Source: Cyanophora paradoxa CCMP329 (Eukaryota; Plantae; Glaucophyta). Taken from it: a stretch of 49,903 nt of DNA. The position numbers and the translations under genes were made by a program. The stretch is from the NCBI GenBank assembly GCA_004431415.1, contig QPMI01000670.1, positions 1 to 49,903 of the forward strand. Direction: 5' to 3'. Position 1 is the first letter of the stretch; the number at the start of each line of letters is the position of its first letter. The notes beneath the pieces are model-generated. The model ran no database searches. It worked only from the letters and a program-made list of their open reading frames with translations, and was not told the origin of the DNA. Below are positions 1-49,903 of the stretch, one piece after another.

Positions 1-2007
1 ACGAGGTGGCCGCGCAGGTACTGCCGCAGCGCGTGCACGGCGCCGTGCGCGAGGTCCCGCGAGAGGCGGCCGGGCTCCTGGGCGGCGGCGGGGGCCTCGC
101 CGGGGGGCGGGGCGGGGGCGGCGGGGCGGAGGAGGGCGAGGAGGTAGCGGAGGCCCTCCATCGAGTCGAAGAACTCGAGGACGGCGCGGAAGGAGAAGGC
201 GAGGGAGAAGAAGATGCAGGCGTTCTTGCGGGCCGTGTCCGAGGGCGAGGAGAGGAGCCAGAGGCCGACCTTGACGACCGTGTGGCACGTCGGGTGCGGC
301 AGCTGGCACACCCGCTCGAACACCGACACCGTGGAGGCGAGGCCGTGGAAGGCGACGGCGAGGCCCCCCGCCACGTACGTCACCCGCGGGGCGGCGAGCA
401 GCAGCTGCACGCCCCCGCGGTCCACGAACGCCATCGCGAACCTGCCCCGCCTCGCTCAGCCGGGCCCGGCGGGGCGGGGGGGCGGGGGCGGGGGGCGTGC
501 TTCTTGTGCGTGAGGAGGGCGCAGACGAGGCGGAGGGCGGCGTTGACGAGGGCGCGGTCCGGCGCCTTCAGCAGCGCCACGAGCACGTCCAGCACCCGCT
601 CCTGCTCCGTGTCACGCCCGGCCCCGCTCCCGTGGGGCGGCGCGGGGGCAGGCTCGCCTGGAAGGCGGGGCCGATGACCTCCTGGTACTCGCCCGTGCGG
701 GAGAGGACCTGGAGCAGGTAGTGCAGCTGCGCCCCGCCAACCCGTTGCTCGCAAAAGGAGCGGAAAAGGAATCAAAAGAGAGGGCGCGCCTCCATCTCGT
801 GGAGGGCGCGGCTGGAGGGGCCCTCGTCCTCCCCGGCCTCGTCCCCGGGCGGGGGCGAGGCGCGCCCCGAGGGGCCGGCCCGCGGCGAGCCCTTGGGCCC
901 GTCCGTAAGCGGCAGCGGCTGGCTCCCGTCGCCGCCCTCGCCCTCCCCGAGCACTGCCGCCGCCTCGCGTCGGCGGCGCGGCGCGGCGACGGGGCGCCGG
1001 CGGCGGGCGGCGGGGCGGACCGAGGAGGCGGAGGCGGCGGAAGAAGAGGGCGGGGAGGCCGCTGCTGACGATGTGCTGCGCGAGCCACTGCGAGCGGTCC
1101 GACTGCTCGATCCCCAGGCACTGCGCGAGGAGGCCTGCACCCCGCACCTCGGCGCCCCGGGCGCTGCTGCGCGGGGCGCGGGGCGCGCGCGCGTACCGGT
1201 GCCGATGACACGCTGCGCGTACTTCTTCTCCTGCGTGGCCCACGCCTGCCAGCGCTCCCGCTGCGCTTCCTGCGGCCGCCGCTCTCAGAGCGCCCCGCCC
1301 CTGCGGCGACCGCGCGAGCCGATCGCGCGACCGGGCCTACCTCGAAGATGCCGCTCTCGACCAGATCGGTCTCAGCCGGACAGGCCGCGAGCAGCAGGCG
1401 CGCGGCGGCCAAGTTGATCGCCTGCGCCGCGGGAGTGAGCGGCGCAGGAGGTCGAGTCGGACAGGGGGCGGCACACATCGCCGTGACTTGCATCAATGTA
1501 GCGCGTCGTCAGCTGCGGTTCGCGTCAGCCGCTGTCGCCCGCGCGCGCCGCTGCGGCGCTCCAGCCGGCGCGCCCGGGCGCTCTAGTCGGCGCGGTTCGG
1601 CAACTTCGAGGTTAGCCCGCTACGTCGGACTAGTCGAGTCACGCACAAGCTCAATGAAATCCTCTGCCTGCACGAGCTGGTTGAGGAGCGGTCCTATGGA
1701 GTGATCTGGACGCGGGGGTCGTTCGAAAGTTAGCCGGTGGCGGCTGGGGGCGTGGTGGCGCGGGCGTATTGCCGGTACCGTCTCTGGTATTGCTCCACGG
1801 GTCTTCGATCTCATTCTCGTACTTGCGCTCCTCGCGCTCGAGCAAGGCGGCAAGCCTGTGCGCATGTCAGTGAGAGATGCTAAGCTGAGGTTTGAAGGCA
1901 CTGTGGCGGCGGCGCGCGATCACTCGCCGGTTCAGGACGCGAGGAAGGGCGTCCAGATCCTCCTCAACTTCATTGGCCTGCTGGAGGAGCGCCTGGAAGG
2001 CGCTCAT
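1..2007 (-). CDS. DCAF1: DDB1- and CUL4-associated factor 1 (DCAF1/VprBP)-like, multi-exon; 3' end lies outside the window
   Basis: Spliced reading from ATG 2007: MSAFQALLQQ...NRLAALLEREERKYENEIEDPW. Later exons give LSRTGEYQEVIGP, LRLVCALLTHKK/FAMAFVDRGGVQLLL and FERVCQLP...ARKNACIFFSLAFSFRAVLEFFD, matching recalled DCAF1 N-terminal/ARM-like segments. Confidence 0.85.
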
Positions 2008-2094
2008 TAGCCCTCCTCCTTCACTCATTTGCGCGGGAGAGCCAGTTCAGCGAAAGCGAGGGGGGTAGTCTGATCTAACTTGACTTCCCCTGGA

Positions 2095-5000
2095 ATGGCG
2101 AGCCTGGCCCCTGACGCGGTGGCCGCGCTCCTCGAGGACGAGGACGCAGAGAAGCTCCGTGCGCTCGGCGGCCCCGACGGCGTGGCGCGCGCGGTCGGCT
2201 CGTCGAGCACTGCCGGCCTGTGTGAGAGCGCTGACCAGCTTCGGGAGCGCGGCGAGCGATACGGGCAAGCGCTGCTGCCCGGTGCGCGCGCGGGCAAGCG
2301 CTCGAGGCGCCGCTCTCCTTAGCCATCCGAATCCCGCCTGCGCGTACGCTGTTGCATTCAGCCCTGCTTATCTCCGAATGTGTCGTTTAAGCCGCGCGTA
2401 CGGACCGCGCTTTCTCTCAGCGCTTGTTTTCTTTCCTGCGTCCGCGGCCGCTAACTTCCTCGCAAGAGGTTGAGACAACTGGCATCCTCCGTATAGCCTG
2501 GGAGACCTTCCGAGGCGATTTCACCCTCCAGGTCCTCTTCGTCGCCGGGCTGGCCTCGCTGGGCATCGGTCTGGTGCGAGTTTCAAGCCGGTGGCCTTGC
2601 CAGCGCTGAGGCCGCCGCCTCCTTCAGGGATTTGAGGACCCCAAGACAGGCTGGATTGAGGGCACGGCAATCCTCGTCGCCATTCTCGTCGTGGTGACCG
2701 TCGGTGCTCTCAACGACTGGAGCAAGGAGAAGCAGTTCCGCGACCTGAACAAAGTCCGGTGCGCCGCGCGGCCGCTCCGGCGGGGGCCCCCGAGCGCGGA
2801 GCGACGGGCCCGGGGGCGCGTAGAGAGGACAGGAGTGTGCGGGTGGTGCGCTTCGAGAAGCGGGAAGAGGTGCGGGTGGCGGAGATCCTGACGGGGGACG
2901 TCGTCGAGTTTGGGCCCGGGGACGCCTTCGTCGGGGACGGCCTCCTCCTCCGCGGCTCCGGCGTCGCCGTCGACGAGTCCTCCATGCGCGCCCGCGCCCG
3001 CGCCCCCTCCGCCCGCCCCGCCTCGAGCGCCGAGGGCGGGCAGGACGGGGGAGTCGATGCCGGCGCGCAAGAACCCGGGCGAGAAGCCCTTCCTCCTATC
3101 CGGCACCAAAGTCCTCGAGGTTCGGCCCCTGGCCCGCGCCCCCTCTGCCCCTCTCCCCCCGTGAGCTCCCCCGCAGGGCGAGGGGGCGATGCTGGTGCTG
3201 GCGGTGGGCCCGCGCTCGCGCGCGGGGCGCATCTCGGCGCTGCTGGAGGCCCCGCGCGAGGCGACGCCCCTCCAGCAGCGCCTCGAGCGCCTCGCTAAGG
3301 ACATCGGCAAGTGCGCGCCGCCGCGCCGGCCCCGCCCCGGCCGCCGCCGCCGCCGCGCGCGCCGAACGGGCCGCCGCGGGGAGGTTCGGGCTGGCGGCGG
3401 CGCTCTCGACGGTGTTCGTGCTCTTCCTGCGGTTCGGGATCGAGGCGGCGGTGCAGCGGCGCTCCTGGGAGGCCTCCATGCTCCAGGAGATGCTCCGCTT
3501 CATCATCATCGGTGCCGCCCGCGCCGCCCCCGCCCCCGCCGCCCCCGCCGCCGCGGCCCCGCCTCACGGTGCGTGGCGAAGGCGTGACGGTGCTGGTGCT
3601 GGCGATCCCGGAGGGCCTGCCCCTCGCCGTCACCATCTCCCTCGCCTACTCCGTCAAGAAGATGCTCCGCCAGAAGGCCCGCCCCGCCCCTCTCTGTGAC
3701 CTAGCCCGGGAAGGCGAGTCGAGGGCTGGCAGAACCTGGTGCGGCACCTGGACTCGTGCGAGACGATGGGCAACGCGACGGCGATCTGCAGCGACAAGAC
3801 GGGCACGCTGACGATGAACCGCATGGTCGTCACGCGCTGCTGGGCCGGCGGCGCCGAGCGCGGCGACTCGGCGGGGGCCGTCGCGGCGGGCCTCGCGGGG
3901 ACGCCCCTTGGGGCCCTCCTCGGCGAGGCCATCTCCGTCAACTCCACCGCCTCCCTCGGTGCCCCCGAGGCCGTGCGGCACCCCTCCTCTCCCCCGTCCC
4001 CCCCGGCTCGGCCTGACGCCGCGCCGGCGCAGGCGGGCGCGCCGCCCAAGTTCCTGGGCAACGTGACCGAGTGCTCGCTGCTCGATCTCGTGGGCCGCTG
4101 CGGGATGGACTACGAGGCGATCCGGCGCGGCCTCCCGCTCCTCGCGCGCTGCCCCTTCTCTTCCGCCCGCAAGCGGATGTCGAGCGTGGTGCCGGCGGGG
4201 GCGGGCGCCCGCATGCACGTCAAGGGCGCCGCCGAGGCCGTCATCGCGCTCTGCACGACGGCGGCCGAGGCGGGGCCCGACGGGGCGGTGCGGGCGCGGC
4301 CGCTGGGGGCGGGGGAGCGGGGGGCGCTGGAGGCGCTGGTGCGGGAGATGGCGTCGGGGGCGCTGCGGACGCTGGCGCTGGCGTACCGGGAGGGCGGGGC
4401 GGGCGGGGCGCGCAGCCCCGAGGAGGTCGCCGCCCTCGAGTCCGACCTCACCCTCCTCGCCGTCCGCCCGCTCCCCCCGCCCGCCCCGCTCCGCGCTCTC
4501 CTGACGGGCGCCGGGGGCAGATCGTGGGGATCAGGGACCCCGTGCGCCCCGAGGTCCCCGAGGCCGTCCGCCGCTGCCGCGCCGCCGGCATCACCGTCCG
4601 CCCTCCCCCGGCCCCTCTGCCGCCCTCGCCTCCGATGCCCCGCGGGCGTGCAGGTGCGGATGGTGACGGGCGACAACGTGCTGACGGCGCGCGCCGTGGC
4701 CGAGGAGTGCGGCATCGTCCCCCGGGCCGCCCTCGGCCCCGCGGCCTCGGCCTCGGCCGCGGGGGAGGCGGAGGCGGGCGGGGGCCTGCAGGTGATGGAG
4801 GGCCCCGACTTCCGGCGGCTCGTGGGCGGCACGGTCAAGGACGCCGCCACGGGGGCCCCCCGCGTCGCCAACCTCGCCGCCTTCGAGCGCCTCTGGTCCC
4901 GCCTCCGCGTCCTCGCCCGGTGCTCGCGACGCTCCGGCCGCCGCGCCGCGCCCGCCCCGGCCCCTCCCTCGCGAGCCCCGGCCCCGCAGCTCGTCGCCGG

Positions 5001-7106
5001 AGGACAAGCACACGCTGGTGACGGGCCTCCGCCAGATGGGCGAGGCGCGGCGCGAGCCCCGCGGGCCCCCCCCCCCCCTCCCTCCCCCCCCCCCCCCGCC
5101 CCCCCCGCCCTCCGCGCGCTCCCTCGTCTCAGGGCGCCGCCCGCGGCAGGTGGTGGCGGTGACGGGGGACGGGACGAACGACGCGCCGGCGTTGAAGGCG
5201 GCGGACGTCGGCTTCTCGATGGGCGTCGCCGGCACCGAGGTCGCCAAGGAGGCCTCCGACATCGTCCTCCTCGACGGTCCCCGCCCCCGCCCCGCCCCGC
5301 CCGCCCCGCCCCGCCCTGGCCCGGCCCGACCGGGGCGCCTCGCCGCGCGCGGGCCGGCAGACAACTTCGCGTCGATCGTGACGGCGCTCTCGTGGGGCCG
5401 CAACGTCTACGACTCCATCCGCAAGTTCATCCAGTTCCAGCTCGTGCGCCCCCGCCCCCTTCCCCCTCCCCCCCACCTCCTCCTCTCCCTCAGACATCCC
5501 CGTGCCGGCGGCGGGGCAGACGGTGAACGTGTCGGCGGTGTGCCTGGCCTTCGTGGGGGCGGCGACGGTGGAGGCCTCGCCCCTCTCCGGCGTCCAGCTC
5601 CTCTGGATCAACGCCCGCCGCCCCCGCCCCCTCCCACCCACCTCCCTCCCGTGACCCCCGCGCAGCTCTTCATGGACACGGGCGCCTCGCTGGCGCTGGC
5701 GACGGAGCCGCCAACCCCCGAGCTCCTCGAGCGGCCCCCGTACCGCCGCGACGAGTCCATCGTCACGCCCGCCATGCGCCGCGCCATCGCCGGGCAGGCC
5801 GCCTACCAGCTCGCCGTGCTCCTCCTCCTCCTCTACTTCGGCCCCGGCTGGCTCGGCATCCCCGCCGGCTACGCCGGCACCGACCACGGCCACTCCGCCT
5901 CCGTCCACGTCCGCCCGCCCCGCCGCCCCGCCCCGCCCCTCCGCCCCGTCCCTCCGCCCGGCTCACCCTCTGCCGCGCCGCCAGTTCACGGTCATCTTGT
6001 CTTCAACGCGTCATCTTCAACGCGTTCACGCCGCCGCCAGGTAATATTCAACGCGTTCGTCTGGATGCAGCTCTTCAACGAGATCAACTCGCGCCGCCTC
6101 AACGGCGAGGCGCCCCGCCCGCTCGCCCCGCCGGCCCCCGCCCCGCCGCTCCAACGCCGCCGCGCGCAGGCCAACGTCTTCCGGGGGATCCACCGCTCGC
6201 CCCTCTTCATCGGTCCATCCCCTCCAACTTGGCTGGATCGCCTAAACCTATCTAACCACCTATCTAACCATCCGCCCAGCAATCGTCGCCGCCTCCGCGG
6301 CCGTGCAGGCACGCTTCATTCTCCGCGCCCCCGGGCCGCCTGCACCCGCCTCGAATCGAGCGCGCCCCGCGCAGGTCGTGATCGTCACCTGGGGGGGCCT
6401 GTTCTTCCAGACGACGCCCCTCAACGTCCAGCAGGCGCGCAGGCCCCCGTGGCCCGCCCCCGCGCCCTCACCCGGCGGCCCTGCAGTGGTTCCTGTGCGT
6501 CGGGCTGGGCCTGGGCGCCCTCCCCCTCTACCAGATCCTGCGCTTCGTCCCCGCCAGGCGCGCCCCCCGCGCAGTTGCCGTGCCGGTCTCTGTGGCGTCG
6601 CGAGGCCGCCCCGCAGGTACTTTGAGACGCCGAAGACGCCGGCCTGGCTGGCCGCCCTCGGCGCCCGCCTCGCCGCCCCCTTCCGCCGCCTCCTCCCCCG
6701 CCCTCGCCCCGGCGCCGGCGCCCGCTGGCGCGCCGCCGCGCGGGCCGCCCTGCGGCTGCGGCGCCCCGCCTCGGACTACCGCCTGCCGCACCCGACGGAG
6801 CTGCGGGCCGTCGTGCACGCGACCGAGGCGGACGCGCTCGAGAGCTGGGTGCGGCGCTCGGCGGCGGGGCTGCAGCGGGCGAACACCGCGCCGCTGCCGC
6901 CGGCCCTGCGGCGCCTGCCGTCCATGAAGCGCGTGCTCTCGTTCCGCGTGCAGCGCCCCTCGGAGCGGCGGGAGCCGGCCCCTGCCCCCGCCGCCACCGT
7001 GGGCCCCGGCCCGGAGCCCGGCCCGGAGTCGCACCTGCTCGCCCCAGAGCCCCGGCGCTACTGGAAGCCCCGCGAGGACGGCGCCGCTAGCCACCGCGAG
7101 GCGTGA
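2095..7106 (+). CDS. P2B (PMCA/ACA-type) Ca2+-transporting P-type ATPase, about 24 exons
   Basis: Motifs after splicing: [52 protein letters not shown] (phospho-Asp), [63 protein letters not shown]. 23 introns traced; stop at 7104-7106. Confidence 0.95.
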
Positions 7107-7215
7107 GCGGCCCGCGGGAAGGAAGAAAGAAGAAGCGGGCGGGCGGGCGGCAGAGAGTCGGGGTGTAAATAATAAGCAAAACGGAGCTACGAAGGGGGGA
7201 GGCGGGGGCGGGGCG

Positions 7216-9514
7216 CTAGATGAAGAGGTCGCCGAGGGCGCCGAGGGCGGGGAAGAGGCGGGCGTCCTGGCGAACGTAGGGGAGGAGGCCCTCCCCGAAG
7301 TGCTCGCTCAGCGCCCCGTACGGCACCGCCAGCTTCGGCAGCAGCGCCCCCGGCTCCTCCGGCGCCACCCCCGGCCGCCCGGGGCCCCCCGCACCCTCCC
7401 CCCGCTGCTGCTGCTGCTGCACCAGGTCCCCCAGCGTCAGCTGCTGCCCCGCCCGCTGCTGCTGCGGCTGCTGCGGCTGGGCCCCCGACGGGCCCGCCTT
7501 GCTCGGCCCGCCGCCGCCGCCGAGGAGCCGGCCGCGGCGAGGGCGGCCGGCCGGGGCGCCGCCGGCCCGATGGCGGCGGCCGGCGGAGGCACGAGAGCCT
7601 CCATGTACTTGTGCAGGTACGTCCCCGCCGCCGCCTGCGCCGCCCGTCGCGCAACGCGCGGCGGGGCGGGGCAAGGTACAGCGCACGAGGAGGGCGCTGT
7701 GCACTTTGCCGGCCTCGAAGCGCTTGACGAAGCGGCGCAGCTCCGCCGCGTGCGCCGCCGCCGCCGCCGCCGCCGCCCGCTCCGCCTCGTTCTCGCCCTC
7801 GCCCTCGGCGGCGCCGGCGGTGGAGCCGGCGCGGGGGGCGGGGGAGGCGCGGCGCGGGTCGGCCTCGGTCGCCTCGGGTACCTCGGCCGCCAGGATGCGC
7901 ATGTACGCCGGCACGTTCGGCATAAGGATGCTGTGCAGCACGTGCGGGCCCTGCCCCCGCCACCGCGTGAGCCCCGGGACGCGGGGCGCTGGGGCGGGGC
8001 GGGCGGGGCGGACGAGGTGGGCGAGGCCGATGATGGCGCCGTAGTGCGTGGTGAGGGGCTTCCCGAAGTCGAGGAGGGCGGCGACGAGGGTGCGCGTGAT
8101 GCGCGGCACCAGCGTCCGGTACGCCGCCCCGTAGCGCTCGCAGATGAGCGCCACCAGGCCGGCGGCGTAGTCCCGCAGCGACCAGTGGTTCTCCGCCGGC
8201 GAGTTGCACAGGCGCTTGCCCACCAGGCACGTCAGGATCGCCGGCATCAGCTGGTGCAGCTGCCGGGCCGTCGGCGGCGCGCGAGGCGGCCGCGGGGCGG
8301 CGCGCGGGGGCCGAGGGGCGCACGTAGGGCTCGATGTGGATGTGGGGGTTGGAGAGGAGGGCGCGCACGAGGCGCATGAGGGAGCGGAGGAGGCGGAGGT
8401 TGCGCAGGTTGCGCGAGACCTGCGGCCCCACGCCGCGTCGGCCGCGGTCGCCGCCGCTGCGGAGGGCGCGCGGACCTCGTAGGAGACGAACTGGGCGAAG
8501 TAGGGGACGAGCTGGTGGAGGCCGGCGTCGCGCGAGAGCGCCTGCAGCGCCTCTTCTTCCGTCGGAACGCCCACCTCCCCGGGTGCCTCCACCGCCCCTG
8601 CCCCGCGTCGGCGCCGGCCCGGGAAAAGGAAGGCGGGGGGAGCACCGTCTTCTGGGGGCAGCGGGGCGAGCCCGGACTCGGCCATGATGGCCGCCGTGGC
8701 CTTCTCGAAGAAGACCTGCAGCTCCCGCGAGAGGATGTGCTTCACCAGCGGCTTGATCGTCACCGGGCCGATGTCCGCCCCCGCCGCCCCGCCCGCCGCC
8801 CCGCTCGAGCCTGCCGCCGCCCCGCCCGCCGCCGGCGCCTCCGGCTTCCGCTTCTTGCTAGTGACGAACGCGCTCGCGGGTCCATCTGCGCGCGGAGCTT
8901 CGGATCTAGTAACGGTGGACGCAGCACAGGGCGGGGGCGGACCCTGCTGGCTGGGCGCCGGGTTCTGCGGGATGGAAGGCTGCACGCCCTCGACGGCCAG
9001 CCAGTGCGCCGCGAGGGTCATCTCGCGTGGACAGACGGGAAGCGGCGCGTTGATAACGTCGTTTAGGTCCAGCTCCGCGTCCTCAATGACGAAGAGGTCA
9101 TTCGTCCCTGCAACCCGCTTGAACCGCGCCGTATCGCCGCATGTGTTCCAGCCGTAGACGGGCTACGCAGGTGGAGAACACTTAGCTTCAACAAAAGGCA
9201 CAGCCCCGACGCCCGCCGCTGCACGGGAAGGCGCACTTCGACGTTCCTGAGCCGGAGGGCGCTGTTGAAGTCATCTGGCGTGAGCACCGCGCGCTTCGAG
9301 TGCTTCATAATCTTCATCGCCTCCTGCATCGCAAACGCACGACGATAAGCCGCGGAGGTGGCGGTCGGGGCAGCATTCGAACCTGGACGATCTCGCGCAG
9401 GCGGTATTCGACATCAGAGGCAAGCGCCGTTGTAATATCCTCGCCGAGCCCGGGCAGGCCATTCGCCTCCGCTATCACCGCGATGCTCGACCCGGCGAGC
9501 AACGCGGAGGCCAT
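7216..9514 (-). CDS. TAF6: Transcription initiation factor TFIID subunit 6
   Basis: Histone fold LASDVEYRLREIVQ/EAMKIMKHSKRAVLTPDDFNSALRLRNVE; HWLAVEGVQPSIPQNP; VKHILSRELQ; DAGLHQLVPYF; LHQLMPAILTCLVGKRL; NHWSLRD; THYGAIIGL. Confidence 0.95.
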
Positions 9515-10027
9515 GGCGGGGCTCCAATGCCTTTTTACTCTTGTTTCAAACGCCCAGTTCCCCAGGTTTCTTCGTCCGCTTTCGGCTTTCGTTTTCCCGC
9601 TCCCGCTGCCCACAAGCCCCCGAGCCCTGTATCCCCCCACCGGCACCTCAGACACCTCTGCCACCTCTACGCCTGCCACCACATCGGCCCAGCCCACCGC
9701 CGCGACGCTACCTTGCGTCCTGGTAGCTTCTCTTCAGGTGAGGAGTGGTCGGCGGCAGTTGGCGGCAGTTGGGCCGCTGCCGTCAGCCGCGCTACAGCGC
9801 CGACGAGCCATCCGCATTAGCCGCACTCTAGTGTATCAAGTGCTTTGCGGCGCGCACGCGCCGCGGACGTTAAGACGCGAAGCGTCCTTGCAAGCACCGC
9901 GACCAGAATTTGGCAGCGACCTAGCAGCATCGAATCGCGGCTGCTAGATTCATTCACAGCGCTTTCTTCGCTGACGTTGGCCGCTGCAGGCTCTGAACGC
10001 GGCGCACTACTCTGAAGAATTTGCAGT

Positions 10028-10985
10028 ATGGGCTGGGAAGCAGATGATGGCGAGCTTGATCTGGGTGCTTTTTTTTTATTTGCGAGCCCGGGGAGGTCTT
10101 TATGGCCTAAGGGAACGCAGATAAGAAGGGAATCTCGGCATGGCCGAGCAAAGAGATTGCCAAGGTCCGCTTTGATTTCACGCACGCTCCGAGGCCGACG
10201 CTTGAAATCACTGTCGGGCTGCAGGTTGGCCCCGAGAACATCCGCACGCTGCTCCTGCGCAAGAACAAGATCACGAGCATCCCCGGTGCGTCGCTGCGCT
10301 TCGAGCGGTTCGCGGCCAGCGCGCGGCTCACGCAGACACAGGCCATGAGCTCGCGCAGCTCGTCAATCTCAGGATTCTCGACCTCTCTGACAACAAGCTC
10401 ACGTGAGCAAGTTACGACGCATGGGGCCAGTGCTCGCGCCGACGCCCCCGGGGACGCCCGCAGGTCTTTGCCTTCGGAGATCGGTCACCTTCTGAACCTC
10501 GAGGAGCTCTACATTAGCGGCAACGAGCTGTGCGCGCCGCGTGCCCTGCTGCCGCCCTGCCGCCCGCCCCGCGCGCGTCTGACCAGCGGGCCGCTGAGCA
10601 GGGAAGACCTCCCCGTCGAGCTGTGCGGCCTCGCTCCCGCCCGACCCGCGGCGCGCCGCGCGCCGCGCCGGGGCGGCTGACCGACGGGCCGGCGGCAGGG
10701 GCTCGCTGACGTCGCTGCATATGTTCGACGCGCTGCCGAACCCGCTCACGGGGCTGCCGGCCGAGGCCCGCGCCACGGACCGCGCCATCGCCGAGCACCT
10801 CCGCAAGGCCGCCGCCGAGCGCGGCATCGGTCCGCGCGCTTCTCGCCGGGGCGAGACTTCCCCCCGCCCCCTCACGCCCCGCCCCGGCCCGCCCCGCAGG
10901 CCCCCTCATCTCCGTCGCCAGCGACGCCAAGCAGAACAACACGTGGGGCGGGAGCCACGTGCAGTGCGCCGTCCTCAGGCTCTGA
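10028..10985 (+). CDS. Small leucine-rich repeat protein, multi-exon
   Basis: Spliced LRRs: IRTLLLRKNKITSIP, LVNLRILDLSDNKLT/SLPSEIGHLLNLEELYISGNEL/EDLPVELGSLTSLHMFDALPNPL. The last exon ends ...HVQCAVLRL* at TGA 10983-10985. Confidence 0.8.
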
Positions 10986-11198
10986 GGCCCCGTCGCGCAA
11001 CGCCGCGCGTAAACGTTTATTCTAGCTATTCGATATCGACGTAGTGCAGGCTAATAGTGTTATCGAGGCCCACTCGCGCCTCCTGTATTAATTGATGATC
11101 CCCTCAGCCCATTGCATGCGGCCACCGGACGCGGGGGCATTGGCCTTGGGAGCCCCCGCTTTTCCTCTCCGCGGCAATGCTCTGGAGGATAGAATTGA

Positions 11199-14146
11199 TT
11201 GGGGAAGGGAAAATCACTTCCCCTGTCCCTGTCCCTTGGGCCCAACCCTACCCCAAATCCCATTTCCCCGACTTCCGCAAAACCCGGTCCGCGCGGTACA
11301 CCCTGAAAGCGCATCCCCAGGGGACCCCGAAACCATGTCTCCCGGTCCCGTCCGACCAAAGGGTGATCCAGGAACAGGCACCAACACCCGGGACAAAAAT
11401 GGGTCCAGCGACGCACAGGCAACAGATATACGGGCCAGACCAGTTCGAGGTCAATGCTTGCATCATGCCCGACATTCTGTACAGCGGGAGCGAGGCCGGG
11501 CGCGAGCGCGGTCGTGTAGGAGGACGCCCCGCGCGCTAGCCAATCGCATTGGAGAGTGCGTTAACTTACCCTGAGAAAGTCTTTCAGTGCACCCTATCCA
11601 GCGCGGGAAATTCCCGCAGGCCGGGAACGCCCGCGCCGATGCTACCGCAAGGACGCCCGCGCGGTTCCGCGCCGCCAAGCGGCATCGTCATAGGAGCGGA
11701 CATCGAGCCGGCGACGGGGCCGTGCGACTCGCCCAGCTGCGGTGGCTCCCGCAAGCTGTACGGCGGCAAGTGCCTGCACTGCGCCCAGCACTTCTGCACG
11801 AGGGACGCGCTGTACAGTCATGTGCCAGGATGTCGCGCCCCCGCGCCTGCAGCCAGCGTAGGTCGCCCTGGAGCCTGGAGGAACCCGCAGCTCGACCAGC
11901 GGCGCCCACGCGTTCAGCGAGCGGCCTGAGTGCGGGGGACTGTCAGCAGAAGAGCAAAGCCACCGGCAGCAAAGACGTGTGGGGCTGTGACCTCTGCGCT
12001 GCCCACTTCGTGCGCTTCGGCCCGGCGAAGGTGGTGGCACACCACGCAACTGCATCCTGTGAAAAGAACCGCTTACGTGGTACGCGGTCATTATGCTTTC
12101 GAAGCGTTCGAAACTTACCTTTTCGCTACGTGTATACGCTGTCGCAGATGAGCCGGAGCTGCAGAGCATCGCTGCGCGCGCGGAAGCCGCGACCGCCGCC
12201 TCGGCGCCTGTACACGTCGGTCCGCGAGGCGCACCAAGTGCTCGACTTGCGATGCGAGCTCACAGCGCTCAATCGCAGAGCACGGGCAGCCGGCTGCTGC
12301 GGGATCGATTCCGCCTGCTGGCAGTCACAACCTCGCCTCGCGGCGCGGCTGCAATCGCTGCACGGACAAGCAGCTGCAAGCGGCGGCTGTCCGACTCCGT
12401 GATCGGCAAGATGATCGCGGCGGCTCCGAACGGCAAGGATCTCGTCTTCGAGTACGGCCACGGCGGCTTTCAGCTCCAGATTTCGGGCCCCGTCCTCGTG
12501 GAGAAGGCTGGCGACGACCGTGCCGGCTCGACCTCCAGCTACTGCGTGCTGATGTCCAATGCGGTCACCCAGAAGACGCTCGAGCTCGAGGTCCTCGAGA
12601 AGGTGCTGCTCCGCGTTCGCCGTGCCGCCTGCCCCCCATTCACCTGCGTCCGTGCGCGCTCCCTTGCAGGGGGAGGATGGGTTCGACGACTCCCTCTACA
12701 CCTTCTGCAACGCCCTCGGGGAGGCGCTCTTCGTCCACATCGGCATCCTTCAGCGCTACCTGACGACGAAGATGGGCGGGATTGCCAGTGCGCCCTCTGC
12801 AGGCGCCGCGCCGTCCCTCTCGCTCTCATGCTCCGCGCAGGCACGGAGGTCGTCGTCCTCGAGTGCCTGCCGGGCGAGTACGTCCACTCGAACCAATACA
12901 CGTTCCACAACGTCCTGGTTGCTTCCGCCGATGGGCGCGTCCCTCTGCTGGTCCCTCCGCCTCTCCGATGCTGTTTTGACCCCTCCTGCTCAGGTGCACT
13001 GCAACCTTCCATCCCTACAAGAAGTCCCCTGGCCGCAGCCAAGTTTACCAGCTCGACTACCAGGCCGGCGACAAGCTTCAGCTCGTCTACACTACCTTTG
13101 AGTCGGACCTTAAGGGTTCGTGGGTCTCTCCGTGCTCTGCCTCAGTCTGCCCTTGCTGAGCTCTCCCCCAGATGGCCACGTCCACTTCATCCCCCAGCAG
13201 TACACTCGGAAGTACGTGATCACGGCCAAGGACGAGAAGACCCAGGCGCTTGACGCCCTCTACGACGCATTCCGGTGGGCACTTTCCACCCCTCTCCCGC
13301 GTCTGTTTGCTTTCGTGTGCCCACCGCCGTCCCTGCAGGAACGGCACGGCCACTCTGCAGTCCGGCCCCAAGTCCTGCCTGGTGATGCCGGCCCCGCCTG
13401 CCCGATTGCGGCCCTGCCTGCGCCACAGCTGCCCGAGGACGACGACGAGTGCGTCCTCTTTCTTGCTCCCGGATGCTCCATCGCTCCTCAATCCCAGCCC
13501 GCAGGGATACGCCAAAGCGCCGCTCGGGTGGCCGCAAGGCCACCGTGATCTCCTCGGACGAGTCCGACAACGCCTCCGCCACCGGGTCTGCCGCCCCTCC
13601 GTCTCCTTCCCCGCCCCACCTCCCCACCCCCCACCCCCCCCCCCACCCCCCCCCCACCCCCCTTCCCCACCCCTCCTCCCTCTCCTTACCCGCTCTGCCT
13701 CAGGGACGACCCCATCGAGGTCTCCTCGGACGAGGAGGGGCAGCGCCCGAGCTCGACGCCGCCGAGGCGCCGGTCGTGAAGTCGGCCTCCGCCCCAAAGA
13801 AGGCCACCGGCATGAAGGGCCTCATGGCCCTCGCTGCGCCCCGCCTCCTCGGCACCAAGGCCGCGCGCCTCCTGGGCGCCGGCGTCTCCAAGGGCAAGAA
13901 GACCAAGAAGACGGCGGCCCCCAAGGCCGCCAAGTCCAAGGACACCAAGGGCGGAAAGAAGACCAAGGCCGTGCAGTGACAGTGCAGTCCCGCACGGGGC
14001 TGCCAAACTGCAGCCCCCCCGCCCATTTTGTGCGAGTCTTGTGCGCGCTGTGAATGCCAAGCCACTGCAGTGCAACAGTCCCGTTCACATGATTAATTTC
14101 CCTTCCCCGGACCCAACTGACGCGCGCGGCAAGTCAGTGGCTCTTT
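11199..14146 (+). mobile_element. Putative non-autonomous Helentron/Helitron2-like element
   Basis: Left end: TT then GGGGAAGGGAAA (11201-11212) with an adjacent partial inverted repeat CTTCCCC (11217-11223). Right end: the exact reverse complement TTTCCCTTCCCC (14097-14108), a stem-loop ACTGAC-N11-GTCAGT (14116-14138), then TTT (14144-14146). No TSD and no Rep/helicase seen. Confidence 0.55.
11639..13979 (+). CDS. Spliced cargo gene or pseudogene: Cys/His zinc-finger-like motifs, unknown central domain, acidic SIM-like motifs, Lys-rich tail; apparent frameshifts
   Basis: CDSPSC...KCLHCAQHFC...HVPGC; WGCDLCAAHF...VVAHHATASC; exons LVFEYGHGGFQLQISGP, GEDGFDDSLYTFCNALG, EVVVLECLPGEYVHSNQYTFHNV, HVHFIPQQYTRKY; VISSDES and PIEVSSDEE; tail KGKKTKKTAAPKAAKSKDTKGGKKTK. 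Start and exact exon chain are uncertain. Confidence 0.55.
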
Positions 14147-14181
14147 ATTACGCAGTCACATACCGAGCTACAAACCGAGGC

Positions 14182-14457
14182 TTATTGCTTGTGATGCTTA
14201 TAGTCAGGTGAGGTCAAGTGCATCTGGAGGCCTTTTTCGGTAGCAGAGAGGTAGGTGCAAGTAAAAGAAGGGCATTTAAAGGGATAGCCGCCCAAAGCCT
14301 CCTCAGGTGGTGGAGAACGAAGACTGTCAAGTGGGATAGGGTTCTCGAAGTCCACCAGTGCACGTGCATGCGCAAGGTCCTCGAAGTCCACCGCAGGAGG
14401 GATGTAAGGAGGGGTGATCAGGGGCACCGGCAGGTTAAAGAGCTTGGGCACGGGCAT
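14182..14457 (-). CDS. Small intronless ORF (91 aa) with one C2H2-like zinc finger
   Basis: YPFKCPSFTCTYLSATEKGLQMHLTSPDYKHH; AATAAA on the minus strand at 14149-14144; lower GC than host genes. Confidence 0.4.
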   Translation of the reverse strand: MPVPKLFNLPVPLITPPYIPPAVDFEDLAHARALVDFENPIPLDSLRSPPPEEALGGYPFKCPSFTCTYLSATEKGLQMHLTSPDYKHHKQ

Positions 14458-14577
14458 GGCAGACTAAGAATGGCAGTGTGAGCAGGGGTATCATAGTATG
14501 CGAGTCCCGTATGTGAGTGCGGCGAAAGATGTACAGTTCATATTAGATACGGCGGGAGGCGGGATGCGCGCACGAGG

Positions 14578-16644
14578 CTAGCTCATCATGGGGATGGCGG
14601 GGGCGGGGGCGGCGGGGGAGGCGGAGGGGGCCCGGACGGAGAAGTTGTGGCGGGCGAGGTTGACGCGGAGGAGGAGGGCCTTGGTGGAGCGCAGGTAGTC
14701 GGCCCCCATCGCCCCCGCCCGCTGGAACGTGCTCGCCCGCTGGTCCGAGTGCCGCGCGTACAGCACCTGCCCACGCCGAGCCGAGGCGGTGAGGCGGGGG
14801 CGGGCGGGGGGGAGGGGGGGGGGGGGGGGGGGCCGGGGCGGGGCGGGCCTTGTTGTGGGAGTCGATGCGGGCCTGGATGTGCCCCTCGGTGATCAGCGCC
14901 GCGATCTCCTTCTCCAGGTCCGTCACCCGCGAGTTGAACGCCTGCGCCGAAACGCGCGTCGAGCGGGGCGCGGGGCGGGGGCCGCGGGCGGGGGCGCCTC
15001 GGCCATGGTGTTGAGGTCGACGCTGCTGAAGGGGGAGAAGTACTGGACGAGGGCCTTGTTGCGGATCTGGGAGTAGAGGGCGGCGACGTGCGGGTGCAGG
15101 TGGATGTCCAGCACCAGGTCCCCCTGCCCCCGCCCCCGTCAGCGTCCCCACGGCGCGGGGGGGCGGCGCGGCGGCGCGCCTCCAGCTTGTTGAGGGTGTT
15201 CAGGCAGGCCGCGTAGCGCGAGCCGTAGAAGTCGTTCAGCAGCTCCCGCACCTGCCCCAGCGCCCCCCTCAGCCGCGGCGGCGGCGGCGGGCGGGGAGGC
15301 GGGGGCAGCGCGGGCCTCGGGGACGAGCTCGAGGAAGTTCTTGAACTGGTTGTTGTCGATCACCTGCGCGCGGCGCGCGGTCAGCCGGCCCCGCGCCGGG
15401 GGCGGGCCCCCGCGCGGCCCCGGCGCCGGCGCGCCTTGGACTTGAGCTCCGTGCGGTCGAACGAGGCGAGGGCGCAGAGGCCGCCGTACGTGGCGATGTC
15501 CTGAGGGGCGATGACCTGCGCCGCCCCCGGGCTCGGCTCGGCGGGGCGGGGCGGGGCGGGGCGGGGCGGGGCGGGGCGCGCGTCGGTGTAGTTGTTGGCG
15601 AGGTCGAAGGTGACCTCGAGGAACTTGCGGGCCGCCATCTTGTACTTCTTCGCCTCCAGCTGCGACAGCCCCGCCGCGCACTTCAGCTTCGCCACCACCA
15701 CGGGGTCCTGCCGCTCCCCCCTCAGCCGCCGCGGCGGCCGGCAGCGCCGGGACTCCCGCGCGCCTGCACGTCGGGCGTCTGTTCCGCCTTGGCAACGTAG
15801 TTCGAGACGTGCGTGTAGTTGTTGAGCTCGATGCTGACCTGCGGGCGATGCTCGGGGCGGGCGGGGGGAGCGCAAGATGCCCGCGCTGACCCGAATGACG
15901 TTCAGGCACATCTGGAAAATGTGCTTGGGAGTCGTGCAGTAGTCCCGCGTCCGCACGAAGCTCTTCAGAGCATTGCTGAGGTCGCCGCGGTCGTAGAAGA
16001 ACTCGCCCAAGTCGGTGTGCCCCATCTGCCGAGCGCTCGACATGAGCCTCGGGCACGCTAGCGATGCACCGCGGCGGACTGCCGGCGCACCCTGATGCTC
16101 TCCTTGATCAGGTTCGTCTTGTAGCCATTCAGCTCCGACTCCAGCTTCTCGTGCTGCAGCGCCGCCTTCTTGTCGACCTGCTTCACCCACTCCGCGTCCT
16201 CCTCGTACGCAGGACCGAGCCTGATGGCGGGCTCGCCAGGCAAGAGCAGAGCGAACGCATGTGACCGCGGCCGCACCTGCCGGCGATCCTGGCGACAATT
16301 GAGCGGTACGTGTCTGTGTTCGTGGTCTTCTTGATCTCATCGTGAGCCATGCGCAACGCCTCAAGCTCGAGCTCCTTGCTGTTCTGGGCGATGAACAACA
16401 AGCGGACGATCTGCGGAGCCCAGGAGCGGTCAGAAGGACGGCGGAGGCCGCGCGAGAGCGTGTTCCCAAAGAATGTCATGCGCTCTAGGACGCGTCGAAC
16501 ACGCGCCATGCGCGGGGGAATGCAGGCACGCCCACTCCGCCCGGCGCTCACCTTCGTGTGTCCCGTGTAGTTCGCTATGTACGTCTCCAGGTCCATCGAC
16601 GGCTGCGGGAGCGCGCTCGAGCTGCTCGCCATCGGTTCTGCCAT
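14578..16644 (-). CDS. CSN1: COP9 signalosome subunit 1 (CSN1/GPS1/FUS6), 12 exons
   Basis: [96 protein letters not shown] domain [13 protein letters not shown]...[10 protein letters not shown]. Confidence 0.95.
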
Positions 16645-16954
16645 CCTTCTCTACCGGTACCCGTCCCCGCAACTTCCAGGGTACTTCGCAGCGGTGCAGC
16701 GGTCCCGTCCAGGTCGCGCTCTCGCCGGTATTGAAGACGCCGAACGGCGTCTGCACCGGGTGAGCGGGAGCGGTGGTTGCCCGTGGCCTGCCGGTCAGCG
16801 CTCACAGGTGAGGTGCGCTCGCTGCCGCGAGCCCCTGGGCCCCGCTCACGGCGCCGCGTGTGCTGCAGAGGGAGTGGACACGACGAGAGCAGCGGCTCAC
16901 TAGCTCAGCGACGCTCCTCAGCGCCGACCTCAACCGCTGCACGCTTCCGGGGCG

Positions 16955-17353
16955 ATGAACTTCGTGAAAGCGAGCTCGACGTACAATGAGGAGACTGCGG
17001 GAGTGTTAGGCAAGCGCGACAAGCTCGACGCGTCGGAGGCGTCTATATCACGCGCCGCGGAGGAGGCCCAGCACGCACACGATCGCCGCGCACGCCGCGG
17101 CGGCCTTGGCTTCGACGAACCCGCAGAGCCGGCGCCGAAAGAAGCCGCTGCAGTCGGCGAGCTCGACGTTCGCGGGCACTACGATGGTGCGGCGTGCATT
17201 TCGCCCGCGCGCGGCGCCTCCTTCCTGCCCCACTTCGCCACCGTCCCCGCCCCGGGCCCCCGCCGCGCGCGACCCCCCTGACGCGATCCCCCTCAGGGCG
17301 CCAGAACCAGAGCATCGACAAGCGCAGCATGAGCCGCGTCGTGCAGGCGCCCA

Positions 17354-17389
<36 letters not shown>

Positions 17390-18977
17390 CCTCTCTCCCG
17401 CCGCGAAACGCTTAGCGCGGGCCGGGGCAGGCCTTCAACTTCAACAACTGGGTCAAGTCGGCGCTGTTCAACCGGTACATCAAGGAGCACATGATCTGCC
17501 TGGACCTGGCCGGGGGCAAGGGCGGCGACCTCAAGAAGTTCCAAATGGCCGGCGTGGATGGCATCGTGCTCGCCGGTGCGCCCCGCCCCGCCCCGCCCCG
17601 CCCCGGCGCCCCCCTCGGCCCCCGCGGCCGACAGGCCGGGCCAGACATCGCGCACCAGTCCGTCAAGGACGCTGTCACGCGGTACCGGTGCGCTGCGCCG
17701 CCCCGCGCGCCCGCGCGCCTTGTCGGCCGCCGAAGGGGCCGGGGGCGGCAGGGAGATGTTCATGAGCAAGGACGTGCTGCACGGCCGCTCGCGCATGTTC
17801 GGCGCAAAGTTCATAGCCGCCGACTGCACCCGCGTCGCCCTCGGCCCCTGCCTGCCCCCGCAGATCAAATTCGACGCCGTGCGTCCTGCGCGCTCTGCCC
17901 TGCGGTCGCACGCCAACCGGTACCGCCCGGCAGGTCTCGTGCCAGTTCGCCATCCACTACAGCTTCCAGGACGAGGGCCGGGCTCGCATGGCGCGTCCCC
18001 CCGGCCTCCTCCCCCGCCGCCGCCCGCTCCGAGTGGGGGGGCGGGGGCGGGGCGCAGATGATGGAGAACGTGACGCGGCGGCTGAAGCCGGGGGGCCACT
18101 TTGTGGGGACGACGACGGACGCCAACGTGCTCGTGCGGAAGCTGCGGGAGGCCCCCGGCCTCGAGTTCGGCAACGACGTGCCCGCCCCCTCCCTTCGACG
18201 CCGGCTCCGCCGCGGCCGCCGGCGCCGACGCGGGCGGGGCGGGGCAGGTGTACCGCGTGCGCTTTGAGGTGCCGGGGCGGGCGGGGGCGGGCGGGTGGGA
18301 CAAGAGCTTCCCGCGGGACTCCCCCTTCGGCAACCGCTACCTCTTCTACCTCGAGGACGCCGTCGGCCACAAGGCGCGCGCCGCCCCGCGCCCTCTGCCA
18401 GCGCCCGCCCCCGCGCGCCCGCCGGCGGCTGAGCGCGCGCGGGCGCCGAGCGCAGGACGCGGAGGGGCGGCTGGAGATGGTGCCAGAGTACCTGGTGCCG
18501 TTCCCGGCGCTGGTGCGGCTGGCCGGGGAGTACGGCCTGGAGCTGGTGGAGTCGGAGAACCTGCACCGCTTCTGGCAGGCGCACCACGCCGAGCCCGACC
18601 TCCTCCCCCTCGTCAAGCGCATCAAGGCCCGCCCCCAACCCGCCCCCGCCCCGCCGCAGCGCCACCACCCGCCTCGAGCTCGCTCGCTCGTTCGGGGGTG
18701 ACCCGCCCTCGGCCCCGCAGGTGCTGGACGAGAAGGGGACGATGCCGGCGTTCGTGTGGGAGGTGGCGTACCTCTACCGGACCTTCGCGTTCCGCATGCG
18801 GGGCGCGCGCGAGGAGGAGGACGCCGCCGAGCAGGAGCTCCTCCGCCGCGTGGTCCGCCCTCCCCCCGCCCCCTCGCCCCCCGCTCGCCTCGCCCCTCAC
18901 GCGCCCCCGCCGCGCAGGTCTTCCCCGCGCAGCCCGACGCTGTGCGCATCGAGGACATCATCGTCATCGACAGCTAG
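16955..18977 (+). CDS. RNMT: mRNA cap guanine-N7 methyltransferase (RNMT/Abd1 family), 11 exons
   Basis: FNNWVKSALF, SAM-binding CLDLAGGKGGDLKKF, FDA/VSCQFAIHYSF, LKPGGHFVGTTTDAN, FGNRYLFYLEDAV, VPEYLVPF, WEVAYLYRTFAF. Confidence 0.93.
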
Positions 18978-19148
18978 CTCGCTCGGCTCGGCCCCGGCCC
19001 CGGCCCGGCGCTCGCTCTTGTTGGATCTTGCTGGCTCTTGGTTGGTTCGGCCCTTGCTGCAGCTGGCCGGTGCCAGAACGAAGCTCAAGGAAGTTACAAG
19101 CGGAGGGGAGGGGGGTTTGCGGAGGGACGGGGGCGGGGGCGGGGCTGG

Positions 19149-22100
19149 CTAGAGCTTGATGGCGCGGGTCCAGAGGCGGGCGGCCTCCTTCTTGACGCGC
19201 AGCATGTTGTCCACCGTGAGGCCTGCCGGCCCAGAGCAAGCACCGTTACCGAGGGCCCGGGCGAGGCCAGGCCAGGATGGGCTAGGCCCGGCACGGAGGC
19301 GCACCGTAGAAGGCGTTCTGGTTGCGCATCGCCTCCTCCTCGGCCTCCTCGCGCTCGCCGAGGGCGAGGGGTCCCAGGGCCTTGGGCTTGTACTCGTACT
19401 TGGGCCGGCACGTGATGAACTCCGCAAAGCGCAGGTCCGGCGGCATCGTCGTCGAGCTGCCGCCCCCGCCGTCACGCCGGCCGCCGCGGGGCGGGGCGGA
19501 GCAGGGCGGGGCGGGGCGCAGACCTGCCCACGTTGGCGAGCTTCTCGAGCTGGGCCTTGGTGAGGGGCACGTAGCCGCGGCCGGGCATGCGGCGGGCGTG
19601 GGCGGGGCGGCGGGGGCGGGGGGCGGGGCGGGGCCGGCGGGGGCGGGGGCGCGGCGGCGGGCTCCTCCTCCTCGAGGGGCGCCTCGTGCTGGTGCGTGAC
19701 CACCACGTACCCCGCCCCCGCCCCGAACGGCGACTCCTCCTCCTCCTCCGGCCCCGCCGCGGCCGAGCGCGCCGTCCCTGGCGCCGGGGGCGGGGCGGGG
19801 CCTCGGGCGGGGGCGGGGCGGGGGCGGCATCTCGAAGGCGGTGAGGGGCGGGGCGGCGAAGGGCGGCTGCGAGGGCGGGCGCGACGGGGCGGCGGGGCGG
19901 CGGGGTCCTCGGCGATCGCGGAAGGGGCCGAGGAGCGGAGGACGCGGACGGGCCGGTGCGGGCCCTCCTCCTCCAGCGCCGCCGAGCCCCGCCTCGACCC
20001 CGCCTCCGACCCCGCCCCGAGGGCCCCGCCCAGGCGCCGGCGGGGCCCTCGGCGGCGGCGGAGGGGCCGGCGGAGGGACGGCGGCCGAGGGCAAGGGGGG
20101 CGGCGTCGGGGGAGGGCCGGGGCGGGGCGAGGCGGAGGGGCAGATCGGAGGCGCGGCGGGGGCCCGGGGCGGGGACGGTGGCGGAGTGGGGCAGGACGGA
20201 GGCTCGGCGCGGGGAGGGGCGCGAGGGCGGCAGGCGGCGGGCGCGGCGGGCGGAGGCGAGGGCGGTGGCCATGAGGTGGACGCGCGACGCCGCCACGACG
20301 ATGTGCGCCCAGACGCGCTCGAGGGCGGCCCGAGCGAGGGGCCGCCGGGGGGAGACGCCGGGGCCCCAGGAGCCGTCGCCGCCGGAGGAGCCGGGCCCGG
20401 GGGCGGGGTCCTGCGCGGCGGCCGCGAGGAGCAGCATGCGGGAGATGAGGGGCCCCTCCTCGGGGTAGAACTCCCGCAGGATGTGCACCGAGGTCCGCCG
20501 CGCGCGCGCCCCGGGGCCCCCCGCCGAGGCGAGCAGCGCGAACGGGTCCGCCGCCGTCGACGCCCGCCGCGACGGCGACGCCGCGCTCGCGGCCGGCAGC
20601 GCGGCGCGCCCGCCGGGCGGGGCCGTGGCCGGCGGCGGGGGATGGCGACCTGCAGGCCGGGGAGGCTGCGGCGGGGTGGGCCCGGCGGGGCGCGGGGCCG
20701 GGCGCGGAGGGCCTGCCGCAGCGCCGCCTGCCGCCGCCCCTCCTCGAGCACGCTCTCCACGTCGTCCGCCCTTCCCCCGCCGCCGCGGCGGCGGCGCCCT
20801 CGAGGCGGCCGCGCGCGGTGGAGGAGCCGGGGAGGGCGGGCGGGCGCCGGGGGCCTCGGGGGCGGCGGCGGCGGCGGCGGCGGCGCGCTCGCGCTTCTCC
20901 GAGCCGCGCCCGCGCGCCCGCTCGAAGGCCGCCTCCGCCGAGAGCATCCGCTGCGCCGGCCGCCTGCGTCAGCGGGGGCGGGGCGGGGGCGGGGCGGGGC
21001 GGGGCGGGGCGGGGGGCGCACGGGGGCGCGGCCGCGGGCCTCGAGCTCGGCGTCGACGGCGGCTTTCTGCGAGCGCACCGACCGCGCCCGCTGCGCTTTC
21101 TCCTCCAGGAACTCCTCTGCCCCCGCCGCCCTCGGCACGCGCCCGGCGGAGGCGGCGGGGGCGCGCAGAAAGGGCGGGGGCGCACGGCAGGAGGCCTCGA
21201 GCTCGACGCGGGCGAGCGGGTTCTTGCGGATCTCCTCCAGGCGCCCCTGCGCGCTCTTGCGGCTCTGCTCCATCGCCTGCTCCGCCCGCGCCTCCGCCGC
21301 CGCCAGCAGCACCGCCTCCGTCTGCCCGCCCCGCGCCCGCCCCGCCCCGATTCAGAGCGGAGGGGAGGGGCGGGGCGGGAGAAAGCGGGGGATCGGGGCC
21401 CGCGCACGTGGGGATCGTCGGCGTGGCGCCGCTTCTCGAGGCGGGCGACGAGCCTAAGGCAGCCAGACAGACGGGTGCGCGCGCGGGCGCGCGTCAGAGC
21501 CGAAAGAAGGAGGACAAGGGGGATGGTGTTGTGCGGCGGGGGCGGGCCTGTAGAAGGCGTCCTTGTAGCCGTAGACCCCGATGTGGAAGAGGCCGTCGGC
21601 GTAGTCGGGGTCCGCGTGCATGATCACGATGCTGTCGCTCCCCGTCTCCCCGCTGTTCCAGCTGTACTCCTCCGCCGTCGGGTACTCCGTCCGGTTGCTG
21701 ATGAACCTGCGGGGGGGCTCGCGGGGCGGCGCGGGGCGGGGAAGGGGAGGGGAAGCGGGGGGCACGGGGGCGCACAAGTCGGCGTCGCCGGAGCGGACCT
21801 CGAGGGAGACCTTCAAGAACACGACGTCGACGGCGCGCACGCGGTAGTACTTGTACTGCCCCTGCAGCACCTGCCCGCTCACCGGCACCCCCGGGTGCAG
21901 CGCCACAAGCTGCCCGTGCCCCCGCGCCGTCGAGCACGTGATCTCGAACGCCGTCTCCCGCGCCCCGTACCCGATGATCCCGAAGTAGAAGTACCCCGGC
22001 CTGAGGGCGTGTGAGGCGGGGCGGCGGGGGAGGGGAGGGGGGCGGGGCGGGGCGGGGCGGGCTTGAAGTGGGGGTCGCTGGTGGGGATGACGAGGAGGTC

Positions 22101-23078
22101 GTCGCCGGCGGACTCGGAGCGCCACGTGGCGTCGCTCACCGTCGGCTTCTCCGTGCTCGTCGAGATGTACACGTTCGGGTCCCCCTGCCGCGCCTTGACC
22201 TGCGCCCGCGGTCCCCCGTCCGGCCCCGCCGGCCCCCTCCCGAAGGCGGGCGCCCCCACCTCGACGCGGAGGTGGTGCTCGAGGTTTGGAACGTGGAATT
22301 TGTAGAAGGCGTACTCGCCCCCCGCCACAGCCCCCGCCGTCGGCGTCCCCTCCTTGAGCAGCGTTGGCGCCGGCGCCGAGAGCACCGCTGCCGCCCGCCG
22401 CCTCAGGCCGGCGGGTGGGGGGGCGGGGAGGGGCTGCCGGGGGCGCCCACCGATCTTGGCGCAGCACTCGCGGTAGGCCTCCTCGAAGGTGAGGGAGCGC
22501 CCGTCGACGGTGCGCGTCGTGGCCGCCCGCGAGCGCTCCTGCTCCGCCGCCCGCGCCTGCTGCTCCTCCTCCTGCAGCTTCTCCTCGATGTACCGCAGCC
22601 GCTCCAGCTCGACCTGCCCGCCCGCCCCCGCTCTGCGCTCGCCCGGGCCCGCAGCGGGTGCGCGCACCTGCAGCTGCATGTTCTGCTGCGTCGCGAGGCC
22701 GCTCAGGGACCCCCGCCCTCCCGGCAGTCCCAGGTTGATGGTGAGCCTCGTTCGAGGGGCCGCACCGGCCGGCGGCGTCTCAGGCAGCGTCAGCTGCCGC
22801 GGAGAGCCAGGAATCCAGTCTTCAGGCTCCATAGGCGGAGGGCGCTGCGCAGCTGGAGCCGTCGAACGCCGCCGGGCGTCAAGCGCCGCCGCATTCTGCG
22901 CCGAGACACAATTGGTGGCGAGGTGGGGTGTGAACAGGGCAGCGTGAACCATCGAGGTGATCTTTTGCTGATGGACATCCTTTGCTCGGGCCTCCTGGCG
23001 GTCCTGCTGCGCCCGTGCTCGTAAGACTTGACGCTGGATCTTCTCCGCCAGGGCGGCGGGCATCGTCGTCCGCGGCAT
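19149..23078 (-). CDS. Uncharacterised protein with coiled coils and two tandem PPC (pre-peptidase C-terminal)-like beta-sandwich repeats
   Basis: Repeat 1: GEYAFYKFHV...VKARQGDPNVYIS...GYFYFGIIGY. Repeat 2: GQYKYYRV...VRSGDADL/FIS...GLFHIGVYGY. Ends ...NMLRVKKEAARLWTRAIKL*. Start codon uncertain (23078 or 23063). Confidence 0.65.
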
Positions 23079-23505
23079 TGCTGCTGAGCCAGTGCTAAGG
23101 CTGCAGCTGTACAGGGCGAGCCACCGACGCTCCGCGTCGCTAGCTAAGCCACGGCGGACACACCGGCTAGGGGTGCGGGCAAGGCCTGCCGACAAGGCAT
23201 ACGGTACGGAGCGCCTAGATCATGCCTAGCATTGACCGGCCGAAGCTGGAACACTCGCTGCGAGGGGGCCGAACTTTGCAATAGACTACCCCCCCAGAGG
23301 GCGGCCCCGCCGCGGCCGCGACAACAATCAGCTCAGCTGCTGCCATCGCAGTTAGATCTTCAACCCAGTCAACTCTAGCGAGTCCATTGCTACCCCCTGT
23401 CACGGCCCCTGAAGGCGCATCCTGCTGCCGACTCGGCAAGCTGGCCCCGAAGGCCGCATCACCTAAAAGAGCCCGCCTTACTGGCAGGCACACTTTCCCA
23501 GCCTC

Positions 23506-25648
23506 ATGTTCGACTCGTTGGGCAACGGGACAATCACCTACAGGTGCGCTGCAGCGCTCGCGCGGCCAAGCTGCGGGCAGTCTTGCTTCGCAACGGCTTC
23601 ACAGCTAGCGTCTAGCTGAGCGCTTCCAAGCCGCGGCGCCCCCCGCCCAGCTAGAGCTCCGCCGCCCGATTTGGCCCGCCGGCCGCCTCGCGAGACCCGC
23701 TCCACGGCGCCGGCGCCGACCTCCCCGCTGACGGGCAATCACCTGCAGAGAGATCAAGCATCTCCTGAAGTCCCTCGGGGTGAGATCCCCTTTACCGCGC
23801 CGCTGCCCGCCCCCCGCCCCCGCTGATGGCGGCCGGCAGCTCTCCGAGCTCACCTTCCAGTTCCTGGAGCTCGCCAAGACGCCCAAGATCCTCGATGTGC
23901 ACAGGAAGACGCTGCAGAACAAGCAGAGCGCCGCCGCCGGCGCCGGCCCCTCCTCAGTCAACACGACGAAGGACACCGGGGCCACGCTGGGGCTTAGCTA
24001 CCCCGGTGCGGCGGCGGCCGGGGCCGCGCGGGGGCCGGCCGGGGCCTGCCTGACGCGCGGGGGCGCGGGGCAGCGTTCATGGCGATCCTGAACGACTCGG
24101 CGATCCAGGCGAAGCTCCACTTCGGCGTCAACGCCCACGACGCGCACTTCAACACGAAGTGCTTCCAGCGCGCCATCTCCGCCGTCTCCTCCGGCGCCGT
24201 CTCGTGCGTCTCCCTTGGGCGCGCGCCGGGCCGGCCGGGGCGGCGTGCCGACGGCTGCGGGCGCGCGGGCGCAGGCTGGACGACGTGCTGACTGCGCGGC
24301 TGAGCTTCAACCTGTACCAGGGGGAGATCGAGGACGGGCTGCCGGGGCAGGCGAAGTACATCCGGTCGGCGCTGAAGATGGCGGGGCGGGTGATCGCGCC
24401 GAAGCGCCTCGAGGCCTGGCTCCGCTCCCTCAAGCCCATCATCCCCAACCGCGTCCAGTGCGTCCAGTGCCCCCGCGCCGCCCCGCGCCGCGCCGCGCGG
24501 TGCGAGGGCGGCGCAGGCTCTTCGAGTTCTTCGAGGTGCTGGCGCAGTGCGCGGAGCACGACGCCGTCTTCAACCCCGAGCTCGACGGCCCCCCCGCCTC
24601 CAACTCCACCCTCGAGAAGGTCACCGGCCTCTACAAGGTCCGCCCCCGCCCGGCCGGGCGGGTGCCGGGGCCGCGCGCTCACGGCGGGGCGGGCAGATGA
24701 CGGAGCAGCGGGACCTGATCACGGAGGACGAGCGGCTGGAGCGGCGGCTCGACCAGGAGTACGAGGCGCGGCTCGCCGAGGAGCGGGCGCTGCGGGCGCG
24801 GAACAAGCAGAAGGAGGAGTCGCAGTCGCAGGCGGGGGCGGAGGAGCCGCTGCTGACGCTCGGGGGGAGCCTGGCGCTGTACCGGGACATCCGGGCGAGC
24901 GTGCGGGAGTCGGGGCGCAACGTCGTCGCCTCGCGGGGCAAGCGGGCGCCCTCCGAGGGCCGCCTGCTCGCCGACCTCGCCTCCGACATCTTCGAGCGCG
25001 CCGTGCGCGCCCCCGGCCCCGGCCCCGGCCCCGGCCCCGCCCCGCCGCCCGGCGCCGAGCCGCCGCGCCGCAGGGCTGGTGGGGCGGGACCCCGAGGCGC
25101 CGGTGTCGCGGGCGTGGACGCCGCTGCGGGGCCCCGTGGACTTCAAGCGCGCCTGGTCCTCCGAGAACTTCAAGGGGCCGGCGCCCTTCACCTCCCGCGC
25201 CAAGGACGGGCGGGCGTCGCGCGCCTCCACCGCCGCCCTCCTCCGCCGCCACCTCCGCAGCGCCCCCTCCGGGCAGTACCCCTCGCCGCCCCCCAGCGCC
25301 CCCGCCGGCCTCGGCTCGGCCCCCGGGACGCCCATCCCGGGCCTCCGCCGCAGCTCCCACGCCGCCTCGCAGCTCTCGCTCGCCGCCGGCGGGGCCGCCT
25401 CGGCGGGCGCCGCGCCTAAGGTCCGCTCGGTCGCCCCCCGCCGGCCCCGCCCGCCGGCGCCTTCGCGGAGGAGGCGGCCGGCCCGGGGCGCCTGCCCTCC
25501 CGCGCCCCCTCCCGGCCCCACTCCCGCGCCGCGCCTTCGCCCTCCCCGTCCCCGGACCCCCGCCCCGGCGCCTGGGCGTCCCGCCCAGAGTCTCGTCTCT
25601 CTGCCTCGCACAGCTGACACTGGCTTGCTGGTTTGCGATTTTCAATGA
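23506..25648 (+). CDS. Uncharacterised protein with an EF-hand-like N-terminus and a coiled coil; both ends uncertain
   Basis: Spliced MFDSLGNGTITYR/EIKHLLKSLG (EF-hand-like), then LSELTFQFLELAK, AFMAILNDSAIQAK, YIRSALKMAGRVIAPKRLEAWL, LFEFFEVLAQC, ERLERRLDQEYEARLAEERALRARNKQKEE, all with GC3-biased codons. Confidence 0.6.
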
Positions 25649-26183
25649 CGCCTGGTTGGATTCGAAGCAAGGTTGGCGCGTGAAATTCAGGCTTCGGGCT
25701 GTCGCCGGATCCGGATCCGGACCTGGGAATCGGCCAGGCCGCCGGGCGCGAGGCCCGCGACCTGCCGCCGCAAGCGCCGCCGCGCCGGCCGCGGCCGCCG
25801 TACGCGTGCTCACATGCCAAGTTGCGCAACTTGCCGCCTGCCAACTTGCAATAAATTGCGCGCGCATCGATGCAATCGCGATGCATTCATATGCATGGGC
25901 TTTAGGTTGGGCTCAAGATCTTGGGCACAGCTTGAAGTGCCTGTACCCGGATGAACAGAGCGTCTTTTTGCGTCAGTTCCCGCTGCTTCACCGCCAGCAG
26001 CGGCTCTGTCCCGCATGCGCGTCCGGCGCCAGCTCGATGCATGCAGCATATTGATCTAATCATGCGTGAGCAGCAACCTCATCAGCGCTTCCTAGCGGAT
26101 CTGATCTAGAAACGTCGTGCAAGCGGTAGCCGCACCGCTGCTTGCCAGGAACGACAAGCTTTCTAGCTTAATTGGCAGCAGCG

Positions 26184-28480
26184 ATGCATCTCGGCGTCAA
26201 CGCCCCCGCCAGCGGCGGCGGTGTTTCCCACGCGCTTAGCTCAGCTGCAGAGACGTCACCGTGGGATGAGTGGGACGAGGATCGCGTGCGCGTCGCATAT
26301 CGTTTCCCTCAGACTAGTTAGCGTAGCAGTTGGCACGCTTCCTCCTCGAATCAATTTCGCTTCTTGTGCTTACGACGCGCGCCCCGCAGCGTGCGAGAGG
26401 CCGGGAGGCGGCGAAGAGGAGCCGTTTGCGAAAGAAGGAGCAGTTCATCGGCATGTGGCGAGAGCTCGAGTCTCTGAGAAAGGTGCGCGTGAGGCTGCAG
26501 TGAAGGGACCGGAGCTCATATGCATATGCATGGCTCATCACTTTCTGCGCAGGAGAATGCGCTCCTCCGACGGCGGGAGAATATAGCGAACGTTACATTT
26601 AACGTCTCGAGCGAAGCGGAGTTTCTCCGGCAGGTGAAGGGGGTTGGAGAGGCTCGGTCGAAGACCAACGACTCGATCTCGCACATCCTTGGAGAGGTGC
26701 ATGCCCGCCCTCACGGTGCTGAAGGAGAGGTGGGTGGGGGGCGGCGGAGCGCTTCACGGTGCTGAAGGAGAGGTGGGTGGGGGGCGGCGGAGCGCAGTTG
26801 TCCGCAGTGCTCCCACCAGTTGCGATATTCGAAATCAGGCTCTGGGTGAGCCTGACATGGCTGAAACTCCGACGCGCCGGCGGTGGTTCGCGCTCGCCAT
26901 GCTTGTACCGAAACCTCCCGCCGCTCAAGGGTCTGCGCAGCGCCGCCGGAGCCCCTGCTGCAGGCGTTGTACGAGAGCGACGAAGGCGTCGTCTCGGACG
27001 AGGAACGCGAGGTGAGCGCGCTATGCGTCCCCGTTGCCGGCGGTTCGATTTCGACCGCGGAAACCGACGCGCGCGCGACGCCGGCCGGCCGGCGCAGGCG
27101 ATGCTGGCGCACGTGGAGGCGCACGTCGCGCGCCTGACGGAGCTGGGGAACGACATGCGGCGGATCCGGCGGCACGTGGAGGAGCTCCAAAAGATCCGCG
27201 CGCGACTCGAGGGCGAGAACGCCTGGTTCAAAGAGTGGAGCGCCAGGGTGCGCCGCCCCCCGCCCCCCATCCACGCCCCGGCCGCCCGACCGACGCGCGG
27301 GGCAGGCCTCGGAGCTGTACCGCCCGGAGCAGCTGGCGCATTTCTTCTCGTGGAACGAGCGGCACTTGGCCGGCCTGCAGGAGCGCGTCATCGGCTACAC
27401 TTTCCCCGTGCCCAGGCACAGGAACCCCGACTCCCCATCGGGCGCCGAGGCCGAGGCGGCCGGCCACTCCCCGCTCCAATCGAGCGCTGCGGCGTCCCCG
27501 GACCCTGCTTGCTCCCAGTGGTGCGCCCCGCCCGCCTTCCTTCGCTTCTGGCCCGCGGCCGCCCCCGACCCGTGCCCAGGCCGGCCTCGAGCGCCTCCCC
27601 GGCGCCGCGCCCAGCCGCCGGCCCCTCGGCGACGTCGCCCACGGCGGCCAGGCGGCCCGCCCCCGGCGCCGCCCCCATCGCCACCTCCTCCGCCTTCGTG
27701 CCCCCGACCGGCGCCTTCTACTTCGCCGGCGGCAGGGGCCCCGCCCCCGCCCCCGCCCACCACTTTCACCAGCCCTTCTTCTCCGCCATCGGCGTACCCC
27801 CCGTGCACATGCACGTGCCCGGCGCCCACTTCCAGCCGCCCCGGTACCACAACATACCGGCCTTCGGGGCCCCCGTGGCCGCAGCCGGCCCCCGCTCGAG
27901 CTCGCCGCCGGGGAAGGCGCCATCGCCTCCGGAGCGGAAGCGGAGCGCGGGGGAGGAGCTCGCGGGGGCGAGGCCGGCGCCGGGGCCGCCGGGGATGGGC
28001 CAGGGGTTCGACCCCGGCCTCCTCCGCTCCATCATCCGCAGCACGGTCGAGCGCGAGGTCTCCACCCTCTTCCCGCACCCGCACCCGCCGCCCCCGCCCC
28101 CGCACCCGCAACCGCTCCCGGGGCCCGCCGCCGAGCACCCTCAGCGCGGCCTCCTCTCGCTGCAGCTGGACGCCGGCATGCCGCCGAGCCTCCCGCAGAC
28201 CCCCGACGAGAGCTCCTCCCCCTGCAGCTCCTCCAGCGGGCACCCCCACGAGCAGACCTTCCTCCCCCACCCGCACCCGCCCCTCCCCTGCGGCCTTGCC
28301 GCGGCGTCGGTGGCCGGGTGGCCGGTGCCGGCGCTTGGCGGCGCCGGCTTCGACGTGGGGCCGGGGCCGGGGCACCTGGCAGCGTTCGCACTGTGGTCGG
28401 CCGGCGACCTCGAGCGGGCCGCCCTGGACCTCCAGCTCGGCCTCGGCCTTCAGGAGCTCAAGCGGGAGCCCCGCCGCTGA
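26184..28480 (+). CDS. bZIP-type transcription factor with an atypical basic region
   Basis: Spliced ...WDEDR/RARGREAAKRSRLRKKEQFIGMWRELESLRK/ENALLRRRE; a second coiled coil LTELGNDMRRIRRHVEELQKIRARLEGEN; Pro/His-rich C-terminus ending LQELKREPRR*. Confidence 0.7.
26711..26795. repeat. Two-copy ~43-bp tandem direct repeat within a bZIP intron
   Basis: TCACGGTGCTGAAGGAGAGGTGGGTGGGGGGCGGCGGAGCGC at 26711 and 26754. Confidence 0.9.
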
Positions 28481-30782
28481 TCATGACCGGCCCCCGGCCC
28501 CGGCCCCGGCCCCGGGTGCCGGCGCCCCTCAGGGGTCCCTCGCGCTCCGTTGAATTCGAACCATGACCTGTACAGGATGGCCACGCTAGTAGTCGCGTCC
28601 ACCATCACATAGGCCTGCAAAGTGCATATCGTTTTGGATTTTTGGTTTCAATATGTCGTTGCACTCTGTATCAGTCATGATCACTGAGTACCATATTAGC
28701 TAGTACTCCCAACTGTACCGCAGTGCCCATGTGTGCCCTCTTTCGTTTTCGCCTAGTTCGAGGTTATATCGCCCCCTGAACAGTGCTAGTGTGATCAGCA
28801 GTGCTAGAGGTAGCTTATGTTGCTCTCGTACCTCACAAATCGGTTTCCAGCTGCAGGCCCTGAGGCCCTGAGGACCGCAGAGTGATCTCGCATAGCTCAT
28901 TTCACAAAACTATGTTGAAAGAACAAACTTAAGCTTGAAAACATAGAGCACGTTCTGATCGCCGCTGAGCATATGCATGCCATGATTGCAAGCGAGCCGC
29001 TGATCATGAGCTGCAGCCGCTGATCACTATTAATGGCTGTCGAGGACGAGCTCGAGCGCGACGACAGTGAGTGATCGGTCTTCCGGGGACGGGTACGGGT
29101 AACAACGGGTCCTAACACGCGCGCTTTCACGCCGTGACGACCAGCTCAAGCTCAAACTTGAAACGACTCTCACAAGCCAGCAGATTTTGAGCCTGCAGAA
29201 TTCGAATGAGCCCGGACGTTGCACATGCCGGCGGCGCCGGCGCTGACGGAGATCCAACCGCGGGAAGCGCGAGAGCTCGGCGTGCGAACGTTGGACGACG
29301 CTGGCGTTCGCCCTGGCCACGATAGGGCTGGTGCGAACGTAGTAGGTTGAACTTCGCCAGGCTGTCGAAACAAGCGACGCAGGCGCTGGGTTTGGTCATT
29401 GGATATCGGGGCCGCTATCGTACGCTGCCGTTCAACGATTGGGGGTGCGTACGATTGGGGTTCAACGTTATTGGAAACGGGGTAGGGCCCCCGTTTTCGG
29501 TAACTTACAAAATGACGAGTCTGCTCATCTCCCGATCCAGCTCCGAGCTCTTAACCACGTGTTAGTGCATGCATGAGAGCCCGGAATTCGTTGTCAGAAC
29601 CCGGAAAGAGCGGAATGCTGTGCGGAAAAAAGGACCGGACCCTTTCCTGGACTATCCCTTGCAGCGCCTGATCCTGTGGTCGTATAGAGGCCGGACCAAG
29701 TGCATAAGAAAGCTCTTGCGATGCTCGACAGAGCATGTCATACATGCCAGCGCTCGGGAAGCAGCGCGTGGCGCGCTAGGCCGCATCAAGTACCTGTTGT
29801 ACCGAACGCGGAAAAAAATGGCTCCTGCGAGTTGGATTTTTTCGAGTCTCGAGGACCACCGGGTACACATACGCACAATTTAGCCGTCAACCTAGCCGAC
29901 AGGTTCGCTAGCTGGCCAGCGTAGCTAGCTATAGCTGAGCTCCGGCTAGCGGCTTGCTGGACTTGCGCGCGAGGCGTCGACGTCACCAGCGCGCTAGCAC
30001 TGCCTAGCAGTGCACTGCGGCAGGCGCCGGTAGTGCGGGCGCGGCGCGGCGCCGGCAGTGCGGGCGCGGCGCCGCGCCGGCCGGCGGCAGTTGGCACTGA
30101 GACCGGCGATCGCTTGCACAGGAGCTGCTTCAAGTTCGTCGCACCAGCCAACGCCAACGCCTGCAGTGCGTGCCCGCCACCCGTAGCGCTGCGAGCTTGC
30201 TCGCATAGAGATTCTCTATTCAATTGGATCGCTAGATCTGCCCCGCGCATAGAGCGTTCTCATTGCTCGGCGATCGCTTTGTGTTCGGCGCCATACCCAG
30301 CGAGTCCGACCTCTAACAAAGAGCTGCTGGGCCGGCGATCGCTTCTGGGTTCTCAGTTCTAACGGTCGCCGCGGGCTTGACGTCCACCGCCTTCTCATTG
30401 GCCAAGCGATCGCTGATTTTCGGTGTCTTATGCCCGTGTCCGCAGCATGTCGACCCTCGGAGGGCCCTCTTTGGGGAGGAAGAGATGGAGTGGACCTCCA
30501 GCTCATCTCCCAACCCCCTTCCCAAGGGCGGCGTGGCGGTGGGTTGCCTCGGGGGCGGCCTCGGGCGCAGCATGGCAAGTGGCGGCGCTCGCTCCGGCCA
30601 TGAGCTTGTCCCCGCCCCTCCCCCTCCCCCCGGCCCGGCCCCTCCCCCCGGCCCGGCCCCTCCCCCCGGCCCGGCCCCTCCCCCCGGCCCGGCCCCCGGC
30701 CCGGCCCCTCCCCCCGGCCCGGCCCCTCCCCCGGCCCGCCCCTCCCCAGGCCCCGCCCTCCCCTCCTCCCGGCCCGAAGGCG

Positions 30783-31885
30783 GGAGGCGGCGCGGGAGGC
30801 GGCGCGGCGGGCGGCGCGGCGGGCGGCGCGGCGGGCGGCGCGGGGGCGGCGCAGCGGGCGGCGCGGGAGGCGGCGCGGCGGGCGGCGCGGCGGGCGGCAC
30901 GGCAGGCGGCGCGGCGGGCGGCGCGGCGGGCGGCGCGGCGGGCGGCGCGGCGGGCGGCGCGGCGGGCGGCGCGGGGGCGGCGCAGCGGGCGCGGCGCGGC
31001 GGGCGGCGCGGCGGGCGGCACGGCAGGCGGCGCGGCGGGCGGCGCGGCGGGCGGCGCGGCGGGCGGCGCGGCGGGCGGCGCGGCGGGCGGCGCGGGGGCG
31101 GCGCAGCGGGCGCGGCGCGGCGGGCGGCGCGGCGGCGGCGCGGCGGCGGCGCGGCGGGCAGCGCGGCGGCGCGGGGGGCGGCGCAGCGGGCGGCGCGGCG
31201 CGCGGCGCAGCGGGCGGCGCAGCGGGCGGCGCGGCGGGCGGCGCGGCGGGCGGCGCAGCGGGCGGGGCGGCGGGCGGGCGGCGGGCGGCGCGGCGGGCGG
31301 CGCGGCGGGCGGCGCGGGGGCGGCGCGGGGGCGGCGCAGCGGGCGCGGCGCGGCGGGCGGCGCGGCGGGCGGCGCGGCGGGCAGCGCGGCGGGCGGCGCG
31401 GCGGGCGACGCGGCGGGCGCAGCGGGCGGCGCGGCGGGCGGCGCAGCGGGCGGCGCAGCGGGCGGCGCGGCGGGCGGCGCGGCGGGCGGCGCGGGGGCGG
31501 CGCAGCGGGCGGCGCGGGAGGCGGCGCGGCGGGCGGCGCGGCGGGCGGCACGGCAGGCGGCGCGGCGGGCGGCGCGGCGGGCGGCGCGGCGGGCGGCGCG
31601 GGGGCGGCGCAGCGGGCGCGGCGCGGCGGGCGGCGCAGCGGGCGGGGCGGCGGGCGGGGCGGCGGGCGGCGCGGGGGCGGCGCGGCGGGCGGCGCGGGGG
31701 GCGGCGCGGGGGGCGGCGCAGCGGGCGGCGCGGCGGGCGGCGCGGCGGGCGGCGCGGCGGGCAGCGCGGCGGGCGGCGCGGCGGGCGACGCGGCGGGCGC
31801 AGCGGGCGGCGCGGCGGGCGGCGCAGCGGGCGGCGCAGCGGGCGGCGCGGGGGGCGGGCGGCGGGCGGCGCGGCGGGCGGCGCAG
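30783..31885. repeat. ~1.1-kb minisatellite, 12-bp unit GGCGCGGCGGGC (copy 1), preceded by an ~18-bp C-rich repeat
   Basis: Direct reading of the unit with variants such as GGCGCAGCGGGC and GGCACGGCAGGC. It produces the spurious APPA/RRAA/GGAA ORFs. Confidence 0.95.
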
Positions 31886-33580
31886 GCGGAAGGCGACAAG
31901 CACATGCACCCTTCGAGATCTGTGCGTTTCTGGGGAATTCTCGCCTCGATGGGGTCGGGTGGTATGCGCCGGGCACCACCAGCGCAGCCCAATGGACTGC
32001 GCACCATTTGTTGCGGTAGCAAAGGAATGGTTCCGCAAGCCGCTTGCGGCCGAGGAGGATCGGTTTGCCGACGCAGCTAGGCTAGATGAGCTAGTGGAGC
32101 GGTGCAAGCAGTTTGTAGGGCCTCAGTTGAACTTCCAGTGAGTGTAGAGGTCTTGAGAGGTTGCAATTTTGTTGACAAGTCAAATTTCGTCAATGTACCC
32201 CAGAGCCTTCGCTTTTTAGCCACCGAGCCCCAAGTTTGGGGGGGAATGAGTCGGGGGGGTACCCTGACCTTCCAAACTGAGGCGCGCGGCGTCGACGTAT
32301 ACGTACCGACGTCGACGTCGCAACTGCGGCGCGGATTGAAGGTCGCGCATTGCGCTTCACCGTGCGCGCGCTGTGCTCAGCCCCGCGGCGCCACGCCCGC
32401 CCCGCAGGCGACTTCGCCGCGCCCGCGCACGCGAGGAGTACACATCGCTGGCTTCATCGGCTCACCCGCGGCGCCGGCGGCGCGCTAGCTACACGCTTTC
32501 GCTTGTCCGAGGTGCACATCATCGAATTCTGCAGCCGTTGCCCCATCCTCGGCCGCTGTAAGGCGGCGCGCAGGGATTCGAGCTCTCAACCGGGTCTCAT
32601 GGCGTCGGCCGGCGGGCCCAGCGCAAGCACCTCTGAGTCAGTAGGTCCGTCCCGGAACCGCCCCTCGGTCCTGCCTGGGCGCGCTTTCTTCCGATCCTTC
32701 TAAAAACCGTGATTTCGGGGCGACATTTTGGCACTATGTTCACTATGCCCGCCGGCCATGGGCTCGAATCGGGCCGGGGTCTTTTTCAAGCGATCGCCGG
32801 CGCCGCGTCCGTCGTCCGGCGGTTCGCGCTAGCGATTGCCCCGGAGTACTCGGTACCAGGGCCTGGCGATCGCCGAAGCGATGAGAAGGCTCTCTGACCG
32901 GCGATCGCTTGCACAGGAGCTGCTTCAAGTTCGTCGCACCAGCCAACGCCAACGCCTGCAGTGCGTGCCCGCCACCCGTAGCGCTGCGAGCTTGCTCGCA
33001 TAGAGATTCTCTATTCAATTGGATCGCTAGATCTGCCCCGCGCATAGAGCGTTCTCATTGCTCGGCGATCGCTTTGTGTTCGGCGCCATACCCAGCGAGT
33101 CCGACCTCTAACAAAGAGCTGCTGGGCCGGCGATCGCTTCTGGGTTCTCAGTTCTAACGGTCGCCGCGGGCTTGACGTCCACCGCCTTCTCATTGGCCAA
33201 GCGATCGCTGATTTTCGGTGTCTTATGCCCGTGTCCGCAGCATGTCGACCCTCGGAGGGCCCTCTTTGGGAGGAAGAGATGGAGTGGACCTCCAGCTCAT
33301 CTCCCAACCCCCTTCCCAAGGGCGGCGTGGCGGTGGGTTGCCTCGGGGGCGGCCTCGGGCGCAGCATGGCAAGTGGCGGCGCTCGCTCCGGCCATGAGCT
33401 TGTCCCCGCCCCTCCCCCTCCCCCCGGCCCGGCCCCTCCCCCCGGCCCGGCCCCTCCCCCCGGCCCGGCCCCTCCCCCCGGCCCGGCCCCCGGCCCGGCC
33501 CCTCCCCCCGGCCCGGCCCCTCCCCCCGGCCCCGCCCCTCCCCCAGGCCCCGCCCCTCCCCCTCCTCCCGGCCCGAAGGC

Positions 33581-34685
33581 GGGAGGCGGCGCGGGAGGCG
33601 GCGCGGCGGGCGGCGCGGCGGGCGGCGCGGCGGGCGGCGCGGGGGCGGCGCAGCGGGCGGCGCGGGAGGCGGCGCGGCGGGCGGCGCGGCGGGCGGCACG
33701 GCAGGCGGCGCGGCGGGCGGCGCGGCGGGCGGCGCGGCGGGCGGCGCGGCGGGCGGCGCGGCGGGCGGCGCGGGGGCGGCGCAGCGGGCGCGGCGCGGCG
33801 GGCGGCGCGGCGGGCGGCACGGCAGGCGGCGCGGCGGGCGGCGCGGCGGGCGGCGCGGCGGGCGGCGCGGCGGGCGGCGCGGCGGGCGGCGCGGGGGCGG
33901 CGCAGCGGGCGCGGCGCGGCGGGCGGCGCGGCGGGCGGCGCGGCGGGCGGCGCGGCGGGCAGCGCGGCGGCGCGGGGGGCGGCGCAGCGGGCGGCGCGGC
34001 GCGCGGCGCAGCGGGCGGCGCAGCGGGCGGCGCGGCGGGCGGCGCGGCGGGCGGCGCAGCGGGCGGGGCGGCGGGCGGGCGGCGGGCGGCGCGGCGGGCG
34101 GCGCGGCGGGCGGCGCGGGGGGCGGCGCGGGGGGCGGCGCAGCGGGCGGCGCGGCGGGCGGCGCGGCGGGCGGCGCGGCGGGCAGCGCGGCGGGCGGCGC
34201 GGCGGGCGACGCGGCGGGCGCAGCGGGCGGCGCGGCGGGCGGCGCAGCGGGCGGCGCAGCGGGCGGCGCGGCGGGCGGCGCGGCGGGCGGCGCGGGGGCG
34301 GCGCAGCGGGCGGCGCGGGAGGCGGCGCGGCGGGCGGCGCGGCGGGCGGCACGGCAGGCGGCGCGGCGGGCGGCGCGGCGGGCGGCGCGGCGGGCGGCGC
34401 GGGGGGCGGCGCAGCGGGCGCGGCGCGGCGGGCGGCGCAGCGGGCGGGGCGGCGGGCGGGGCGGCGGGCGGCGCGGGGGCGGCGCGGCGGGCGGCGCGGG
34501 GGCGGCGCGGGGGCGGCGCAGCGGGCGGCGCGGCGGGCGGCGCGGCGGGCGGCGCGGCGGGCAGCGCGGCGGGCGGCGCGGCGGGCGACGCGGCGGGCGC
34601 AGCGGGCGGCGCGGCGGGCGGCGCAGCGGGCGGCGCAGCGGGCGGCGCGGGGCGGGGCGGCGGGCGGCGCGGCGGGCGGCGCAGG
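33581..34685. repeat. ~1.1-kb minisatellite, 12-bp unit GGCGCGGCGGGC (copy 2)
   Basis: Same unit and nearly the same variant order as copy 1. Confidence 0.95.
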
Positions 34686-36014
34686 CGGAAGGCGACAAGC
34701 ACATGCACCCTTCGAGATCTGTGCGTTTCTGGGGAATTCTCGCCTCGATGGGGTCGGGTGGTATGCGCCGGGCACCACCAGCGCAGCCCAATGGACTGCG
34801 CACCATTTGTTGCGGTAGCAAAGGAATGGTTCCGCAAGCCGCTTGCGGCCGAGGAGGATCGGTTTGCCGACGCAGCTAGGCTAGATGAGCTAGTGGAGCG
34901 GTGCAAGCAGTTTGTAGGGCCTCAGTTGAACTTCCAGTGAGTGTAGAGGTCTTGAGAGGTTGCAATTTTGTTGACAAGTCAAATTTCGTCAATGTACCCC
35001 AGAGCCTTCGCTTTTTAGCCACCGAGCCCCCAAGTTTGGGGGGGAATGAGTCGGGGGGGTACCCTGACCTTCCAAACTGAGGCGCGCGGCGTCGACGTAT
35101 ACGTACCGACGTCGACGTCGCAACTGCGGCGCGGATTGAAGGTCGCGCATTGCGCTTCACCGTGCGCGCGCTGTGCTCAGCCCCGCGGCGCCACGCCCGC
35201 CCCGCAGGCGACTTCGCCGCGCCCGCGCACGCGAGGAGTACACATCGCTGGCTTCATCGGCTCACCCGCGGCGCCGGCGGCGCGCTAGCTACACGCTTTC
35301 GCTTGTCCGAGGTGCACATCATCGAATTCTGCAGCCGTTGCCCCATCCTCGGCCGCTGTAAGGCGGCGCGCAGGGATTCGAGCTCTCAACCGGGTCTCAT
35401 GGCGTCGGCCGGCGGGCCCAGCGCAAGCACCTCTGAGTCAGTAGGTCCGTCCCGGAACCGCCCCTCGGTCCTGCCTGGGCGCGCTTTCTTCCGATCCTTC
35501 TAAAAACCGTGATTTCGGGGCGACATTTTGGCACTATGTTCACTATGCCCGCCGGCCATGGGCTCGAATCGGGCCGGGGTCTTTTTCAAGCGATCGCCGG
35601 CGCCGCGTCCGTCGTCCGGCGGTTCGCGCTAGCGATTGCCCCGGAGTACTCGGTACCAGGGCCTGGCGATCGCCGAAGCGATGAGAAGGCTCTTAGTCGA
35701 TCGCGACTCGCGAGTCGCGACGTCGACGTCGCGTCACGCACGGACTCGGACTACCTGGTATACTGTAGTACGTATACGCGACGCGACTCACCAGTGACTC
35801 TAGCTGGCAGTGAGCCAGCTGCAGTGAGTCACCACGAGAGTCACGCCGACTCAGGCATGATCACACGACGCGGTATACGTAGTGCGGTATACGCAGTACC
35901 CATGCGGTGCAAAGGTTTTTATTTCGAATTCTGTTGCAAAATTTCGTTCGTATACGTGGGCGTACGTACGTACGTACGCATGCAGGGCCGTGATGCAGCA
36001 CCGGTACCCACGCA

Positions 36015-36056
36015 GAAATTAGTGGACTGAAAATCTTGACTCAGTCCACTAATTTC
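36015..36056. repeat. Perfect 16-bp inverted repeat (hairpin) with a 10-nt loop
   Basis: GAAATTAGTGGACTGA-AAATCTTGAC-TCAGTCCACTAATTTC. Confidence 0.9.
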
Positions 36057-36135
36057 CGGCTCCACCATAATTCCCTAGCTCAGGCTAGCGGATGAGAAGC
36101 AGCCTTATATTACCCCGCAAAATTAGCGATACGCC

Positions 36136-36418
36136 TGTCGCGTGCGAGATTAGTGTGTCTAATCGTGCGCGCGGGAAGCCCGTGCGGAGTGCAAGCTCGG
36201 CAGGGCAGGGTTTGGCGAGTGCTGCTGCTGTTAGCCACCGGGATGGTAGACTGAGGGTGTACCCGTCCAGCTACGGCGTACCCCGACACACGCATACAAG
36301 TGACCGCGGCGCTCTAACTAGCCTAGGCGCCGTCGATCTAGCAGCACGAAGGCTGCGCACATCATCTAGAACCCTAGCGGCTCACAAACGAGCATCCGCT
36401 ATAATGTCGGATGCGACA
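36136..36418 (-). repeat. Putative 3' LTR (283 bp)
   Basis: Ends TGTCGCGT...ATGCGACA (7/8 inverted match), directly adjacent to the PPT. Left flank ACGCC is the candidate TSD. The partner LTR is not visible. Confidence 0.7.
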
Positions 36419-36430
36419 ACTCCTCCTCTC
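36419..36430 (-). promoter_or_regulatory. Polypurine tract of the retrotransposon
   Basis: Minus strand reads GAGAGGAGGAGT directly followed by TGTCGCAT. Confidence 0.75.
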
Positions 36431-36560
36431 GGATCCCGCGTCCGCGCGGGTCTACGCCCTAAGGCGAACAGAAAGAGGGCCGGGGAAGCCGGGAATTTGA
36501 TCGAGCCTAAGCTCTCTATACAACGCGACCCCGGCCGCTATATACAAATGCTCGGAGCTA

Positions 36561-36682
36561 CCGGCTACTGCCGGGAATCGAAAAAGGCTCCGAGCCACTC
36601 ACGCTCGGCGTCACCGGCTACTGCCGGGAATCGAAAAGACGCCGAGCCCATCCATGTCCGGCAACTGCCGGGAATCGAAAAG
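36561..36682. repeat. Three copies of CCGGCWACTGCCGGGAATCGAAAA in the retroelement 3' UTR
   Basis: Copies at 36561, 36614 and 36658. Confidence 0.9.
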
Positions 36683-37651
36683 ATCGCCGCCCGGCAGGTG
36701 CCGGCACGACTCCAGCGTGTAGCGCCCAGGGGGCAAGGTCCAACTTCGGGCCGGCGGCCCAGGAAACTCGCACGAGGCGAGCGGATCGGAAGGGAGGAAG
36801 CCGAGGAGGCCCTGTCCTCGCCGCGCAGCAAGTTAACCGCAGAGGCGCACGCTGCAACAGCAATTGCAACGCGGGGCGTGACGCTCGCGGTAGCGCCCAC
36901 TAGCCCCAGCGCAATGCCCGTCCCAAAACGTAGGGCTAAGCAGCTCGTCTAGCGCCACTGCTCAGGCATGCGCCGCGCTCTCGCGGTCCGCCACGGCGTC
37001 GGATTAGGGGCTGAGAAGCCCGCAACGGCGGTGGAGCTAGGAACTCCAGGGCAAGGCTAGACGCCGCCCACAAGGTGCCCTCGGCGCCATCGTACGGCGG
37101 GAGGTACCCTGCCCGACCCGTGCTCGCGCGTCATTAAGGGGACGCGGCCCTTCAGGCGGTCCACCACCGAGCGTCCCCGGTGTGGAGCCCTGTATGGGGG
37201 AATTGTGCATCCCCAGTCATCGTACCCGGGGCGGGACCCGGCGTCACGACCGCCTGTGTGTACCCCCGTTGGTGCTTGGCGCACCCCGGTACCCCACCAG
37301 GTCTTGCATCTCGAGAAGGGGGAATGCTCATCCCCTGTCGCTGGGCCCGGGGCAGAATCCGGCGCCTCAGCCGCCTTCCGACTCCTCTGCCGGCGCAAGT
37401 CGCGCCCGGAGCTCGGCCAGGTCTTCGTAGGGCCCTCCGCCCGTCACTGAGCCGAGCATAGCTCGAGGCAGTCAGCCGCCCGTTGGCTCTCCTTCCTAGC
37501 CCGGGACTTTAGTGATTGTGGCGGGCGCTAGGCCCTTCTCAGCTCAACCCTCCGCGGGCAGCTCATCACGCTCGCGCTGCGCAGTTGCAGGCGCGGCCGC
37601 TCTCTGTCCTCGCCCTCCTGTGGGGCCGGGACGCGGCTCGGAGCCAGCTCC

Positions 37652-40600
37652 TCATGCTGCTCCCGCCGGGGCCGCCGGCGCTGCGGCCGCGGCTCCCGGT
37701 GCACCCGCCGCCCGCGGCCGCCCTCGGGCCGGCCGCGCGGGCGCGTTCGCATCGCGCATGCGGAACGGGATCATGCAATCGATGTGCACGATCGTCTCGC
37801 GGGTGTCGCGGGCCTTCTGGCGGACAGCGCCCACGGCGCCGTAGGGCCGGGCCAGGCCGCGCACGACGTACGTGTACCCGCCCGGGTGCACGTCCATGAC
37901 GGTGAACGGGCCGACCCAGGAGTTAAACAACCCCTTGTCACGGTCGCCCAGCCAGCACAGGACTTTGTCGCCCACTTCGAAGCGGCGACGGTCCGGCAGG
38001 TCACCCGTCCGGTGCACCATTTGGCGGCGGTACCAGCGGCGGTGCTCGCGGACCGCGTCATCGCGGCTCTTCGCGGCGCGCACTACGGTCGCGACGTAGT
38101 CGGCGTAGCTAAGGGTGTCGAGCATTTCGACCCCGAAGCGCACGTCCGCGGCAGCGTGAGCTCGTGCCCCAGGTGCAGGAGCGCGGGCGAGTAGCCCGTG
38201 GCCGCGTGCACGGTCGTGCGGAGCGCCAGCTGCACTTCGTGCACGTGCTGGTCCCACTCGTGCATCGGCTCGCGCTCGGCGCGGCACGCCGCGTGGAGCA
38301 GCGTCTTCACGACGCCTCCCAGCCGCTCTACCAGCCCATTCGTCGAATGGTGGTACGCCGCGGCGTAAATGAAACGAGTCCCGAGCTTCCGGAAGTACTC
38401 GTTGAACGGGCCGCCCTTCAGGCTGGACCCATTGTCCATGAGGAGGCGCAGCGGCACACCCTCATTCGAGACGAAGTCTCGGCCCATCTCGAGCATGGAC
38501 CAGCCGTCCAGGTCGGCCTTTGGGTACAGCCGCGTGTACTTGTCCCACGCGTTCACCCAGGCGACCAAATAGCGGTCGCCGCGCGGCGTCGGGTCAAGGT
38601 GGAACACGTCCACCTGCCACAAGTCATTCCGGCCCTCGGCCTCGATGACTGCGATCGCGGTTCGCCGCGGCTTCACAGCCTTGGCGAACTGGCAGCAGGG
38701 GCAGCTCCGCACGTAGCGGGCTACGGCTGCGAGCATGCCCGGCCACCAGAACCTCAGCAGGATCCGGCGGGCGACGATCGAGGCGCCGCGGTGGCCCCAC
38801 CCATCGTGGTAAGCGTACAGGACGCGGTCCTGCCAGGACTCAGGCAGGACGGGCACGAAGCGGCCGTGAGGCGCGACCGGGCGGCGGACAAGCACGCCGT
38901 CGGTGTCCACGTCGAATTTCCCAGCGAATCCGACGAAGGCCGCCTTGGCCTGACTGCAGAGGTAGCAGTCGCCCGTGTGGCAAGAGGCGCGCGTGCAGCG
39001 GGCCTCGTTCACACCGTTCTCTAGCCAGGAGAACAGCTTGCGGCACAGCGGGTCCGCCTTCTGCGCGGCGAGCAGCCTGACTCGCCGGGCAGGGAACATG
39101 TGCCGCAGGGTCTCGGGCAAGGGCCCGTCGAGGGAAGGCGGCGGAGCGCAATCCCAAGTGTCCTGGACCAGCTCGAGCAAGCGCGGCTTGCGGCGGTCTC
39201 GGACCTCGCCCAGCTCAGGGCCGGGGGCGATGGCGCTGGACGAGAGGACCTCTCGTTCCAGGCCCGCGGCCGGGCCGCCACTTGAGCCGGCGTCGCCGCT
39301 CGAGGGCGCCTCGGAGGCGGCCGGCGGCTCAGAGGAGCCGGCCGTCGCGGCGGCGGTCGATGCGGCCGCGGAGGACGACGCCGCCGGGGCGCCGCCCTCG
39401 GGCCCCTCATCAGGGTCGTCCTGGTGAGGGTACAGCGGCGGGCCGCAGCGCCAGTGGCGCGGGTTGTCCGCTTTGCGGGGCGTCTTGCCCGGGCGCGGGG
39501 CCTCAGGCGGTCGCAGGTCGCGCGGCAGGGGCGCGATGGGCCCCTCGTAGCGCCGCGGCCCCAAGGGGAGCCGGCGGCGTACGTGCTCGAGGAGGGCCAC
39601 GGGGAACCCATCCTCGTCGAGCTCGGGCTCCTGCGCCTGGCGCGGGGTCTCAGGCTCGGGCACAGGCGGCGCGGCCTCGCCGTCGGAGCCCAGCTCCATC
39701 GGGTCGGACTCGGGCGCCGGCGGCGGGCTCGGAGAGCGCGGGGCCGGGGGCAGGCCTTGCGCGACGGCGAGGCGGTGCCACTCGTCCACCCCTTGGCGCA
39801 CTTCAGCCCAGGTGGTGGGCTTCTGGCCGCGCCGAGTGGGCGGCCGGCCTGCGGCAGCGCCGGCGCCGCTGGCAGGGGCGCCTCCTGCCCCGCGGCAGGA
39901 GCTCGGGGCTCGGCGGCGCCGGGGCCCCCGCGGGCTCAGCCTCAGCGCGCGCCGGCACGGCTCGGGGCGTGCGTGCGGGCAGGGGACGGGCTCGTCGTCA
40001 GAGCCCTCCTGAAAAGCCTCAGGCGGCGCGCGCGTCCGACGCGGGCGCGGCCCTGGCGGGCTGGACGTCCCGCCTTGCGGCGGGAGCGCCCTCGAAGGCG
40101 AGCTGGCGCCGGAGGCGGGCCTGTCGCCGCGCGACGAGGATCTCCGCCCGGCTGGGCGGAGCCGCGGGCGCCGCAGCCTCGGCGGGCTCGGACGCTGATG
40201 CGGGGCCGGCGGCGTGGCCTCGGCCGGCTCGTCGGCGAGCTCGGTCAGGCGGGGGCCCGGCGGGGCCTCCACCGCTACCCGGGCCTCCACAGCGCTTTCG
40301 GCGGCGAGAGCGACTGCAAACAGCGGCAGAGGCTCGTCAAGGTCGCCGGGCTGGGGCACGCCGTGCCCCGTGGCGCCAGCCAGCGCGTCGGGCGCAGCCG
40401 AGCTGCCGTCGGCGCCGCCGGGCGCGAGAACCGGGTGGTTCAGCGGGGGCCGCGAGCAGGCGTCGGGCCCTCCGTTGTTGCGCCCCGCGCGGTACTCTAC
40501 GACAAAGTCGTAGGACTGCAGGAGGAGGGACCAGCGTCCCAGCCTTCCCGAGGTCGCCTCGCGCGAGCGCAACCACTGGAGCGCCTGGTGGTCCGTCCGG

Positions 40601-41700
40601 ACCAGGAACTGGGGCCCTCCCAGGAGGAAGTGCCGCCAGTATTTTATTGCCCATACAACCGCCAGGCACTCGAGCTCGGTGGCGGTGTAGTTCCGCTCAG
40701 CGGGCGCCAGCGTTCGACTGATGAACGCGATGGGCCGCTCACGGGCGGGCGAGCCGCCGTCGGACTGCGACAGGATCGCGCCGATGGCGTACGTCGACGC
40801 GTCGGTCGACAGGATGAAGGGCCGCTCAAAGTCCGGGTACCCGAGTACCAGATCTTCTAGCAGGGCGGCCTTCAGCGCCTCAAAGGCGGCTTGGTGGACC
40901 TCGGTCCATTGCCACACGGCGTCCCGGAGCAGCAAGCGCTGCAGCGGGTGGGTGACACGGGCGAACCCGTTCACGAAACGCCGGTAGTACCCAGCCAAGC
41001 CCAGGAACGACCGCAATTGGTCAGCGTTCGCAGGCGGCGGGTACTGGCGAATGAACGCCAGCTTCGCGGGGTCCTGGCGGATCCCTTCGGCCGAGACGAG
41101 GTGCCCGAGCAAGGCCACCTCCGCCACCCCGAAGCGGCACTTGGAGGGCTTCAGGCGCAAGTTCGCCGGCATGATAGCGCGGAACAGGGCCTCGAGGTCC
41201 AGCAGGTGCTGGGGCACGCTTGGCGAGAACACCGTGATATCGTCGATATACGCGGTGACGCAAGTCGTGAGCAGGGGGCCGAGGATGGCCGTCACGGCGC
41301 GCGAGAAGGCGGCCGGCCCGTTGGTCACGCCAAACGGGGTCACGCGCCACTCGTAGTGGCCCCAGGGCACCACGAAGGCCGTGTACTGCCGGGACGCGGG
41401 GTCCAGCGGCAGCTGCCAGAATCCCGCCGTCGCGTCGACGGTCGAGAAGATCATGGACCCCCGCAGGCGGTCCAGCTGATCGTCAATCCGTGGCAAGGGA
41501 AAGACATCGCGCTCGGTGATCGCATTTAAGCGTCGGTAATCGACGCAGAACCGCCAGGTGCCGTCCTTCTTAGGAGCGAGCACGACCGGCGAGCCATAGG
41601 CGGCTTGCGAGGGCTGGATCAGGCCCAGCTCAAGGAGCCGCTTTATTTCGTCACGGGCGAAGGCCTCGGCGTGCGGGCTTACACGCCGCGGGGCGTGAAG
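37652..41700 (-). CDS. pol: Pol: reverse transcriptase, RNase H, integrase (HHCC, DDE, GPF); apparent frameshifts
   Basis: KKDGTWRFCVDYRRLN, PFGVTNGP, YIDD (about 41239-41250), TDAS, TELECLAVVW, TDHQAL, HDGWGH...CPCC, QVD...MDNG...NGLVER, WVGPF. Confidence 0.93.
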
Positions 41701-43046
41701 ACGGGCAGCCGTGAGGTCAATCGGATCACGTGCTCGTAATGGAGGAGATTGGCCGTGCCCTCAGTGGCCGTGACCGAGTCGGCGAACGCGCGCGAGTAGC
41801 GCTTCAGCAGAGCCTCTAGCTCGGCGCGTTCCGTAGCGCTCATCGCCGGATGCGAGCCGCATTCCGGATCTTCGCGCGTGCACGGTTCCACTCCTCCTCT
41901 TCGGAAGACGACGTCCCCGTCGCTTCCGGCGGTGCCCGCGGGGCGCCACCGTGGGAGGGGCCAGGCGCGGGCCCGGAGGGGCGGCTCGCAGCGGCGCCTT
42001 GCCCTTGTCCTTGCGCGCGCGGCGGAGGACTCGGCTACGGAGGGCGCGGGCGCTTCCGTTGTCCGGACAGAGCAGCCGGGGCCTGCCAGCGCTGCTGGCG
42101 CCGGTGCAGGCGGGCGAGCGGCCCCGCTCGGCGCGGGCGCCGGCGGCTCAGCTGCCTCGGCAGCGAGATTTATTTGATCCCCGGAGGGATTGGTGGGGAC
42201 TGCGTTAGCCCCCTGGCGTGCAGCGCGAGCCGCGTGGGCGCGGCGGCGTGCGGCGCGTTCAGCGCGGCGGGCGGGCCTGGTGCGCTCGCGCTCCTCGGGC
42301 GAGGTCCAGCCAAGGTACCCGTCCTCGCGCTCGCGTTCAGAGTCGGTGTCCGAGGACACGGGCTCGTCACAAAGCGCGAGGCCCTCCATTGTGACAATGG
42401 GGACGTCTTCGCCCTCACTGCCGTCGTCGCGCAGCATGCGGACGAACAAGGGAGGCGCGCTCGGCGCAGGCTCCTGCTCAGTGGCTACAGTCGCTTCGGA
42501 CTGCCGGGCGGCGGGTGCCGCGAAAATAGGCCCTGGAGCGGGGTGCTGGGGCGGCGTGGTGCCCTCAGCTGCCGTGTAAGCCGCAGCCGTTCGATTGGCT
42601 CGGCGGCGCATCGCGCGGAAGCCTTGCCCTCGCTTAGGGTAGAAGGCTCGCAGCGTGCGAATGAAAGAGTCGGCGACGGTGCGCGCCGACGCGTCGTCGG
42701 GCGGCGGGTCGAACCCAAAGTCGCCGGGCGGCAGGTTATTAGCCTCCGCCACCGCTACAATGGCCCCAGCGGGAAGCAGGACGGGCTCATTGGCGGGGTT
42801 TACTAGTCGCACGTGCAGGCTGCCGCCCTCGGCAGGCCGGCGGTGCAACTGGTGGGGCGCGAGTACCCCGAGCGCTGACAGGAGTCAGGCGCCGGCCCGA
42901 CGGCGAGCGTCGGGGCCTGGTCCGCTGGCGGCGCAGGGCCGTCCAACACGCAGCGGACCATCCATTCGCGGGCGTCCTTTAGGACGACGGGGCGGAGCAC
43001 CCGGACAAGGAGAGGCCCCTTTGATTGTCCGGGCACAGAAAAGGGA

Positions 43047-43450
43047 TCACGTGGGGCGGAAGTGCGCGTCGCGCGCGTGCAGGCACCAGCCCGAGCTGGT
43101 GGTGTCAATCCGCCCCTCGATCCTCATGATCGTGCCGATGCCCAGGAGCATGTCGGCGTTCGGGCCGAGCGAGCCGTCGGGGACGACGTACACCGCTCGC
43201 GAGACGTACACATCGCCGAAGCGCAGCACGACATGAGCAATCTCAGCCGTGATCGTGGCGTGGTGGAGGAAGGCCCGGAGGACCTTCACACCCGTGTAGC
43301 GCGTGCCGGGCGGCATGTGCTTTTTCTCGCCAACATCTCCCATTGCGCCAGTGTCAAAAATGAATTTGACGCGCGTGCTCTCGCCGAGCGTGCCGTCGGC
43401 ATGCAAGGCATAGACGAAGCCCGGGCACTGCAGGAGCAGGCGCCGGAAAT
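43047..43450 (-). CDS. Retroviral-type aspartic protease domain
   Basis: FIFDTGAMGDV and a downstream DMLLGIG motif within ORF 43047-44309. Confidence 0.8.
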
Positions 43451-44556
43451 CGTGCGGGAGACCGTTGATCCCGTCGATAACTTTCGCGATCGGGACCGGG
43501 GCGTTCAGGCGGCCGTCGGGCGCGCCATCCGGGGACTCCGGGACCGCGAGGTCCGTGGGGCGGTCGGGGCCGTAGCCCACGAGTTCGTCAGGCTCAGGAG
43601 CCTGGAAGTGCAGCGCGGCGCGCTGCTTGCTGGAGCGGGCGTGGAGCCCCTCGGAGCGGCTCGTCGGAGCGGCAGAGGACTTGCGATCCGCTCCGTCGAT
43701 GACGGGCGTCGGCTCGCTGCCGGCAGCGGCGGAGGCCAAGGCGCGCTCGGCGATGGCCCGCGGCTGCAGTGCAGCGCGCGTCGCGAAGTCATCCTCATCG
43801 TCACCATCGCCGTAGATACGGAGAATGGCGCGGTGTGCGGGGCGGCAGCGGCCCTCGGCTTTGGCCTCCTGGGCGAGGCCGATGAGGCGCAGCAGTTCAG
43901 ATTCAATGCGATCGAACTGCTCCATGCCCGGGTAATTTGCGGCCCACACCGTCGCAGCGGCGTTCCGTGCCGCCCAAGAGGCGCCGCTCGGCAAGGTGGT
44001 GCCGGTGAGATCATGGCCCGCGGCCGTGGCGATCTCATCGAGCATCTCAGACAAGACGGCCGGCTGAGCGTTGCGCTCGAGCAGGAGCCGCAGGCGCGCG
44101 CGCCAGTTCTTGGCGGCCTGGTAGTGGGCACTGCCCACATTCTCGTCCGTGGCCGGCGGTGCCTGGCCGGAGCTCGAGCTGGCCGCGGGACCCGCAGGCG
44201 GGTACATGAGGCCGTGCGGCCAGTAATAGCCGTGCGGGCCGGCGATTTGCGGCAAGAGTGGGGGCGGCGGCAACCCCCAACCGGGTACGCGCGGCGGGGG
44301 CGGGCCCATCGACGCCGGGTACGGGTACGGGAACGGCGCGGGGGCCAGTTCCGCGGTGGACTGGGCAGCAACGCGGGCGCGCTTGCTGCGGCGCTCGGCC
44401 TCGGCGAGGAGGCGCTGGCGCGTGTCCTCGCCGGGTCCGGCTCGAACTCAAGGCCATGCTGGCGGGCATAGGCAGTGAATTCGGCGTCGTCCATGTCAGC
44501 CAGGTCGAGGGACTCAGGTCCCGTGGACGAGGTGCTGGGCAAGGTGCCGCGAACGG

Positions 44557-47500
44557 TCACGCGGCTGCCCTGCAGGATACGCGGCCGCTCGCGGCGCTGG
44601 CCGGTGGCGCCCGGCGGCTGCGTGCGCGTCGGGGCAGGGGAGCTCGACGACTCCTGCCGGGGCGACTCGGTGCGCTCGCGGGAAGCGGCGGCCTCGCGGC
44701 TCTGGCGGCGCCCGCGGCGGTCGCGGGAGCGCTCGCGCTTCGTCTCGCTCTGCTTCCTCGAGGGCGAGGGCGTGGCCGAGCGCTTGGGGGCAGGGCTGGG
44801 CTCGCGGGAGCCAGAGCCCGTGGTGCCCGAGGCAGAGGACGATGCCACAGGCTTCGCCTGGGCGGTCGCTGCCACGGCGTGGTCGGCCTGCTGCTGGGCG
44901 CGCAAGCTCGGGGGCAGATCCTCTGCCGTGTACCCGTTCCAGTTCTGGAGCAGCTCGGCGCGCAGCCGGTAGTGGAACGGCGTGATTGCCGCCACCGTGT
45001 CGCCGAGGCCGCTGGCCTCGGGGGGCGCAGGGAACGGCGCCGCGCCCTGCTGGGCGACAGTGTCCAGGGCGGGGGCGGGATAGCCGCTACCCGAGCGGGC
45101 AGGATGCGCTCAAGGCGGCGGACGGAAAGGAGGGGCTCGTCCTCCTGCTCGTACATGGCGAGAACAGCGCGCAGCTGCTTCGTCGCCGGCAGGCCCCAGA
45201 TCTGCAGCAGAGCGTCCGAGAGGCGCTTGCTGGCGTCCGCCGCATTGTCCAGCCAGGACGTATGCGTGGCGTTGGGGCGCGGCAGGTCTGGCATCGAGAG
45301 CCAGAACGCCGTGGTCAGCGGGAGCTGAGAGGCGATGACGAGAGCTGCGGACTCGTCAATCGACTCGCCGAGCTGGCCGCTCTTGACGTGCTGCAGGACG
45401 GCGTAAAGCTCGTCGCCGTCAGCGGAACGTGCATGGGCCCCAGCTGCTGCCTCGGCCGCGGAACGAGTGGCCGGGTCGGCGCGGTAGCAGGTGGACCACA
45501 TGAACTCGTATATGGCCGTCGGCCCCACAATGTGCATTTGGGGGTTGAATCCCGTGGCCGGCGCAGGCCGGGGCTGGTCGGGCAGCTCGTGCCCCAGCAC
45601 CCAGGCAGCCATGCTGTTCACATACCCCGCAAGCAGGGATGCGACGAACTCACGGGGCGGCAACGGGGACCACGTGGGTCCGTGCTTCTGCACGCCCGGG
45701 CAGACGACCGGGTATTTCCGGTGCCCGCGGTCCTTCGGATCGACGAGCGGGCGGGGCCGCTCGAACCCGAGCACGAACACGCGCCGAGGGAGGCGGTCGT
45801 ACTGGCGACGCGCCTCAGAGGGCGGGGCGTGCTGCATGGCCACGTGGGCGGGACCAAGCGAGCAGCGCGTGGCAGTCGTGCCGACGGGGTCGCCCATGAC
45901 ATCGACGTTGTTCACGTCGAGCTCAGTGCTCACGTGCTTCTCGCCCGTCTGGATCGGGGTTCCTGGCAGGAGGCCGCGGACCCGGGCATCGGGCTGGGCG
46001 ACGCCACGGATGCCGAAGCCCCTGCCGAAGCGGGGCTCGTGGAACACGACCAAGCGCTGCCCGCGCTTGGCGCGGTTGACCCCGATGGGCGCCTCGAACG
46101 TGTGCGGGCGAGCGAGGTACGCAAACGCCTGGCGGCACGTGTGGTGCAGGGCGGTGTTCAGCACCGAGTAGGCGCGCGTGATCGGCCCATCGAGGCGGTT
46201 TGCGGGGGTGGGCTCCGACGCGACCCACTGCATGATGGACTCGTCGAGCCCCATCATCGCCGCGACGTAGGGCAAGCCCTGAACGTCGGTGCCTTGCATG
46301 GACGTCGGTGCCGGTGGCACGGGCGGGCCATACAACATTACCGCGGCGGGGATGCCGCGGTTATGGCCCTCGACGTTTGCGATGAGCGTGGAGGCAAGGC
46401 AGTGCATGGCTGCATCAGCGTCGAGCGCGTTCGGGTGGAAACGCGTGACGACTGGGGCAGTCGCATTCACGCAGGGCGCGTCGGGCGGCCCGTTCTCGCC
46501 GAGGGTGAGCGGCACGAGCCGCGGAATAGCAGCCCACGGGTACTGCTCGGCCGTCGGATTGCGGGCCGGGCTACCGCCGAGCGGGTCGGGCAGCAGCACG
46601 CAGTACTTGTCGCAGTACCGGACGCGCTCGGGCGTGCCGTCGTACCACGTGCGGGCCCCAGCAGCAGGTGCCGCCGGCGTGGCCGTAGCAGTGGAGACCC
46701 CGGACGGTCCGGCGACAGGCGCAGCTGAGGAGCTGGCCATGGGCACGTCGCCCTCAGCGTCGCGATCGGCTTCGCTACGGCGGGCCTCGCCTTCCCAGTT
46801 GTCGAGCCACTGCACAAAGGGAAGGGAGCGAATTGGGGCGTTGCCGCCAATTCGGGCCTCGTGGATCTCGCCCAGCAGCCAATTAGCGCCTTCGACGACG
46901 GTGTCGTAGCAGCGGTAACTGGTGGCCAGCCACGAATCCGAGTCGTCCTTTGCGGCCTCGCGCTGGACGACCTCGGGAATTTCGAGGTTTGCCGGGTACG
47001 CCGGGGCGAGCGTACGGACGAGCTCCTCGCACCCCGGGTGCGAGGCGTTAACCATGTCATAGAAATAGCTAACGTCGTCCGGCAGCTTCATGCGACGTCG
47101 AGCTCATTGGGGTCGTCGGGCCAAAGATCCTCAGGATCAGGGGCCGAGCCAATACCCGAGCACTTGGTGACGGGGTGGCTGAGTTGGGCACCGCGGATTG
47201 CGAGCATCGCAATGCTCGAATCGGGGCCCTCCTGGAGGCGGTAATCGAGCTTGGCGATCGTCGCCGCAGCCTCGATCACGCAGGCGAGGGAGTGAGCCTC
47301 GGTGCGGTGAGCCAGGCGACCCAGCAGCAGGCGCTCGGGGCGCCGCAGGCCGCAGGCCCCCAGGAACCGGTCAAGGACTATGCCTTTAGGGCCCTCCTGG
47401 GCGAGTTCGCGAACGAGCAGCGTCTGCTTCGCGTCGTCGAGGCCGTTCGTGAAGAGCAGCCCATGGCGCGCTCTAGGTCACGGGGCTTGGCCGTCAAGTG

Positions 47501-47700
47501 GGCGTACCACTTTGTGAGCGGCATGAGCACCGGGCTCACGTAGCGGGGCAAGTAGGGCCCGCCCTCGCGCTCGCCCTCTTTCTCCACGTCCGTGGCAGGC
47601 ACGTGGTCATACGGCATGTAATCCAGTGCCCACGACTTCGTGGAGCACCGGGGTGGTGCCTGGGGCACGTCGCGGTCCGGAGAACCGAACGGCCCGAAAT
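44557..47700 (-). CDS. Unknown extra coding region between Gag and protease (includes the 844-aa ORF 44557-47091)
   Basis: Long complex-sequence ORF on the same strand as gag/pol; no family recognised. Confidence 0.7.
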
Positions 47701-48211
47701 AGGCGGGCTTCGAGGTGTCGCTGGCGTAGGGCGCGGAGCCCTGGCCAGGGTCGGAGCTCGGGGCGGACTCGGAGTCCGTGTCGAGCCGCTCGGCGTCGCT
47801 CTCCCCAAGCTCGGACTCCCCGGAGCCGTCCTCGCTGGCCGGGTTGGCGCAGCGGAGGTCCCGCTCGAACGCAGCCTCGCGAGTGGCATCGTCGAGGGCG
47901 CCAGCCGAGATGTCCGCCGCAGCGGCATCGAAGGCGGCCTGGTCGCGCGCCTTGGCGGCCATGGCAAGGGCGTCGGACGGCTGGCGGACCGCTGCAACGG
48001 CCGCAGCCTCGTCCGAGTCGGAATCCGTGCCCACGGGCATCACATGTACAGACAGCGACCGAATGGACGGGCCGCCCGGAGGGGCGCCGGCGTTCGGGTT
48101 GCCGCCTGCAGACGAGGAGCTGGCGCCACGCGCGCTCTCGTGCAGGGCGGCTGCTGCTGCATCACCTGCAGGTGCTGGAAGAATGCAGCCATGGCGGCCG
48201 AGTTCGGCGAG

Positions 48212-49903
48212 TCAGAGCGGGGCTCGTTCTCGGCGCGAACTTGGTTGAACCGGGGCCGCTGCCCGCGGTTCATGTCTGGCCGTAGCCCCGGCCGCGTCCG
48301 CCGCGGCCCTGTGACTCAGCGTCCGGCAGTCCCGGCGGATGTGGTCCAGAGACCCGCAGGTCCAGCAGCCCGGCTCACGGTCGTCCTGGGCGCTCTTCTC
48401 CTTGCCCTTCCCAGCGGGCGCTGGTTCGGGCCGGAGGCAGGGCGCGGGTGGCGCCGCCCCGGCTGTAGCCGCCGCCGCGGTCCGGCCGAAGCCGCCGCGG
48501 TCGTTGCGGTAGCCGCCGCGGGCGTACGGCTCCTGGCGGTGCCCGCCGCGGTGCGAGAACCCGCCGCGGGTCGGGCCGGGCTCGCTGCGCTCATCGGCGG
48601 CATCCTCCTCGCGCGCCGGCCGATCGCGGCGCCGCGCGCGCTTATCCGCAATCCCTTTCACCCACTCGGAGTATGGGATATTGGGGAAGGGGGCCGTGCC
48701 CCACACGCAGTTCCACGTAAAGTGGCAGCGGTCGAGGGCGGCATCTCCACGTGCATGCACAGGGGCATGGGACGTGGTCGTGCTCGGGTACCCCAGGCGC
48801 TCCTCGTCGGGTGCCGGCGACCCGCGACGGGCGCGCCCTGCGGAGCCTTCGTGCCCGGGGCCGCATTGACGGACTTGACGGGCACGGCTCGATGGGCTCG
48901 TCGCCGTCGTCGTCGCTGGCGGCGGCCGCTACCGGCGCCAGCTTGCGCACGCGGGCTTCTTAGCCTCCGGCGCCTCGAGTGCGGCCGTGGCCGTGGGGGC
49001 AGCACGGTGCGGCAGCCGTGCGTCTTGCACGCTGCGACGAAGATTTCGTCGAGCTGGAGCGGCGACAGGGCGCCGTCCTGTGCAAGGATGCGCTGCTGCA
49101 GCGCGGCGAGGAACGCGCGCAGAGTGCGCTCGTTCGCCTGGGCGAACCCGGCCATCCGAACATCGAGGTTCTGATATTCCGGGTCCTCGCTCGTCGAGCG
49201 GGCCTCGAGCGCAGTGCGCAGACACTCCGCATAGTACACGGCGAGGCGCTGGCCCTGGGCAGCGTGTGCTGCACTAGGGGCATGAACCAGTCATGCCATG
49301 AGCGCGGGTCCTCGCCCGTGTAGGCTCAGTGAGAGCCCGGCGGGCGCGTGCGGGCGCGTCTCATGAATCCATGCCGTGATCGTCGCGAGGAGCCCGGGGC
49401 ACGCAAGTACGAGTCACGCACGGCCACGATAGTGGCATGATCGCGCGCGCAGCTCTGCTGCAGCGCCAAGATTGCAGCCTCATCCTCGGCAGTCCGCAGA
49501 TCAGCCGGACAAGTTCGAGACGAGCGAGCAGGCGCGGTCACGCTCCAGGCCGCAATAGAGGCCTCATAGAGGTCGCGCTTACGCTCAATCTCGGCGCGGA
49601 GGGCGCGGGCGGATGCGCCCGACGATCACTCCGGCAAGCGCCTCAGACTTAGTATACTCCTGGCCGCCGGCAGTGTCCGGGCAAAGAGATACTTCGTCGG
49701 CTGAGCCGACTGGAAGTTCCGGACATCTTCCGGAACCGGTCACCGTCGGCGAGGCGCGGCTTCGCGGGAGGAAGGCGATCCGCGGGATCATCCTCCGCCG
49801 CAGCGGCGGTGCCAGCGAGCTGCACAGCAAGTTCGGCCTTCGCAGGCTCAACGTGCGCAAGTGCGGACAGCTGGCTACGGACTTCAGAACTGATCAGTTC
49901 AGA
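48212..49903 (-). CDS. gag: Gag (partial, frameshifted) with an RGG-rich tract and a CCHC zinc knuckle
   Basis: CWTCGSLDHIRRDC (48326-48367) preceded by RGGFSHRGGH...RGGYRNDRGGF; upstream helical segments such as YYAECLRTALEARSTSEDPEY. Confidence 0.75.

Follow-up and report, generated by a model that had tools for sequence, protein, structure and literature searches.

The window analysed here, a stretch of 49,903 nt from contig QPMI01000670.1 of the glaucophyte Cyanophora paradoxa CCMP329, contains a Ty3/gypsy element on its minus strand, with parts arranged in the order CCHC knuckle, a long accessory region (hereafter the cargo), protease, reverse transcriptase (RT), RNase H and integrase. 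Apart from the two deletion joints, the features described below lie on the minus strand. The Gag N-terminal helical region, putatively capsid-like, occupies 48950..49903; its start codon is located just past the window end, and models P0006, P0018 and P0026 start four residues before the window's first codon. No Pfam Gag match was obtained for this region in the window ORFs or in the sister gene models, but the CCHC zinc knuckle that follows (48326..48367), preceded by an RGG-rich stretch, is recognized by Pfam (zf-CCHC, E 8e-5). Pol (37655..42978) is made up of a spacer, RT, RNase H, a low-complexity insert and integrase, as shown by Pfam, and its closest solved RT is that of Ty3 (E 1e-85), with the next groups at 1e-53 and 6e-30. 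A dUTPase-like resemblance between protease and RT, which we presumed by eye, had no Pfam match in the two short pieces concerned. Self-BLAST of the window, which stops at the start of gag, found no paired repeat that could represent paired LTRs.

In Ty3/gypsy elements the knuckle and the protease are usually close to each other. In the window copy, the distance from the CCHC to the protease Asp codon (43355-43353) is 4,970 nt, or ~1,657 codons, in agreement with the initial annotation, which had placed the CCHC at 48326-48367 and a DTG at about 43350, some 1,600 codons apart. The protease itself (43050..43640) is the most conserved part of ORF1, and Pfam Asp_protease_2 is matched weakly, from 3 to 87 of its 90 model positions, at an E of 0.12 that does not reach the cut-off. 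Between the two lie an acidic low-complexity linker (47561..48325), seen in the translation and in the charge profile of the sister models; a stump of block A (47092..47560), a soluble region of ~560 aa in sister copies with no family match; the middle and C-terminal parts of block B (45083..47089), ~1,000 aa when whole, in which the motifs GHNRGIP and HxxR are nearly invariant; the tail of block B followed by a basic SR-rich and Pro-rich linker (44157..45082), observed in the translation and in sister models; and block C (43857..44156), a predicted four-helix bundle of ~100 aa. GC3 of the interval (0.78-0.89) is comparable to that of pol (0.84-0.89), codon-position GC is alike, and in the window copy the interval is read in shifting frames. 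Self-BLAST and a repeat scan of the window detected neither an internal LTR nor a TIR in the interval, as had been stated before.

Comparison with contigs from public short-read runs, which span the whole interval, showed that the window copy is damaged. At the first joint (47089..47092; contig pieces X1, X4 and X10, model P0032) the window copy is without 2,152 nt, and the contigs of all three DNA runs carry 2,154 letters there; the missing stretch takes in what remains of block A, a linker and, from block B, the first ~230 aa, which are its most conserved part. At the second (45083..45083), 190 nt from the tail of block B are absent from the window and present in contigs of two DNA runs (contig pieces X10-5 and X4-12), and the corresponding residues are found in models P0005, P0024 and P0025. 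In addition, each frame break from 48481 to 43052 amounts to one base that the short-read contigs have and the window does not, and these single-base gaps may be either assembly errors or decay. With the gaps counted, the restored interval comes to 7,317 nt and divides without remainder into 2,439 codons of a single frame, where stop-free reading through the 2,154 missing letters rests on gene models with skipped stretches (model P0032 has ~691 residues across the joint 47089/47092) rather than on DNA. The gap between CCHC and protease is real and larger than was reported earlier. The acidic linker, the SR/Pro linker and the helical block of the initial annotation were all recovered. However, its globular block of about 900 aa is a deletion chimera, since the letters that the contigs carry at the first joint separate two blocks: in the window copy, the last two thirds of block B directly follow, at 47089/47092, the initial ~150 aa of block A. 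Contigs of three presumed-RNA runs overlap the element in short pieces only, and they weigh neither for nor against expression.

The element belongs to a family. Cargo-bearing gene models named Cyanophora paradoxa come from 16 contigs and fall into three subfamilies by identity to the window, A at ~95%, B at ~60% and C at ~35%. Models P0008 and P0020 match the window copy with its breaks included, while single models P0018 (2,924 aa) and P0025 (2,964 aa) span from Gag to protease. The order shared by the family is acidic linker, block A (~560 aa), linker, block B (~1,000 aa), SR/Pro linker, block C (~100 aa) and protease. Per 100 residues, subfamilies A and C share ~23-53% identity in the cargo, compared with 33-37% for the Gag N-terminus and 74-83% for the protease; measured in this way, the cargo is about as conserved as Gag and less than the protease. 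Block C has 76% identity to the window in subfamily B and 35% in subfamily C. Models P0006 and P0010 go from block A straight to the protease with most of the cargo absent, so some copies may be without the greater part of it. The region is not restricted to one copy, as absence from sister copies would have implied: three subfamilies, with identity as low as 35%, have it at the same position.

Selection on the cargo was addressed by comparing the one window copy with the collapsed contigs, using 40 listed differences out of 82, none of them above position 45554. On these terms, 18 of the 31 differences listed in the cargo are synonymous, where 26-35% would be expected (P 2e-4 to 7e-3), with a pN/pS of 0.25-0.39; over all 40 listed, 25 are synonymous. 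The dN/dS below 1 that had been proposed as a check is consistent with this synonymous excess.

Searches for the identity of the cargo returned very little. Pfam, PHROGs, NCBIfam and PADLOC were blank, block A stump included, apart from one chance-level DUF6890 row (E 0.18), and no match to a described Gypsy accessory domain was found by Pfam. PDB sequence searches with the cargo were blank or at chance level, viral and metagenome contig scans contained no relative of it, and plasmid tblastn gave two matches, both chance. A HMMER profile of block B built from two subfamilies matched 7 of 1.84 billion proteins, namely six family models and one tandem-repeat protein (E 7e-4) that was dropped as chance; a three-subfamily word search returned a single protein, and 2 of 401 bacterial genomes had matches, short and at chance level. 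For block A, a word search with the 129-aa stump alone revealed no relatives outside Cyanophora. The cargo is, as far as these searches reach, an orphan with no detectable relative outside Cyanophora, the search of 1.84 billion proteins by profile applying to block B only. Candidate signatures did not hold: an RNase III-like motif noted by eye in block A has no counterpart in subfamily C, a 2OG-Fe dioxygenase motif, also noted by eye, is without a conserved HxD, and ubiquitin-tail cleavage sites are not conserved, with unshared look-alikes in 3 of 11 proteins. Atlas features placed block A nearest to NACHT/AAA clusters, weakly (0.76-0.80).

Structure prediction, suggested with the initial annotation, was informative for one block. 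Block C is a confident four-helix bundle (pLDDT ~90 over residues 11-100), with generic matches: structure comparison with VIA gave common bundles only, with Z at most 6.6, and Foldseek found no match in BFVD or PDB at E <= 0.001. Block B, in contrast, reached a pLDDT of 28 with AlphaFold2; this model is unusable, and the Foldseek list obtained from it is meaningless. No membrane-spanning stretch was present in any of the eight proteins scanned, whose highest 19-residue hydropathy is 1.46-1.76.

The expression layout bears directly on how much cargo would be made. The ORF1 stop codon (42979..42981) is located just 3' of the protease and before RT; P0006, P0010, P0024 and P0025, four sister models that between them represent all three subfamilies, likewise end right after the protease. 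Upstream of this stop is a candidate -1 frameshift signal (42997..43045), with the heptamer C CCT TTT in frame at 43045-43039 and a hairpin downstream at 43036-42997. The hairpin has a modest edge over shuffled sequences (fold z -1.94; 7 of 200 shuffles as stable), the IPF peptide at the heptamer is kept in all three subfamilies and the -1 frame past the heptamer continues towards pol. Since ORF1 stops after the protease, behind heptamer and hairpin, the cargo is likely to be made at the level of Gag; ribosomes would probably enter pol by slipping into the -1 frame at C CCT TTT, in which case every Gag would bear the cargo. The inference of a novel cargo in Gag-Pol is therefore only partly sustained, because the region is a conserved in-frame cargo of no known family but, with ORF1 stopping before RT, it is no minor domain of Gag-Pol. 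Frameshifting in Ty3/gypsy elements usually occurs before the protease, and an ORF break after the protease is seen in the gag-pro/pol arrangement of alpharetroviruses. A Gag-level dosage of a protein of ~3,000 residues is unusual for a retrotransposon particle.

Compared with Ty3 and canonical Ty3/gypsy elements, the Cyanophora element has the same order of protease, RT, RNase H and integrase, a CCHC Gag and an RT that is closest to Ty3 among solved ones, but its knuckle and protease are 2,439 codons apart and its ORF break comes after the protease. The closest arrangement is that of Burro/GYPSM1 of planarians, in which, according to the published description, a Gag with CCHC knuckles is followed by thousands of in-frame accessory residues and then by the protease, half of ORF1 having been unannotated at first (PMC6431247). 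The domains named there are MATH, SUMO-like, BIR, ankyrin, BCL2-like and env (PMC6431247). Judged by that description, the two have in common a long in-frame cargo between CCHC and protease, whereas the Cyanophora ORF1 stops after the protease, its host is a glaucophyte and its cargo has no membrane span. None of the MATH, BIR, ankyrin, BCL2-like or SUMO-like domains was detected at sequence level by Pfam at E <= 1 in the window ORFs and sister models. An env-like region ahead of the protease was not recognized either: the cargo shows no membrane-spanning stretch, and block C is a small helical bundle. As none of Burro's named domains is shared, the Cyanophora element, although it resembles Burro in build and in working, was not filed as a Burro member. 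The system had been put forward as undescribed, and this stands for the cargo, which is an orphan, but not for its position, which is known from Burro/GYPSM1.

Other large elements differ more. Ogre and LTR elements with extra ORFs are also large and also carry extra coding sequence of unknown function, but their extras are separate ORFs or lie 3' of pol, not inside Gag-protease (PMC6431247). Retrotransposons that encode DNMT or viral SF1 helicase domains likewise have accessory domains in their polyproteins, with a role in silencing proposed; these domains keep full catalytic motifs and match known families, neither of which applies to the Cyanophora cargo (PMC5890265; PMC6338049). CERV of C. 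elegans Cer1 is also confined to its lineage: this accessory protein of a gypsy-type element lacks homologues elsewhere and is needed for export of genomic RNA. However, it is a 517-aa protein made from a spliced mRNA by an ORF after pol, and the likeness drawn here is one of description (PMC10309623). We found no description of the Cyanophora family in the literature covered; Repbase, subscription papers and the repeat-library supplements of PMC6704402 and PMC12344493 are outside that scope and may name it.

With high confidence, the element has the architecture described above, conserved in three subfamilies with a synonymous excess; its ORF1 ends just past the protease, and the cargo has neither a membrane span nor detectable relatives. 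Our best explanation of these results, offered tentatively, is a conserved in-frame accessory region of ~2,400 residues between Gag and protease, likely made at Gag level and likely cut by the protease, which would most likely shield the element RNA and the particle from silencing. Pol would be made via -1 frameshift with the cargo on every Gag, and the element protease could then free blocks A, B and C as soluble proteins at the flexible linkers, a release that we consider rather likely. The freed blocks might bind the element RNA or host silencing factors, and the basic SR linker might act as an RNA-binding or nuclear signal; these roles, drawn from host context and precedent, are more doubtful. 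The host has 32% CpG methylation and methylated repeats (PMC12344493), as well as abundant small RNAs and four RdRP homologues (PMC3700990), and retroelement accessory proteins that act on silencing or RNA export are described in earlier publications (PMC6338049; PMC10309623).

The other explanations rank, from the likeliest down, as particle scaffold, dead captured enzyme, env, methyltransferase and artefact. The first of them gives the cargo a structural role, as a scaffold or second shell in one-to-one ratio with Gag that would enable packaging of a very long genomic RNA. Its place in Gag's own ORF, with a dosage likely to be equal, an evolution rate close to that of Gag and the lack of any confirmed catalytic signature all agree with such a role; on the other side, block C matched no viral protein in BFVD or PDB at the threshold given above, and no capsid-like fold emerged for A or B from structure predictions that covered C and B, the latter left unfolded by AlphaFold2. 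We therefore consider a structural cargo unlikely. A somewhat smaller chance is given to block B being a captured enzyme, with a tyrosine recombinase-like fold or that of an SF1 (UvrD-like) helicase, that is no longer catalytic and only binds DNA or RNA, which concerns origin and is compatible with the shielding explanation. Two Atlas leads point this way, as block B of the window is nearest to UvrD clusters (0.81-0.84) and that of subfamily C to 30 unnamed bacterial clusters (0.95), followed by Phage_integrase (0.88) and ResT/TelK (0.87). However, they disagree with each other and the recognition of both is <2300, rated weak by the tool. All three subfamilies retain residues that would correspond to the first Arg and HxxR of recombinases (R240 and H312-x-x-R315), yet hhalign does not align them to the family. 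Tyrosine recombinases are expected to have H/W and the nucleophile Tyr at a defined spacing after HxxR; in the alignment of the three subfamilies no GH...Y is conserved at that spacing, and Walker A GKT and Walker B DE of helicases are missing. The profile-profile comparisons by hhalign, whose negatives rest on three independent sequences and are thus not strong, gave 0.25% against a UvrD-family alignment (reversed control 5.4%), 0.2% against 28 recombinases and three Integrase_2 proteins (positive control 89.7%) and 0.08% against 13 C5 methyltransferases (reversed control 0.14%).

The last of these comparisons concerns the speculation in the initial annotation that block B could be a dead C5 cytosine methyltransferase, which now appears scarcely credible. 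The motifs LYG and LP.RV(F/Y).LG are conserved, and gypsy elements with Dnmt3 exist in Klebsormidium (PMC5890265), but the hhalign score is no better than its reversed control, Pfam DNA_methylase has no match at E <= 1, none of the three subfamilies has FxGxG, PC or ENV, and NNV is not kept in B and C. An env-like fusion protein as in planarian Burro would fit the position of the cargo, which is that of the Burro env-like region; with a membrane span absent in 8 of 8 proteins scanned and no Pfam or PHROG matches, it is a very improbable identity. Finally, the interval might be an insertion nested in the element, an artefact of assembly or DNA that drifts neutrally, given that chance readily yields long GC-rich ORFs and that the window copy carries many single-base gaps and two deletions. 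Against this, the region is in frame, without terminal repeats and at the same place in three subfamilies to 35% identity, with a synonymous excess, which leaves an insertion, artefact or drift hardly conceivable.

The cargo comprises ~1,700 folded-looking residues, with no detectable relative, on which purifying selection has acted for the same length of time as on Gag. It is a candidate source of new folds and, in a host with methylated repeats and numerous small RNAs, of a new kind of retroelement counter-defence. A gag-cargo-pro / pol layout would give the cargo the dosage of the capsid and so test the limits of Gag size. In its boldest form, which we regard as unlikely on present evidence, the family would be a giant-Gag lineage of glaucophyte gypsy elements whose particles are loaded with two large proteins of new fold, or of diverged recombinase or helicase fold, one per capsid subunit, for counter-silencing; if true, the plastid lineage that branched off earliest would thereby yield its first system of this sort. 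Giant Gags of the Burro type are, in any case, not confined to planarians. The Cyanophora genome paper, in its text, assigns 1.77% to LTRs and 11.5% to unknown repeats, and with these proportions such elements may hide among 'hypothetical' gene models.

Within variable linkers of the Ty3/gypsy element, two short hydrophobic motifs on the minus strand, S.xVMPV after the CCHC knuckle (at about 48050) and L(H/R)F before the protease (at about 43610), are both retained in all three subfamilies of the element. Judged by a site rule, we take these motifs to be candidate protease cut sites. In subfamilies B and C, a proline follows the L(H/R)F motif. Upstream of the knuckle, Gag has another Cys/His motif (CxxC...H...C; 48690-48790, minus strand), which is likewise common to the three subfamilies.

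In P0006 and P0010, sister gene models of the element, block A is joined straight to the protease. The stretch that the window copy lacks near 45083 is also missing from the gene model P0001, and therefore the form deleted at this position may occur twice or may have been assembled twice.

Also on the minus strand, pol carries a Cys-rich patch near 38990 and a long low-complexity insert between RNase H and integrase (39100-40400), and another long insert of this kind separates the protease from RT (41800-42880). Immediately downstream of the element is a tandem duplication of ~2.8 kb (window 30093-35693), with units that are 99% identical and each contain a GC-rich 12-nt array. Contig depth at roughly 35500-36460 is several times that over pol, and this high-depth stretch may be the 3' LTR of the element or some other repeat.

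At the locus L134 (G002:C22:56603-60559), an Integrase_2 gene with a 970-aa frame is next to a second recombinase frame of 502 aa, and the contig also has a UvrD_C_2 match at a distance of a few kb.
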